A DNA stretch of 64,000 nucleotides from Bacteroidales bacterium (GCA_031553395.1 JAVBLR010000008.1:50486-114485), one strand, 5' to 3'. Counted from the first letter of the stretch, positions 1 through 64,000 are shown. Translations and numbers: made by a program. The notes: a model not told the origin generated them from the sequence alone.

Positions 1-2
1 AA

Positions 3-698
3 TCTATCGTAACAGCAGAAGCCAGCGAATTAATCGGAGATTACAACATTACGGATTTAGAAGGAAATCCAATTACCGAAGAAGATGCAACAGATTATTT
101 GATTGTATTGGACGGACAACACCGTGTAACAGCATTCTCTAAATTAAATGCAATCAGAAAATCGGAAAATCAATTATTGATACCGAATGTTCATATCAAA
201 ACAGGATTAAAAAATGTTCGTGAGTATTTGGCTGATATAAATATGATTGGACATAATTGGAGTACAGCGGATAAAATATGTGTATCTGCAATAGCATCGG
301 AAAATAAACTCTTGGATAAAATCAATGAATTGATAAAAGAGGGTTACAATGCAAGTACCGCAATTTTAATCTGCACAGGGAAGAAAGTAACGGCAAAACA
401 ACTGAAAACATTTATCACAACAGGAGATACAAGTTGTTTCCCTGATGAAGAAGAAGCACTGGAAAGAGCTGAAAAATTTCTGACAACTGCAATGTCTATT
501 CCTGATATGGTTGTTAAAATGTTAAGTAAAAGATACTTTATAAAAGGCTTTAACTCATTTGCCAAATCAAGAAATGATGAAGACGCATTTACAGCATTGG
601 CAAACTTAACCATAGACGATTTTAAAGAAACAAAAGAAGATGAAGATTTCATCGAAAAATTAAAATTGGCTTTGGAAGCAGCTTTGGAAGCAGCCTAA
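3..698 (+). CDS. ParB/Srx-fold (ParB N-terminal-domain-like) protein, 5' end outside window
   Basis: The reading frame is open from the window edge. 'LIVLDGQHRVTAF' matches the DGQHR/ParB-type motif. The C-terminus is helical and acidic. A hairpin terminator follows. Confidence 0.55.
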   Translation, partial: SIVTAEASELIGDYNITDLEGNPITEEDATDYLIVLDGQHRVTAFSKLNAIRKSENQLLIPNVHIKTGLKNVREYLADINMIGHNWSTADKICVSAIASENKLLDKINELIKEGYNASTAILICTGKKVTAKQLKTFITTGDTSCFPDEEEALERAEKFLTTAMSIPDMVVKMLSKRYFIKGFNSFAKSRNDEDAFTALANLTIDDFKETKEDEDFIEKLKLALEAALEAA

Positions 699-713
699 AC
701 AAATCTCAAAAAG

Positions 714-745
714 AACTATCCGCAAATAAAAGCGGATAGTTTCTT
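714..745 (+). terminator. Rho-independent-type hairpin after the ParB-like gene
   Basis: A perfect 10-bp stem, aactatccgc (714-723) / gcggatagtt (732-741), has an 8-nt loop and is followed by a T-rich tail. Confidence 0.6.
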
Positions 746-1129
746 ATCTAAAATTAAATTATTAGTCTAAAGTTCTTTGACTTACTATCCTATCAATATC
801 CGAAGAAAGACACGGGTGGCTTTATTTTCCCGAAAATAATTTTACCCCGATACTTGATTTGTATTAATTTATTGATTATCTTTGCATTACAAGTTAGGTA
901 AATAATATTTAATTCAAAATTGCATTTTATCTGACTTTCTTTTTTCGAGCAACATACCCGCTCAAAAAACAGCATCAAAAATAGATTTTTAGGCACTGCA
1001 TATTTGTTCAAGACAGGTTTATGTACAAAATCTGTCTTTTATTTGCTTTCTGCCTTCTTATTTTCCTATTTCTTAGATTACTTCAATACCAAAAGAGATT
1101 ACATATTATTTATATAACACAAATATGTA

Positions 1130-2980
1130 ATGCGAAAAATCAATTACAAAAAAGTCATTAAATTAAAAACAACAGACTACATTAACAAAGCCTTTAAAAT
1201 CTTACCTTCAAACGCATTTATTCATAAGGGACGTTGCGGAATTGGCGGAACAACCTTAGAACTCGAAACAAAACGTAATTCTATCATTGTTGCACCGACA
1301 ACAGGAATAATAGATGACAAATCATTTTCAACAGATGAATACGGTAATATTAAATATCCCGATTTATTTACTGTATATGGAAATATAAAACCAAAAGATA
1401 TTATACCTTATTTACAATCAGATAAAAAGGATAAAAAGATATTTGTTACACCCGATAGTTTATATAAAATTATAGAAGCAGCGAAAGAAGCAGGGCTTTT
1501 AGAAGAACTATATAATGACTACTTTCTATTGTATGATGAATCCCATTCAATTATAACCGAAGATTTTCGAGAGAAAATGATTGAAGCCTATAATCTACAA
1601 TTCGAATTCAAACAAAGGACGTTTATATCTGCAACACCTTATTATTTTTCAGACCCCCGTTTAAAAAATTTAGATTATTACAAGATAACATTTGATGAAC
1701 CATTAGGCAAAATCAATATTATTGATGCAAGAAGTGTAAAAGAGTGCTTAAATGCTTTTCTAACCGAAAAAGTTAAGGTCAAAGGAAATGTGCACATATT
1801 TTTCAATTCAGTAACGGAAATTGGAGAAGCGATTGAATATGCAGAATTACAGGATTGTAATATTTATGTTGCAGAAAAAGACGAAAACCTTGAAAAGTTA
1901 GGTAATGCAGCAAAATTCTATGTTAAACGTCCAATAACAGGGGAATATAAAAAGTTTAATTTCTATACAACCAAATACTTTGAAGGTTGGGACTTATTCG
2001 ATACAGATGCAACAATTATTTTAGTTACCGATGTATATAAACCACATACACAAGTCGGTATAACAAACAAAGGAGTACAGGCAATCGGCAGGTTAAGATT
2101 TATTCTTGGAAAACCTGAAACAAAACCTTTTGCAGTATACCACATAACAAATCACAGATACATGGAAAAATTTAAAACAATAGACGAATTTGAAAAGAAT
2201 TTCTACTTTGAAGCAACTTGGGAAGCCGAATCATTCAATCTATATATGGAGACATGCAAAGAATACGGTTTTGAACCTGATACCGAAAGAATAAAAAACG
2301 CAAAAAAATATACGGAATTTGACAGTGAAACAGGGTTAGTTAAGGTATGTTCCGCAAAAATCGACCAATTTATTAATAACTCGGCTTGCGATGAAGAATT
2401 CAATCATATTGATTACATAAAAAGAGCTTGGGAAGGCGCAGGGTTTGAAGCAGATATACATGTGTACAAGCAAACGGCTGAAAAAGACAGGCAGCGCAAA
2501 ACGACTAAATCAGTACAAGAAATATTATCGGACTTTGAAGCATTAGACCCTCAAAATGTATTTATTTTCCATACAGATGCAGATGCAGAAAAATTAAGCC
2601 AATTGAAAACAAGACACCCGCTTATTTATAAAGCATATAAGAATCTAACAAAAGAAGAAATAGAATCTACAAAATTTAATATTAAAGTTATTGAAAAACT
2701 TTTGATATTAAAGGAAAACAAGGATGCAGAAATAGCAGTAATGAAATTACTTCCGTTGTATTTTACTGTCGGAAGGAGATATACAAAGTCAGCTATTAAA
2801 AGCATGCTTCAAGATATTTACGACAAAACAGGGTTTAATAAAACAGCAACCGCAGAACAATTGCGTTCAATGGATTGGTACGAAACCAAGTCATGCAAAA
2901 TCAAAAATAATAACGAAGAATATGAAAACGGCTTTGAAATTCTGAGAATGAAATTCAAACTGAAAGTATCTGCAAAATAA
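1130..2980 (+). CDS. SF2 (DExH-type) helicase/ATPase family protein
   Basis: Helicase motifs appear in the expected order: I-like 'GRCGIGGTT', Ia 'IIVAPTTG', II 'LLYDESHS' (DExH) and III 'FISATP'. 616 aa. Confidence 0.6.
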   Translation: MRKINYKKVIKLKTTDYINKAFKILPSNAFIHKGRCGIGGTTLELETKRNSIIVAPTTGIIDDKSFSTDEYGNIKYPDLFTVYGNIKPKDIIPYLQSDKKDKKIFVTPDSLYKIIEAAKEAGLLEELYNDYFLLYDESHSIITEDFREKMIEAYNLQFEFKQRTFISATPYYFSDPRLKNLDYYKITFDEPLGKINIIDARSVKECLNAFLTEKVKVKGNVHIFFNSVTEIGEAIEYAELQDCNIYVAEKDENLEKLGNAAKFYVKRPITGEYKKFNFYTTKYFEGWDLFDTDATIILVTDVYKPHTQVGITNKGVQAIGRLRFILGKPETKPFAVYHITNHRYMEKFKTIDEFEKNFYFEATWEAESFNLYMETCKEYGFEPDTERIKNAKKYTEFDSETGLVKVCSAKIDQFINNSACDEEFNHIDYIKRAWEGAGFEADIHVYKQTAEKDRQRKTTKSVQEILSDFEALDPQNVFIFHTDADAEKLSQLKTRHPLIYKAYKNLTKEEIESTKFNIKVIEKLLILKENKDAEIAVMKLLPLYFTVGRRYTKSAIKSMLQDIYDKTGFNKTATAEQLRSMDWYETKSCKIKNNNEEYENGFEILRMKFKLKVSAK

Positions 2981-3004
2981 GTATTGAAAGAACTTGAAAA
3001 TACA

Positions 3005-3150
3005 GATTCTCAAAATTCTTAAAAAATTATGTTATTGCCCTTCTTAGGAAAATAGCCAATAAGAGAAAAAAATAAGAATTTAAATTTTTAGATTACAAGG
3101 TGTGATTATTTACAATAAAAGTCAATGGTTGAAAGATGACGATGGTTTTT
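3005..3150 (+). repeat. Copy 1 of a ~148-bp intergenic repeat (identical 44-bp head, diverged body, terminal hairpin plus T-run)
   Basis: The head 'gattctcaaaattcttaaaaaattatgttattgcccttcttagg' is identical to 6870-6913. The tail 'aaaagtcaatggttgaaagatgacgatggttttt' is homologous to the hairpins at 4026-4057 and 6982-7017. Confidence 0.8.
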
Positions 3151-3190
3151 GCAAAATACAAACTCACTTTAATTAACAACATGTCAAAAT

Positions 3191-3334
3191 ATGAAAAACT
3201 TTAACTTTACTAACAATGTAAAATTTACTTGTAATGACAAGAAAAAAGAAGCAGAAAGCAACAGATTATATAACAATTATAAGGAGCAAGATTATATACA
3301 TCAATTAATTAAATCTCAAATACTATGCCGCTGA
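3191..3334 (+). CDS. Possible 47-aa small ORF overlapping the start of the downstream radical SAM gene by 10 nt
   Basis: An ATG at 3191 opens MKNFNFTNNVKFTCNDKKKEAESNRLYNNYKEQDYIHQLIKSQILCR, with the stop at 3332-3334. There is no homology evidence, so this could be a chance ORF in AT-rich DNA. Confidence 0.2.
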   Translation: MKNFNFTNNVKFTCNDKKKEAESNRLYNNYKEQDYIHQLIKSQILCR

Positions 3335-4023
3335 ATTTACCAGACGGAAATATGTACAAATTTATAACTCATACATGGAATCCAGTAAAAGGAAAATGTG
3401 AACATAAATGCCCTTATTGCTATATGTGCAAAGAAGGAAGACAAATACAAACCCCAATCAGATTAGATACAACAGAATTTAGAACAGATTTAAAAACAAA
3501 TAAATTCATATTTGTTGGAAGCGGAACAGATTTATTCGCTGATAATATACCTAGAGAATGGATATTGAGGACATTAGATTATTGTTATTCTTTTAATAAT
3601 GGTCTTTTTGATTATTCAAATAATTACCTGTTTCAATCAAAGAATCCAAAGAGAATGATTGAATTTCTTGAACATCCTATATTTAATGAATCAGTTGCAT
3701 GTACAACAATTGAAACAAACAGGTTTTACCCTGAATATATGGGGAATGCTCCGAATGTTAAAGAAAGAGCCTTAGCAATGCAAGAAATATCATCACGAGG
3801 AATTAAAACTTATGTTACCATAGAACCAATTATGAATTTTGATTTGGAAGAAATGATTGAATTGATAAGGATGTGCAATCCGATTCAGGTAAACATTGGT
3901 GCAAATACCAATCATGGAATTAATTTACCTGAGCCTTCAACTGACAAGATTCTGATTTTGATTGATGAACTTTCAAAGTTTACGGAAGTTGAAAAGAAAA
4001 GTAATTTATATAGATTACTGTAA
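3325..4023 (+). CDS. Radical SAM-type protein, DUF5131 / phage Gp37-Gp68-like
   Basis: The N-terminal 'THTWNPVKGKCEHKCPYCY' gives a CxxxCxxC cluster motif directly after a 'TWNP..G.C' signature typical of the Gp37/Gp68 family. 'FVGSGTDLFADNIP' resembles that family's second block. Confidence 0.55.
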   Translation: MPLNLPDGNMYKFITHTWNPVKGKCEHKCPYCYMCKEGRQIQTPIRLDTTEFRTDLKTNKFIFVGSGTDLFADNIPREWILRTLDYCYSFNNGLFDYSNNYLFQSKNPKRMIEFLEHPIFNESVACTTIETNRFYPEYMGNAPNVKERALAMQEISSRGIKTYVTIEPIMNFDLEEMIELIRMCNPIQVNIGANTNHGINLPEPSTDKILILIDELSKFTEVEKKSNLYRLL

Positions 4024-4025
4024 GC

Positions 4026-4057
4026 AAAAGCCGTTGGTTGAAATGCCAACGGTTTTT
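4026..4057. terminator. Bidirectional hairpin terminator between the convergent radical SAM genes
   Basis: The sequence aaaag-ccgttgg-ttgaaatg-ccaacgg-ttttt has an A-tract and a T-tract flanking a 7-bp stem. It is related in sequence to the hairpins ending both 148-bp repeats. Confidence 0.65.
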
Positions 4058-4189
4058 GTTATTTAAAGATGTACTTAGAAGTCTAATTTTCAGATTATGT
4101 ACCATTCTGGTATTCGGACTGTAACGAGACTTCTAAATTACACCTCTTTATCACATAACTGATGCCAGATTATTTGTAAGCTTGTATGA

Positions 4190-5155
4190 TTAACAGCTTT
4201 CATAATATGTTATAGGAAAGGAAGGAAACATAAAATCAATCATATCAGTCATTGGTTGATTCAAATCTGTTTCACCTAATGGAATTTGTTTATATAAATC
4301 TCTTCTTAATAAACATGGTTTTAATACCCCCCTTGCATCTACTCTTAAAACAAAAACCCCCTCTCCACACTCAACTTTTAATTGACAATCTTGACACATT
4401 TTTGTTTGTAATTTAGGATAACTAGAACTTTTTATTCTCCATAATTTATTATTTTTACTTTTATATTCTTTCATAATGCAACCAGTGCTATCTTGTACTG
4501 TTTTGTCAAAAACAGCATATTTACTGAAAATCTTTTCAACATTATTAGAATCTATATAACCTATTTTTTTATTATTTGACCATTGGGTTTCCATTAAATC
4601 ACAAATTAACAAGTCTGTTTTCCAATTATAGACATAATCTATCAATTCTTCTAAACAAGCTTCATTTTTCTTTGTTAAAGTATGATTAATTGTTATATTG
4701 CTTCCAATAGTAACACATTCTTTAATATTCTTTTGAAGAATATCAAAATCAAAATTTTCCCCTAGAAGATTCTTTCCTAAAGTATTATTAGTTGCATGAA
4801 CACTTAATTTTATTTGTTGTATTTTATCTAGTTTATTAAATATCTTATCTAATTCTAATCCATTTGTACAAATCGCTAATTTGCGATTAGGATTATATGC
4901 AATATCTATCAAATCAGATATATTTGAATGTAAAATAGGTTCTCCTCCAGTTAAATTTATTTCTCTAATATTCAGTTTATTTGCCTCAAATATAAGTCGA
5001 GAAAAGAAATCAATTGGGATTTGAATATTTTGCCAATGATCTAAAATACCTTCTCTATGACAAAATAGACAAGTAAGTTGACATCTGTTTGTTACTGAAA
5101 TTCGGAGTCTTCCTTTATAATAATTAAATGCATCTATTCCAGAAAGTTGTTTCAT
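4190..5155 (-). CDS. MoaA-like radical SAM enzyme with C-terminal auxiliary Cys cluster
   Basis: 'LRISVTNRCQLTCLFCHREG' is very close to the MoaA 'LRISVTDRCNxRCxYC' motif. 'NLTGGEPILH' is a SAM-binding GGE block. The C-terminal 'CQDCQLKVEC...LRVDARGVLKPCLL' resembles the MoaA second-cluster and 'RLTADGKL..CL' region. Confidence 0.7.
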   Translation of the reverse strand: MKQLSGIDAFNYYKGRLRISVTNRCQLTCLFCHREGILDHWQNIQIPIDFFSRLIFEANKLNIREINLTGGEPILHSNISDLIDIAYNPNRKLAICTNGLELDKIFNKLDKIQQIKLSVHATNNTLGKNLLGENFDFDILQKNIKECVTIGSNITINHTLTKKNEACLEELIDYVYNWKTDLLICDLMETQWSNNKKIGYIDSNNVEKIFSKYAVFDKTVQDSTGCIMKEYKSKNNKLWRIKSSSYPKLQTKMCQDCQLKVECGEGVFVLRVDARGVLKPCLLRRDLYKQIPLGETDLNQPMTDMIDFMFPSFPITYYESC

Positions 5156-5194
5156 AACATAAATTTATTTAGTTATTTTTCGGTGTATTAGCTC

Positions 5195-6016
5195 TTATTG
5201 TTTTCGTATCTTTTTTCCCTTTTTAAAATAATCTCCTAAAGTTTCAAAAGGTTCTGTTATTGGTTGATTAAATTTACTCCAAAACACATCGCTTTTTAAA
5301 TCAGGTTCTTGTAATAATGGAATGTCTCTAAATTCAGTATTTTCAATCATGATTATATGAAAAAAATTATATTTCATAGATATTGTATAATTAGAAAAAG
5401 GCAATGAACAACTCAAAGATACCTTTAAACCATCTTCCATTGGATCAAAATCTTTTGGATCACAACTTAATATATCTGTTTCTCCAATTTTTAAATTTAA
5501 AACAGAGTTTTTTAGATAAGGAAGATAAGTATTTCTAGTATTTCTATGCCTACGATAATACTTTTCTACTGTCAAAAAATGTAGGTTTTCTAAATGGGAT
5601 TTAGTTGTATTTACAAGCATTACACAAAATTGATTTTCTTCTGTTAAATAGAATGCATATGGGGAAAAAACAATTGTTTGCTTACTAGGGAACAAAAACT
5701 TCATTGTTAGAAAACTAACATATATTCCCCATAAAATGACATTTAAAATGGATTGAATATATATGATAATAAATGTAATGCCATTATAGTTGTCATAATT
5801 TAAACTAAAGAATTGAATTGAAAAACTAAATTTTAAACATTCTATATAATTATCATATACAGAAAGTAAATAATAAAATGTTGAAAAAAATACATTTTGG
5901 AAAAGTAAAAAACATAATGCTACACAGAAAAATGTAGGAATTGTTGTTTTTGAAATAAGTATATTAATTTTATTAGAATAGCCTTTCATAATCTTATATT
6001 GCAATTTTTTTTCCAA
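5195..6016 (-). CDS. Kir/KirBac-like channel-fold membrane protein with a non-canonical pore loop
   Basis: Two hydrophobic helices flank a pore-helix-like segment, 'CLKFSFSIQFFSLNYDNYNG', where Kir channels have F.FS.ET..TIGYG. After TM2, 'KFLFPSKQTIVFSPYAFYLTEENQFCVMLVN' parallels the Kir 'K...P..RA..I.FS..AVI...DG...L.FRV.N' entry into the cytoplasmic beta-rich domain. The call is by eye only. Confidence 0.45.
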   Translation of the reverse strand: MEKKLQYKIMKGYSNKINILISKTTIPTFFCVALCFLLFQNVFFSTFYYLLSVYDNYIECLKFSFSIQFFSLNYDNYNGITFIIIYIQSILNVILWGIYVSFLTMKFLFPSKQTIVFSPYAFYLTEENQFCVMLVNTTKSHLENLHFLTVEKYYRRHRNTRNTYLPYLKNSVLNLKIGETDILSCDPKDFDPMEDGLKVSLSCSLPFSNYTISMKYNFFHIIMIENTEFRDIPLLQEPDLKSDVFWSKFNQPITEPFETLGDYFKKGKKIRKQ

Positions 6017-6650
6017 GAATTAAACGCTCTGCAGCAATAAACACTTTTAAATAATAGTCATCATATCTTTTGATAAACATATCTTTATCTATTTCAAACA
6101 AATGCTGTTCTAACATATTTCCATTATAAGAAAATCCTGTACAGTATATTTTTTCTTTTTTATCACAAAACAAATTAAATCCATCTTCAATAGGTATTTC
6201 TATGATAGCATCGGATTCCTTAAAATCAATTTTAAAATCAGTTAATTTATATTGACCTAAAACAAAAAAAACGTCTGCAAATATCCTGCTTAAAAAAATA
6301 TCTTTTTGAAATAAGTCTATTCTTCTTCCTCCAAAAAACAATTGTTCTTTCGTAATTATAACTCCTAACTCCTCCTTTACTTCTTTCAACGCAGTATCTA
6401 TAGTATTCATACCATATTTAACATGTCCTGAAGCGCTCACATCAAATAATCCTGAAGCAATATTTTTTGTTATGCTTCTTTTTTGAAAAATAACACTTTT
6501 ATTCGTTGCATTTATCAGCCAACATTGACTACAAAAATGCCAAAGCCCTTGAAGATTTGCGACAGATCTTTCTGCAAACCCAATTTCTTCAAGCATGTCA
6601 TTGTATATAGAAACTATTTCATTTCCATGTTCGACTAAATTTGTCTTCAT
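5994..6650 (-). CDS. Nudix-fold hydrolase family protein (IDI/YfcD-like variant)
   Basis: The Nudix box is 'GHVKYGMNTIDTALKEVKEELGV' (G-x5-M-x7-KEVxEELGV). The first Glu is replaced by Met and the Arg by Lys. The 3' end overlaps the downstream gene by 23 nt. Confidence 0.65.
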   Translation of the reverse strand: MKTNLVEHGNEIVSIYNDMLEEIGFAERSVANLQGLWHFCSQCWLINATNKSVIFQKRSITKNIASGLFDVSASGHVKYGMNTIDTALKEVKEELGVIITKEQLFFGGRRIDLFQKDIFLSRIFADVFFVLGQYKLTDFKIDFKESDAIIEIPIEDGFNLFCDKKEKIYCTGFSYNGNMLEQHLFEIDKDMFIKRYDDYYLKVFIAAERLILGKKIAI

Positions 6651-6869
6651 AAATACATTATTACATTATATTGAACATATATTTTACATACTCCCTCATA
6701 ACTACTAAATAGGCAAAACCTTTTTATATATTTATTAAAAATTCAAATTAATAAAAAAACAATAAGATATTATGATTTAATATAAATAACCTAAATTTAT
6801 TCAATTATTTTAAATGTATATTTTGTATTGTGATTTCAAGATAAAAATACCTAGGACTAGAATAAAGTC

Positions 6870-7017
6870 GATTCTCAAAATTCTTAAAAAATTATGTTAT
6901 TGCCCTTCTTAGGGAAATATCAAATAGTGGAAAAAAATAAGAAGTCAAGTTTCTCGATTACAGAGTGTGTTTGCTCCCAATAAAAGCCGTTGGTTGAAAG
7001 TGCTGCCGACGGCTTTT
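6870..7017 (+). repeat. Copy 2 of the ~148-bp intergenic repeat, ending in a hairpin terminator (6982-7017)
   Basis: The first 44 nt are identical to 3005-3048 and the remainder is about 70% similar by eye. The terminal 'aaaagccgttggttgaaagtgctgccgacggctttt' hairpin lies 10 nt from the cyclase stop codon. Confidence 0.8.
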
Positions 7018-7027
7018 ATATATAAAA

Positions 7028-8104
7028 TCAATTTTTTGGAGAATTATCTTCCACCCATTGAGGCCTTTCAACAGAATATGAACTCTTATGTAATTCTATT
7101 TTATAAGCTAAAGCAGTTCCTTCATTTTTTATGATAACCTCTGTTTCAATTATTTTGGCATAGTTTTCACAAACTTTTAATAGTTCTTCTTTAGCAGGTT
7201 GATTTAATAAAGTATCTCCAGCTTTTGCACTAGACATTCGACATGCATACACAACAGGTATACCGACAACGGTTAATTCGTTTCTATTATTTACTAATGT
7301 AACTGTTCCATAGTCAATACCTATACCTAATCCTATATCTTTGATAAATACGTTGAAGCATTCTCTAGAACTTCTATAATGTTCATCAAAAACTTTATGA
7401 CATTCTTCTGCGGTTTTTAAAGCACGAACCATTGCAGATTCTCCACTATAAAATTTTGGGAAAAAAGCTAAAACTCCATCGCCTGTAAATTTATCAAATA
7501 CACCATAATTAAATATAATTTTATTTGATAATTTTTGGCTTAAATCTGTAATAAACTTAGAGAATAATTCAGGCTGTCTTGCTTTGAGCATAAGCTCTGT
7601 TGAACGCCTAATATCAATGGACATTACAACTGCGTCACAACTTTTCCCATTCTCAAAAGACTCTCTAAAAGTATCATCACTCAATAACTTCTGCCTTGCT
7701 TCTTCACATATTCTAGGTAATATATGATTTATTTTTTCTTTAGATTGAAGTTCTTTCTGTAATTCTGCTAATTCTGTTATCTTTTCATTTTTATCGGAAG
7801 TGGCTTCCTTGAGTTCTTTAAGAGTTTGATGATATTTACTTCTTAGATTTGTTATTTCCTGTTCTAAAACTAATTGCCTATCAAAGTTGGATTCTTTTAG
7901 TTCTATAATATTAAAATCATTCGGATTTGAAGAACCTAAAACTATATTGCCCTGCGGCTGATTTAAAGGGTCATACATGTCTATATTGTAATCTGGAGGA
8001 AATGCTGCATCTCGGATAATATCATTATAAGTTAAATGAGTGTAATTATTAGGTAACATAAATATCTCACCTTCGGTTTTCGAATCTTTTTTTCCTTTAG
8101 CCAT
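7028..8104 (-). CDS. Class III nucleotidyl cyclase (CHD) with N-terminal region and coiled coil
   Basis: The cyclase homology domain blocks are 'AVVMSIDIRRSTELM' (metal Asp block), 'KFTGDGVLAFF' and 'IGLGIGIDYGTVTL...TVVGIPVYACRMSS'. A coiled coil 'LEQEITNLRSKYHQTLKELKE...LQKELQSKEK' precedes the domain. Confidence 0.75.
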   Translation of the reverse strand: MAKGKKDSKTEGEIFMLPNNYTHLTYNDIIRDAAFPPDYNIDMYDPLNQPQGNIVLGSSNPNDFNIIELKESNFDRQLVLEQEITNLRSKYHQTLKELKEATSDKNEKITELAELQKELQSKEKINHILPRICEEARQKLLSDDTFRESFENGKSCDAVVMSIDIRRSTELMLKARQPELFSKFITDLSQKLSNKIIFNYGVFDKFTGDGVLAFFPKFYSGESAMVRALKTAEECHKVFDEHYRSSRECFNVFIKDIGLGIGIDYGTVTLVNNRNELTVVGIPVVYACRMSSAKAGDTLLNQPAKEELLKVCENYAKIIETEVIIKNEGTALAYKIELHKSSYSVERPQWVEDNSPKN

Positions 8105-8156
8105 AAAATTAATTATTTATTTGTTTTTTCAACCTATTAAAAACCGTTGCAATATA

Positions 8157-8164
8157 CAAAAATA
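8157..8164 (-). promoter_or_regulatory. Bacteroidota -7 box (TAttTTTG on minus strand) upstream of the cyclase gene
   Basis: The plus strand reads 'caaaaata', the reverse complement of TAnnTTTG, 53 nt upstream of the ATG at 8104. No clear -33 TTTG was seen. Confidence 0.35.
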
Positions 8165-8632
8165 AACGATATTATATAAATTTCACATAATAATATTTTA
8201 CCTCTTCATTTAAAAATGAAATGCGAATTTTAGTTTTTCTTTTAAAACTAATTTAAAATTGCTTTTAATAGAAACATACAGACAAAACACCCCCTATCCT
8301 CCCAAAATACCCCCTCCACCCATCTATTATCTATTATATAAATAAAGACTGTAAGAGATGGTACAGTACCCATATATCCCCCTTATATATCGAAAGTATA
8401 AAACAAAAGTTTATGTAAACTTTGGTACAGAATAAAGCAGTCGAGCGATTAATAAAACCCAAACCCAAGAAATAACTGAAATAATTTGTTTGCCGAATAG
8501 ATTCTGCCATTTTACCGAGTTCAGAATTAACAAACGGAAAATCTAAATAAATAAAAGAAATAACCTTATTATATAACCCGAAAATATAGCTGTTCCATGT
8601 GAACGGCTTTTTTCATTTAATGCAACATTATT

Positions 8633-9085
8633 ATGGAAAACATGTATCAAATAAACGAAGTAAAACTAAGCTACAAGCTAAAGCAAAGACCTTCCGAATG
8701 TCCAAAGATACAGGATAGTAAAACAACGTATGATTTATTGTTAAAGTGCTATGATACCGATACTATCGAATTAAGGGAAAGTTGTAAAGTACTGCTAATA
8801 AATAGGTCTAACAGCGTTTTAGGTGTTTTGAGCGCAAGTGAAGGCGGATTAACGGGAACAATAGTCGATATTAAACTAATCCTGCAATCTGCAATATTGA
8901 CTAACGCAAGTGGAGTTATCATTTCGCATAATCATCCAAGCGGAAATTTAACTACAAGTTCGCAAGATGACTTTATAACACGTCAATTAAAGAAAGCCTG
9001 TGATATAATGGATATTCAATTCTTAGACCATATAATTGTAACATCGGAAGGGTATTATAGTTATGCCGATGAAGGGAGATTATAA
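8633..9085 (+). CDS. radC: RadC-like JAB/MPN domain protein
   Basis: 'VIISHNHPSGNLTTSSQD' is the JAMM HxHPSG motif, and 'DHIIV' lies near the C-terminus. The size (150 aa) is typical of mobile-element RadC. Confidence 0.85.
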   Translation: MENMYQINEVKLSYKLKQRPSECPKIQDSKTTYDLLLKCYDTDTIELRESCKVLLINRSNSVLGVLSASEGGLTGTIVDIKLILQSAILTNASGVIISHNHPSGNLTTSSQDDFITRQLKKACDIMDIQFLDHIIVTSEGYYSYADEGRL

Positions 9086-9092
9086 AATACAT

Positions 9093-9118
9093 TTGCTTTA
9101 GAAAGTTCGCCAAATTTT
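9093..9118 (+). repeat. Site A: 26-bp repeat 'ttgctttagaaagttcgccaaatttt'
   Basis: This is a perfect direct repeat of 10057-10082. It lies 140 bp upstream of the recombinase ATG. Confidence 0.85.
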
Positions 9119-9258
9119 TTAATCTAAACAATGGGAAAACGATTAATGCCTGTACTTATCCAAGTGCGGACATTGTCGTTTTTTTAATCATTTGAAAGTG
9201 GCGTTTTAATGACGTTCGTTATTGTTCTGCTACTATTCTTTTATATAAATAAAGAGTT

Positions 9259-9936
9259 ATGAAATACGTAATATATTACAGGGTTTCAACAAAGAAACAA
9301 GCAAATAGCGGTTTGGGATTAGAAGCACAAAAAACGATAGTAGAGAATTATTTAAAAGGTAGTTCCATTGTCATTGCTGAATTTACCGAAGTTGAAACGG
9401 GAAAGAGTTCAAACCGTCCGCAATTGAATAATGCTTTGGCTTGTTGCAAAGAAAACAATGCTATTTTAATAGTAGCCAAATTAGACAGGCTTGCAAGGAA
9501 TCTACATTTTGTTACTTCATTACAGGCTGCAAACATTGATTTTATTTGTTGTGATATGCCAACTGCAACCCGTTTGACTATTCATATCATTGCAGCAATA
9601 GCAGAAAATGAAGCACAATTGATAAGTCAACGAACAAAACAGGCATTAGCAGAAAAGAAGAAACAGGGTATTAAATTAGGTAATCCACAAAACAACGGAT
9701 TAACGAAAGAGAATATCCTGAAAGGATGTAGCATAAGGAAAGAAAATGCTTTTTCAAACGAACAAAACAAGAAAGCGGGAACACTTGTAACCATGATGCG
9801 AAAAGGCGGTTCAAAATGGAGTGAAATAGTTCTGCAATTAAATCAAAACGGATTTAAGACAAGACGAAATTGCAATTTTGACATTACAGTTGTAAAGCGT
9901 TTATATGCACGTTATAACTTAGTATTAAATACTTAA
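9259..9936 (+). CDS. Small serine recombinase (resolvase/invertase family)
   Basis: 'YYRVSTKKQ...GLGLEAQ' is the catalytic-Ser N-terminal domain. 'VAKLDRLARN' and 'ENEAQLISQRTKQAL' are also present. A C-terminal helix-turn-helix-like tail follows. Confidence 0.85.
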   Translation: MKYVIYYRVSTKKQANSGLGLEAQKTIVENYLKGSSIVIAEFTEVETGKSSNRPQLNNALACCKENNAILIVAKLDRLARNLHFVTSLQAANIDFICCDMPTATRLTIHIIAAIAENEAQLISQRTKQALAEKKKQGIKLGNPQNNGLTKENILKGCSIRKENAFSNEQNKKAGTLVTMMRKGGSKWSEIVLQLNQNGFKTRRNCNFDITVVKRLYARYNLVLNT

Positions 9937-9949
9937 TGACTGAAAAGTG

Positions 9950-9979
9950 TTTGTTGGTTTAATGATTTTTGTATATTTG
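9950..9979 (+). promoter_or_regulatory. Bacteroidota-type promoter (-33 TTTG / -7 TATATTTG) reading toward the LRR operon
   Basis: TTTG lies at 9950-9953 and TAtaTTTG at 9972-9979, giving an 18-nt spacer. A stable hairpin (ttccgaa...ttcaa-agcg-ttgaa...ttcggaa, 9986-10017) starts at the predicted 5' end of the transcript. Confidence 0.5.
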
Positions 9980-10056
9980 CATCAATTCCGAAACGTTCAA
10001 AGCGTTGAAGTTCGGAAGGACATAATTAAGATAACGTAAGCGTTTAAGATATTACC

Positions 10057-10082
10057 TTGCTTTAGAAAGTTCGCCAAATTTT
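10057..10082 (+). repeat. Site B: second perfect copy of the 26-bp repeat
   Basis: Site B is identical to 9093-9118 and lies 120 bp downstream of the recombinase stop. A long imperfect palindrome (about 10090-10193) follows it. Confidence 0.85.
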
Positions 10083-10200
10083 CTCAAATTACGGAACAAG
10101 TGTAATAGACAACAAGAACGCTCACGTTTTTATTTGTATGTAACTATGTTATGTATAATAAAGGCGTGGGAGACTGTTGTTTATTTGTTCCGTTAGGTGT

Positions 10201-10221
10201 TTGGCGATACCTCTAAAGCAA
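10201..10221 (-). repeat. Site C: inverted imperfect copy of the 26-bp repeat core
   Basis: 'ttggcgatacctctaaagcaa' compared with the reverse complement 'ttggcgaactttctaaagcaa' gives 17/21 identical. All four mismatches cluster at the centre. Confidence 0.65.
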
Positions 10222-10310
10222 ATAAGACATTGACAGTGCTCTCACGCTTCTTTTATTTAATAACATTGCCTTTTTGGAGAGTGTAAAGGCAAATTAATAC
10301 AAATAAGATT

Positions 10311-10586
10311 ATGAATAAACAAAAAAATTACTCTGTTTTGACTGAGGAAGAATTTGCTAAAAAAGGTACTCAGCAAAATGCTACTTTAGTACAAGTATCA
10401 TTCCCAAATCAAGAATTCAATCCGATTTATTTAGATGTTTCTATATTGTATGAAAATAAAAGCATTGAAGAACGATTAGAAAAAGATGATAACTCTATTA
10501 CAATGTATATAAAGGAACTTGGATATTCATTTGATAATCTTTTAATTAGTTGGTTTATTCCTAAACATGTACAAAATGAAAACTAA
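10311..10586 (+). CDS. Hypothetical small protein (91 aa)
   Basis: This is an ORF only. It overlaps the start of the LRR gene by 20 nt, which suggests co-transcription. No motif was recognised. Confidence 0.35.
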   Translation: MNKQKNYSVLTEEEFAKKGTQQNATLVQVSFPNQEFNPIYLDVSILYENKSIEERLEKDDNSITMYIKELGYSFDNLLISWFIPKHVQNEN

Positions 10587-12471
10587 AACTACATTCAAAT
10601 CAATATTGATAATAATCTGTTTATTATTACAATTCAATTTAAAAGCGGCGGATTCTTCAGTTGTATTAAGTAATGTTAAGGCCGGTACATTAAGTTCTTT
10701 ATTAGGTAATAAAGCATATGGAACTACTGATTTAACTATTGCAGGAGAATTAAATGGAGCAGATATTAAAACTATTCGAGGAATGGCAAATCTAACAGTC
10801 CTTGATATTACAAATGCAAGAATAGTAAAAGGGGGAGGATTCTATTTACAAATGTACGAGGCTGGGAGTTATTTTACATATTACACTGATTATGACAAAT
10901 TACCTCATTATATGTTTTATAATTTGCAAAAATTAACAACAGTTAATCTACCAAATAGTATATATTCATTAGGAGAAAATGCCTTTTATGGGTGTACAAA
11001 TCTTACAACTGTTATAATACCGGATAATGTAATATATTTGGGGGATAATACTTTTAAAAATTGTAAAAAAATAATAAATATTGTGATTCCTAATAACATA
11101 ACATCAATTGGGTCAAGCGTTTTCTGGGGTTGCACAAGCCTAATAAATATTGAAATACCAAATAATGTAACTTTTATTGGACAATTCGCTTTTTATGAAT
11201 GTACAGGTTTAACAAATGTTACAATACCAAATAGTGTAACGTCGATTGGGAGCTCTGCTTTTTATGAATGTACAGGTTTAACTAATATTATTATTCCTAA
11301 TGGTGTTACCACAATTGGAGATGGTGCTTTTAGTCGATGTACAGGTCTAACAAATATTACAATACCAAATAGTGTAACGTCGATTGGGGTTTCTGCTTTT
11401 CGTGGTTGTTCAGAAATAAAAAGTTTTAAAGTAATGGAACAAAATTCAGCATACTCTACGATTGATGGAGTATTATTTGATAAAGAAAATACGACTTTAA
11501 TTGCATATCCTAATGCAAAAGGAAGTTCTTACACTATACCAAATAGTGTAACGTCGATTGAGAGCTCTGCTTTTTATGGTTGCACAGGTTTAACTAATAT
11601 TGTAATACCGAATAGTGTAACTTCGATTGGAATTTCTGCTTTTTATGAATGTACAGGTTTAACTAATATTGTCATACCTAATAGTGTAAAGAAAATTGAT
11701 TGGTCTACTTTTTATGAATGCACAGGTTTAACAAATGTTACAATCGGTAATAGTGTTACTTCGATTGGATATGAGGCTTTCCGTGGTTGCACAGGTCTAA
11801 TAAATATTATTATTCCTAATGGTGTTACCACAATTGGAGATGGTGCTTTTAGTCGATGTACAGGTCTAACAAATATTACAATCGGTAATAGTGTTACTTC
11901 GATTGGAGTTTTTGCTTTTTATGGTTGCACAGGTTTAACTAATATTGTAATACCGAATAGTGTTACTAAAATATATAAGGATGCATTCTCAATTTGTACA
12001 GGATTAACAAGCATTACTATTCCAAATAGTGTAACCAGTATTGAAAATGCTTTTACTAATTGTTCTGAACTAAAAGAAATATATAGTAAGAAATCTACTC
12101 CTCCAGCTATTAATACTAATTGTTTTTATGATGTTTTAAGAATATGCAAATTGTATATTCCAAAAGGCTCTTATAGTGCATATAGAGCAGCGCAAGGATG
12201 GAATTATTTTGTAAATATTATTGAAGAAGATGCAAATACAATTAACACTATCTATAACAACAACCTTAATTATCAAATTAATAATGGAGATTTACACATT
12301 CAAGATTTAGAATATGGCGCTTTTGTTCAATTATTTGATATTAATGGAAAAATAATAACCGAAGTCAATACAACTTCAAATAATGAACAAATCAAATTAC
12401 CACAAAGGGGTATTTATATAATCAAAGTACATTTTAATAATCAATTATTTACTCAAAAGGTTGTTTGGTAA
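10567..12471 (+). CDS. BspA-type leucine-rich-repeat surface protein with T9SS C-terminal sorting domain
   Basis: A signal peptide is followed by about 17 tandem 23-aa units of the form 'IPNSVTSIGxxAFxxCTGLTNIx'. The C-terminal ~80 aa beta-rich tail ('RGIYIIKVHFNNQLFTQKVVW') is typical of Por/T9SS CTDs. Confidence 0.8.
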   Translation: MYKMKTKTTFKSILIIICLLLQFNLKAADSSVVLSNVKAGTLSSLLGNKAYGTTDLTIAGELNGADIKTIRGMANLTVLDITNARIVKGGGFYLQMYEAGSYFTYYTDYDKLPHYMFYNLQKLTTVNLPNSIYSLGENAFYGCTNLTTVIIPDNVIYLGDNTFKNCKKIINIVIPNNITSIGSSVFWGCTSLINIEIPNNVTFIGQFAFYECTGLTNVTIPNSVTSIGSSAFYECTGLTNIIIPNGVTTIGDGAFSRCTGLTNITIPNSVTSIGVSAFRGCSEIKSFKVMEQNSAYSTIDGVLFDKENTTLIAYPNAKGSSYTIPNSVTSIESSAFYGCTGLTNIVIPNSVTSIGISAFYECTGLTNIVIPNSVKKIDWSTFYECTGLTNVTIGNSVTSIGYEAFRGCTGLINIIIPNGVTTIGDGAFSRCTGLTNITIGNSVTSIGVFAFYGCTGLTNIVIPNSVTKIYKDAFSICTGLTSITIPNSVTSIENAFTNCSELKEIYSKKSTPPAINTNCFYDVLRICKLYIPKGSYSAYRAAQGWNYFVNIIEEDANTINTIYNNNLNYQINNGDLHIQDLEYGAFVQLFDINGKIITEVNTTSNNEQIKLPQRGIYIIKVHFNNQLFTQKVVW

Positions 12472-12516
12472 TGTGAGCACATAATAATATAGTAAGTCAA
12501 ATTAAAAAACAAATGA

Positions 12517-13278
12517 ATGAAAACAAACAGATTAATTTCGGCTATGATTTTAGCCACAATATTTTTGAGTTTTACAGCTTGCAGTAATGACGATGATTCC
12601 ATAAATGGCGGAAACGGACAAAGTGGCAAGCGAGTTGCAAAAATTGTAAATGAATACGATGATTTTATTCGCACCGAAATATTTTCATACTCAAATGGTA
12701 AATTGTCTCACTATACAGCCAAATATGACAATAAAACAGGATATGAAAACAATCAAACAATTACTTATTCAGGTAATACAGTTGTTTTAAAAGGGTTGTT
12801 TGATGGAAGCGATTGTGTACAAACATATACTTTGAATAACAGCGGTTTGGCTACTTCCTGCAAGATTGTAAATAAAAATAGTGGCAGTGAGAAAGATTAC
12901 ATATTCCAATATTCAGATGGTTATTTGATAGGCATGTCGTTTGCTTATTCGAGTAAAGATTACAATTCGTCAGAAATATACATCTTTAATTATTCAAATG
13001 GAAATATGACGAAGCTAACTCATAAAGACAACTACGAAACCCGAACCTATTCTTTCACATATTACAATGATTTGAATAAAGGAAATATAATGAACGAATT
13101 TATGTCGGATGATTTGTTTGCTCATAGGGCAGCATTTTACGCTGGTATTTTGGGAAAAGCAACAAAAAATCTACCTAAGTCAAATGGACAATATGATGTT
13201 GTTTATTATTTGGATAATGACGGATATGTAAAGACTGCTACAGATGTAGAGTATAAATATACATATACGTATGAATAA
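12517..13278 (+). CDS. Lipoprotein with repeated Y-x-Y-S/N-x-G beta-hairpin motifs
   Basis: The lipobox is 'LSFTACSND'. Repeats include 'FSYSNGKLSHY', 'YTLNNSGLATS', 'FQYSDGYLIGM', 'FNYSNGNMTKL' and 'YYLDNDGYVKT'. Confidence 0.6.
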   Translation: MKTNRLISAMILATIFLSFTACSNDDDSINGGNGQSGKRVAKIVNEYDDFIRTEIFSYSNGKLSHYTAKYDNKTGYENNQTITYSGNTVVLKGLFDGSDCVQTYTLNNSGLATSCKIVNKNSGSEKDYIFQYSDGYLIGMSFAYSSKDYNSSEIYIFNYSNGNMTKLTHKDNYETRTYSFTYYNDLNKGNIMNEFMSDDLFAHRAAFYAGILGKATKNLPKSNGQYDVVYYLDNDGYVKTATDVEYKYTYTYE

Positions 13279-13301
13279 GAAATATCTATGTTAAGATTAT
13301 G

Positions 13302-13332
13302 ACGGCAAGTGTGAGAATCATTTGCCGTTTTT
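13302..13332 (+). terminator. Rho-independent-type terminator
   Basis: The stem acggcaa (13302-13308) / ttgccgt (13322-13328) is followed by tttt. Confidence 0.6.
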
Positions 13333-13462
13333 GAATAAAATAGAGTTAAGTAAATTTTTCATTAATTATCTTGGAAAACTATTGTCAGTTAAACCGTGAG
13401 TTAAACCAGTAAAAACTTGAACATATTTTCAAGCAAAAACAAACAACAAGGTAATTGCATAA

Positions 13463-13578
13463 GCCGCTATAGCTCAGTGGTAAGCCTTGGAAGACGAGGC
13501 TCCGCCGAGTCTTTTAAGGCCGAAGGGAGCAACGCATTCGTAACGCGTAGGTCACGAGTTCGAGTCTCGTTAGTGGCT
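13463..13578 (+). tRNA. tRNA-Thr (anticodon CGU) interrupted by a 44-nt insertion between D-loop A21 and D-stem G22
   Basis: The tRNA parts are acceptor gccgcta/tagtggc, D-stem gctc...gagc, D-loop agtggta, anticodon arm acgca-ttCGTaa-cgcgt and T-arm acgag-ttcgagt-ctcgt. Removing 13483-13526 yields a canonical 72-nt cloverleaf. No CCA is encoded. Confidence 0.7.
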
Positions 13579-13584
13579 CTTGAG

Positions 13585-13625
13585 AATAAAGCAGTTACAT
13601 AAATGTGACTGCTTTATTATTTTTG
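13585..13625 (+). terminator. Rho-independent terminator after the tRNA
   Basis: The stem aataaagcagt (13585-13595) / actgctttatt (13608-13618) is followed by a T-run. Confidence 0.7.
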
Positions 13626-13721
13626 GAGGAAAAGGGAGATTTAGGTGGTTTTATGCAAGTTGTGTCACAAATGTGTCAACCATGAACGCAAATAAATTAA
13701 GTACATGATATAAAAATTACC

Positions 13722-13729
13722 TACATTTG
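13722..13729 (+). promoter_or_regulatory. -7 box TAcaTTTG upstream of the PhnB-like gene
   Basis: The sequence is an exact TAnnTTTG match, 33 nt upstream of the ATG at 13762. Confidence 0.4.
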
Positions 13730-13761
13730 CACCTAATGTCAAACATGTAAAACAACCAATT

Positions 13762-14199
13762 ATGTCAGTAAAATTAAACAACTACCTTTCTTTTGATGGA
13801 AAATGTGCCGAAGCATTTGCCCTTTATGAAAAAGCTTTTAATGTGACGGTCTTATCGTCTTGCACTTATGGACAAGAAGAAGAGATGGCTAAGAACTTGC
13901 CGGAAGAAGATAAAAAGAAGATATTACATTGTTACATGCCTATAAATGAGCATGTCGCATTAATGGGTGCAGATATTGTGGAAGGATGTGGAGGCGTTAA
14001 ATTAGCAATTGGCAACAATATGTCAATCAATATTTCTCCATCAACCGAAGATGAAGCAAAGCGTATTTTTACAGTATTGTCGGAAGGTGGAAAAGTTATT
14101 ATGCCTCTCGAAAAAACATTCTGGAATGCTTTATACGGAATGTTTGTTGATAAGTTTGGAATAAGCTGGATGATTAATTATTCATACGATAAAATGTAA
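13762..14199 (+). CDS. PhnB-like / VOC (glyoxalase-fold) family protein
   Basis: The N-terminal 'YLSFDGKCAEAFALYEKAF' and the C-terminal 'DKFGISWMIN' are typical of the PhnB / 3-demethylubiquinone-9 3-methyltransferase-domain family. 145 aa. Confidence 0.7.
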   Translation: MSVKLNNYLSFDGKCAEAFALYEKAFNVTVLSSCTYGQEEEMAKNLPEEDKKKILHCYMPINEHVALMGADIVEGCGGVKLAIGNNMSINISPSTEDEAKRIFTVLSEGGKVIMPLEKTFWNALYGMFVDKFGISWMINYSYDKM

Positions 14200-14259
14200 T
14201 AATCAGAAAATAACAATTGACAACGAATATCCAAATCGTTGTAAATTGTCCATTGTCAG

Positions 14260-15096
14260 CTATCCATTATTTAAGTGTACATCCAATTGCGGAAAAGGGA
14301 AACTCAACCCATGCTTACCGAATTCGATGTACACTTTCTCATTCAGGTCGCATTGTAAAGGAAATACATTCGAAGAATCAGCCCAAAAACGAGCTAATAT
14401 TTTCACCGAACTATCTGCCAAGTTACTTAAATATACGATTGGTACCGGCTCTTGATGAATACGTTCATCCTTATTCAACATATCCAACAGAACTTTACGG
14501 GCTTTTTCAACATCATTTCCATACGATATTCCGAATGTACAATCAATGCGCCTTACTCCTTCCTGATTGAAGTTCGTGATAACGCCATTAGACAGTGTAC
14601 CATTCGGCAAGTAAACAATTTTATTTTCCGCAGTTTTCATGCGTGTAGTAAAAATGAAGATATCCTGGATTGTTCCGGAAAATCCACTTTGCGTTTCGAT
14701 AAAATCGCCGACTTTAAAAGGTTTAAACAAAAGAATTACCACTCCACCTGCGAAGTTTTGCAATGTTCCCGACAAAGCCATACCGATTGCCAATGAGGCA
14801 GCACCAAGAATTGCAACAATGGAAGTCATTTCGATTCCAACTGTAGTGAGAACAATAACCACAACTAATATCTTCAAAATGATACTAATCAATGATGATA
14901 AGAAACTCGACAACGATGGTTCAACATCCCTCGCAATCATTACTTTTCTAAATGACTTTGTGATTTTTTTTGCCAACCACATTCCAACAATTAAAATAGC
15001 AACTGCAAGGATAAATTTCACTCCGAATTTTATAGCCGAATCGATATAGCTTTCAAAGTGAGTAGTAATTTGATTGATTTCCGAAATATTATTCAT
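14260..15096 (-). CDS. Small-conductance mechanosensitive channel (MscS family)
   Basis: Three N-terminal TM helices are followed by 'FKPFKVGDFIE...GTIQDIFIFTTRMKTAENKIVYLPNGTLSNGVITNF'. Confidence 0.85.
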   Translation of the reverse strand: MNNISEINQITTHFESYIDSAIKFGVKFILAVAILIVGMWLAKKITKSFRKVMIARDVEPSLSSFLSSLISIILKILVVVIVLTTVGIEMTSIVAILGAASLAIGMALSGTLQNFAGGVVILLFKPFKVGDFIETQSGFSGTIQDIFIFTTRMKTAENKIVYLPNGTLSNGVITNFNQEGVRRIDCTFGISYGNDVEKARKVLLDMLNKDERIHQEPVPIVYLSNLADSSVKILARFWADSSNVFPLQCDLNEKVYIEFGKHGLSFPFPQLDVHLNNG

Positions 15097-15217
15097 AATG
15101 ACATTGTTATTTGATGTATGTCAATAAATTAGGTTAGAATTTCTGTATTAGACAAAAGAAAAAGAATAGACTTAAAACAAATAAATAGCCTCTTATATTA
15201 ATTACATATCCGATCAA

Positions 15218-16066
15218 TCAGCAATCAAAACTATATGCCGATTCTCCGACACATTTCACAAATTCTCCTTTTCCTGCTTTAGATGATAAAAACAATACAA
15301 CTGCTTTATCTTCGTAATCGCGCGACACATCAAATATGAAATCAGGTTTTCCATCTTCATCCAAATCACCAACCCAAAGTAACTTAACAAAAGTATGGTT
15401 AAAACTCGGTATAGCGATAAGGAGTTGTTCTTCTTGTACACCTTTTTTGGATAAATAAAGTTTATAGTTTACAACTTCATCCCGATCTTGAAGTTCATCA
15501 GGATCATCTATTAAATAAGAATATGGCTCATCCGATTTCACAGTAAAACCATCCCCTCTTAATGTATATTGTTCATGATTGAATTCAAATGAAGATTTTT
15601 CTCCTACCCAAACATATTTCTTTTTTACAGGAATTGTCTTTATTTGATTATTAGAAAACTGTAATCCCTTAATCAACAATATGCAATCCCTGTCGGAAGA
15701 AACGCTTGTCGTAGAATCCTGAAGACAATCGTCGTAAAATTTATCAATTGTAATGTTGGCTTTTTCCAAATAATGATTTTTAGAAACAGAATCCTGATAG
15801 AAGTCAAACCAATTCTCCGAAAGCATGTGGTAAAAATCAGAAGGTTCATAACCTCTATATCCTGCTGGTAATACTATCTCAATGCCTTCATTCGACACAA
15901 CAGGCAATTCTATTGTATCAATTTTCACCTTCAAATTGCTATCTTCAAGAGAAACAGAATCAATTTCAGATGTTGTTTGTTCAGAAGAATTATCCGTTTT
16001 CTTTTGTCCGCATGATAACATCGAACAAAAAATAAGTATAAATGGAAGAGTTATTTTATTTCTCAT
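15218..16066 (-). CDS. Hypothetical lipoprotein
   Basis: The signal peptide carries the lipobox 'MLSCGQKK'. No catalytic motif was recognised. Confidence 0.55.
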   Translation of the reverse strand: MRNKITLPFILIFCSMLSCGQKKTDNSSEQTTSEIDSVSLEDSNLKVKIDTIELPVVSNEGIEIVLPAGYRGYEPSDFYHMLSENWFDFYQDSVSKNHYLEKANITIDKFYDDCLQDSTTSVSSDRDCILLIKGLQFSNNQIKTIPVKKKYVWVGEKSSFEFNHEQYTLRGDGFTVKSDEPYSYLIDDPDELQDRDEVVNYKLYLSKKGVQEEQLLIAIPSFNHTFVKLLWVGDLDEDGKPDFIFDVSRDYEDKAVVLFLSSKAGKGEFVKCVGESAYSFDC

Positions 16067-16223
16067 AATTTTGTATTAAAACGTCACAAATGTACTATTT
16101 TATATTCTGATGATTAATTTATGCTATACAAACTTGATTTTAAAGAATAAAATGACTCTGACAAATATTTGAAAAAGAATAAATCTATCAGTCAAGATTT
16201 CATTTATTCATAATTAAACATTT

Positions 16224-16259
16224 CTGTCATAAATTCGTAACATTCTCACCTTTCCTTTG
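16224..16259 (+). promoter_or_regulatory. Pho-box-like direct repeats plus -7-like box upstream of the porin gene
   Basis: 'CTGTCAT-aaat-TCGTAAC' (16224-16241) closely matches the E. coli Pho box CTGTCATA(A/T)A(T/A)CTGTCA(C/T). The -7-like 'ttcctttg' starts 10 nt downstream, the same spacing as at pstS. Confidence 0.55.
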
Positions 16260-16286
16260 TAGCGAAATTTTAACAAAAAAGAAACA

Positions 16287-17312
16287 ATGAAACAATTCAC
16301 ATTTTCAGTATTATTTATCCTTCTAGGATTAAGTGTTTTTGGACAAGAAAAGAAAGACGATTTTAAGATCACGGGAAGTCCTATTGTTACAGTTTATACA
16401 AATTATCATGCCGGACTCGGTGAAAGTAATGGGATTTCGGGGTTTGAAATTACACGCGCTTATTTGGGTTATCAGGCACAATTATTGCCATCATTAAGCG
16501 CAAAAATAGTAGTCGATGCAGGAGTTTCACCTGCCGAAAGCCTTATGGCCGCACAAAAAAGAGAAGTTTATTTAAAGAATGCACAATTGACGTGGAAAGA
16601 ACAAAACCTGACTATTAATGGAGGGTTGACCGGGTTGCTGCAATTCAACGTACAGGAAAAATTCTGGGGACACCGTTATATAGCTCAATCTTTTCAGGAT
16701 TTATACAAAATGGGTTCAAGTGCAGACTTAGGTGTTACTGCCGAATATCAGTTTATTCCGCAACTTTCGGCAGATTTCAGTTTTACAAACGGTGAAGGTT
16801 ATAAGAATATCAATACCGACAATAAGTACCGTACTGGATTAGGTATAACTATTAAACCAATTCCAAGCTTGACAATCAGGGCTTATGGAGATATTTTCCA
16901 ACAATCTTTAGCCGAAAAAACGAATCCGGATACTTACAAAACCCAACAAACATTAGCCTTATTCGGGGGATATAAATGTAAATATTTTTCGTTGGGTGCA
17001 GAATATAACTATCAGAAGAACAGCGCATGGAAAGATAGGAACAATTATTATGGATACTCTGTTTATACTACAGTACCCATTAATAAAAAATGGCATGTCT
17101 TTGGCAGATATGATAATATCGATTCTGATGACAAGGATTCCAATAAATGGATTAGCTTCACAGGCGATTTGGTTATAGTAGGTGTAGAATTTTCTCCGAT
17201 TAAGAACATAAAAATCTCTCCAAATTACAAATTTGTTAAGGATTATGACACAAAATTATTAGCTCACAATAACTCGAATTGGGCATATTTGAATGTTGAA
17301 TTTACCTGGTAA
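16287..17312 (+). CDS. Outer-membrane beta-barrel porin, probably phosphate-regulated
   Basis: The protein has a signal peptide, alternating beta-strand pattern and an aromatic C-terminus 'YLNVEFTW'. It sits behind a Pho-box-like site directly upstream of pstS. Confidence 0.6.
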   Translation: MKQFTFSVLFILLGLSVFGQEKKDDFKITGSPIVTVYTNYHAGLGESNGISGFEITRAYLGYQAQLLPSLSAKIVVDAGVSPAESLMAAQKREVYLKNAQLTWKEQNLTINGGLTGLLQFNVQEKFWGHRYIAQSFQDLYKMGSSADLGVTAEYQFIPQLSADFSFTNGEGYKNINTDNKYRTGLGITIKPIPSLTIRAYGDIFQQSLAEKTNPDTYKTQQTLALFGGYKCKYFSLGAEYNYQKNSAWKDRNNYYGYSVYTTVPINKKWHVFGRYDNIDSDDKDSNKWISFTGDLVIVGVEFSPIKNIKISPNYKFVKDYDTKLLAHNNSNWAYLNVEFTW

Positions 17313-17315
17313 ATT

Positions 17316-17410
17316 TTGTTATTGGTTATTTGTTATTTGTTATTTGTTATTTGCGATTGATCATATAAATTCATTTAATAACAAATAACTGACAACCAAT
17401 AACCAAACAA
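17316..17410. repeat. Low-complexity intergenic hairpin (gttatttgttat / ataacaaataac word family)
   Basis: The left arm is 'ttgttattggttatttgttatttgttatttgttatttg' (C-free, containing gttattt x4). The right arm is 'aataacaaataactgacaaccaataaccaaacaa'. The arms are imperfectly complementary. Confidence 0.7.
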
Positions 17411-17468
17411 GCTTAACAAAATTGTAACATTTTCGAAATTATATTGTTACAAACCAACAATATTTTTG
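17411..17468 (+). promoter_or_regulatory. Tandem Pho boxes (four 7-mers at 11-bp phase) plus -7 box TAttTTTG for pstS
   Basis: The repeats read GCTTAAC-aaaa-TTGTAAC-attt-TCGAAAT-tata-TTGTTAC (17411-17450). An exact TAnnTTTG follows at 17461-17468, and the pstS ATG is at 17507. Confidence 0.6.
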
Positions 17469-17506
17469 TACCGAAATTAATAGAGTATTTAAAATCAGAT
17501 TAAAAA

Positions 17507-18559
17507 ATGAAAAAGTTAATATTTCTTTGTGTAATTGCAATGTTTGCTTTTGTTAGCTGTAAAAAAGAAGCGAAAAACGATGCAGGTGTATCTGCAGAAA
17601 AAGTAGATTTATCAGGAGCAGGAGCAACTTTTCCTCAACCTTTCTATAACATTGTATTCAAAGCTTATACCGAAAAAACAGGTAATAATGTTACTTACGG
17701 AGGAATCGGAAGTGGCGGCGGTATTCGCAGCTTGACCGATAAAACCGTAGATTTCGGCGCTTCAGATGCATATCTTTCAGAAGAAGAATTAAAGGCAATG
17801 GGTGCAGATGTAGTTCATATTCCTACTTGTATGGGGGCTGTGGTTGTATCTTATAATTTGAAAGATGTAAAAGGATTAAAACTTACAGGCGAATTAATTT
17901 CCGATATTTATTTGGGAAAAATAACCAAATGGAATGATGCAAAAATCAAAGCAGTAAATCCGGATTTGAATTTGCCTAATAAATCTATCACTCCTGTTTA
18001 CCGTTCGGATGGTAGTGGAACTACATTCGTATTCACCGATTATTTGACAAAAATAAGTCCGGAGTGGGCTTCGAAAATGGGAGCCGGAAAATCTTTGAAA
18101 TGGCCTACTGGTATTGCTTCGAAAGGAAATCCGGGAGTTGCAGGTTCTGTATCTCAAACCGAAGGTTCAATCGGATATATCGGTTCGGAATATGCATTGG
18201 CATTGAATATTCCTATTGCTTCATTGCAAAACAGTGCAGGTAATTTTATGGAACCAAATGCTGAAACAATTTCAGCAGCAGCTAATACCGACCTTCCTGC
18301 CGATATGCGTACAATGGTTACCAATTCTCCTGATGCAAACGCTTATCCAATCAGTTGTTTTACTTGGATTATCGTTTACAAAAACCAGGCTTATAATAAT
18401 AGAAGCCAAGCTCAGGCTGATGCAATGGTTGGATTATTGGATTATATAACAAGCCCTGACGGACAAGGTGTAGCAAGCAAAATCCATTATGCTCCGCTTC
18501 CTGCAAAAGCACTGGATAATGCGAAAAATATTATCAAATCGATTACGTATTCAAAGTAA
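17507..18559 (+). CDS. pstS: Phosphate ABC transporter substrate-binding lipoprotein PstS
   Basis: The lipobox is 'FVSCKK'. PstS-family blocks 'GAGATFP', 'YGGIGSGGG' and 'YRSDGSGTT' are present. It is the first gene of the pst cluster. Confidence 0.9.
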   Translation: MKKLIFLCVIAMFAFVSCKKEAKNDAGVSAEKVDLSGAGATFPQPFYNIVFKAYTEKTGNNVTYGGIGSGGGIRSLTDKTVDFGASDAYLSEEELKAMGADVVHIPTCMGAVVVSYNLKDVKGLKLTGELISDIYLGKITKWNDAKIKAVNPDLNLPNKSITPVYRSDGSGTTFVFTDYLTKISPEWASKMGAGKSLKWPTGIASKGNPGVAGSVSQTEGSIGYIGSEYALALNIPIASLQNSAGNFMEPNAETISAAANTDLPADMRTMVTNSPDANAYPISCFTWIIVYKNQAYNNRSQAQADAMVGLLDYITSPDGQGVASKIHYAPLPAKALDNAKNIIKSITYSK

Positions 18560-18643
18560 AAAGTAAAAGGTAAAAGGTAAAAGTGGTTCATTTTGAATTT
18601 TCTTTTACTTTTTACCTTTTACTTTTTTACCTTTTTTACTTTT
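18554..18643. repeat. Low-complexity intercistronic hairpin (aaaggtaaaag word family) between pstS and pstC
   Basis: The left arm 'aagtaaaaagtaaaaggtaaaaggtaaaagtgg' is C-free. The right arm 'cttttactttttaccttttacttttttaccttttttactttt' is G-free. Confidence 0.75.
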
Positions 18644-18647
18644 CTTT

Positions 18648-19502
18648 ATGAAAGACAAAATATTCAGATCACTTCTTTTTCTTGCTGCATGTTTGGTTTT
18701 ATTTCTTGCTGCAGGAATATTATATGCCTTGATTACTCAATCGTTGGACGCTTTCAGGCACTTTGGGGTGGTTGATTTTGTCACAACTTCGGATTGGGAC
18801 CCGCGTGAAGGCGAAGAAAAATATGGCGCTCTTTCATTTATTTCGGGGACACTACTTACAGCATTATTGGCATTGTTATTTTGTATTCCTTTTTCTTTGC
18901 CTGTAGCATTATTTAACGGGGAATATTTTAAAGGTAAAAAGATTGCAACTTTTGTTAGTTCTGTTGTTGATTTATTGGCCGGAATTCCTTCTATTGTTTA
19001 CGGATTATGGGGATTTTACACGTTGCGCCCATTGATTGTTTCATTGGGATTAAACGAACAGGGCTTTGGTATTCTTACAGCCTCTATCGTTTTAGCAATT
19101 ATGATAGTTCCTTATGCTTCTTCATTAAGTACAGAGTTTATTTCGATGGTTTCCAACGATTTGAAAGAAGGCGCATACAGTCTTGGAGCAACGAATTTGG
19201 AAGTAATTAGAAGAGTTAGTTTACCAATGGCCGGTTCCGGAATTTTTGCAGCATACATTCTGGCATTGGGAAGAGCTTTAGGGGAAACAATGGCCGTTAC
19301 CATGCTTATCGGAAATACCAATGATATTCCGAGTAGCATTGTAGACACAGGAAATACAATGGCAAGTATTATTGCCAACCAATTTGGCGAAGCAAGTGGA
19401 TTGAAGTTAAGCTCTTTGATTGCTATCGGATTGTTATTATTTATGATAACGGCCGGAATCAATTCAATCGCCAAATTGATAATGAAAAGAATTACAGCGT
19501 AA
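18648..19502 (+). CDS. pstC: Phosphate ABC transporter permease PstC
   Basis: This is a six-TM permease with the EAA loop 'EGAYSLGATNLEVIRRVSLP'. Its position after pstS supports the call. Confidence 0.85.
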   Translation: MKDKIFRSLLFLAACLVLFLAAGILYALITQSLDAFRHFGVVDFVTTSDWDPREGEEKYGALSFISGTLLTALLALLFCIPFSLPVALFNGEYFKGKKIATFVSSVVDLLAGIPSIVYGLWGFYTLRPLIVSLGLNEQGFGILTASIVLAIMIVPYASSLSTEFISMVSNDLKEGAYSLGATNLEVIRRVSLPMAGSGIFAAYILALGRALGETMAVTMLIGNTNDIPSSIVDTGNTMASIIANQFGEASGLKLSSLIAIGLLLFMITAGINSIAKLIMKRITA

Positions 19503-19503
19503 G

Positions 19504-20373
19504 ATGAATTTCAAATCAAGCATAAAATATCGTACAACAGCTGATAAAACCTTTTTCGGAGTTATTTGCTTTTTTGCAGCATTAACAATGATTCCACTTT
19601 TTCTCATTTTATGGGAATTGTTAAAAAAAGGGTATAAACAGTTTAATATTAACTTATTTACCGAAGTTGCTCCAACTTCTATGGATGCCATGTTGGCAAA
19701 AATGAGTTCGGAAGCAATTCCCGGAGGTGTATTGAACGGTATTACCGGAGGCTTATTGATTATCCTGTTGGCAATTGTTATTGCTATTCCAATTGGGATT
19801 TTAGCCGGAGTATATTTGGCTGATAAACCCAAAACCTTCTTTTCGGGATTAATCCGTTATTTAACCGATTTGATTCAGGGAACACCTTCCATAGTTGTCG
19901 GAATTATTGCTTATGCATGGGTAGTTAAGCCTTTGCATTCTTATTCGGCATTAGCGGGAAGTGTTGCTTTAGCAATTATGATGATGCCGCTGGTTATACG
20001 TTCGACCGAAGAAACACTGAAAATGCTTCCTGTAAGTTTAAAAGAAGCAGGCTTAGCATTAGGTGCGTCTTACACGAATGTAGTATTGAAAATATTATTA
20101 CCTTCGGCCTTCGGAGGTCTATTTACCGGAATATTGCTTGCTATATCGCGCATTATGGGAGAAACAGCGCCATTAATGCTAACTGCCTTAGGCGCATCCA
20201 TGATAAATTGGGATATATACAAGCCAACCAGTTCTATTCCGTTGTTAATTTGGGAATTTTACAACGACCCCAATTTAGTGGATTTAGTATGGTCATCGTC
20301 CTTACTTTTATTAGTAATAATTTTAACGTTGAACCTAACCGCCAAGAGCATTGCACGTAGGTGGAAAATTTAG
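19504..20373 (+). CDS. pstA: Phosphate ABC transporter permease PstA
   Basis: The EAA loop is 'KEAGLALGASYTNVVLKILLP'. The gene starts 1 nt after the pstC stop. Confidence 0.85.
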   Translation: MNFKSSIKYRTTADKTFFGVICFFAALTMIPLFLILWELLKKGYKQFNINLFTEVAPTSMDAMLAKMSSEAIPGGVLNGITGGLLIILLAIVIAIPIGILAGVYLADKPKTFFSGLIRYLTDLIQGTPSIVVGIIAYAWVVKPLHSYSALAGSVALAIMMMPLVIRSTEETLKMLPVSLKEAGLALGASYTNVVLKILLPSAFGGLFTGILLAISRIMGETAPLMLTALGASMINWDIYKPTSSIPLLIWEFYNDPNLVDLVWSSSLLLLVIILTLNLTAKSIARRWKI

Positions 20374-20446
20374 ATATTGGCTTCGCCGTTTTATGCTAAT
20401 AACTAACAACAAAAATAACTGATAACAAATAATATAACAGTTACTA

Positions 20447-21223
20447 ATGGATAATAGTACAAATGAAGGGTATTTTCTCGAACTGAAAAATGTGTGTGTA
20501 TCTTACTCGCCGGGAAAAAATGCGGTAAATGATGTAAGTGCAGGCATTAATAAACATACGATTACGGCTATTATGGGTCCTTCGGGATGTGGAAAAAGTA
20601 CATTATTGAGGGCAATCAACCGAATGCACGAACTTTATCCGAATATCGAAACAAAAGGAGAGATTCTGCTGAAAGGAAAAAACGTACTGAAAATGAATCC
20701 AATGGAAGTACGCCGAATGGCCGGAATGGTTTTTCAACGTCCTAATCCTTTTCCGACGATGAGTATTTATGAAAATGTAATTGCCGGATATAAATTAAAT
20801 GGTATCAGCCTGAAAAAAAGCGAAAAAGACGAAATTGTTGAAACAAGCTTGAAAAACGTTGCGCTTTGGGATGAAGTGAAAGACTCTATGACAAAAAAAG
20901 GGTCTTTCCTTTCAGGCGGACAACAGCAACGGCTTTGCATCGCCCGTGCGTTGGCTTTGAAACCCGAGCTTTTACTAATGGATGAACCAACTTCGGCATT
21001 AGACCCGATTTCAACCAATCGTATCGAAGAATTGTTACTTGAATTGAAAGAACAATTTACGATTGTAATTGTAACTCATAATATGTCGCAAGCTGCCCGG
21101 ATATCAGACCATTCGATGTTTATGTATTTAGGAGACTTAGTAGAATACGATACAACAAAACAAATGTTTACCAAACCAAAAGACAAACGCACCGAGGATT
21201 ATCTAACAGGAGTATTCGGATAA
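20447..21223 (+). CDS. pstB: Phosphate ABC transporter ATP-binding protein PstB
   Basis: The ABC motifs are Walker A 'GPSGCGKST', signature 'LSGGQQQRL' and Walker B 'LLLMDEPTSALD'. The PstB-type tail 'TEDYLTGVFG' is present. Confidence 0.9.
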   Translation: MDNSTNEGYFLELKNVCVSYSPGKNAVNDVSAGINKHTITAIMGPSGCGKSTLLRAINRMHELYPNIETKGEILLKGKNVLKMNPMEVRRMAGMVFQRPNPFPTMSIYENVIAGYKLNGISLKKSEKDEIVETSLKNVALWDEVKDSMTKKGSFLSGGQQQRLCIARALALKPELLLMDEPTSALDPISTNRIEELLLELKEQFTIVIVTHNMSQAARISDHSMFMYLGDLVEYDTTKQMFTKPKDKRTEDYLTGVFG

Positions 21224-21227
21224 TTAT

Positions 21228-21332
21228 AATTAAGAATTAAGAGTTAAGAATTAAGAGTTAAAAAAACAATTGGTTCTTATCTAATTAGTTCTTAGAATTT
21301 CAACTTTTAATTTTTAACTCTTAACTCTTAAC
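21228..21332. repeat. Low-complexity intergenic hairpin (aattaagagttaag word family) between pstB and phoU
   Basis: The left arm 'aattaagaattaagagttaagaattaagagttaa' is C-free. The right arm 'ttttaatttttaactcttaactcttaac' is G-free. Confidence 0.75.
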
Positions 21333-21338
21333 ATTAAA

Positions 21339-22016
21339 GTGACTTCAATAAAATCAAAATATTTAGACCAATTGATGAATGATTTTCAGCTTTTGTCTGA
21401 AATTGTTCTTTCCCAAATAAGTGTAACTCATAACTTGTTATTGTCCAAGGAAGAACCTAACCCGGAAATATATGAGGGTGTGGAACGCAATGAAATTATC
21501 ATTGATGGGCTGGATGTCAAAATAAGAGAAGAAGTAATTAATGCAACGCTTCTTTTTACGCCTCGTGCTACAGATTTACGGAAAATAATTGCTTATCACG
21601 ATATGACAATCTATCTCGAACGGATAGGTGATTTGATACTGAATGTTGCTCATTTTACCAAAAGGATGGATTTGAATTTATCTGAATTTGATGCATTTAA
21701 AGGATTGATTGATAAAATGTTGAATCATGTCGAAAAGATGGTACGAAATGCTGTTATTGCTTTTTCCTGCGAAGATAATTCAATCGCTTACAAAACTATT
21801 TCAACAGATGATAAAGTAGATGAATTGTTTAAGGAAGTTACGGAGAAATTGGCGGAAGTATTCAAAAACCGTCCACTATCGGAACAGGAGCTGAAGAATA
21901 TTATGAGTATCAACAGTATTTCCTACAATATCGAACGAATTGGCGATAATGCAACAAATATTGCAGAATCAGCGATTTATTTAACAGACGGAAAAGATAT
22001 AAGGCATAGCCATTAA
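21339..22016 (+). CDS. phoU: Phosphate signalling complex protein PhoU
   Basis: Two PhoU repeats each carry the 'ERIGD' motif ('YLERIGDLILNVA', 'NIERIGDNATNIA'). The start is uncertain: GTG at 21339 or ATG at 21375. Confidence 0.85.
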   Translation: MTSIKSKYLDQLMNDFQLLSEIVLSQISVTHNLLLSKEEPNPEIYEGVERNEIIIDGLDVKIREEVINATLLFTPRATDLRKIIAYHDMTIYLERIGDLILNVAHFTKRMDLNLSEFDAFKGLIDKMLNHVEKMVRNAVIAFSCEDNSIAYKTISTDDKVDELFKEVTEKLAEVFKNRPLSEQELKNIMSINSISYNIERIGDNATNIAESAIYLTDGKDIRHSH

Positions 22017-22020
22017 CAAA

Positions 22021-22111
22021 TGTTATTGGTTACTTATTCACTTCGTTCATGTTATAAGTTATTTGTTTACATTTATGAAATCCAATAACAAATAACAGAT
22101 AACAAATAACA
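22021..22111. repeat. Low-complexity intergenic hairpin (gttatttgtt / aacaaataac family) between phoU and the response regulator
   Basis: 'tgttattgg' (22021-22029) and 'gttataagttatttgttt' (22051-22068) are complementary to 'ccaataacaaataacagataacaaataaca' (22082-22111). Confidence 0.65.
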
Positions 22112-22118
22112 CACAAAT

Positions 22119-22802
22119 ATGAATACAGCAAAATTATTAATAGTCGATGACGAAGCCGATATTCGGGAAATATTGGAATTTAATCTTAAAAATGAAGGTT
22201 TTGATGTCGATACGGCATCTTCGGCTGAAGAAGCATTAAAAATTCTTTCGCCCGAACATCATTTGATTATTTTGGATGTGATGATGGGAGGAATGTCGGG
22301 TTTCAGAATGGCCGAAAGACTTCGGAAAGAAGCTAATTTTACTCCTATTATTTTCCTTACGGCAAGAGATACCGAAAATGATATGCTTACAGGTTTTTCA
22401 ACAGGCGGAGATGATTATATCGCCAAACCTTTCTCTATCAAAGAAGTTTCGGCAAGGGTAAAAGCTGTATTAAAAAGAACGGAAAGCCAAACAAGCATCG
22501 AAAAAGAACCGATATTGATTGTTGACGGATTAAAAGTTGATTCGGAATTAAAACAAGTAACAATCGATGATACGCCAGTTACATTAACCAAAAAAGAATT
22601 TGAAATTCTAAAATTGTTAATGAAAAATCCATCACGCATCTATACCCGTGAAGAAATTCTGGATAAAATATGGAAAGAAGACGGTTATGTTTTGGAACGA
22701 ACTGTGGATGTCCATATTACCCGACTGAGAAAAAAACTCGGCGAATATGGAAATTATATTGTAAATCGTTCTGGATATGGATATTGTTTTAAAAGCAGTT
22801 AG
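22119..22802 (+). CDS. phoB: OmpR/PhoB-family response regulator
   Basis: The REC domain shows 'LLIVDDEADIRE' and 'ILDVMMGGMSG'. The winged-helix output domain shows 'RTVDVHITRLRKKL'. The symbol is assigned from its position after pstSCAB-phoU. Confidence 0.6.
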   Translation: MNTAKLLIVDDEADIREILEFNLKNEGFDVDTASSAEEALKILSPEHHLIILDVMMGGMSGFRMAERLRKEANFTPIIFLTARDTENDMLTGFSTGGDDYIAKPFSIKEVSARVKAVLKRTESQTSIEKEPILIVDGLKVDSELKQVTIDDTPVTLTKKEFEILKLLMKNPSRIYTREEILDKIWKEDGYVLERTVDVHITRLRKKLGEYGNYIVNRSGYGYCFKSS

Positions 22803-22847
22803 AGGCCAATTGCTCTATTATTCGTCTAACTACTAAAAATAAACATC

Positions 22848-24584
22848 ATGAAACTAAGTTATAAAAAAAGGACTTTCATCTATACATTTCTCATTCTTGC
22901 TTTATTTACTGCAGGAATGATTATTGTAGAACAAAACCGTGAAAAATTTTACAAAACCGAAGGGTTGGAGGCATCGTTGAATGATTATGCCAATATTATT
23001 CATAAGTATATTAAACATAATGATTTAACGAATAATAATATTGATTCATTAAAAACATTGATGCCAATGTTTCCCGAAAATATTCGTGTCACAGTCATAA
23101 AGGAAGATGGCAACGTAATGTTCGATAATGATTTTTCAAATCCTCAAGAATTGGAAAACCATAAGGAACGCCCCGAAATAAAAAAGGCTTTAATCAATAA
23201 CTTCGGAACAAATATCCGTAATTCATCTTCTACCCATACCGAATATTTGTATTATGCGCGGCACTATGAAAATTATTTTGTACGGGTTGCTTTGCCTTAT
23301 GATATTCAGGTAAAGGCATTTATGAAGTCGGATAATGTTTTCTTATATATCATTATCATTTTGTTTGTTATTGTAATTATTGCTTTAAATTATATCCTGA
23401 ATCGTTTTAACAAGTCAATTTCTCAGTTAAAGGATTTTGTCCTTTCAGCTCAAAGTGGCAATCCTATTCCCGAAAATATTTCTTTTCCGAATGATGAATT
23501 GGGCGAAATTGCAACAAGTGTCGTAAAAGTATACAAACAAGAAGAAGAAAATAAGAAGAAAATTGCTATAGAAAGAGAAAAACTACTGCAACATTTTCAT
23601 TATTCGAAAGAGGGATTATGTTTTTTTACCCGAAAAAGAAAAAAGGTATATGCCAATACTCATTTTATACAATTACTGAATGTTATCATTGACAAACCAA
23701 CTTTTAATCCGGAATGTATTTTCGAAGAGGAGGCTTTTAAAGATGTGCAGGAATTTTTGAAAAATCCGAAAAAAGAATCATTGTATACCACGAAAATAAC
23801 CCGTAATGGTTATCATTTCAGCATACATGTTTTCATTTTTGATGATGGAAGTTTCGAGGTTACAATCCATGATATTACAAAATTGGAAAAAACCCGTTTG
23901 CTCAAGCAGGAAATGACCAATAATATTGCACATGAACTTCGTACACCTGTTACAAGCATTCGTGCATTTCTCGAAACATTGATGGAAAAGAAGGATATTG
24001 ATGAAGAAAAACGTAATTTCTTCTTGAACAGGGCACATTCTCAGATTGTACGTTTGTCAGAGTTAATACAAGATATTAGCCTGATTACAAAAACGGAAGA
24101 AGCTCCCGACCGTTTCAATATGGAAAAAGTGCAAATAAAACCTTTATTGGATGAACTCAAAAATGATCTGGAAATGACACTTTCGACACATCATATTACG
24201 CTGGGGTTTGATGTATCGGAGAAAGTTGAAGTGAATGGAAACCGGACGTTGCTTTATTCCATTTTCCGGAATTTGGTTGATAATTCGATACGCCACGGTG
24301 GAGACAACATCAACATCTTCATCAATAATTATACTGAAAACTCCGAATACTACTATTTCTCCTATTATGATACGGGAAAAGGCGTAGATGAAATTCATCT
24401 AAATCGGTTATTCGAACGTTTTTATCGTGTAAACGAAGGCCGTACACGCGATACCGGCGGCTCTGGATTAGGACTTTCTATCGTAAAAAATGCAATCCTT
24501 TTCCATAAAGGTGAAATCGTTGCCAAAAACCGTCCGGAAGGCGGATTAGAGTTTCTGTTTACATTGAAGAAAGTACAAGGATAG
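22848..24584 (+). CDS. phoR: Sensor histidine kinase, PhoR-like
   Basis: Two TM segments are followed by HisKA 'NIAHELRTPVTSI' and HATPase boxes 'NLVDNSIRHG', 'DTGKGV' and 'GGSGLGLSIV'. The symbol is assigned by context. Confidence 0.6.
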   Translation: MKLSYKKRTFIYTFLILALFTAGMIIVEQNREKFYKTEGLEASLNDYANIIHKYIKHNDLTNNNIDSLKTLMPMFPENIRVTVIKEDGNVMFDNDFSNPQELENHKERPEIKKALINNFGTNIRNSSSTHTEYLYYARHYENYFVRVALPYDIQVKAFMKSDNVFLYIIIILFVIVIIALNYILNRFNKSISQLKDFVLSAQSGNPIPENISFPNDELGEIATSVVKVYKQEEENKKKIAIEREKLLQHFHYSKEGLCFFTRKRKKVYANTHFIQLLNVIIDKPTFNPECIFEEEAFKDVQEFLKNPKKESLYTTKITRNGYHFSIHVFIFDDGSFEVTIHDITKLEKTRLLKQEMTNNIAHELRTPVTSIRAFLETLMEKKDIDEEKRNFFLNRAHSQIVRLSELIQDISLITKTEEAPDRFNMEKVQIKPLLDELKNDLEMTLSTHHITLGFDVSEKVEVNGNRTLLYSIFRNLVDNSIRHGGDNINIFINNYTENSEYYYFSYYDTGKGVDEIHLNRLFERFYRVNEGRTRDTGGSGLGLSIVKNAILFHKGEIVAKNRPEGGLEFLFTLKKVQG

Positions 24585-24608
24585 TGAATGTGAGATTTTT
24601 TTTTCAAT

Positions 24609-27600
24609 CTATAATTGTTCACTACCCATAAAGTCTTTAGGCAATTTTCCAAAATGTTCATAAAAGCATTTGGAGAAATAAGATGGAGTATTAAATCCTA
24701 CAATAATGCAGACTTCGTTTATACGATATTTCCCTGTCGATAATAACTCGGCACTTTTATTCAATCGAATTAATTTGATGTAATCATTAGGAGTTAATCC
24801 GGTAATATTTTTGATTTTCTTTTGAAAGTTCGTCCTGCTGATGGCAAATTCACTGGAAAGGCTGTCTATGGAAAATTTTTCGTCCGACATGTTATCTAAT
24901 ATGAAAGCGTTTAGTTTTTTGACAAATTCGGCACTTTCATTGTTCTCGGTATTGTTTCTTTTGAAATATTGCAAAGGAGATTTAATGAAGTTTCTACGAA
25001 GCTTGGTCCTGTTTTCTACAATACTATTGATTTGAGCTTTTAATTGCTCCAATGAAAAAGGTTTTTCCATATAAACATCTGCCCCTTTTTTCAAGCCTTC
25101 GATTTTGGTCGAAGTATCTGTTTTTGCCGATAATAAAATAAGTGGAAGGTGTGAGTATGCGGGATTGCCTTTCAGCTCATTGCATAACTCCAAACCATCC
25201 ATTTTAGGCATCATAATATCGGAAATAATGATGTCTATATTAGAATGCTTTAATATTTTCAGCGCTTCAATGCCATTTTCGGCTTCGAGGATATTATATT
25301 GTTCGATTAAACAATCCTTCATAAAAATGCGCAACTCTTCATTATCTTCTACGATTAATATAGTGTATTCGTATTCAGGCTCTACTGTTTCTACCTGATA
25401 ATTAACTTTCTCAGAAGAATCTTCTTGATCATTATTTTCAATTTTTTCAGTTTTTAGCATAGGAAGTTCCAATGTAAAAATGCAACCTTTTCCATATTCG
25501 GACTGTACGGAAATATTTCCTCCAAGTTTTTTTGCAAGAGATTGGGATAATGAAAGACCCAATCCGGATCCTTGTTTGGTATAGTTATCAGAATTATCTA
25601 CTTGATAAAACGGTTCGAAAATTTTATCCTGAAAATCTTTTTTGATTCCATTTCCATTGTCTTCAACTGATAAATAAAGAATTTCTCCGCTAGTAACCAG
25701 CCTTACACTTATTTTGTCCTTTGTGAATTTTACAGCATTAGAAATTAAATTGCTGATAATCTTATATAAAGCTTCGGAATCGACATAACTCAATATATTG
25801 TTTTCCTGAATATCAAGATTCATCTCAATATGATGTATTTTAATATCCTGATAATGTTGGTCATAAACCTTTTTGACAATCTTCACGACATTTTGATAGC
25901 GAAGATTAAGCAGAAACATATCATTTTCAATTTTTCTGAAGTCGAGTAACTGATTAACTAAATCAAGTAAACGATTGGTATTACGTTTAATTAAATTCAG
26001 ATTTTTATTTACTTTTTCATTGGTATCTTCCGAATCAATAATATTTTCTAACGGTGCTGTAATTAATGAGAGTGGCGTCCTGATTTCATGGGCAATATTA
26101 GTGAAGAAATTAATTTTTGATTCGTAAATTTCTTTTTCTTTTGCTATCTGATATCTGTATTGTTTTTCCTGATTTTTATTATTGATGCGTTTGTGATATT
26201 TTGAAACAACGTATAATATAATACCTGTGAAAAAGACAAAGTACAATATAAGCATGTAAGTTTCCAACCAAAAAGGAGGTTTTATTTTAATGTTAATAAT
26301 TGTCTCTTCACTCCATATTCCGTCGTTATTTGTACCTTTTATTTTCAATACATAATTACCCGGAGGAATATTCATGTATTGAGCCATTTTTCTGGATGTA
26401 TAATTCCAGGTTTTGTCGAAGCCGTCTAATTTGTAAGCAAAGGAGTTACTTTCCGGAAAAATATAACTTAGCGAAGCAAATTCAAAACTGAAATTAGATT
26501 GAAAATGTTTCAGGATAATTTCTTTTGTTGTCCCCAACGAACATTTGAGAGGAGATGATTCTTCTCCCGGAAAAACTTCTTGATTAAATATGCGAAATCC
26601 AGTAAGAACAACTTTAGGAACACAATTATTTAAGTTCAGTTCTTTAGGATTTAATAAGATAAAACCATTGGTTCCTCCGAAATACAATCGGTTATCTGAT
26701 GATGTCAATGCACATTTTGAGTTATATTGCATTTCTTTTCCAATATATCCAAAGGTTTTTATGTTGAAAGAATCAGAAGATATTTTGATAATTCCTCTTC
26801 TTGTACTGACCCATAAATCACCTTCTTTATCATTTAAAATAGAATAAATACTGTTGGATGGCATTCCTGATTTTTCATTCAGAACCTTTTCTATTTCTCC
26901 ATTCATAGTATTATATAATACGAGTCCTTCATTTTTTGTACCTATCCACAGGTAATTTGGTTTAGAGTAGTGGATGCAACTCAAATCATTACTGATAAGA
27001 GTAAATTTTGGATCAGACTTGTTTGAGAAGTTTTTCCATGTTCCATCCGGGTTCCAACGGAAAAGTCCATAAGAATAAGTTGCAAACCAAACAGTTCCGG
27101 AAGAATCTTCAGCAATATCGACTATTGCTATACCAAAAAGAGGTTTTAATGTTTTAAGTTCTCCATCAGGTTCTTTATACGCACATCCTCCTGATTCCAT
27201 CGCAAACAGGATTCCTCCTTTGGAAGTTTTGAATATAGATTTTCCTTCGATTGTTCTAATATTTATTTTTTCAATGATTTTTCCTGTTTGGAGGGAAATT
27301 ACATTTATTTCTCTTCCATAAATACTAACATAAAGGTTATCCTGATCTCTTAACATTCCTTGGATGTTGTGGTAATCCATTTTAAATGCCTCTTCCATTT
27401 CATTCTTATTCGGGTTGAAGCGATAAATAATATTGTTGTTATGGGTTGCTATCAGTATATTACCATTTTTTTCTTCTACAATACCACTAATAATATACTT
27501 TCTGGAGGTTTTTTCCAAAAAGACATTAGAATAAGAAAATTTGTTAATGGAAGGAGAAAAATAATTAACTCCACCGAAATAAGTTCCGATCCAGAACGAT

Positions 27601-28553
27601 CCTTCTTTATCTTGGGCTATAGAAAAAATAGAATTATCAGATGTATCATCATTAGTATCGTTTTCTTTAATTATTTTATAAGTTTCGGAATCAGTGTCGA
27701 AAATGATTAGACCTTTATCTGAACCCATGATCAGTTCGTGGTCTGAATATTTAGTAATGGCTTTTACACTTCCCGTGTTTTGTAAATAATGTGATACTTC
27801 TTCACTGATGTTATTGTATTTGAATAATCCGTTTGTGGAAGTTCCTATCCATAGATTATTGTCATCATCACAATAAATGCTATATATGGTTTGCTTTCTT
27901 ATATCTAATCCTTTCCGATTGGTTATTGGTGTAAAACGTTCATTTCTGGGGTCGAAGTGAATCATTCCTTTTCCGGCGGTTCCCAACCATAAATTGCCAT
28001 AATTGTCAGCTATAATGGTCCAAATGAAATTAGCAGGGGCATCTTCAAGCTTGTAATGTTTTTCAATAACGAGTTGATTGTTTAATTTATACAATCCATC
28101 ACCATGACATGCTACCCAAATATTTCCGTTTGCATCTTCAATAATGTCATTTACATTAACATCTTTCTTTTCACCTTTCTCTAATGGAATATGTTTGAAA
28201 TTATCATGTGTTTTATCATACAAATAAACACCGTTTCTAGTTCCAACCAATATTCTCTTTTTAGAAACCTCCTTGATGCAATGTATAAAATTGTGTCCGA
28301 TAGATAAAGAATCGTTTTGTTGTTTCCTGTAGATTTTGAAATTATTACCATCAAAACGATTGAGCCCATCCATTGTTCCAAGCCACATAAACCCATCGCT
28401 ATCTTGCATAACAGTCCAAACACAATTATGTGATAACCCATTTTCAATCTGATAATTCCTGAAGTAGGAGCAATGAAGAGGTAGAAGAAATAAAAAATGG
28501 AAAAAGAGAATAATAGAAAACTGCTTCATAGTATTAAATCGAAATAAAAACAA
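24609..28553 (-). CDS. Hybrid two-component system regulator (beta-propeller sensor, HK, REC, AraC HTH) of the adjacent PUL
   Basis: The N-terminal periplasmic propeller repeats include 'DGFMWLGTMDGLNRFDG' and a TM segment follows. The kinase shows HisKA 'IAHEIRTPLSLI' and HATPase 'GSGLGLSLS'. The REC domain shows 'ILIVEDNEE...SDIMMPKMDG' and the C-terminus is AraC-type. The start may be the internal ATG at 28529. Confidence 0.9.
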   Translation of the reverse strand: MFLFRFNTMKQFSIILFFHFLFLLPLHCSYFRNYQIENGLSHNCVWTVMQDSDGFMWLGTMDGLNRFDGNNFKIYRKQQNDSLSIGHNFIHCIKEVSKKRILVGTRNGVYLYDKTHDNFKHIPLEKGEKKDVNVNDIIEDANGNIWVACHGDGLYKLNNQLVIEKHYKLEDAPANFIWTIIADNYGNLWLGTAGKGMIHFDPRNERFTPITNRKGLDIRKQTIYSIYCDDDNNLWIGTSTNGLFKYNNISEEVSHYLQNTGSVKAITKYSDHELIMGSDKGLIIFDTDSETYKIIKENDTNDDTSDNSIFSIAQDKEGSFWIGTYFGGVNYFSPSINKFSYSNVFLEKTSRKYIISGIVEEKNGNILIATHNNNIIYRFNPNKNEMEEAFKMDYHNIQGMLRDQDNLYVSIYGREINVISLQTGKIIEKINIRTIEGKSIFKTSKGGILFAMESGGCAYKEPDGELKTLKPLFGIAIVDIAEDSSGTVWFATYSYGLFRWNPDGTWKNFSNKSDPKFTLISNDLSCIHYSKPNYLWIGTKNEGLVLYNTMNGEIEKVLNEKSGMPSNSIYSILNDKEGDLWVSTRRGIIKISSDSFNIKTFGYIGKEMQYNSKCALTSSDNRLYFGGTNGFILLNPKELNLNNCVPKVVLTGFRIFNQEVFPGEESSPLKCSLGTTKEIILKHFQSNFSFEFASLSYIFPESNSFAYKLDGFDKTWNYTSRKMAQYMNIPPGNYVLKIKGTNNDGIWSEETIINIKIKPPFWLETYMLILYFVFFTGIILYVVSKYHKRINNKNQEKQYRYQIAKEKEIYESKINFFTNIAHEIRTPLSLITAPLENIIDSEDTNEKVNKNLNLIKRNTNRLLDLVNQLLDFRKIENDMFLLNLRYQNVVKIVKKVYDQHYQDIKIHHIEMNLDIQENNILSYVDSEALYKIISNLISNAVKFTKDKISVRLVTSGEILYLSVEDNGNGIKKDFQDKIFEPFYQVDNSDNYTKQGSGLGLSLSQSLAKKLGGNISVQSEYGKGCIFTLELPMLKTEKIENNDQEDSSEKVNYQVETVEPEYEYTILIVEDNEELRIFMKDCLIEQYNILEAENGIEALKILKHSNIDIIISDIMMPKMDGLELCNELKGNPAYSHLPLILLSAKTDTSTKIEGLKKGADVYMEKPFSLEQLKAQINSIVENRTKLRRNFIKSPLQYFKRNNTENNESAEFVKKLNAFILDNMSDEKFSIDSLSSEFAISRTNFQKKIKNITGLTPNDYIKLIRLNKSAELLSTGKYRINEVCIIVGFNTPSYFSKCFYEHFGKLPKDFMGSEQL

Positions 28554-28902
28554 AGCTAATCAATTTTATGAATTCAAAATCTTGCACTTTACTCCTTACT
28601 ATTGCTTTTTTTGTATGCAAAAAAGCAGTACTTTCTTATTTTCAATAAATTAACTGATTTTTGAGAATTTTTAAATTCCTGATTTTTGCATAAATCTGTT
28701 AGATTTTTACATTTTATATGCTTTTCCAGATTTTTTATAAAAAATAGACTTTTAAAAGATTAAATAATTAAAAAACAGATAATTACATACATCTGTCGTG
28801 GTTTTGTATTTTCCCGTTGGATTTTTGTATCTCCCAAGAATGAACCAATCTATATTTGCTTTCACAAATAATTACATCATTATTAATTTAAATTTTATTA
28901 CC

Positions 28903-30282
28903 ATGAAAAAAAGAAAAATTACTTATTTATTAAGCGTGGTGGCAATGTCATTTTTGGGAATTCAGTTGGCGACTGCCCAATCTCCAAACCCTCCAACGAC
29001 TCTTCCTGCTGCTCCAACTCATGACGCAGCTGATGTTTTATCTATTTATGGTAGTGTGTATACTCTTGATCCGGGAGCAGCATGTGTGTTTTCTAATTCG
29101 GAGTCAACGACTTCTATCACAGAAGAAACCATTTTAGGTGAAAAAATGTGGTTCACTCAAATAGGTACCGGTGGCACTCCTTCTGTAAAATATGGTTCAG
29201 TTGTGATAACTTTTGACACTCCTTTGGATATTACTAATTACAATGTCGTCTTTATGGATATTTATGCAGTAGAACAAAACTCTTTTAACTTAAGAGTGCG
29301 GTTCAATGGAGAAGAAATTACTCATAGAATAGCTACAGGTTGGAATAAATTGGAAATTGATATGAATGATTACCGGGTGTTAGCTTCCGCTCCGGATTTC
29401 AGTGCTATTTCTTCCATTGAATTAGTAGGTGAAGGTGCCAGAAATATATATATGGATAATATATATGCTTATAATGGTAGACATAGTGAGTTGGCAGATG
29501 CACCATCTACATCAGCACCTTCTCCTATCCATGCTGCAGCTAATGTACTTCCTGTATTTACAGATTTTTATACTAATGAAATAGGCGTAAAAATCAATAC
29601 GGCTACAGCTGGTGACTTGAAAAAAATCAAAGCGATTAAATATGGATCGGCATTGGATAAAATGATTTATGTTACTAACAGTAGTTCAGGAAATGGAGGC
29701 CTTGATCTGCTTACGCAAGTAGATGTTACAGACTATGATTCCTTGCATTTTGATGTTTATCCAATAGGTAATACTATTCCGATGAGAATTGTTATTGGAG
29801 GGTTTTCCACTAAAAGTTCTCCTGTAGTTGCCTCTGCCGCAACTGCTAACGCGTGGAATAGTATTGATGTATCTCTTGCCGACTTAGCAGTAAGTGTTTT
29901 GGCTAATAATGCATCATCAATAGTTAATTATTCAGCTCTCAAAGATAGGGCGTTTTGGTTATTCCAAAGTACCGGAGGGAAAAGGTCTTTCTACCTTGAT
30001 AATGTTTATTTCTATAAAGAAGCCGATCCGGGTCCTATTACCAACATAAAAGAAACTTCTCTTACTACTTCTGTTTCAGTTTATCCTAATCCTGTAATCG
30101 ACATCTTAACTGTTAATTCTGAAATTGCTGTAAATACAGCACGCGTTTTCACTCTTGCCGGTCAAACAATTAAAACGGTTCAGGGAAATGAAGTTGACCT
30201 GAGTGGCGTAGCTAATGGCGTTTACCTGTTGAAAATTTCTTTGGAAGACGGTAGTGTTGTTACAAAAAAAATAATAAAATAA
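28903..30282 (+). CDS. T9SS-secreted protein with two CBM-like modules
   Basis: The start was moved to the signal peptide 'MKKRKITYLLSVVAMSFLGIQLATAQ'. Two ~170-aa modules begin 'AP(T/S)..HDAA.VL' and end 'DN(I/V)Y(A/F)Y'. The C-terminal sorting domain is 'SVYPNPVIDILTV...YLLKISLEDGSVVTKKIIK'. Confidence 0.7.
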   Translation: MKKRKITYLLSVVAMSFLGIQLATAQSPNPPTTLPAAPTHDAADVLSIYGSVYTLDPGAACVFSNSESTTSITEETILGEKMWFTQIGTGGTPSVKYGSVVITFDTPLDITNYNVVFMDIYAVEQNSFNLRVRFNGEEITHRIATGWNKLEIDMNDYRVLASAPDFSAISSIELVGEGARNIYMDNIYAYNGRHSELADAPSTSAPSPIHAAANVLPVFTDFYTNEIGVKINTATAGDLKKIKAIKYGSALDKMIYVTNSSSGNGGLDLLTQVDVTDYDSLHFDVYPIGNTIPMRIVIGGFSTKSSPVVASAATANAWNSIDVSLADLAVSVLANNASSIVNYSALKDRAFWLFQSTGGKRSFYLDNVYFYKEADPGPITNIKETSLTTSVSVYPNPVIDILTVNSEIAVNTARVFTLAGQTIKTVQGNEVDLSGVANGVYLLKISLEDGSVVTKKIIK

Positions 30283-30427
30283 TTTAAGCGCAATATTTAA
30301 TCTCATCAATAAAGTCGTCTTGACTTTTTGTTAAGGTTTTTCATTCGGGAACGCTTCAAACCGAACTCAATTCAAAAACAAACAAAAAGTCAAGATGGAT
30401 TTAATAACTAAAAATAATAAAATATTC

Positions 30428-31273
30428 ATGAAAAAAAGAAATTTTACTCAGTTATTATGCGTGGTGGCAATGGCACTTTTGGGAATTCAAACTACAATAG
30501 CAGCAGTAGATAATCCGCCAACAACGTTGCCTGCAGTTCCAACCCATGACGCAAGTAATGTATTCTCTATTTTTAGTGGAGTTTATACTAATCAAGTCGC
30601 TATTAGCAAATTTTCCGGTCCTCCAGCACAAAAGGCAAGTGTAGAAAATGTTTTAGGGGATGATATGATTTATCTCCAAGATGGTTTAAATTCATGGTCA
30701 TACGTCCACTTTGATCAAACAATCAATATAGATGATTATGAAAAAATTCATATGGATGTTTATGTGGTTTCCGGAGCATTTTCATTAAAAGTACTATTTC
30801 CTAGTGGTAATATAGACAATGATAAGTTAGGTAGTTCCGTTATGTTTACTCCTCCATTACAGGAAGGATGGAATTCTGTAGACATGAATTTGGCTGATTA
30901 TAGAGCATTGGCAGCAGATAAAGTGCCGGATTTTAAAAAGGTGACTCGAATCGGATTTATCAACAATGGAGGGCAACCTCGTACTGTTTATATTGATAAT
31001 ATTTATGCTTATAATGATAAAGGACCAGGCACAGGCATGCAGAAATATTCTGTTGATGCATCTATTTCAGTTTATCCTAATCCTGTAATCGACATTTTAA
31101 CTATTAATTCAGAAATTGCTGTAAATGCAGTACGCGTTTTCACTCTTACCGGTCAAACCATCAAAACGGTTCAAGAAAATGAAGTAAACATGTCTGATCT
31201 TGCTAAAGGAACTTACCTGTTAGAAATCCTCTTGAAAGACGGCAGTATAGTCACAAAGAAAGTTGTGAAATAA
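30428..31273 (+). CDS. T9SS-secreted protein with one CBM-like module (paralog)
   Basis: The start was moved to 'MKKRNFTQLL...'. The module runs 'PPTTLPAVPTHDASNVFSIFSGVYTN ... VYIDNIYAYN'. The CTD is nearly identical to that of the upstream gene. Confidence 0.7.
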   Translation: MKKRNFTQLLCVVAMALLGIQTTIAAVDNPPTTLPAVPTHDASNVFSIFSGVYTNQVAISKFSGPPAQKASVENVLGDDMIYLQDGLNSWSYVHFDQTINIDDYEKIHMDVYVVSGAFSLKVLFPSGNIDNDKLGSSVMFTPPLQEGWNSVDMNLADYRALAADKVPDFKKVTRIGFINNGGQPRTVYIDNIYAYNDKGPGTGMQKYSVDASISVYPNPVIDILTINSEIAVNAVRVFTLTGQTIKTVQENEVNMSDLAKGTYLLEILLKDGSIVTKKVVK

Positions 31274-31319
31274 CTAAGATACATATAACCTCATAATTAA
31301 TAAATTTTAAAAAAGTATC

Positions 31320-34300
31320 ATGAAAAAAACAAAGTTACTAACCTTGCTTAGTATTACATTTGCATTCTTTTTCGGGATACAGACAATAACTGCAGCTGTA
31401 GATAATCCGCCGGCAACATTGCCGGCGGCACCTACTCAAGATGCCGGTTCTGTATTCTCTATTTTTAGCGGAGCTTATACTAATGCTGCTACTATTAAAG
31501 GTTTTTCAGGAGCCGGTAGCACACAAGTAAAAAGCGTTTTAGGTGACGATATGATTTATATCGACAATGGGTTAAATGCTTGGTCATATATTGAATTCAA
31601 CCAAGCACTGAATATTGATGAATATCCGAAACTGCATATGGATGTTTATGTGGTTTCCGGAGCGTTTGACTTAAAAGCATCATTTGCTGTCGGGTCTACT
31701 ACATTTAAACTTTCTCCTAAGTTAGAGGAAGGGTGGAATTCTGTTGAAATCAATCTGGCAGATTATAAATCATTAGCAACACCTCCTAATTTCAAAAGTG
31801 TAACTCAAATCGGGTTAATCAACAATGGCGGTTATGGCCGGACAGTTTATGTTGATAATATCTACGCTTATGGAAAAGGTGGCGGGCCTATTGATCCTGC
31901 AGACCCTGAACTTCCGGCTAATCCTGCGCCTACACCAGCACAAGCCGCTGATGATGTAAAATCAATTTTTAGCGATGCTTATACAAATGAAACAACAATC
32001 ACGGGATTTTCAGGAACTGCTGAAAATAATGGAAAATTCTTGGTCGCTTATGGGATTGACAATTTGATAAAAATTTCAAATGCATTAAACCATTGGGCTC
32101 AAATCAATTTTGATGCTGTGAATTTATCCGACATGAAAAACTTCCACATGGATGTTTTTGTTGTGCGTGCATCAGGTACTATTGAGTTGAAAATCAAATT
32201 CAATGAAGGAAAAGAAGTTGCTAAAACATTAAATCCGGGATGGAACTCATTGGATATTTCAATGGCAGATTTCAAAGATGTTGCAGGTGTAACATTTGCT
32301 TCTGTTACTAAAATCGATATGATCAGAACCGGAGGCTATCCCCAAAACGTTTTCATTGATAATATCTATTTTCATGGAAAAACAGGGAGTATAACACCTC
32401 CTAGAGATCCCAATATGCCTACGACTCAAGCGCCTCCACCAACAATCAGACCGCTTTCTTCACCAGAAGATACTACGCCGATATTCAGTGATTCCCAGTA
32501 TGGTTATAATACCACATTTACATTGAATAATCCGGGTAGTCCTGCCGGAGAAATGGCTGTTTTGGAAATAGAAGAATTTCCGGGAGATAGCGTATTAAGA
32601 GTAAGTGGAATGAACTGGATGATTCTCAAATCGTTGCCGGTTGATATCAGTGACAGGAATGGATTTCATTTCGATGTTTATGTACCGACAGGAACTCCTA
32701 AATTGAAATTTGGTATAGGAAATTGGAGTGCTCTGGGTTATACGGATGTTTTGACCTTGCAACCGGGGTGGAATGGTTTTGATATTCCAATGTCTACTTT
32801 CACTAATCAGGGAGTGGATTTATCAGATGTATTTGTTATCAGAATGTCCAGTGGCACAGGCTATGCAATTTCCAATTTGTATTTTGATAATATTTATGCT
32901 TATAATGGGGAGTCTGGTTTTGAAATAGTATCAGCCCCGGAACCTATTATGCCTAAAAATGTGGTAAAATCAGTATTTTCTGAAAAATACCTTAATTTGA
33001 CAGATGTTGAAAACGGTTATACTGAAGCCGAAAACCAATACAAGAAAGTTTATCTGAGACCAGTTGAAATATTTAAGTCGTCTGTTGCTGATTATGTAAT
33101 CAGAATGCGCGCGTTGGATAAAGTGTCGGTAAAAGCGCTTACTCCATTGAATTTCTCCGATATGGATAATATTCACTTCAATATTTTCAATGCGTATACA
33201 GAAGAACTTCCCGGTTCATTGGAAATCGGATTCAAATCAGTAGGAAGCGATACGGAAGTTTATACTACTACTAAAATTCAATTGAAAGACAGTGCATGGT
33301 CTTATGTGAATATTCCTATCGCCGAATTACAACAAGCAGGGTTGGATTGTTCCAAAATTGAACAAATCATATTCAAAGGTTCCGGAAATATTTATGCCGA
33401 TAACATTTTTGCTTTCAAAGGTGAATATTCATTTGGAATAAAGGAAGACGATAAAGAGAAAATAGCTCCTGTTTTAACATCTCCGGACGATGTATTACCT
33501 GACAGAAATCAACCGCTATTTGGTTTGAATCTTGCTTCTGCTTGCGGAGGTACAGTACATGGTGTTTTAGGTACAGGTTATTATTATCCTACAAAAGAAG
33601 ATCTTTATTATTTCAAATCTAAAGGAGCACGTTTGTTCCGTTTTCCATTCAGATGGGAACGTGTGCAACACGAAGTTAATGGCCCGTTAGACATGGAACA
33701 AGATGTGAAATTGATGAAAGAAGTAATCGCAGAAGCCGAAAGACTTGGTATGTACGTAATGTTGGATATGCACAATTATTGTCGCAGAAATATCGATGGC
33801 ACTACTCATAAATTCGGAGATAGTGACGCGCTTACCAAAGAACATTTTGCAGATGTATGGAAAAAATTGGCTAATGAGTTCAAAGACTTTACCAATATTT
33901 GGGGATACGACATCATGAATGAACCTTATGGCTTAACCTCAGGTGCTTGGTATCAGGCTGCTCAGGCTGCAATCAATGCGATCAGAACCGTTGATACTAA
34001 AACTCCTATTGTAATTGAAGGAGAAAGCTATGCTTCCGCATCAAGATGGAAGACTGTAAGTGCATATCTGATTGCTTTGGAAGATCCTAATAATAACTTG
34101 GTTTTCTCTGCGCATTGCTATTTTGACAGAGATGCAAGTGGGCTTTATGATCTTTTAGAATTTGAAAAAGAAATTGCTAATCCGGATAATCCTACACAAC
34201 ATATTGATCGATTGAAACCGTATGTTGAATGGTTGAAAGAGAATGGCAAAAAAGGAATCCTCGGAGAATTTGGAGTACCTCGTATCGATGCTCGTTGGTT

Positions 34301-34757
34301 GACTATGTTGGACGAAGTATTAGCTTACTTGAAAGAGAATGGAGTATCCGGAACATATTGGGTAGGAGGAACCGGTTACCATCTTGATAAGGTTAGTGTT
34401 CAACCATTAAGTGTAACAGAAAAAGGAGAAAAATTTCTAGAAGAAAGAGCTCAAATGAGAGTGTTGAAAAAATATTTTGACACGAATTCAACCGGCATTG
34501 ATTCTCCTGAATTAGCGAAAACGAAAGAAAACATATCGGTTTATCCAAATCCTGTTACAGATAAGGTATTCGTTGAATTCTATTCGGAAATCAACTCTGT
34601 AAAAATATTCGGATTGATGGGTACTGTTGTAAAATCCATCCAGGAAAAAGGAACAAAGTTAGAAATCAACCTATCAGACTTGCCTGCAGGGATTTACGTA
34701 TTAGTTGCTTATATCGGAAATGGAGATGTTTTCTCTAAAACAATAATTAAAAAATAA
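31320..34757 (+). CDS. Multimodular T9SS-secreted GH5 glycoside hydrolase (four CBM-like modules, GH5 domain, CTD)
   Basis: Four modules end 'VYVDNIYAYG', 'VFIDNIYFHG', 'LYFDNIYAYNG' and 'IYADNIFAFKG'. GH5 blocks are 'FRFPFRWERVQ', 'MLDMHNY', 'DIMNEPYG' (acid/base Glu) and 'LGEFGVP' (nucleophile Glu). The CTD is 'SVYPNPVTDKVFV...'. Confidence 0.8.
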   Translation: MKKTKLLTLLSITFAFFFGIQTITAAVDNPPATLPAAPTQDAGSVFSIFSGAYTNAATIKGFSGAGSTQVKSVLGDDMIYIDNGLNAWSYIEFNQALNIDEYPKLHMDVYVVSGAFDLKASFAVGSTTFKLSPKLEEGWNSVEINLADYKSLATPPNFKSVTQIGLINNGGYGRTVYVDNIYAYGKGGGPIDPADPELPANPAPTPAQAADDVKSIFSDAYTNETTITGFSGTAENNGKFLVAYGIDNLIKISNALNHWAQINFDAVNLSDMKNFHMDVFVVRASGTIELKIKFNEGKEVAKTLNPGWNSLDISMADFKDVAGVTFASVTKIDMIRTGGYPQNVFIDNIYFHGKTGSITPPRDPNMPTTQAPPPTIRPLSSPEDTTPIFSDSQYGYNTTFTLNNPGSPAGEMAVLEIEEFPGDSVLRVSGMNWMILKSLPVDISDRNGFHFDVYVPTGTPKLKFGIGNWSALGYTDVLTLQPGWNGFDIPMSTFTNQGVDLSDVFVIRMSSGTGYAISNLYFDNIYAYNGESGFEIVSAPEPIMPKNVVKSVFSEKYLNLTDVENGYTEAENQYKKVYLRPVEIFKSSVADYVIRMRALDKVSVKALTPLNFSDMDNIHFNIFNAYTEELPGSLEIGFKSVGSDTEVYTTTKIQLKDSAWSYVNIPIAELQQAGLDCSKIEQIIFKGSGNIYADNIFAFKGEYSFGIKEDDKEKIAPVLTSPDDVLPDRNQPLFGLNLASACGGTVHGVLGTGYYYPTKEDLYYFKSKGARLFRFPFRWERVQHEVNGPLDMEQDVKLMKEVIAEAERLGMYVMLDMHNYCRRNIDGTTHKFGDSDALTKEHFADVWKKLANEFKDFTNIWGYDIMNEPYGLTSGAWYQAAQAAINAIRTVDTKTPIVIEGESYASASRWKTVSAYLIALEDPNNNLVFSAHCYFDRDASGLYDLLEFEKEIANPDNPTQHIDRLKPYVEWLKENGKKGILGEFGVPRIDARWLTMLDEVLAYLKENGVSGTYWVGGTGYHLDKVSVQPLSVTEKGEKFLEERAQMRVLKKYFDTNSTGIDSPELAKTKENISVYPNPVTDKVFVEFYSEINSVKIFGLMGTVVKSIQEKGTKLEINLSDLPAGIYVLVAYIGNGDVFSKTIIKK

Positions 34758-34767
34758 AACAAGTAAA

Positions 34768-34803
34768 AGTAGTAGGAGGCTTTTAAAGCAGCCTCCTACT
34801 ACT
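34768..34803 (+). terminator. Strong hairpin after the multimodular GH5 gene
   Basis: A 13-bp perfect stem, agtagtaggaggc (34768-34780) / gcctcctactact (34791-34803), forms the hairpin. There is no clear T-run, so it may act as an attenuator or processing site rather than a full terminator. Confidence 0.5.
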
Positions 34804-34819
34804 ATACTGATTACAGATT

Positions 34820-35854
34820 ATGAAGAAGATTTTAATATTCCCATTGTTTGCCGTATTGTTACTGGGTAGTTGTACTCAGAAGAAAACGGAAGAGCAAGTA
34901 TATCAGCCTCTTTCTCCTTTGAAAGTGACAAAAAATATATTTACCAATGAACAAGGAGATACCGTGCGATTGACAGGTGTCAGTTTCTCCGATCCTGATA
35001 AATTGGAACGAGAAGGACATTGGGACTTGGAATATTTTCAGGAAGCTAAAAATTGGGGCTGTAACATTGTTCGTTTTCCGATTCATACCTATACATGGAG
35101 ATATCGTGGAGCTGAAAATTATCTGGAAATGCTGGATAAAGGAGTGGAGTGGGCTACTCAAACAGGTATGTATGTTATTATCGATTGGCATGCCATTGGT
35201 AACTTGCCCGCAGATAAATATCCGGGATTCAATTATAGTACGAGTTGGAAGGAAATCGTAAAATTCTGGCAAACGATTGCTGAAAAATATAAAGGTAATT
35301 CTACTGTCGCTTTCTATGAACTTTTCAATGAACCTATGGATCAGGATGCACCGTTAAGCTGGGACGTTTGGAGACCGATGATGGATAGTTTAATTACCGA
35401 AATCAATAAAATAGATGATCAAAAAATCTATTTAGTAGCCGGGATGAATTGGGCGTATTTATTGGATGAAGTTATTGATAATCCGGTTAATCATAGGAAT
35501 GTAGCTTATGTTACACATCCTTATCCGCAAAAAAGAGAACAACCGTGGGAGCCTCAATGGGAAGCGGATTTTGGTAAGGTTGCAGAATATTATCCGATTG
35601 TTGCTACAGAATTTGGTTTTGTAATTGCCGGAGAACGAGGAGAACATAATCCTGTGGTTGGAGATGAAACTTATGGGGAAGCGATTATCAATTATTTCGA
35701 TAAAAAAGGAATTTCCTATACCGTTTGGTGTTTTGATCCGGATTGGTCACCTGCCATGCTAGATGATTACAATTTTACACCTTCTCCACATCAGGGAACA
35801 TTTTTCAAAAAAGTATTGCAAAGAAATTTAATAGAATCAAATAAAAAAAAATGA
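34820..35854 (+). CDS. GH5 endoglucanase-type lipoprotein
   Basis: The lipobox is 'LLLGSCTQ'. GH5 blocks are 'NIVRFPIH', 'VIIDWH', 'FYELFNEP' and 'VATEFG'. Confidence 0.8.
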   Translation: MKKILIFPLFAVLLLGSCTQKKTEEQVYQPLSPLKVTKNIFTNEQGDTVRLTGVSFSDPDKLEREGHWDLEYFQEAKNWGCNIVRFPIHTYTWRYRGAENYLEMLDKGVEWATQTGMYVIIDWHAIGNLPADKYPGFNYSTSWKEIVKFWQTIAEKYKGNSTVAFYELFNEPMDQDAPLSWDVWRPMMDSLITEINKIDDQKIYLVAGMNWAYLLDEVIDNPVNHRNVAYVTHPYPQKREQPWEPQWEADFGKVAEYYPIVATEFGFVIAGERGEHNPVVGDETYGEAIINYFDKKGISYTVWCFDPDWSPAMLDDYNFTPSPHQGTFFKKVLQRNLIESNKKK

Positions 35855-35883
35855 CTTATTAACAATTTAACAAATTTAAAGAT

Positions 35884-36894
35884 ATGAGAAAATTATTTTT
35901 TACATTAATCTCAGCATTAATGACTACGGCATTATTTGCTGTAAATGCAGACTTAGAGATTAGAAAAGGAGTTGATCTTGAACCTAATGGATTAGAAGAT
36001 GATGCAGTTTGGTCTCAAATAGCCCCTGTGTATATCACAAAAACATTTAATACAGACCCTACTCCAACAGTTGATGGATCTTATTTTAAAATGTTTTATA
36101 CCGACCAATATATCTATTTGTTGGTGAATGTAACAGATGATGTTTTTTATCCTTTGTATATGAATCCGACCGATGTTAAAAACGAACATATTTATGACAA
36201 AGTAGAAGTTTATTTTGATGTAAATGATGTATTGAAAGATGGAAATGGACCTGCTTATACCAGTGGGTATATGGCTCCAGGACACTATCAAATGGCTCCA
36301 AGATTCGAAGAAGATTATTTAGGTTCGTTATATTACCCGGACAATGTGCTTTATGGAAGTTTAAGCAAGGAAGTAGCAATTTGTTATGATGTAAAAAGTA
36401 GATTAGAGTATACTGGTTATATCGTTGAGTATAAATTTCCAATGGATGCTTTCGTAAATGACAGATCCGAAAAAATGAATCTGAACGCATTTAAAAATTT
36501 GCCTAATGGCTTAGGCTTTGATGTAATCATTGTTGATAATGACAAACCAAAAGATGATTATGGCCGTAAAAGAGCTGTGTGGAAAAACGCAGGACCTTCT
36601 GAGCCTTATACTAACATGGATGACTGTGCTGTAGTGAAATTAATCGATGGAGGTACTTCTGTGAAAAAAGTTGAAATATCAAAAACAAAAGTATATCCCA
36701 ACCTGGTTAGTGATGTACTAACAGTAGAAGGAGACATTAATAAAGTAGTAATTTCTTCAGTATCCGGACAACAAATTAAAGTAATTGAAAATCAAAATAC
36801 TATTAATGTCACTGATCTTGAAAAAGGCCTTTATTTAGTAGGATTATATCAAGATAATGTATTGAAGGGAACTCATAAGATAATTAAGAAATAA
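35884..36894 (+). CDS. CBM9/DOMON-like carbohydrate-binding protein with T9SS CTD
   Basis: A signal peptide is followed by 'DDAVWSQIAPVYITKTF...YFKMFYTDQYIYLLVNVTDD', which resembles CBM9-like domains. The CTD is 'KVYPNLVSDVLTVEG...GLYLVGLYQDNVLKGTHKIIKK'. Confidence 0.55.
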   Translation: MRKLFFTLISALMTTALFAVNADLEIRKGVDLEPNGLEDDAVWSQIAPVYITKTFNTDPTPTVDGSYFKMFYTDQYIYLLVNVTDDVFYPLYMNPTDVKNEHIYDKVEVYFDVNDVLKDGNGPAYTSGYMAPGHYQMAPRFEEDYLGSLYYPDNVLYGSLSKEVAICYDVKSRLEYTGYIVEYKFPMDAFVNDRSEKMNLNAFKNLPNGLGFDVIIVDNDKPKDDYGRKRAVWKNAGPSEPYTNMDDCAVVKLIDGGTSVKKVEISKTKVYPNLVSDVLTVEGDINKVVISSVSGQQIKVIENQNTINVTDLEKGLYLVGLYQDNVLKGTHKIIKK

Positions 36895-36917
36895 AAGCTA
36901 AATAGAAAACTAATTCC

Positions 36918-39900
36918 ATGAAAAAAAGTTGTTTAGCAAAAGATACAGATAATGTATCGAGAAAAATTTTTCCGGGTTTTCGAATATTTGCATTACTTAT
37001 GCTGTTTGGATACATCCAACTGTTATTTGTAAATGCGTATTCGCAGGATACCCAGAAAGGGAATGAGATTACAGGGACAATCATTGATAATAATGGCGAA
37101 CCTGTCGTAGCAGCTTCCGTGGTAGTCAAAGGGACTACCAACGGAGCTATCTCTGATATTGATGGAAAATACATGATTAAAGATGTTCCTGGGAATGGAA
37201 CATTGGTCTTCACTTATTTGGGAATGAAAACGCAGTCAATTGCAGTTAAAGGTCGTTCTGTTATTAATGTAACTATGCAGGAAGATGCTGTTTTCATGGA
37301 CGAAGTAGTTGTGGTTGGGTATGGAACACAAAAGAAAGTAAACTTGACAGGTGCCGTATCTGCCGTAAAAATGGATGAACAACTGACCAGCCGTTCGCTT
37401 CCTAATACTTCTATGGCATTGCAAGGAAAGATAGCCGGTCTTGCCGTAACTCAGAATTCAGGTGCTGCGGGTGAAAATGATGTAACGCTGCTTGTCCGCG
37501 GGATGGGTACGGTTAACAATTCTAATCCGTTGATTGTAGTCGACGGTATGCCGGATGTGGATCTTAACCGCTTGAATATGGACGACATTGAAAGTGTTTC
37601 CGTATTGAAAGATGCCGCTTCATCGGCAGTATATGGTTCTCGTGCAGCAAACGGTGTTATTTTGGTAACTACCAAATCCGGAAAAAACACCAAGCCGATA
37701 ATCAATGCTTCAGCATCTTATTCAATGGGTAAACCAATTCATGCATGGGAATTTATGAGCGATTATCCTCGTTCGTTGACACTTCTTCAACAGGATGCAG
37801 CAGTAAGTACATTACCTGTCAATTCAAGATTTAAAAATGGAACGATTGACCAATGGATGGCATTGGGAATGATTGACCCATTGAGATACCCTAATACTGA
37901 TTGGTATGATGTTATCTTACAAGATGCCTCTATCCAGAAATACAATGTTTCAGCTACAGGAGGAAATGAATCATCCAATTATTATATTTCTGTAGGAGCA
38001 ATGGACGAAAAAGGACTTCTCATGAATAATGAATATACTCAGTATAATGCGAGAATCAATTATGACGCTAAAATCCGTTCGAATATCAGTGTAGGGGCTC
38101 GTTTTGCAGGTAACTGGTCAAAAACGCAATACTCTTCAGATACAAATTTGACAAATACATTAGATGCAGCTCAAATGCGTTATGCAGTTGCCGGAATCAC
38201 GCCTTATGATCCGGCTACAGGATATTATGGTGGGGCAATGGCTTATGGAGAAGATACGCAAACATTCAATCCATACAGCGTTTATACCAACCAATTGAAT
38301 CACAAAGAAAGACAAGAAGCTAATTTAAGTGCATTTTTGGATTGGAAAATCGTTAAAGGCTTGAGTGCACGTATGGATTTCTTTCTAAATTATAACAATG
38401 ATTTTCGATATCAGGCAGATATGCCTAATACTGGATATAATTTTCAGACGGATATGTTCACCACCCGGGTATATGTGCCGGAAAGCGCTCCGATTTATAA
38501 TTACACCAATAATAGTTATAAAACCCAGTTTACCGGTCGTTTGAATTATGACTTTACCATTGTAAAAGATCATGTCTTTAATTTAATGGCTGCTTATAAT
38601 CAGGAATATTGGCATACTCGTTATTTAATGGCAAGCCGGACAAATAGATATTATCCTACTTTGCATGAAATTGACGGAGCGCTGGCTGATGAAAACCAAA
38701 CCAATGCAGGTTATTCAAGTAGAGAGGGTTTACGTTCCTACATAAGCCGGATCAATTATGTTGCCTATCAAAGGTATCTTTTTGAATTTAATTTAAGATA
38801 TGATGGATCTTCCAAGTTCCTGGAAGGGCATCGATACGGATTATTCCCATCTGCCTCTGTGGGTTGGGTATTCTCAGAAGAATCATTTATTAATTCTTTT
38901 ACAGGATCTTGGTTAGAAAGAGGTAAATTTCGTGCATCATACGGGGGACTGGGTAATAATGACGGTGTTGGACGTTATGACCAAATAGAGACTTTGAAAA
39001 CCGGGAATTATGTAATTGATGGAAAAATTGCAAAAGGATTTTATAATGAAAAAATGATCAATCGGGATTTCACTTGGGAAGAAACGAAAGTCCTGAATGT
39101 TGGTCTTGATTTAGGTTTTCTTAATAACAGGTTAAATGCTGAAATCGATTATTATGATCGATTGACTACCGGCATGATTCGTCCGTCTGATTTCTCAATA
39201 CTTCTTGATGGGGCTTATATTCCTCCCAAAAAGAATATTGGTAATATGCGAAACCGCGGTATTGAAGCTAATATAACATGGAGGGATAAAATACGCGATT
39301 TCTCTTATACTATCAATGGCAATGTGGCTTATAATATGACTACGTTGGAAAAATGGAACGAATATTTGGGTCGAGGAACTACCAGTGAAAATGCTTATGT
39401 ATTCATTGATATGCCTTATAACTATGTGTATGCCTATGAAACAAGCGGTATTGCACAAACATGGGAAGATGTATATAATGCGACTCCGCAGGGAGCACGT
39501 CCTGGTGATTTGCTATATAAAGACTTGAATGGAGATGGTAAAATCGATGAAAACGACAGAAAAGCATATCCGAATATCCAACGGGATAGACCCACTACCA
39601 ACTTTGCATTAAATATGAGTGGGCAATGGAAAGGTTTTGATCTGGCATTGATGTTCCAAGGGGCAGCAGGTCGTAAGACATTCTGGTTGACTGCCAACAA
39701 TAATTCTGATTTAGCAGAATCTCGTCAGGCTACTACCTGGGATCACTGGACTAAACCTTGGTCATTGGAAAACAGAGACGGAGAATGGACCCGTTTAGGT
39801 GGTGCCAATAACAGAAAGGAATCCACTTTCTATTTGGATAATCTGGCATATTTGCGAATAAAGAATTTACAAGTAGGATATACCATTCCTAAGAATGTAT

Positions 39901-40058
39901 TACAAAAAGTAGGCTTAAGTAGTATACGTGTTTATTTTTCAACAGATAATTTGGTTACATTCAGTAAATTCAGAGGATTAGATCCTGAAAAATTAAATGT
40001 GAATGATGGTTATCCTATGATGAGAACACTCACATTCGGACTTAATGTTGGTATTTAA
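36918..40058 (+). CDS. susC: SusC-like TonB-dependent outer-membrane transporter
   Basis: The CarboxypepD_reg-like domain is 'ITGTIIDNNGEPVVAASVVVKGTTNGAISDIDGKY'. The plug is 'VVVVGYGTQKKVNLTGAVSAV'. A 22-strand-sized barrel ends 'TLTFGLNVGI'. Confidence 0.9.
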   Translation: MKKSCLAKDTDNVSRKIFPGFRIFALLMLFGYIQLLFVNAYSQDTQKGNEITGTIIDNNGEPVVAASVVVKGTTNGAISDIDGKYMIKDVPGNGTLVFTYLGMKTQSIAVKGRSVINVTMQEDAVFMDEVVVVGYGTQKKVNLTGAVSAVKMDEQLTSRSLPNTSMALQGKIAGLAVTQNSGAAGENDVTLLVRGMGTVNNSNPLIVVDGMPDVDLNRLNMDDIESVSVLKDAASSAVYGSRAANGVILVTTKSGKNTKPIINASASYSMGKPIHAWEFMSDYPRSLTLLQQDAAVSTLPVNSRFKNGTIDQWMALGMIDPLRYPNTDWYDVILQDASIQKYNVSATGGNESSNYYISVGAMDEKGLLMNNEYTQYNARINYDAKIRSNISVGARFAGNWSKTQYSSDTNLTNTLDAAQMRYAVAGITPYDPATGYYGGAMAYGEDTQTFNPYSVYTNQLNHKERQEANLSAFLDWKIVKGLSARMDFFLNYNNDFRYQADMPNTGYNFQTDMFTTRVYVPESAPIYNYTNNSYKTQFTGRLNYDFTIVKDHVFNLMAAYNQEYWHTRYLMASRTNRYYPTLHEIDGALADENQTNAGYSSREGLRSYISRINYVAYQRYLFEFNLRYDGSSKFLEGHRYGLFPSASVGWVFSEESFINSFTGSWLERGKFRASYGGLGNNDGVGRYDQIETLKTGNYVIDGKIAKGFYNEKMINRDFTWEETKVLNVGLDLGFLNNRLNAEIDYYDRLTTGMIRPSDFSILLDGAYIPPKKNIGNMRNRGIEANITWRDKIRDFSYTINGNVAYNMTTLEKWNEYLGRGTTSENAYVFIDMPYNYVYAYETSGIAQTWEDVYNATPQGARPGDLLYKDLNGDGKIDENDRKAYPNIQRDRPTTNFALNMSGQWKGFDLALMFQGAAGRKTFWLTANNNSDLAESRQATTWDHWTKPWSLENRDGEWTRLGGANNRKESTFYLDNLAYLRIKNLQVGYTIPKNVLQKVGLSSIRVYFSTDNLVTFSKFRGLDPEKLNVNDGYPMMRTLTFGLNVGI

Positions 40059-40071
40059 AAAAAGAGATATT

Positions 40072-41964
40072 ATGAATAGAATAAAATCAATATTATTCGC
40101 AATAGTAGTAGCAGTAGGATGTATTTCTCTATTTACAGGATGTGAAGATCATCTCATGGAGCAGACTTCCACAACCGACCTCGCAAGTATCGAATTTTGG
40201 AATTCGGAACAGGATGCTACTTATGCATTGATGGGAGCTTATTCCCATGTTCGCGGACTTTTTCACCGGGATTATTATTTCGATGGACATGGGGATTATA
40301 TCCGGATTAAAGATGGTTCCGGACAATTAAGCACTTCTGAAACTAATATCACCAGAGGTGGTGCAGCTTATCGTTTGGGACGTTATTTCCCGGATCCGAT
40401 CTGGGGTTATGGAGGTTCTTTCGATAATTATTACAAATTTTCTTTTGGTGGAATTCATCGTGTCAATTATGTGATAGATAATGTACAATGGATGCTGGAT
40501 AATAGACCGGGTGTATCAAAAACAGATTTGGAAACTATTATTGGTGAAGCTCGTTTGATGCGTGGAATGATTTATTTCCGCTTGATCAGCCTTTGGGGAG
40601 ATGTTCCTTATATCAATCATATTGTTCATGATAATTCAGAAGTTGCCAGTCTTCCAAGAGTGCCGATTGCTGAGATCAAGGACTCTATTATGGCAGACTT
40701 TACGTATGCTTTTGAAAAACTTCCGAAAAAGGCAGCTCAAAGCGGAAGAGCTTCTAAGCCGGCAGCGTTGGCTTTCAGAGGAAAAATGCAATTATTCTGG
40801 GCTTCCTGGAATAAAAACGGATGGCCTGAATTAGATACATTTACGCCTAGCCAGGAAGAAGCAGTAAAAGGTTTTAAAGGTGCCGCAGAAGATTTCAAAC
40901 ATGTGATTGAAGACTATGGATTGAATTTGTTCCGCAACGGAGAACCTGGAGAATGGGGAACAATGGGAGATGCGGAAGTATTGCCAAATTACTATTATAT
41001 GTTTATTCCGTCAACCGGAAATGCCAATACGGAAGGAGAATCTATTTTTTATTTTACCCATGGCGGAGTAGGTAGCGGACAAGGCGACCCTTATGTACGT
41101 GATTTTGGTAGTCGTAGTATCGAAAACTCTCAATGTGTAATGGCCCCGAACTACAGTATTGCAGATCGTTACCAATCTACTATAACAGGAGATTTTTGTG
41201 AGCCGTTGATTCCAATGAATCCAGGTACTACACCTGAATCTTTGAAGAAAGCAAGAACGACTAAAAATTCGGCATTGAATCCGGAAAGTTATGCCAACCG
41301 GGATTACCGAATGAAAGCTACACTTCTTTGGGATTTAGAAAAAATCATGGGACTCAAAGATAAAAAAGAAACAGGTTATGTGGTTTTTGTATATAAAACT
41401 TGGAGTGGCCAAATAGAAATAGACGGCAAAAAATATGACTATTATAATACCGATGCAATTCCTGATGGTTATGTCTTCCGTAAGTTTGTTCGTAACTATG
41501 CCGGACAAGGTAGAGATGAAGGTAGCTTCAATTATCCTGTAATGCGTTTGGCGGATGTCTTCCTGATGTATGCGGAAGCAGATAATGAAGTAAACGGTCC
41601 TCAGCAATATGCTATTGACTTGGTAAACAGAGTGCGCCATCGTGGAAATTTACCTGCATTAAGTGCTACTAAAACAGCTGACAGGGATGCCTTTTTCGAA
41701 GCAATCAATCAGGAGCGTATTGTAGAATTAATTGCCGAAGGTCAACGTTCATTCGATTTGCGCAGATGGAGAATGATAGAAAAGGTTTGGGGTGCTTATC
41801 CTGGTTTTGGAGGAGTGTATGTGAAAGATACTCATGGTGCCAATAAACAAGGATGGTTTATCAATCCTTCCGCATTGGATTTGGAACGTGGGTACATCTT
41901 TAAGATACCTCAAAGTGAAAGGGATCGCAATCCTAACTTGACCCAAAATAAACCTTGGAGATAA
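40072..41964 (+). CDS. susD: SusD-like (RagB/SusD family) surface glycan-binding lipoprotein
   Basis: The start was moved to 'MNRIKSI...FTGCEDH' (lipobox). Family blocks are 'ARLMRGMIYFRLISLWGDVPY', 'MRLADVFLMYAEA' and 'ERIVELIAEGQRSFDLRRW'. Confidence 0.9.
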   Translation: MNRIKSILFAIVVAVGCISLFTGCEDHLMEQTSTTDLASIEFWNSEQDATYALMGAYSHVRGLFHRDYYFDGHGDYIRIKDGSGQLSTSETNITRGGAAYRLGRYFPDPIWGYGGSFDNYYKFSFGGIHRVNYVIDNVQWMLDNRPGVSKTDLETIIGEARLMRGMIYFRLISLWGDVPYINHIVHDNSEVASLPRVPIAEIKDSIMADFTYAFEKLPKKAAQSGRASKPAALAFRGKMQLFWASWNKNGWPELDTFTPSQEEAVKGFKGAAEDFKHVIEDYGLNLFRNGEPGEWGTMGDAEVLPNYYYMFIPSTGNANTEGESIFYFTHGGVGSGQGDPYVRDFGSRSIENSQCVMAPNYSIADRYQSTITGDFCEPLIPMNPGTTPESLKKARTTKNSALNPESYANRDYRMKATLLWDLEKIMGLKDKKETGYVVFVYKTWSGQIEIDGKKYDYYNTDAIPDGYVFRKFVRNYAGQGRDEGSFNYPVMRLADVFLMYAEADNEVNGPQQYAIDLVNRVRHRGNLPALSATKTADRDAFFEAINQERIVELIAEGQRSFDLRRWRMIEKVWGAYPGFGGVYVKDTHGANKQGWFINPSALDLERGYIFKIPQSERDRNPNLTQNKPWR

Positions 41965-41999
41965 TCCCTTTTATAATAAATATTAATATTATAAGCATA

Positions 42000-42398
42000 A
42001 TGAAAAAATATATTATCATATTATTAGCAGTTTTGGCATTTAATGGATGCCAGGATTATCCGATTGATGAAGACGGTTTATTGATTACAACAAGAACTGA
42101 ATGTTATGTTAGTAGCTTTGATTTATTATCTTTCGATCACCATTCTGTTTTAGTTGGTTCTGTAGCGACTATAGACACATTGGAACAGACTATTCATGCG
42201 GAAGTTAAATATGGCACTGATTTGAAAAACTTATTGCCACAATTTAATTTGGCAACAGACTGTAAATTAGATCCTAAGATTACGGGAAAAGTAGATTTTT
42301 CGGATTTGGATAATCCTAAGAAATATACTGTTGTTTCGGGAAATCGCAAGGTGAAGAAAACATATACTATTTATCTTACCGTACAAAATCCTAAATAA
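42000..42398 (+). CDS. Small lipoprotein, positional SusE-like candidate
   Basis: The start was moved to 'MKKYIIILLAVLAFNGCQDY'. The gene lies immediately downstream of susD. No sequence motif was recognised. Confidence 0.5.
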   Translation: MKKYIIILLAVLAFNGCQDYPIDEDGLLITTRTECYVSSFDLLSFDHHSVLVGSVATIDTLEQTIHAEVKYGTDLKNLLPQFNLATDCKLDPKITGKVDFSDLDNPKKYTVVSGNRKVKKTYTIYLTVQNPK

Positions 42399-42400
42399 TC

Positions 42401-43384
42401 ATGAAACTAAGATATTATATCATATTACCTTTAATATGTTTTACTCTTTGCTTCGTTTCTTGTAGCGATGATAATGAGTATAAAATACCCGAAGGTATTA
42501 CAGAGTTGCAAAATGATTGTATCAAACGAGGAATAAAACCTAATTTGGTCGGAGATACAATACAATTTGCTTATGCAATGGCTTTGCCTAAGGGAACAGG
42601 ACATTTGGTATCTGCCCGTGCAGAAGCTTCTATTCCGGGAGATCCTAAAACCTCTTTCAATAATAAATCTTATCATACCAGTTCCGGTGGAATGGATATA
42701 GGAGTCGAAGTTGCCGGTCCTTCTGTTAATGAAGGAAAAATGACTGAGATTACTTTTACAACAGACACCTGTGCTGCAACGCTTCGGTATTATTATGTTA
42801 TCCCTGAAGAAGCAAGAGGAAAACAAGTTTCCTTTAAATTTTATGCATCGGATAGTAACGGACGTCAGGTTTCGTATAACATGGGACCTTACAATATCTC
42901 CAATATGGATAAAAAATTGGATATTGTATTAAGCAATGAGTCGTTTTTCTCTATTGAAGATATGGCCGTTTATGATAAAACAGCAGCAGCTGCTAATCCG
43001 GAAAAAATGGATTTGGTTTATATCTATAAAGTTATCAGGGGAATTGATTATGCACATTCTTTAGTTTCTCCAGGAGCTGATTCTCAATATTTTCAGGGAG
43101 TTACTATGCCGGAAGGCGTAAACAACAGCACTAAATTCTGGAAAGTATACGCATCTGCCGACCAGGATTTGGCGCGTGATGAATATGGTGTATTTGTTGA
43201 TGATTTGGACCTGCAAAAAATCACTTTTACCAATGCTCCTGATTTTGGAATCAATATGACCCAAAAGTCCGGTGCGTGGGTGGAAACTTCTGACGGAAGA
43301 TACCGTGCTTATTTCTATGTCAATGCTGTTAATAATGGTAAAAAAACAATGACAATCAGCATCAAGCGACTGAAAGTGAAATAA
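42401..43384 (+). CDS. Lipoprotein, positional SusF-like / surface glycan-binding candidate
   Basis: The lipobox is 'CFVSCSDDNEY'. The composition is beta-rich. The call is positional inference only. Confidence 0.5.
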   Translation: MKLRYYIILPLICFTLCFVSCSDDNEYKIPEGITELQNDCIKRGIKPNLVGDTIQFAYAMALPKGTGHLVSARAEASIPGDPKTSFNNKSYHTSSGGMDIGVEVAGPSVNEGKMTEITFTTDTCAATLRYYYVIPEEARGKQVSFKFYASDSNGRQVSYNMGPYNISNMDKKLDIVLSNESFFSIEDMAVYDKTAAAANPEKMDLVYIYKVIRGIDYAHSLVSPGADSQYFQGVTMPEGVNNSTKFWKVYASADQDLARDEYGVFVDDLDLQKITFTNAPDFGINMTQKSGAWVETSDGRYRAYFYVNAVNNGKKTMTISIKRLKVK

Positions 43385-43535
43385 TTCTTTTAATAATGGG
43401 GTTGCATCAAAAATATGCTTCTGATGTAACCCCATATAAATCCAGTTATATAAAATTCAAGTGGGCGGTTTAGAACAATCTGAACCTCTTAGGACTCTTT
43501 GTTTTTATAAAAGCGAGAAAAAAATCATTAAGTAT

Positions 43536-44921
43536 ATGATTTACAGAAAAATAAAATACATCTTTCTTTTGATATTGTTTTGCGGAGTACACGAAATTCA
43601 TTCCCAAAACTTAAAAGCAGATGGATATAAAGGCATTTGGTATACGCTCGGACAATATTCCGAATACGGAGATAAATATTCCGGAGGATTGGGAACTTAT
43701 ACCGCTGATCATATACCGGTTGCTATTTATGCTCCTGAAGTAAAAAAAACGTTTTTTATTTATGGAGGAACTACCCGTCAGGATGAAAAGCATCTTTTAA
43801 TTATGATTTCTTATTATGATCATCAAAAGAAAGTAGTTCCCAAACCGGTAATAGTTTATGATAAAGTTGGAGTAGATGATCCTCACGATAACGGATCTAT
43901 ATCTATTGATAATGAAGGGTATATTTGGGTATTTGTTAGTGGTCGTAATGTGACCCGCCTTGGAATGGTTTTCAAAAGTACAGAACCTTATAGCATTGAA
44001 AAATTCGAAAAAGTATATGAATCGGTATTTACATATCCGCAACCCTGGTGGATTAAAAATCAAGGATTCATTCATCTTTTTACAAAATATACCGCTCCTG
44101 AAACAAGGGGGAGAGAATTATACTGGTCGGTAAGTCCGGATGGAAAAAATTGGACTCCTGACCGAAAATTAGCTGGGATGAGCGGTCATTATCAAATTAG
44201 TAATGTATATGGTAACAAGCTAGCAACCGCATTCAATTACCATCCAGAAGGACAAGCCGATAAACGTACCAATATTTATTATGCCCAAACTGAAGATATG
44301 GGAAATACCTGGAAATCTATCCAGGGAGAAATACTTCAAACCCCATTGACTGATCATCATGGAGCTACTTTAGTCTATGATTATGAGGCAGAAAAAAAAT
44401 TGGTTTATTTGAATGATATCAACTTTGATAGTGAAGGAAACCCTCTTGTTTTAGCAGTGGTTAGTCGTCATTTTCAACCCGGACCCCAAGGAGATCCCAG
44501 AGAGTGGATTCTTTTCCATTGGAAGAACAAACAATGGCAACAACATAAAATTTGTGAATCTTCTCATAATTATGATATGGGATCCTTATTTATCAATAAT
44601 AAAGAATGGATTATTATCGGACCTACCGCTTCGGGGCCACAAGCTTATGGAACCGGAGGAGAAATGGTTATCTGGAAAAGTACAGATGAAGGTAATAGCT
44701 GGAAGAAAGTTCGCAATATAACACATAACAGTACTCAGAATCATTCTTATGCTCGTCGTCCTTTGAATGCCCATAACGATTTCTATGCCTTTTGGGCCGA
44801 CGGAGACGCCAACAATTTTTCCGAATCAAAATTATATTTCACAAACAAAAAAGGAGATAAAGTCTGGCAATTGCCATATCATATGAATGAGGAGTTTGTT
44901 TCTCCTGTACGAATCAAATAA
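43536..44921 (+). CDS. BNR/Asp-box beta-propeller protein (BNR_4-like)
   Basis: The start was moved to the signal peptide 'MIYRKIKYIFLLILFCGVHEIHSQ'. Asp-box motifs are 'SVSPDGKNWTP', 'AQTEDMGNTWKS' and 'KSTDEGNSWKK'. Confidence 0.6.
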   Translation: MIYRKIKYIFLLILFCGVHEIHSQNLKADGYKGIWYTLGQYSEYGDKYSGGLGTYTADHIPVAIYAPEVKKTFFIYGGTTRQDEKHLLIMISYYDHQKKVVPKPVIVYDKVGVDDPHDNGSISIDNEGYIWVFVSGRNVTRLGMVFKSTEPYSIEKFEKVYESVFTYPQPWWIKNQGFIHLFTKYTAPETRGRELYWSVSPDGKNWTPDRKLAGMSGHYQISNVYGNKLATAFNYHPEGQADKRTNIYYAQTEDMGNTWKSIQGEILQTPLTDHHGATLVYDYEAEKKLVYLNDINFDSEGNPLVLAVVSRHFQPGPQGDPREWILFHWKNKQWQQHKICESSHNYDMGSLFINNKEWIIIGPTASGPQAYGTGGEMVIWKSTDEGNSWKKVRNITHNSTQNHSYARRPLNAHNDFYAFWADGDANNFSESKLYFTNKKGDKVWQLPYHMNEEFVSPVRIK

Positions 44922-44964
44922 TGATTTGTATAAGGAGTAAATACTTAAGAAAATGTATTTAAAT

Positions 44965-47115
44965 ATGAAAAGAATAGTTATTTTAATTTTTTTGTGTTGG
45001 GTTTCTTATAGTGCTTATTCTCTGAACAACTTCACAGATAGAAACTTGGATCGCAATCGTCCTTTTGGAGTCAATCTTGCCTGTGCCGAATTCAATGAAG
45101 CAAATATGCCCGGCATACATGATAAACATTATACATATCCAACAATACAAGAACTCGACTATTTTAAAAGCAAAGGATTATTATTAATAAGACTGCCATT
45201 TAAATGGGAAAGGTTACAACCTGAACTATACGGAAAATTAGACACTATAGAGTTAAACCGGTTAAAGCATTTTGTTTCGGCTGCCGGAGAACGACAAATG
45301 CAGGTGATCTTAGACCTTCATAACTATGGACGCCGTTTTGTGAATGGATCTAAAGTAATCATCGGAACCGGTGGATTAACCGTTTCGCATTATGCGGATT
45401 TTTGGCGCAAACTGGCGAACGAAATGAAAGCATATCCGAATATTTATGGTCATGGATTGATGAACGAACCTCATGATCTGGATTCGAATACGACCTGGTT
45501 TGAAATGGCACAGGCTGCTATTAATGCTATTCGCGAAGTAGATAAGAAAAATACGATTATCGTAGGTGGCGATGACTGGAGTTCTGCGGAACGTTGGATT
45601 GAAAAAAGCGATACCTTAAAATACTTATCCGATCCTGTCAATAATTTGATGTTTGAAGCACATGTATATTTCGACAAAGATGCTTCCGGAAGTTATAAAA
45701 AATCATACGAAGAAGAAGGATGCTCTCCGACAAAAGGAGTGGAACGCGTAATGCCTTTCGCTACCTGGTTGAAAGAAAACGGATTCAGAGGATTGATTGG
45801 AGAATATGGTGTTCCTGATAACGATCTCCGTTGGTTAAAAACCATGGATAACTTCCTGTCTTTTCTACAAGATGAAGGAATTAGCGCGACTTATTGGGCT
45901 GCCGGTCCCTGGTGGGGAAAATATGTGTTAAGTCTCGAACCCAAAAATGGGAAAGACCGCCCCCAAATGAAAGTTGTTGAGAAATATCTTTATACGGACG
46001 ATTGGGTAATTGCAGCACTTGAGAAAGCGGAGAAGCAATCTCTTTTGATGGCAAAAGCAATTCAAAATCAACAAGGTACTTTACCCCGGTCGACTGATAA
46101 CAAAGGGAAATTGGTAACCTCGACTTCCGATTGGTGGTGCAGTGGATTTTATCCGGGAGTGTTATGGTATCTCTATGAAAACAATCCGGCTAACAAAGAT
46201 TTATTGAAATATGCTTCTGAGTATACCAATAGAATCAATAAAGAGCAATACAATACATCTACGCATGATTTAGGATTTATGCTTTATTGCAGTTATGGCA
46301 ATGCATTGCGTTTGACAAAAGCAGATTCCTGTAAAAGCGTTTTAATGAATGGCGCACAATCATTGGCTTCCCGTTACAGACCGGAAGTGGGGTGCATACA
46401 ATCATGGGGTGCAGGAAAGTGGCGTTATCCGGTGATTATTGATAATATGATGAATTTGGAAATGTTGATGTGGGCTTATAAAGCATCTGGTGATTCGAAA
46501 TATAAAGAAATCGCAACAACTCATGCTAATAAAACGATGAAATGTCATTTTCGTCCGGATAATAGTTCTTTTCATGTAGTATCTTACAATCCTGAAAATG
46601 GGGATGTTGAATTCCAAGGTACCGATCAAGGTTTTAGCGATGCCAGCGCTTGGGCACGCGGACAATCCTGGGGGCTTTACGGATATACCATGATGTATCG
46701 CGAAACAAAGGATAGTACCTATTTAAATCAGGCCCATAAGATTGCCAGATTTATATTGAATCATCCCCGTTTGCCGGAAGATAAAATTCCATATTGGGAT
46801 TTCGATTCTCCCAAAATACCTAATGAGTTGCGAGATGCTTCGAGTGCTGCAATTATTGCATCAGCTTTATTAGAGCTATGTAATTATTCAGATGAAACTA
46901 ACAAAAAGGAGTATTTTAATGTGGCCGAAAAACAACTTCGTAAGTTAGCATCTCCGGAGTATACTGCAAAAATTGGAACAAATGGTAATTTCATACTTAA
47001 ACATGGAGTTGGTAATGTTCCTCAGAATTCGGAAATAGATGCCCCTTTGAGTTATGCCGATTATTATTATGTGGAAGCGCTTTTGCGTTATAAAAAACAG
47101 ATTAGTGTGTTATGA
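44965..47115 (+). CDS. Bifunctional GH5 (N-terminal) and GH88-like unsaturated glucuronyl hydrolase (C-terminal) fusion
   Basis: GH5 blocks are 'LIRLPFKWERLQ', 'ILDLHNYGRR', 'GLMNEPHD', 'IGEYGVP' and 'YWAAGPWWG'. GH88 blocks are 'DWWCSGFYPGVLWYLYE', 'STHDLGFM', 'VIIDNMMNLEML', 'ARGQSWGLYGY' and 'LRDASSAAIIASALLEL'. Confidence 0.8.
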   Translation: MKRIVILIFLCWVSYSAYSLNNFTDRNLDRNRPFGVNLACAEFNEANMPGIHDKHYTYPTIQELDYFKSKGLLLIRLPFKWERLQPELYGKLDTIELNRLKHFVSAAGERQMQVILDLHNYGRRFVNGSKVIIGTGGLTVSHYADFWRKLANEMKAYPNIYGHGLMNEPHDLDSNTTWFEMAQAAINAIREVDKKNTIIVGGDDWSSAERWIEKSDTLKYLSDPVNNLMFEAHVYFDKDASGSYKKSYEEEGCSPTKGVERVMPFATWLKENGFRGLIGEYGVPDNDLRWLKTMDNFLSFLQDEGISATYWAAGPWWGKYVLSLEPKNGKDRPQMKVVEKYLYTDDWVIAALEKAEKQSLLMAKAIQNQQGTLPRSTDNKGKLVTSTSDWWCSGFYPGVLWYLYENNPANKDLLKYASEYTNRINKEQYNTSTHDLGFMLYCSYGNALRLTKADSCKSVLMNGAQSLASRYRPEVGCIQSWGAGKWRYPVIIDNMMNLEMLMWAYKASGDSKYKEIATTHANKTMKCHFRPDNSSFHVVSYNPENGDVEFQGTDQGFSDASAWARGQSWGLYGYTMMYRETKDSTYLNQAHKIARFILNHPRLPEDKIPYWDFDSPKIPNELRDASSAAIIASALLELCNYSDETNKKEYFNVAEKQLRKLASPEYTAKIGTNGNFILKHGVGNVPQNSEIDAPLSYADYYYVEALLRYKKQISVL

Positions 47116-48965
47116 ATAAGAAGTTTACTATTTTGTTATTTATTGTAGTTTTTCAGAGTTGGAATATAATTTATGCACAACAGCATCCTCATATCTTGTT
47201 GTTGGATGGAGAAGAAGAATCACTACAGAAAATGACTTATTCAGATCGAATGTGGGCAAATTTACATCAGGATATTTTATCCGAGTGTGATAAGATGTTG
47301 TCTTTGCCACAACTTCAACGCGAAAAAATAGGAATGCGTTTACTTCATGTTTCAAGGGAATCTTTGCACCGGATATTTTATTTATCGTATGCGTATCGTA
47401 TGACCGAAGAAGAGAAATATTTGGAACGGGCGGAAAAAGAAATGCTGACTGTTTCCAACTTCACGGACTGGAACCCATCTCACTTTTTAGATGTCGCAGA
47501 GATGACTTTAGGAGTATCAATTGGTTACGATTGGCTCTATCCGCAGCTTTCAAGAGAATCCCGAAAAATAATCAGCAATGCTATTATTCAGAAAGGATTA
47601 ACTCCTTCTTTAGATAAAAAATATAATTGGTTTCTTGACGCAAAGCATAATTGGAATCAGGTTTGTAATGCAGGGATGGTTTTCGGTGCTTTAGCTGTAT
47701 ATGAAGAAGATACTACATTCTGTAAAAGTATCATTGATCGCAGTATTCAATCTGTCAGTCTTCCGATGCGGGAATATGATCCTGATGGCGCTTACCCCGA
47801 AGGATATGCCTATTGGGAATATGGAACGAGTTTCAATGTATTATTACTTAGCGCGCTGAAGAAAATAGATTACCCTTGTGATGCATTATCTGCTATCCCC
47901 GGATTTATATCAACAGCAAAATACTATCAACAAATGGTTGGTTCAACCGGAACCAGTTTCAATTATTCCGATTGCGGTGATGAATCAGGATTGACTCCGG
48001 CAATGTTTTGGTTTGCAGATAAATCCGGTGATTCTTCTTTATTATGGAATGAAAAGAAATATATTAACAGTGAATATCGGGATAATTATTTGGCAAACAG
48101 GTTATTACCTGCCGCAATGATTTGGGGCTCCAAAATGCCACTGAATCAAATTCAAGCTCCGGAAAATTTAATGTGGACAGGTAAAGGGACTACTCCTGTG
48201 GCTTTGATGCGCACATCATGGGCAGATGAGAATGCTATTTATGTAGGATTAAAAGGAGGAACTGCCGGAAGTAATCATGCTCACATGGATGCCGGTTCAT
48301 TTGTTATGGATGCTGATGGCGTGCGTTGGGCGATGGATTTCGGCAAACAGGATTATGAATCCTTAGAATCCAAGAAACTGCAAATTTGGTCAAACAGTCA
48401 GGATTCCGAACGTTGGAAAGTATTTCGTTATAACAACTATGTACACAATACGCTTACCGTTAATGGGAAATTGCATAATGTTACAGGTTACGCTCCGCTT
48501 ATTTCTTCTTCTGATAATCCACAGTTAATGAATGCGATTGTTGATTTATCGACTGTTTTCAAAAATGACTTATCTTCTTCTAAGCGAGGGATCTCCATTG
48601 TCGATAAAAGATATGTCGTTATACAAGATGAAGTAGAAGCAAATGCTGATAGTGTAGCTCTAATCCGTTGGTCTATGCTGACTTCTGCGGATGTTAAAAT
48701 TACCGGTAAAAATAAAGTAGAATTGAAAAAAGACGGCAAAACCCTCCGCATGGAAATTGCTGGTAAATTGCCGGTAGAAATAAAAACATGGAGTACTCAA
48801 TCTCCAAATGACTATGATGCTCCAAATCCGGGTACAACCGTAGTTGGTTTTGAATGTCAGGTTCCCAAAGGTAAAAAAGCTTTCTTTACGGTTGCTTTAC
48901 TTCCGGAAGGAGCTAAATTTAATAAAAAGGAAATCCAATCTCTTAACAAATGGGAAACAAAATGA
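47112..48965 (+). CDS. Heparinase II/III-like protein (candidate polysaccharide lyase)
   Basis: After the signal peptide, 'HPHILL' opens an N-terminal alpha/alpha toroid, with 'NWNQVCNAG' further in. 'GSNHAHMDAGSFVMDADGVRWAMDFG' is typical of the heparinase II/III C-terminal domain. Confidence 0.7.
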   Translation: MNKKFTILLFIVVFQSWNIIYAQQHPHILLLDGEEESLQKMTYSDRMWANLHQDILSECDKMLSLPQLQREKIGMRLLHVSRESLHRIFYLSYAYRMTEEEKYLERAEKEMLTVSNFTDWNPSHFLDVAEMTLGVSIGYDWLYPQLSRESRKIISNAIIQKGLTPSLDKKYNWFLDAKHNWNQVCNAGMVFGALAVYEEDTTFCKSIIDRSIQSVSLPMREYDPDGAYPEGYAYWEYGTSFNVLLLSALKKIDYPCDALSAIPGFISTAKYYQQMVGSTGTSFNYSDCGDESGLTPAMFWFADKSGDSSLLWNEKKYINSEYRDNYLANRLLPAAMIWGSKMPLNQIQAPENLMWTGKGTTPVALMRTSWADENAIYVGLKGGTAGSNHAHMDAGSFVMDADGVRWAMDFGKQDYESLESKKLQIWSNSQDSERWKVFRYNNYVHNTLTVNGKLHNVTGYAPLISSSDNPQLMNAIVDLSTVFKNDLSSSKRGISIVDKRYVVIQDEVEANADSVALIRWSMLTSADVKITGKNKVELKKDGKTLRMEIAGKLPVEIKTWSTQSPNDYDAPNPGTTVVGFECQVPKGKKAFFTVALLPEGAKFNKKEIQSLNKWETK

Positions 48966-51900
48966 AACGGTTATTGATCGTAATATTATCTGTATTATTG
49001 CTTCCGGCAGGAATTGGAGCACAATCCAACAAGATTATCTACCAAAAAGGTTGGATTGACTTCAATAAAAATGATAAAAAGGATATTTATGAAGATCCGT
49101 CACAGCCGATAGAAAAGCGCGTAAAAGATTTGTTGTCTCAAATGACAGTAGCAGAAAAAACCTGTCAGATGGCAACGCTTTACGGAAGTGGTCGTGTATT
49201 GCGGGATCCTCTTCCAACCACAGCATGGAAAGATTCTTTATGGAAAGACGGTATCGGGAATATTGATGAACAACACAATGGCTTGGGAACTTTCAAATCG
49301 GAATATTCATTTCCATACGGCAAATCTGTGGATACCCGGCAAAAAGTACAACGTTGGTTTGTTGAACAAACCCGATTGGGTATTCCTGTTGACTATACCA
49401 ACGAAGGTATCCGGGGATTATGTCACGATCGCGCGACGATGTTTCCTGCACAGTGCGGGCAAGGAGCTACCTGGAATAAAAACCTGATAGCAAAGATTGC
49501 TGAAGTAGAGGCGAAAGAAGCAGTTGCTTTAGGTTATACCAATATTTATTCTCCTATTTTAGATATTGCACAAGATCCTCGTTGGGGGAGAGTTGTGGAA
49601 TGTTATGGAGAAGATCCTTATTTAGTGGGTTCTTTGGGAAAAGAAATGATCAAAGGCTTGCAGGCTCAGGGTTTGGTTGCTACTCCTAAGCATTTTGCGG
49701 TATATAGTGCCCCGGTTGGTGGACGTGATGGTGGAACACGTACAGATCCGCATGTGGCTTATCGTGAAATGAGAACTCTTTATCTCGAACCTTTCCGGAT
49801 GGCATTTCAAGAAGCGGGAGCTTTAGGCGTAATGAGTTCATACAATGATTATGATGGAGTTCCTGTTAGTGCGAGTAATTATTTCTTAACTCAAATACTT
49901 CGTCAGGAATGGGGATTTAAAGGATATGTCGTTTCCGATAGTGAAGCTGTTGAGTTTGTTCACACCAAACATAAAGTGGCGGAAACGATGGAAGATGCCG
50001 TTGCTATGGTTGCAAAAGCAGGATTGAATATCCGCACACAATTTACTTCCCCTGCTGATTTCGTATTGCCTTTGCGCCGTGCCATAGAACAAGGAAAAGT
50101 AAGCATGGAAACCATCAACCAACGTGTTGCCGAAATTCTTACCGTAAAATTCCAAATGGGATTGTTTGATAATCCGTATAAAGGAGATGTCAAACAGGTT
50201 GAAAAGATTGTGCACAGCAAAGAACATCAGGAAGTCTCTTTGGAAGCAGCTCGTCAATCTATCGTTTTATTAAAGAATCAGGGAAATTTATTGCCGTTAA
50301 GCAAAGAAATAAAAAGCATTGCTTTAATTGGTCCGAATGCCGATGAAAAGAAAGAATTGATTTGTCGGTATGGTCCTGCAAATGCTCCGATAACTACTGT
50401 CTATGAGGCTTTCAAATCATATTTACCTAATACTGCGGTTCATTATAGTAAAGGATGTGAAATTGTTGACAAAAGGTATCCTTTGAGTGAAATATTACCG
50501 GAATCATTGGATAAAGAAGAACAACAAATGATTGATGATGCTGTGAAAGCGGCTCAACAATCGGAAGTGGTGGTATTGGTATTAGGTGGTTCGGAAGTAA
50601 CAGTCAGGGAAGAAAAATCTCGCACGGATTTAAATCTTCCGGGTCGTCAATTAGATTTAATGAAAGCGGTTCAGGCAACCGGAAAACCTGTCGTGTTGGT
50701 CTTGTTGGATGGTAGGGCTTCCACCATCAATTATGCAGAAGCTTATATTCCGGCGATTGTGCATGCATGGTTCCCCGGAGAATTTACGGGACAAGCTATC
50801 ACGGATGTTCTTTTCGGAGATTATAATCCCGGAGGAAAATTAGCTGTTACTTTTCCTAAATCAGTCGGTCAAATTCCTTTTGCCTTCCCATTTAAACCGG
50901 GGTCGGATGTTCCTGCTACATCATCTGTTTCAGGCGCTTTATATCCTTTCGGATACGGCTTAAGCTATACCACATTTGCGTATGATAAGTTGAAAATAAC
51001 TCCGGAAAAGCAAAATGCATCGGGAGAAATCAACGTTTCTTTTTCTGTAAAAAATACAGGAAACAGAAAAGGAGATGAAATCGTACAACTTTATATCCAT
51101 GATGAATACAGTAGCGTAACTACTTACACAAAAGTACTGAGAGGTTTTGATCGCATTACATTAGAACCGGGCGAAACGAAACAGGTTTCATTTACACTTA
51201 CCAAACAGGATTTAGGTTTATGGAATATAAACAATGAATTTGTTGTAGAACCCGGAACTTTCGAAGTATTGGTCGGAGCTTCTTCACAGGATATTCGATT
51301 GAAAGGTAAATTTGAAATCATGCCACAGGACACCTCTCGTGCATTTCTGCTCACCGGCGCATCTTTTGCTGTAAAAGAAAACAGTTGGTTTGAAATCGGA
51401 TGTAAAACATTGAATGTGAAACCTATCAACAGAGCCGTTTCCGCTCAGGCGATTATGCACACGGCAATGAAGATGTTTAAGGATTCTTTATATACCACAT
51501 CCGAATTGGATAACATCGATCTGTTTGTCATTATGCATGTTCACAATCGTGATGTGGCGGATACTACTCAATTAAAAGAAAATTACAAAGATTATACTTA
51601 CGAAGAAATCTCCAACAGTTATTCCCGTGGATATGATTATGTAATCAAACGTTACAAAGCCGATTGTCTGGCATTAAAAGATAATCCCGCTTCCAAGTAT
51701 TATGGAACGAAAGAAGGCAAATCTGCTCACATCATGTTGTGTACTCATTGGCATGATGCTCGCACCATCTACAACACAGCGATTCGAAAACTGGCGGCTC
51801 GTTGGAATCTTCCGGTAGTGGAATTTGATAAAAATATCGGATTTACCAAAGATGTATTGATCGATGGAAAACAACCGAGTATCGCAGTTGCCAGTGAAAC

Positions 51901-52018
51901 GGAAAAAATAGATGGAGTGGCTTACGGATGGCATCCCAAACGTGGAGATCATCAACCGATCCAACAAAAGATGGCGCAAATATTTGTAGAAGAAGTTAAA
52001 AAGGTAGACCATGAATAA
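48962..52018 (+). CDS. GH3 beta-glucosidase with an extra ~240-aa C-terminal domain (possibly SGNH-like)
   Basis: GH3 blocks are 'GIPVDYTNEGIRG', 'KHFAVYS', 'GYVVSDSEAV' (nucleophile Asp), 'PGRQLDLMKAV' and the FnIII-like 'GYGLSYTTF...DEIVQLYIHD'. The tail 'FLLTGASFA...GWHPKRGDH' has uncertain fold. The start overlaps the upstream stop (ATGA). Confidence 0.8.
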   Translation: MKRLLIVILSVLLLPAGIGAQSNKIIYQKGWIDFNKNDKKDIYEDPSQPIEKRVKDLLSQMTVAEKTCQMATLYGSGRVLRDPLPTTAWKDSLWKDGIGNIDEQHNGLGTFKSEYSFPYGKSVDTRQKVQRWFVEQTRLGIPVDYTNEGIRGLCHDRATMFPAQCGQGATWNKNLIAKIAEVEAKEAVALGYTNIYSPILDIAQDPRWGRVVECYGEDPYLVGSLGKEMIKGLQAQGLVATPKHFAVYSAPVGGRDGGTRTDPHVAYREMRTLYLEPFRMAFQEAGALGVMSSYNDYDGVPVSASNYFLTQILRQEWGFKGYVVSDSEAVEFVHTKHKVAETMEDAVAMVAKAGLNIRTQFTSPADFVLPLRRAIEQGKVSMETINQRVAEILTVKFQMGLFDNPYKGDVKQVEKIVHSKEHQEVSLEAARQSIVLLKNQGNLLPLSKEIKSIALIGPNADEKKELICRYGPANAPITTVYEAFKSYLPNTAVHYSKGCEIVDKRYPLSEILPESLDKEEQQMIDDAVKAAQQSEVVVLVLGGSEVTVREEKSRTDLNLPGRQLDLMKAVQATGKPVVLVLLDGRASTINYAEAYIPAIVHAWFPGEFTGQAITDVLFGDYNPGGKLAVTFPKSVGQIPFAFPFKPGSDVPATSSVSGALYPFGYGLSYTTFAYDKLKITPEKQNASGEINVSFSVKNTGNRKGDEIVQLYIHDEYSSVTTYTKVLRGFDRITLEPGETKQVSFTLTKQDLGLWNINNEFVVEPGTFEVLVGASSQDIRLKGKFEIMPQDTSRAFLLTGASFAVKENSWFEIGCKTLNVKPINRAVSAQAIMHTAMKMFKDSLYTTSELDNIDLFVIMHVHNRDVADTTQLKENYKDYTYEEISNSYSRGYDYVIKRYKADCLALKDNPASKYYGTKEGKSAHIMLCTHWHDARTIYNTAIRKLAARWNLPVVEFDKNIGFTKDVLIDGKQPSIAVASETEKIDGVAYGWHPKRGDHQPIQQKMAQIFVEEVKKVDHE

Positions 52019-53435
52019 GAAAATTTTCAATATCGTTTTTTTATTGTTAGGATTCTTTAGCTTATCAGCGAAGATAACGCTTCCTAAGATATTTACTAAC
52101 AATATGGTGCTGCAACAACAGACCGAAGCGCCTATATGGGGTACTGCTACACCTGATAAGCAAGTGAAAATAACAACTTCCTGGAATCATAAAACATATT
52201 CGGTTAAAGCGGATATGAATGGCAAATGGAAGACAAAACTGAATACTCCGGTGGCCGGTGGTCCTTATGAAATCAATATTTCGGATGGAGAAGAAATCCA
52301 ATTAAAGGATGTTCTTATTGGTGAAGTTTGGCTTTGTTCAGGTCAATCGAATATGGAAATGACATTTACTTGGAAACAAAAGGTCAATAACTACGAACAA
52401 GAACTTTCATCGGCTAATAAATATCCGCACATAAGATTGTTTCATGTCGAAAGAGCAATGACCGCTCAACCTTTGGATGATTTCGGTAAAACAAGAGGCG
52501 GCTGGAAAGTTTGTGATTCTACTGCTGTTCGTCAGTTCTCAGCAGTGGCTTTCCTTTTTGGAAGGAACTTGAATGAAAATCTCAATGTGCCAATAGGATT
52601 AATTAGTTCTTCGGTTGGAGGAACGGTTGCAGAAGCATGGACAAGTGCTGAAGCATTGGAATGTATGCCGGATTTTACAGACACGGTGAAGGTTGTCCGT
52701 GCAAACAATGATACCATCAAAAAACAAAATACCCCGACAGTATTGTTCAACGCGATGATTCATCCGATGATTCCTTTTTCTATGCGTGGAGTAATCTGGT
52801 ATCAGGGTGAAGCCAACTGCATGAGATCCGAGCAATACAAAGAGTTATTTCCTTTGTTGATAAGAGATTGGAGAAAACAATGGGGAACTGATTTTCCTTT
52901 CTACTTTGTTCAGTTAGCCAATTTCGGAAAACGGAACGACCAACCGGAAGATGCTCCTTGGGCGCGGCTTCGGGAAGCTCAATTTCAAACTTTGCATGTC
53001 GGGAATACAGCTATGGCAGTTACTATTGATGTCGGAGATGGTAATGATGTTCATCCGGCCAATAAACAAGATGTTGGCTTGCGTTTAGCGTTGGCAGCGA
53101 GAGCAAACACTTATAAAGAAGCAATTCCTTATTCAGGTCCTTTGTATAAGGATTATAGAATAGAGGGGAACAAAATCAGGATTTCATTTCTCCATGCCGA
53201 TAAAGGTTTAATTGCTAAAGGAGGAAATGAATTGAAAGGATTTGCTATTGCCGGATCCGACCATCAATTTCATTGGGCGGAAGCGAGGATAGAAGGAAAT
53301 GAAATTGTAGTTACTTCACCGCAAGTCATTTATCCTGTATCGGTACGCTATGCCTGGGCGGCAGATCCTGACTGTAATTTATATAATGGAGCCGGATTAC
53401 CGGCATCTCCATTCCGGACAGATAATTGGAAATAA
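52011..53435 (+). CDS. Sialate O-acetylesterase-like (SASA/DUF303) carbohydrate esterase
   Basis: 'IGEVWLCSGQSNME' carries the catalytic Ser block. 'RGVIWYQGEAN' and 'VRYAWAADP' are also present. Confidence 0.8.
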   Translation: MNKKIFNIVFLLLGFFSLSAKITLPKIFTNNMVLQQQTEAPIWGTATPDKQVKITTSWNHKTYSVKADMNGKWKTKLNTPVAGGPYEINISDGEEIQLKDVLIGEVWLCSGQSNMEMTFTWKQKVNNYEQELSSANKYPHIRLFHVERAMTAQPLDDFGKTRGGWKVCDSTAVRQFSAVAFLFGRNLNENLNVPIGLISSSVGGTVAEAWTSAEALECMPDFTDTVKVVRANNDTIKKQNTPTVLFNAMIHPMIPFSMRGVIWYQGEANCMRSEQYKELFPLLIRDWRKQWGTDFPFYFVQLANFGKRNDQPEDAPWARLREAQFQTLHVGNTAMAVTIDVGDGNDVHPANKQDVGLRLALAARANTYKEAIPYSGPLYKDYRIEGNKIRISFLHADKGLIAKGGNELKGFAIAGSDHQFHWAEARIEGNEIVVTSPQVIYPVSVRYAWAADPDCNLYNGAGLPASPFRTDNWK

Positions 53436-53451
53436 TAACAATAAATAAAAT

Positions 53452-54831
53452 ATGAAGAAAATAATCATTTGCCTTTGTGCATTAATTACTATGACAACAA
53501 TCCATGCGCAGAAAAAGTATGAAGCGAATTGGAAATCTTTGGATACCCGTCCGACTCCTCAATGGTTTGAAGATGCTAAATTCGGGATATTTATCCATTG
53601 GGGATTGTATTCAGTTCCATCCTGGGCGCCTAATACAGGAGATGTGTATTCCCGTTATGCCGAATGGTATTGGTACCGGCTCAATCCGGAAGAAAAAGAT
53701 GGCGCGGCATTTCGTGCTTATCATAAAGAAATGTATGGTGATAAATTCAAGTATCAGGATTTTGCTCAAGATTTCAAAGCTGAAATGTTTAAGCCTGATC
53801 AATGGGCAGGCATTATTCAGAAATCAGGAGCAAAATATGTGGTACTTACTTCCAAACATCACGAAGGTTTTGCTTTATGGCCCAGCGCTCAGAGTGTTAA
53901 TTGGAACAGCGTGGATGTTGGTCCGCATCGGGATATTTGTGGAGAATTAACAACTGCAGTTCGTCAAAAGGGTTTGAAGATGGGATTTTATTATTCTCTC
54001 TACGAATGGCACCATCCGCTTTATCATCAGAATATGACACAATATGTGGACGAACACATGCTTCCTCAAATCAAAGATTTAACAGAACGTTATAAGCCGG
54101 AAATCGTTTGGGCAGACGGAGAATGGGAACATCCCAGCAAGGATTGGAAAAGCGAAGAATTTTTGGCTTGGCTTTATAATGAATCTCCGGTAAAGGAAAC
54201 TGTAGTCGTGAACGACCGTTGGGGGGAAGAAACCCGTAGTAAACATGGAACTTTTTATACGACTGAATATGATTTGATTCATGACAGTGATTCCAAAGGA
54301 GTAAAGTTCGTTCATCCATGGGAAGAATGTCGCGGCATTGCCGGATCTTTCGGTTATAATAGGAATGAAAATCTGGAAGATTATTCTTCAGCCAAAGAAT
54401 TGATTCATATTTTAATAGACAAGGTATCCCGTGGCGGAAATCTGTTGTTGAATATTGGACCTACAGCCGATGGACGCATTCCCGTGATTATGCAGGAACG
54501 GTTGGAAGATATCGGAAATTGGCTAAACGTGAATGGAGAGGCTATTTACGATACCCGTCAGTGGGAAAAAGCTTCGGATGCTCAAACACATGAATATGTG
54601 CGTTTTACTAAAAAAGGGAATGACCTTTATGTAATTCTCACAGCATGGAATAATCAACCGGTTACGATTAAAGGAATAAAGAATCCGAAAAATATTCAGT
54701 TGTTGGGTTCTGATAAAAAAGTTGATTTCACAACAAATAAAGGTATCATTACCATTCAGCCTCCTGTGCTGAATTATCCAGATATTCCATGTCAATATGC
54801 TTGGGTATTTAAGCTCACAAGTGCGTTATAA
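53452..54831 (+). CDS. GH29 alpha-L-fucosidase
   Basis: GH29 blocks are '[21 protein letters not shown]', '[16 protein letters not shown]' and '[10 protein letters not shown]'. Confidence 0.85.
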
Positions 54832-54853
54832 TTTTACAAATAAAAAAATAAAT

Positions 54854-56023
54854 ATGAACCAATACATCGAAAACTTCAATAACCTGAAATTACATCAGGA
54901 AGAATTGCTTAATAAGAAAAACGAAAAGGAACCATTTGGAAATGGTATCTATGAACGTTATATCAACCCGATACTTACGGCAGCCCATGTTCCTTTGCAT
55001 TGGCGTTACGATTTGAATCCCGAAACCAATCCGTATATGATGGAGCGTATAGGAGTCAATGCGGCTTTCAATGCCGGAGCGATGAAATGGAACGACAAGT
55101 ATATTTTGGTGGTGAGGGTAGAAGGGAATGACCGGAAATCATTTTTTGCTATCGCTGAAAGTCCGAACGGAATAGATAATTTTCGTTTTTGGGATGAACC
55201 GATTACGCTTCCCGAAACAGAAGATCCGGATATCAATGTTTACGATATGCGTCTCACACAGCATGAAGACGGTTGGATTTATGGCGTATTTTGCAGTGAA
55301 AGGAAAGATCCAAATGCCTCCGCAGGAGATTTATCATCAGCAGTTGCGGCGGCAGGGATTGTTCGTACAAAAGATTTAAAGAATTGGGAACGCCTTCCTG
55401 ATTTGAAATCCAAAAGCCAACAACGCAATGTGGTCTTACATCCCGAATTTGTAAACGGAAAATATGCATTATATACCCGTCCACAGGACGGATTTATCGA
55501 CACCGGAAGTGGTGGTGGTATCGGTTGGGCTTTGATTGATGATATGACTCAAGCGGAAGTGAAAGAAGAAAAAATCATTAATCACCGCTATTATCATACG
55601 ATTAAAGAGATGAAAAACGGCGAAGGTCCTCATCCGATTAAAACCTCCAAAGGCTGGTTGCATTTGGCTCATGGTGTAAGAGGATGCGCTGCCGGTTTGC
55701 GTTATATCTTATATATCTATCTGACAGATTTGAAAGATCCTTCGAAATTGATTGCTGAACCTGCCGGATTTTTCATGGCTCCACAAGGAGAAGAACGTAT
55801 CGGTGACGTGTCGAATGTATTGTTTTCAAGCGGATGGATTACCGATGAAGACGGAACGGTATATGTCTATTATGCTTCCTCAGATACACGTATGCATGTA
55901 GCAACATCTTCCATTAATCAATTACTGGACTATTGTTTGAATACACCTGCCGATGGTTATCGTTCGGCGGCTTCGGCAGCAACTATTAAGAATTTGATTG
56001 CCGGAAATAAGCCGTTTATGTAA
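54854..56023 (+). CDS. GH130 glycoside phosphorylase (beta-1,4-mannosylglucose phosphorylase-like)
   Basis: The start was moved to 'MNQYIENFN'. GH130 blocks are '[21 protein letters not shown]', '[21 protein letters not shown]', 'YTRPQDGF' and '[12 protein letters not shown]'. It strongly resembles the Bacteroides fragilis mannosylglucose phosphorylase family, judged from memory. Confidence 0.8.
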
Positions 56024-56046
56024 TCATTTCTTTTATTTCTGATACC

Positions 56047-57879
56047 ATGAAACAAATAATAACTACATCTATCTTATTTTTGATTGTCAGTATTAATAGT
56101 CAGGCTCAATATACGGTAAAAAGCAAATATATATTAGAGCCGGAATTGAATATAGAATATGTCCGCAACAACGCCGAATTCTGGATCAAGCATGCTTATG
56201 ATCCGGAATATGGCGGATTTTTTTCCAATGTTGACCAATATGGAAATGTAACCACAATGACACCTCAACGTTCCGGTTTCGGAACTACTCCGTATAAACG
56301 TAAATCATTGATCGTACAATCGCGTCATGGTTATGGTTTCACGAGGGCTTTTATGTTAACCGGAGATGAAAAATATCTCGATTATGCAAAAAGTGCATTG
56401 GATCTCCTTACTAAATATGGTTGGGATAAGGTCAACGGAGGATGGTATTGTTTTGCCAAAAGCGATGGAACGATAGATCTTACTCAGAATGACTTACGTG
56501 ATCTAAACCAGAAATGGGGTTTTCAGCAACATTACGGATTGTTGGGAATTGTTGCCAATTACGAAGCCACCCGGAATCCAAAGATTGCGGAATTCATGAA
56601 TAAAGGAATTGCTTCCATTTACAATAATATGTGGGATTCGCGTGCAGGCTATAAAGGTTATTATGAATATACGAAACCCGACTGGACAGGTAAAACAAAT
56701 AAAGGTTTTACACCTACCGTAGATGCCATCACCACAAATGCCGAATTGACTTATCTGATCACTCAACAGCCGGAATACAAAACAAGGTTGATGGAGTTGG
56801 CTGATAACATTGTAGATCATTTTATTCCTCAAATGGAAAACAAAAGTGTGAAAGCGCTTTATCCGGAAGTGTTTAGTACGAATTGGGTGGCTGATTTAAA
56901 TGCGTCTAAAAACGGAAGTATCGGTCACTTCATAAAAACGGCCTGGTGCTTAGGTCGCGCCTATCTTTGTGATACCACAAAAACGGAATACAAAGAAGCG
57001 GCAGATAAGATATTGAATCAGGTTTGGACATGGAAGAATGGAAGTGTTGCTTTGTGGGATCATACCAACGGAGGTCCATTCAATGCAATCAATATATTAA
57101 CGGGAGAATGGGGAACCAACGGAAATCTTAAAGATTATTGGACACTTGAGCAAGGTTTTACGGGTCCGATGTTGAATTATTATATTACTAAAAATGATAC
57201 TTACCTTCAAATGGCTGATGAATCCATCGGTTTCTTTATGGAACATTTGGTAGATTCTATCAATGGAGAAATATTTTCCGATACTTATCCCGATGGGACT
57301 GTCGTAAGAAGAAGTATCAAGGGCGATGATTACAAAGGAAGTTATCATTCCATAGAAATGGGTTATTATGCTTATTTATACAGTAAATTGTATTATTTGA
57401 ATCAATCCGCCGATTTATATTACAAGTTTGAGCCTTCTCCTGAAGAACGCCAAATTACGTTGACTCCTATTCCCATACAAGATAAACGGTTGAAAATAAA
57501 ATCAGTTACCCTGGATGGTAATGACTTCGATAATTTCAACGCAGACACAAGAACCTTGACCTTAGCGTCGAATCAAAGCGGAAAATTCAAAGTTACTTTT
57601 GAATCTGTTCCGCAAAATCCGTCAGGAATAGATAATATAGTTACTCAAAATCAAGTAAAAGTATATCCGACTTTGTTTAAAGAAAATATCTATATAGATG
57701 GTATTCAAGGCAATAGTGTGATTTTGATTACAGACTTAGCGGGCAAAGTAGTGTATCAACAAAAAAATATAGAGTTGTCTTTGAATGTAAATCTAGGAAA
57801 TCTTGCTTCCGGAATTTATATCATAACTGTATATCAGGAGTCAGGACTAAAATCAGTACATAAAATAATCAAACAATAA
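56047..57879 (+). CDS. AGE-superfamily (alpha/alpha)6-barrel protein with signal peptide and T9SS CTD
   Basis: 'FWIKHAYDPEYGGFFSNVDQYGNV' and 'KSLIVQSRHGYGFTRAFMLTGDEKYL' match N-acylglucosamine/cellobiose 2-epimerase-family blocks. The N-terminal 'SINSQAQ' signal and the C-terminal 'VKVYPTLFKENIYIDG...GIYIITVYQESGLKSVHKIIKQ' indicate secretion. Confidence 0.6.
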   Translation: MKQIITTSILFLIVSINSQAQYTVKSKYILEPELNIEYVRNNAEFWIKHAYDPEYGGFFSNVDQYGNVTTMTPQRSGFGTTPYKRKSLIVQSRHGYGFTRAFMLTGDEKYLDYAKSALDLLTKYGWDKVNGGWYCFAKSDGTIDLTQNDLRDLNQKWGFQQHYGLLGIVANYEATRNPKIAEFMNKGIASIYNNMWDSRAGYKGYYEYTKPDWTGKTNKGFTPTVDAITTNAELTYLITQQPEYKTRLMELADNIVDHFIPQMENKSVKALYPEVFSTNWVADLNASKNGSIGHFIKTAWCLGRAYLCDTTKTEYKEAADKILNQVWTWKNGSVALWDHTNGGPFNAINILTGEWGTNGNLKDYWTLEQGFTGPMLNYYITKNDTYLQMADESIGFFMEHLVDSINGEIFSDTYPDGTVVRRSIKGDDYKGSYHSIEMGYYAYLYSKLYYLNQSADLYYKFEPSPEERQITLTPIPIQDKRLKIKSVTLDGNDFDNFNADTRTLTLASNQSGKFKVTFESVPQNPSGIDNIVTQNQVKVYPTLFKENIYIDGIQGNSVILITDLAGKVVYQQKNIELSLNVNLGNLASGIYIITVYQESGLKSVHKIIKQ

Positions 57880-57893
57880 TAAATTCAATTGAT

Positions 57894-59279
57894 ATGAATA
57901 CCCATAAAATTTCACTGAAAGAGAAAATAGGTTATGGATTTGGTGATGCCGCAGCTTCCATGTTTTGGAAACTATTCACCATGTATTTGATGTTTTTTTA
58001 CACCGATATTTTCGGAATACCCGCGGCAATGGTTGGAACAATGTTCCTGATAACACGGATTTGGGATGCGGCATTTGATCCGTTTGTCGGCATTTGGTCG
58101 GATCGGACTGAAACCCGTTGGGGAAAATTTCGTCCGTATCTTTTATGGATGATGATTCCGTTCGGTGTATTCGGTGTATTGATGTTTAGTACTCCGAATC
58201 TAAGTGACACAGGAAAAATAGTCTATGCTTATATAACTTATTCATTAATGATGATGGTTTACTCCCTGATCAATGTTCCTTATGCTTCCTTGATGGGAGT
58301 GATGACTTCAGATGGAAAAGAACGTACCACTTTAGCGACTTACCGCATGACTTTTGCTTTCGGAGGTAGTTTGTTGGTTTTGGCAGCCGCTGAACCGTTG
58401 GTAGATGTATTTAGCAAAATGGGAGGCACTGTGAATTTAGCAGCAGGATGGCAATATGCTGCCGTTGTTTTTGCTATTGTTGCTATTATCTTTTTTTATC
58501 TATGTTTTTCATGGACAAAAGAACGTGTCAAGCCGACTGTTGAAAAAACATCGTTGAAACACGACTTAAAAGACCTTTGGGCGAATCGTCCCTGGTTTAT
58601 CTTGTTGGGAGCCGGTATTGCAGTTATTTTTTTCAATTCCATACGTGATGGAGCCGCCATTTATTATTTCAAATATTATGTGGCAACACAGGATGCTTTT
58701 CAGGTCAATTCGTTGAAAATGACTATTTCCTTAAGTAGCTTGTATTTTGTATTGGGACAAGCTGCCAATATCGTTGGGGTACTTTTGACTATTCCGATAT
58801 CCAATCGTTTCGGCAAAAAAGGAACTTTCCTTACTGCTATGATTATCGCTACGGCATTGAGTATCTGGTTTTATTTCATAGGTAAAAATGACACAACTTT
58901 GATATTCATTCTGCAATTCCTCATTAGTTTGTGTGCCGGAATAACATTGCCTTTGATTTGGTCGATGTATGCCGATACAGCCGATTATTCGGAATGGAAA
59001 ACGAAACGCCGTGCAACCGGATTGGTTTTTTCAGCGTCTTCGATGTCGCAAAAATTCGGATGGACAATAGGTGGCGCGTTAGCCGGATGGTTATTGGGCT
59101 ACTATGGATTTCAGGCGAATGTAGAACAAACAGAATTCGCCCAAGGTGGTATCCGGATGATGTTGAGCTTTTTCCCTGCAATCGGCACTTTCCTTGCAGT
59201 CGTTTTTATGGCGATCTATCCATTGAATGAAACGAAAATGAAAGATATTTCCCATCAGTTAGAAGAAACAAGAAAATAA
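57894..59279 (+). CDS. Glycoside-pentoside-hexuronide (GPH):cation symporter family transporter
   Basis: About 12 TM helices are predicted. 'KIGYGFGD' and '[25 protein letters not shown]' form the GPH signature. Confidence 0.85.
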
Positions 59280-59304
59280 ACAATTGATTACAAAAATATA
59301 CAAT

Positions 59305-61740
59305 ATGCAATTCGGACATTTTGATGACGAAAGACGTGAATACGTCATTACTAATCCACGTACACCGTGGCCTTGGATTAATTATCTGGGAAACGAAGAT
59401 TTTTTCAGTTTGATATCTAATACTGGAGGTGGATATTCATTTTATAAAGATGCGAAATTCCGCCGCATCACCCGTTATCGTTACAACAATGTTCCGATGG
59501 ATAGCGGAGGAAAATATTTCTATATTAAAGATGGAGATACTGTTTGGAGTCCGGGCTGGAAACCTTGCAAAACGGAAATGGATGCTTATGAGTGTCGTCA
59601 CGGAATGAATTATACTATTATCAAAGGGTTAAAAAACGGAATAGAAGCAGAAGCGCTTTATTTTGTGCCTCTCAATACATGGGCGGAAGTACAAAAACTG
59701 ACGTTGAGAAATACTTCTGATAAGGTAAAGACACTGAAATTATTTTCGTTTGTGGAATGGTGTTTGTGGAATGCTGCCACCGATATGGAGAATTTTCAAC
59801 GCAACTTTTCTACCGGTGAAGTCGAAATAGAAGACTCTGTGATTTACCACAAAACAGAATATAAAGAACGTCGCAATCATTATGCCTACTATTCGGTAAA
59901 TGCTCCTATTCAGGGGTTTGATACCGACAGAGAAACTTTCTTCGGACTTTATAACGGTTTCGATGAACCGCAAACAGTTGCAGAAGGCGTTGCTCGCAAT
60001 TCCGAAGCGCACGGTTGGTCGCCCATTGCATCCCATTGTCTGGAAATTACTTTACAACCCGGAGAATCCAAAGACTTGGTTTTTGTATTGGGTTACGTAG
60101 AAAATGAAGAAAATGAAAAATGGGAAAGCAAAGGAATTATCAATAAAACCAAATCTAAAGCAACAATTTCTCGTTTTGATACAACAGAAAAAGTTAATAA
60201 AGCTTGGGATGAATTAAAGAACTATTGGGATAAATTATTGAATGTATTTGTTCTGAAATCGGGAGAAGAAAAACTAGATCGCATGGTTAACATTTGGAAT
60301 CAGTATCAATGTATGATTACGTTTTGTTTTTCGCGTTCCGCTTCATTTTTTGAAAGTGGCATCGGTCGCGGTATGGGTTTCCGCGATTCAAATCAGGATT
60401 TGATAGGCTTTGTACATCAAATTCCGGAACGGGCACGCGAACGTATCATTGATATTGCTTCCACTCAATTCCCAGACGGAGGATGTTATCATCAATACCA
60501 GCCTCTGACTAAAAAAGGTAATAATGAAATCGGTCAGGGTTTCAATGATGATCCGATGTGGTTGATTCTCGGAACGACTGCTTATATCAAGGAAACAGGC
60601 GATTTTGGCATTCTTGAAGAACAAGTTCCTTTTGATAATGAACCGGGGTCTGAAGTTTCCCTTTTCCGGCATTTAACGGTTTCTATTGACCATGTAGTTA
60701 ACAATCTCGGTCCTCATGGATTGCCGTTGATTGGTCGTGCGGATTGGAATGACTGCCTCAACCTGAATTGTTTTTCTAATGATCCGAATGAGAGTTTCCA
60801 AACAACGGAAAATAAAACCGAAGGTTCAAAAGCCGAGAGCTTGATGATTGCCGGACTTTTCGTTGTATATGGTCGCGACTACATTGAACTCTGTCGTCAA
60901 ATCGGAAAACAGGATGAGGCCAACCGTGCGCAAAAGTATGTAGATGCCATGATAGAATCGGTTAAAAAATATGGTTGGGACGGAGAATGGTTCCTTCGTG
61001 CGTATGATTTCTTCGGGAATAAAATCGGTTCTGATGAAAATGAAGAAGGAAAAATCTTTATAGAATCCAATGGATGGTGCACTATGGCCGGAATAGGTTT
61101 GAAAGACGGAATGGTAACAAAAGCGTTAGATGCCGTAAAAGAAAGATTGGATTGCGAGCATGGAATCGTATTGAATAATCCGGCATTCACCAAATATTAT
61201 ATCGAGTACGGCGAAATATCCACTTATCCGAAAGGTTATAAAGAAAATGCCGGTATTTTCTGCCACAACAATCCATGGATCATGATTGGCGAAACCGTTC
61301 AGGGAAGAGGCGATCGTGCCTGGGAATATTATCAAAAAATATGCCCGGCTTATCTGGAAGAAAAAAGCGATTTGCACAAAGTAGAACCTTACGTTTATGC
61401 CCAAATGATTGCGGGGAAAGACGCTTTCCGTCCGGGAGAAGCCAAAAACTCCTGGTTAACAGGAACAGCTTCATGGAATTACTATACCATTACACAATAC
61501 ATTTTGGGTATTCGCCCATCTTATAAGGGTTTAATCATTGATCCTTGTATTCCATCCGAATGGAAAATATTCAAAATAACCCGTCAATTCAGGGGAGCGA
61601 TTTATGAAATTACGATTAATAATCCTGATGGAACTATGAAAGGCGTAAAACAAATCTCTATCGACGGAAAAAATATAGAAGGAAATATGATTCCCGCAAT
61701 GCCGGAAGGAAATACATATAACGTGGAAGTTTTTATGTAA
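59305..61740 (+). CDS. GH94 cellobiose/cellodextrin phosphorylase
   Basis: The start was moved to '[29 protein letters not shown]', the classic cellobiose phosphorylase N-terminus. '[11 protein letters not shown]', 'GIFCHNNPW' and 'SWLTGTASW' are also present. Confidence 0.9.
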
Positions 61741-61745
61741 TAATC

Positions 61746-61832
61746 ATGAAGCAGAAAGGTATAGTTTTAGGTAGCTCGAACATGGATATGGTGGTTAAAT
61801 CCGACCACCTTCCTGTTCCGGGCGAAAGTTAA
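61746..61832 (+). pseudogene. rbsK: Ribokinase (PfkB family) 5' remnant, 28 codons then stop
   Basis: The fragment translates to MKQKGIVLGSSNMDMVVKSDHLPVPGES*. It matches the ribokinase N-terminal 'V.GS.N.D.V......P.PGET' block and is truncated right after PGE. Confidence 0.65.
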
Positions 61833-61844
61833 TTGGCTTATTAA

Positions 61845-62993
61845 ATGAGAATCATGAAAATAAAAATACAAAATTGCATTATATTATTGCTGCTGATAAA
61901 TATCAGTTTCGGTTATGCATCCAATTCAGGTATTAAAGCCAGAATGACTGATATGAAATTATCCGGAGGCGCTTTTGTTTCCGGAGGCTATCAGGTAACA
62001 GCTCATAACATTGCAGAACCGGCTCAAATTCTTCATCCGGTTTATACGACCATAGAAAGAATGTCTTTCTATGTATCTTTTACCTTAAAATCGGATAGTG
62101 TATCCATCCGTTTTGGTAAAGGATTTTGTTATATCGAACTTGCGGGTAATACGATGAATGTATACAAAATCAATGGAGGTTTGGGTGGGGCTACTTTATT
62201 AGAAACCATAGAATTGCCATTTAAACTATCTACCGGTGAAAAATACAATATAACTCAACAGAAGATTGATGGCTATAAACTTAAATATTCTATTGTTTCA
62301 GCGGATAATCAATTTGAGAAGCTCTATGATGTTGATACCGGAGTAGGTTTTGCTGCCGTTCGTGCATGGGGAAAAGCTGTTTTTGGTGTTAAAAACGGTA
62401 CTGTTTTGGTGCATGATGCTATTATTGCCACAGGATATGATCAACAAACCGTAGTTTCATTTTGGGGCGATTCTTTCTTGGATGCAGCTAATTTAGTCAG
62501 TAATGGGGGGACATTCAAAGATCGTTATTGTGATTTGGTCGCGCAACGTTTAGGTTACGATAAAGTTCCGATAATGGCACGAACCGGACATGCGTTGGAT
62601 TCCGCTTTTGTCGCGCGTTTTAAAGTAGAAAACAGTTATTTCAAATCACCTTTTGTATTTTTAGGGATGGGAACGAATAATATGACAGTAGATGGTTATA
62701 AAACCTATATCCGGCAATGCATTAAGGAAGCAAAAAACAATGGACAAATACCTATATTAGTAACAATCACGCCTCGTATTGACGTAGATTATCAAACTGT
62801 TACTAAAATCATCAATGATTGGGTCAAATCCAGCGGAGAAAAATACGTTGATATTTGTAACGCAGTTACTGATGAGAAAGGAAATTGGAAACCGGAATAT
62901 TTAACATCAGATGGTGTACACCCAACTGTTGCCGGAGAACATGCAATGTTCAGGCAAATTCAATTGGATATTCCTGAGTTATTCTATAGGTAA
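61845..62993 (+). CDS. SGNH/GDSL-family esterase with N-terminal beta-rich domain
   Basis: A signal peptide is present. The SGNH blocks are 'FWGDSF' (I), 'LGMGTNN' (III) and 'SDGVHPT' (V). Confidence 0.75.
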   Translation: MRIMKIKIQNCIILLLLINISFGYASNSGIKARMTDMKLSGGAFVSGGYQVTAHNIAEPAQILHPVYTTIERMSFYVSFTLKSDSVSIRFGKGFCYIELAGNTMNVYKINGGLGGATLLETIELPFKLSTGEKYNITQQKIDGYKLKYSIVSADNQFEKLYDVDTGVGFAAVRAWGKAVFGVKNGTVLVHDAIIATGYDQQTVVSFWGDSFLDAANLVSNGGTFKDRYCDLVAQRLGYDKVPIMARTGHALDSAFVARFKVENSYFKSPFVFLGMGTNNMTVDGYKTYIRQCIKEAKNNGQIPILVTITPRIDVDYQTVTKIINDWVKSSGEKYVDICNAVTDEKGNWKPEYLTSDGVHPTVAGEHAMFRQIQLDIPELFYR

Positions 62994-63042
62994 TAGCAAG
63001 TTAAACCGATTGTGAATCAAGTAAACGAATAAATACCTAAAA

Positions 63043-63082
63043 AAGGAGTAGACATGCTCAAAACTTGTCTACTCCTTTATTT
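63043..63082 (+). terminator. Rho-independent-type terminator after the SGNH gene
   Basis: The stem aaggagtagaca (63043-63054) / tgtctactcctt (63066-63077) is followed by a T-rich tail. An outer imperfect stem gtaaacgaataaata / tatttatt..cgtttac surrounds it. Confidence 0.65.
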
Positions 63083-63200
63083 ATTAACTCGTTTACTACT
63101 GTATAAGCACTTTCTGACTTCGACACTTTTCTCCTCTCAGTTTTACAATAGATTATATTTTATCCTCCCCTACCTTATATAACCGTAATTCCAACAAAAA

Positions 63201-63238
63201 ACTGGGTAAGTGATTAAAGTAATAATCACTTACCCAGT
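63201..63238. repeat. Perfect 16-bp inverted repeat hairpin at the junction with the menE-like fragment
   Basis: The arms are actgggtaagtgatta (63201-63216) and taatcacttacccagt (63223-63238). Confidence 0.7.
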
Positions 63239-63618
63239 TAAAATCGGCAGCTGCCTACTCTCCCACATGGCTGCAGTACCATCGGACCGGATGCTTCCGC
63301 ATTCTCGGACGAAAAGACAATATTATCAATAGCGGAGGAATAAAAATTCAAATAGAAAAAATAGAAGAAGTCCTTCGTCCGGTTATTGACAAGCCATTTG
63401 CCATCATATCCGTTCCTCATCCGAAATTTGGAGAAGCAATGGTTTTATTGATATCAAAAGATCAAGATCTTTCAAAAGAAAAAATAAATGAACTTTTGCC
63501 TTCTCATCATCAACCTAAATATATAATGGAAATAGAAAATATTCCCCTTACCGAAACTGGAAAAATAGATAGGATTGGTTGTAAAAAATTGGTTATTTCA
63601 AAGCTAGGTATAGTTTAA
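63226..63618 (+). pseudogene. 3' fragment of an AMP-dependent synthetase/ligase (O-succinylbenzoate-CoA ligase-like)
   Basis: The frame is open from a stop at 63223. It translates to '...WLQYHRTGCFRILGRKDNIINSGGIKIQIEKIEEVL...HPKFGEAMVLL...LTETGKIDR...', which are the C-terminal subdomain motifs only. About 115 aa are homologous, the N-terminal ~250-350 aa are absent, and there is no start codon. Confidence 0.6.
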
Positions 63619-63759
63619 GGACTATGGGTTTCATACAAAAGGGAGTATAACCGATTAAATGAAGAGGCCTATCTATTTAAAAATACAAGTGATTGCTTTT
63701 TTAACCAAACAAGTATTGCTTCGGTAACAAGGATAAGATATATTTGTGTATTCGAATAT

Positions 63760-63825
63760 GAGTTGAGAATTAAGAGTTAAGAGTTGAAAGACCACGCCTC
63801 TCCAAAACTCTTAACTTTTAACTTG
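63760..63825. repeat. Low-complexity hairpin of the aattaagagttaag family
   Basis: The left arm is 'gagttgagaattaagagttaagagttg' and the right arm is 'caaaactcttaacttttaacttg'. It uses the same word family as 21228-21332. Confidence 0.65.
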
Positions 63826-63884
63826 ATTCATAGCGATCTCGATAATAAAAACAAAACAGTTCTTGCTGCTTGAATACAATCCCC

Positions 63885-64000
63885 ATGAATAACCATAAAC
63901 TTATACTTCTTGTCATTTTTTGTTTGTGTTCGAAAAACATTTCGGGGCAAACGACCTGTTACTTCGAACATTACTCCACCGAAGACGGGCTTCCTCAATT
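63885..64000 (+). CDS. N-terminus of a second hybrid two-component-type sensor (truncated by window end)
   Basis: 'MNNHKLILLVIFCLCSKNISGQTTCYFEHYSTEDGLPQ' combines a signal peptide with the 'F.HY...DGLP.N' first propeller-repeat motif seen in HTCS proteins. Confidence 0.5.
   Translation, partial: MNNHKLILLVIFCLCSKNISGQTTCYFEHYSTEDGLPQ

Follow-up and report, generated by a model that had tools for sequence, protein, structure and literature searches.

Our analysis of a 64,000-nucleotide stretch of DNA (hereafter the window) indicates that a tRNA-Thr(CGU) gene split by a small hairpin is, on balance, probably the recombinase-distal junction of a genomic island that integrates into tRNA-Thr(CGU), that is, either an attR or the attP-like joint of two tandem elements. 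The split gene stands in an island context between element-type flanks, it has a conserved second example in a termite gut metagenome, and its fold is conserved between the two. An intact tRNA-Thr(CGU) probably lies at the other end of the island, ~16 kb upstream and outside the window. If the att reading is right, what looks like a bacterial mini-intron is ordinary island biology, and the genome most likely retains a normal tRNA-Thr(CGU).

A perfect tRNA-Thr(CGU) cloverleaf is encoded at window positions 13463-13578 on the plus strand, interrupted after A21 by 44 nt (13483-13526). Its parts are as follows.

13463..13482, plus strand: 5' part of tRNA-Thr(CGU), nt 1-21 (acceptor 5' strand, U8 A9, D-stem 5' strand, D loop); in-silico splicing gives a tRNA, and the pairs to the 3' part are all kept.
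13483..13526, plus strand: 44-nt insert, recognised by its fold and by the homologous 42-nt insert in contig L141.
13527..13578, plus strand: 3' part of tRNA-Thr(CGU), nt 22-73 (D-stem 3' strand, anticodon arm, variable loop, T arm, acceptor 3' strand, discriminator U), recognised from sequence and in-silico splicing.

The layout of the gene is GCCGCTA-TA-GCTC-AGTGGTA-[44 nt]-GAGC-A-ACGCA-TTCGTAA-CGCGT-AGGTC-ACGAG-TTCGAGT-CTCGT-TAGTGGC-T, in which the acceptor stem is GCCGCTA/TAGTGGC with a G4.U69 pair, the D arm has the stem GCTC/GAGC and the loop AGTGGTA, the anticodon loop is TTCGTAA and the T arm is ACGAG-TTCGAGT-CTCGT; the discriminator base is U, and CCA is not encoded. Tertiary and conserved nucleotides (U8, A14, G18, G19, A21 and the T loop) are kept, all ThrRS identity positions are present (G1-C72, C2-G71, G35, U36), and the fold of the full 116 nt retains the acceptor and D stems around the insert. 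An earlier reading made from the sequence alone (the sequence-only reading) had described this intact cloverleaf, its position and the 44 nt that separate A21 from the D-stem strand GAGC, and all of this was confirmed from the sequence and by in-silico splicing. The split copy, with its interrupted D loop, has lost neither stem pairing nor any conserved tertiary nucleotide and so does not pass as a pseudogene.

Standard annotation tools miss this gene. ARAGORN called zero tRNAs across the 64-kb window, staying silent on the locus, and removal of 13483-13526 in silico restored a clean 73-nt tRNA-Thr(cgt). At its gathering score Rfam gave no match in the window, the split tRNA included, and its tRNA model reached just 24.7 bits on the locus, in a spurious register. 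Because standard tRNA finders are silent at such a locus, an annotation could list tRNA-Thr(CGU) as missing. An assembly or chimera artefact, which might be suspected given the MAG origin of the window and the fact that one assembler's contigs break inside the tRNA, has next to no chance of being the explanation: two assemblers agree at the window locus and two at L141, and a homologous insert occurs in an unrelated sample (L141). The Logan contig L061 (SRR23967709), made by a different assembler, equals window 11934-13556 at 100% and reproduces the whole insert exactly, which disposes of the artefact that the sequence-only reading had asked about.

The DNA around the split gene carries the marks of mobile elements, and the features on which the following paragraphs draw are these.

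1..13278, no strand: right-hand part of a low-GC genomic island (island A), from Pfam matches and ORF GC.
13303..13333, plus strand: hairpin with a T-run that follows the lipoprotein gene and marks where the flank shared with L141 ends on the left, from the sequence, which aligns with ACGGTAAG..CTTGCCGTTTT of L141.
13387..13407, plus strand: doublet of direct repeats (AGTTAAACC-gtg-AGTTAAACC), which may be an arm-type site for the recombinase or a regulatory site, from its recurrence in L141 and L195.
13527..13615, plus strand: candidate 89-nt direct repeat or att identity block, which starts at tRNA nt 22, takes in the rest of the tRNA and covers a further 37 nt of element terminator, from Logan contig ends.
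13585..13618, plus strand: intrinsic terminator AATAAAGCAGTTAC..GTGACTGCTTTATT, a conserved left-end module of the element family, from a terminator scan and homology.
13638..13708, plus strand: GATTTAGGTGGTTTTA, a degenerate repeat pair GTTGTGTCACAAATGTGTCAACC and a 9-codon ORF, with the module order found in L195 and L104.

The GC content of ORFs is 29.9% to the left of the tRNA versus 37.2% to the right. Pfam assigns to the cargo of island A a helicase-like protein, two radical-SAM proteins, a NUDIX protein, RadC, a serine resolvase, a BspA-LRR/T9SS protein and a lipoprotein, whereas the genes to the right of the tRNA are core-like (VOC, MscS, pstSCAB); the inserted segment thus differs from the flanking core in both composition and gene content, as expected of an island. 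The earlier remark that the gene lies at the border of an accessory region was well founded, with a GC jump at the tRNA, accessory genes on its left and core genes on its right. Relatives of the VOC gene at 63-71% identity occur in other contexts, and in those the tRNA is absent.

A recombinase also stands where a tRNA-targeting island should have one. The Logan contig L194, which reaches 1997 nt to the left of the window, starts within the gene of a tyrosine recombinase (PF00589), of which it encodes the last 118 aa; the gene is on the same strand as the tRNA, ~15.4 kb upstream of it, and ends ~2 kb to the left of the window start, so that a PF00589 domain marks one end of the island. Recombinase domains are found 3' of an intact tRNA-Thr(CGU) in six further loci, which makes tRNA-Thr(CGU) a habitual target. 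At 176 aa, the recombinase ORFs of the element family are short; they comprise the catalytic domain alone and lack the box-I arginine, and the island may be a decayed and immobile relic. Short tyrosine-recombinase ORFs (~176-184 aa) directly after tRNA genes, as in L195 10001-10531 and L194 1-357, have >1100 homologues, which lie mostly at contig ends and seem to break metagenome assemblies.

The cargo of the island deserves a brief description of its own. Window 1130-8104, at 24-33% GC, encodes a helicase-like protein, a DUF5131/radical-SAM protein, a second radical-SAM protein, a NUDIX protein and several proteins without a family, and this cluster is possibly a defence or nucleotide-modification module. 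A RadC-like JAB protein sits beside a small serine resolvase at 8633-9936, inside the island, and Rfam found no radC motif in the window. The product of window 10567-12471 is a leucine-rich-repeat protein of the BspA type that has a T9SS sorting domain at its C-terminus, and there the heptamer TTAAACC, on the minus strand and spaced by multiples of 69 nt, marks the 23-residue repeat units. The T9SS sorting domain places the organism in Bacteroidota. We rejected the idea that the tRNA came with the island to serve the island's ACG codons, since ACG makes up 8% of Thr codons in the island versus 12.7% in the core.

The flanks of the split gene are shared with related elements. In ~1.4 Mb of fetched DNA the doublet occurs only in the window, in the L141 cassette (TGTAAACC x2), just upstream of the recombinase gene of L195, and in one chance match; window 13387-13416 matches the doublet region of L195 at 27 of 30 positions. 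The L195 recombinase is 87% identical to that of L194 and lies directly after an intact tRNA-Phe, the order being tRNA-Phe, terminator AGCAGTTAC..GTAGCTGCTTTTTT, GATTGGTTTTAGGGG, doublet AGTTAAACC-gag-AGTTAAACC and the recombinase ATG. On the other side of the split gene, the window terminator is homologous to the sequence directly 3' of intact tRNA-Thr(CGU) (L104, L080, L147) and of tRNA-Phe (L195), and together with the GATT..GGTTTTA motif it aligns with L104, L080 and L147 at scores of 50, 41 and 33 (background 16-19). L195, L104 and the 3' side of the window have a common module order, namely terminator, GATT..GGTTTTA, repeat doublet and recombinase start, and 13638-13708 is a probable remnant of a decayed second element (B) whose left end is reduced to ~130 nt, the similarity at the ORF start being weak. 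The terminator that the sequence-only reading had assigned to the gene itself is real (terminator scan, 13585-13618), but since it recurs after other intact tRNAs it is the conserved left end of the element family. The 5' flank of the split gene is, on sequence grounds, likewise element DNA. The hairpin at 13303-13333 was not flagged by the terminator scan, its loop being too long.

The ends of the Logan contigs bear on how far the repeat extends. Logan contigs are built with k = 31, every 31-mer is distinct, and contigs of <150 bp are unreported (PMC12424806). At the split gene the left contig stops at 13556 (= 13526 + 30) and the right contig begins at 13586, ends which, at this k, point indirectly to an unreported 89-nt node with two predecessors and two successors. 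It is implied that 13527-13615 occurs twice in the sample, the copies diverging exactly at the boundary between the insert and exon 2, with the second copy outside the window. We infer that this 89-nt block, 52 nt of tRNA and 37 nt beyond it, is the att repeat, which the sequence-only reading had missed. A duplicated node fits the direct repeat of a tRNA-integrated island together with a crossover in the anticodon or T stem-loop, which are an established class of crossover sites for tRNA-targeting integrases.

These observations lead us to propose the following arrangement. The element would carry, beside its arm-type doublet, a complete look-alike of its target tRNA, split after nt 21 by a 42-44-nt hairpin, and would recombine with the chromosomal tRNA inside the uninterrupted 3' block (nt 22-76, comprising the anticodon and T stem-loops). 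The host would thereby keep an intact tRNA-Thr(CGU) at the recombinase end, with GCTCAGTGGTA running uninterrupted into GAGCAACGC, while the far end, seen in the window, would keep the 5' part and hairpin of the element fused to the repeated 3' block. The predicted order is intact tRNA-Thr(CGU), terminator (CTTGAGAATAAAGCAGTTAC...), doublet, recombinase, cargo, doublet, exon 1, hairpin and the repeat 13527-13615, to the right of which would come the second-element remnant (13616-13708) and then core genes. L141, taken as an attR, would read element flank, exon 1, hairpin, 3' block and then unrelated host DNA; a crossover placed in exon 1 was discarded, as it does not fit L141. In the related elements of L195, L104, L080 and L147, this terminator and these repeats do come after an intact tRNA. 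Because the host would keep an intact tRNA at the recombinase end, the split copy would be redundant, dispensable for ACG reading, and need not be spliced.

At the tRNA-gene att sites of integrase islands, prophages and ICEs, the intact tRNA is found at the int end and a 3' fragment of the tRNA forms the direct repeat at the far end. The window locus resembles such sites in its recombinase at one end, the composition jump at the tRNA, the terminator supplied by the element, the probable tandem remnant and a candidate repeat block that would extend from upstream of the anticodon stem past the 3' end, and tRNA-Thr(CGU) is targeted elsewhere as well. It departs from them in that the far end normally consists of a 3' fragment only, whereas the element in the window adds a matching 5' part that a hairpin separates from the candidate repeat. 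We found no description in the literature of a far-end junction that has the appearance of a whole interrupted gene.

The second member of the family came from a metagenome scan with the 27-mer that starts at tRNA nt 22, which returned at least 120 loci. These first 27 nt of the 3' part are identical in at least 119 uninterrupted Bacteroidota-type tRNA-Thr(CGU) genes, and among the matches listed 119 of 120 are uninterrupted and one, L141, is interrupted. L141 is a contig from a metagenome of the P4 gut compartment of the termite Embiratermes neotenicus, and its sequence was reproduced by an independent re-assembly of that sample. Its insert is 42 nt long, lies at the identical position and is 64% identical to that of the window; an A leads into a 12-bp stem, which is capped by a GC clamp and GCA loop with GA on either side, and CGAAGA forms the tail. 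The 175-nt upstream flanks of the two genes give a local alignment score of 46, compared with 19.4 +/- 2.8 for shuffles (maximum 36 in 2000) and <=28 for the upstream regions of 112 uninterrupted tRNA-Thr loci, and because the 5' flanks are homologous, the insert was not acquired twice in situ: the two genes belong to one cassette. Exon 1 differs between them by 2 substitutions (20 sites) and 1 indel in 21 nt and is thus much closer than the 5' flank (~60% identical) or the insert. The suggestion of a recently inactivated pseudogene at the accessory border therefore survives as regards the location, which is the probable junction of an island, but not as regards the history, since the interruption is old and conserved, as attested by the 64%-identical L141 insert, the homologous 5' flank and compensatory changes.

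The exons of L141 are 100% identical to uninterrupted genes in the same (L147) and in related termite metagenomes (L080, L098, L150), and those uninterrupted genes lie in another context, 5-6 nt after a conserved 139-aa gene. This arrangement, with the tRNA-Thr(CGU) 5-6 nt past the stop codon of the 139-aa gene (family unknown) and a radical-SAM gene in front of it, recurs in termite-gut Bacteroidota (L080, L098, L100, L104, L147, L150) and implies co-transcription with the tRNA. In L141 itself, a triad of Ser/Thr kinase, VWA and PP2C phosphatase genes (1696-4596) adjoins the interrupted tRNA. Relatives of the TPR gene beside it (73-82% identity) have no tRNA at that place and so reveal no empty site, which counts against the att reading.

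A selfish palindromic mini-element of the MITE or REP kind, which would have struck a tRNA gene and left a plain pseudogene, could also produce a hairpin-shaped insert; the insert is missing from 119 of 120 tRNA-Thr(CGU) genes with the same anticodon arm, among the matches listed, and the interrupted copy is probably redundant. We nevertheless consider this origin very improbable. MITEs and REPs are recognised by many dispersed copies and by a target-site duplication or a conserved flanking tetranucleotide, and here the insert has a single copy in the 64-kb window, a covariance model (R1, D arm plus insert) run over the ~1.4 Mb of fetched loci found the two cassettes and no further copy, an exact search with the 24-mer of the insert core had no match in JGI metagenomes and IMG/VR, and the sequence contains no target-site duplication. 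Moreover, the shared 5' flank makes the two inserts one cassette and not two hits, and exon 1, with its 2 substitutions in 20 sites next to a flank that is only ~60% identical, keeps the cloverleaf intact. BLAST of the locus against phages and plasmids gave only matches to the tRNA's 3' half.

The insert in the window begins with an A. Its 12-bp stem, which includes 2 G.U pairs, leads to a tandem G.A/A.G and then to a GGC/GCC clamp closed by a UCC triloop, and a 6-nt tail, CGAAGG, stays unpaired. The helix comprises ~17 stacked pairs, and the fold has -23.1 kcal/mol (z = -3.9), a stability reached by 0 of 200 shuffles. That the insert can fold on itself had been noticed before, and this is correct; the internal loop described at the same time is in fact closed by the two G.U pairs, which yields a continuous 12-bp stem. 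Both members have a stem of exactly 12 bp that starts with a G-C pair; a single nucleotide precedes it on the 5' side, and the tail on the 3' side is conserved. The two insert stems have nine differences, every one a transition, which amount to 3 compensatory and 3 wobble changes with 0 broken pairs. Across the whole alignment 33 of 33 pairs form in both rows, with double-sided changes in 5 of them (3 in the insert stem, 7-66 in the acceptor, 51-63 in the T stem), and RNAalifold returns the same structure unaided. The probability that all 12 stem pairs survive is 1.2e-4 under random substitutions and 0.04 under a transitions-only null, in a test with n = 2 sequences, so that the support for structural conservation of the hairpin is modest.

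This brings us to the question of whether the hairpin acts in DNA or in RNA. In the first case the palindrome and the 5' segment of the tRNA would be part of the attP architecture, either as a site for the recombinase or an accessory factor or as a cruciform that bends the P arm, and would never be a functional RNA. The hairpin has the arm-type doublet on one side and the crossover block on the other and is ~20-80 bp away from the anticodon loop, which agrees with this, given that in lambda-type attP accessory sites sit between the arm-type sites and the crossover. A conserved Bacteroidetes -33/-7 promoter was sought upstream of both cassettes and none was found, symmetric changes in half-sites would look 'compensatory' as well, and the significance of the covariation is only ~0.04 under the transitions-only null. 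Several features argue the other way, and we regard a purely DNA-level role as rather unlikely. All 5 non-Watson-Crick pairs of the hairpins are G.T (G.U) on the sense strand and none is A.C, and the antisense hairpins are much weaker (-16.8 and -6.6 kcal/mol versus -23.1 for the window and -18.2 for L141 on the sense strand), a bias that favours folding as a single strand, probably RNA. The conserved tandem GA/GA is a direct and not an inverted repeat, and as such meaningless in duplex DNA. Finally, exon 1 is perfectly complementary to the 3' part, including the double change at 7-66, and a duplex site needs no such complementarity; strand-specific G.T pairs, non-palindromic GA/GA and complementary acceptor and D stems are all left unexplained by a site in duplex DNA. 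A serine resolvase site or an invertible segment was rejected as the nature of the palindrome, its spacer being palindromic and its mismatches strand-specific.

If the hairpin acts in RNA, it might be removed. Host RNases would then process the transcript of a true intervening sequence, and the exons would either be ligated (e.g. by RtcB) or stay unligated, as after excision of rRNA intervening sequences by RNase III, to give a working and possibly two-piece tRNA-Thr(CGU). The exons are exactly those of a canonical tRNA, D loop included, and the insert evolves fast yet keeps its helix. Twelve base pairs also matches the acceptor/T minihelix, whose length RNase P and RNase Z measure, and a stem of this size that begins with G-C, follows a single 5' nucleotide and has a conserved tail hints, by way of speculation, at recognition by one of these enzymes. 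We still find such an intron improbable. A bulge-helix-bulge, which consists of two 3-nt bulges that carry the splice sites and a 4-bp helix between them, cannot be drawn at the insert, in either single-sequence or alignment folds, since both junctions fall in the internal loop of 8 x 6 nt that separates the insert stem from the D stem. Rfam gave no group I, group II or ribozyme family at E <= 10 within 13300-13750, and hammerhead, pistol, twister, other ribozymes and the YrlA Y-RNA have no credible score at the locus, in line with the earlier observation that a hammerhead-like core is lacking. No bacterial pathway for protein-dependent tRNA splicing is known to us, nothing requires the removal because an intact copy is very probably present as well, and a full-text search of the literature found no report of such an element. 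The novel small intron entertained by the sequence-only reading is thus unsupported: there is no bulge-helix-bulge and no ribozyme or group I/II signal, and an uninterrupted copy is very probably present.

Comparison with known interrupted RNAs leads in the same direction. With the intervening sequences of bacterial 23S and 16S rRNA the insert shares its hairpin form, its place in a loop of a conserved RNA, its sporadic occurrence, and a sequence that drifts while the helix is kept; it differs in that the host molecule is a tRNA, in its conserved tandem G.A and single-stranded tail, and in that the copy is probably redundant and borne by an element. Like the non-canonical introns of archaeal and eukaryotic tRNAs it is short and interrupts an otherwise perfect tRNA away from the anticodon, but the bulge-helix-bulge of those introns is missing and the host belongs to Bacteroidota; to our knowledge the tRNA-splicing endonuclease is absent from bacteria. 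Of the introns described in bacterial tRNAs, those of group I lie in anticodon loops, and one case in a D loop belongs to group II (PMC13011429). They too interrupt a bacterial tRNA gene and hide it from ARAGORN (PMC13011429), but at 44 nt the window insert is far too small for either group and has no catalytic core and no Rfam match. A review of non-canonical tRNAs describes no D-loop hairpin insert (PMC7609411), and our full-text search returned nothing that resembles a hairpin-split tRNA element.

We therefore keep to the junction of a tRNA-targeting island as the explanation of the locus, and turn to what the hairpin and exon 1 may do within it. We do not think that the hairpin is a double-stranded recombinase site or a removable intron; most likely it would be a structure of the sense single strand, in a putative transcript whose trimming by RNase P and RNase Z would leave a five-armed, tRNA-shaped RNA. 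The tRNA-derived regulatory RNA that the sequence-only reading had offered as an alternative is a possibility. Exon 1 and the hairpin are unlikely to be relics, because exon 1 is far better conserved than the flank and is complementary to the 3' block, although gene conversion across the palindromic loop could have kept exon 1 host-like and so mimicked selection on an RNA. It is possible, and we put it forward tentatively, that a family of Bacteroidota elements encodes in its attachment region a transcribed tRNA-Thr(CGU) with a structured 42-44-nt module at the junction of D loop and D stem (12-bp helix, tandem G.A, clamp, tail CGAAGR), which would either be kept as the fifth arm of an RNA that serves the element or be removed by host RNases. 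If this is true, bacterial tRNAs would have in this module their first small intervening element outside groups I and II, one invisible to ARAGORN and Rfam; an expressed RNA would represent a new class of tRNA-derived RNAs on mobile elements, and a function at the DNA level a new piece of attP architecture. What is odd and calls for explanation is the retention, beside the crossover block of two diverged elements, of a 5' tRNA segment that folds perfectly and of a hairpin with sense-strand-specific pairing.

Two further sets of loci came up in the searches. In Photorhabdus luminescens (L027 3998-5119), matches to the tRNA D arm recur in tandem every 113-177 nt and probably represent an array of tRNA genes. 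A pattern scan of GTDB (GCTCAGTGGTA N25-55 GAGC...) returned 59 loci with 0 D-loop inserts, and since the pattern needs AGTGGTA and is blind to genes of the L141 type (AGTCGGTA), this absence is weak evidence. The 59 loci were rejected as D-loop inserts, because in each of them a full tRNA comes after the 5' fragment of a truncated one; most are from Patescibacteria. In these ~59 species genomes, mostly Patescibacteria/CPR MAGs (L002-L060; e.g. L013 6308-6400, L021 3983-4076, L044 2658-2761), the truncated fragment ends in the D or anticodon loop and is followed by a recurrent CCTGCCCGCC-like motif, with the complete tRNA 10-30 nt after that motif.
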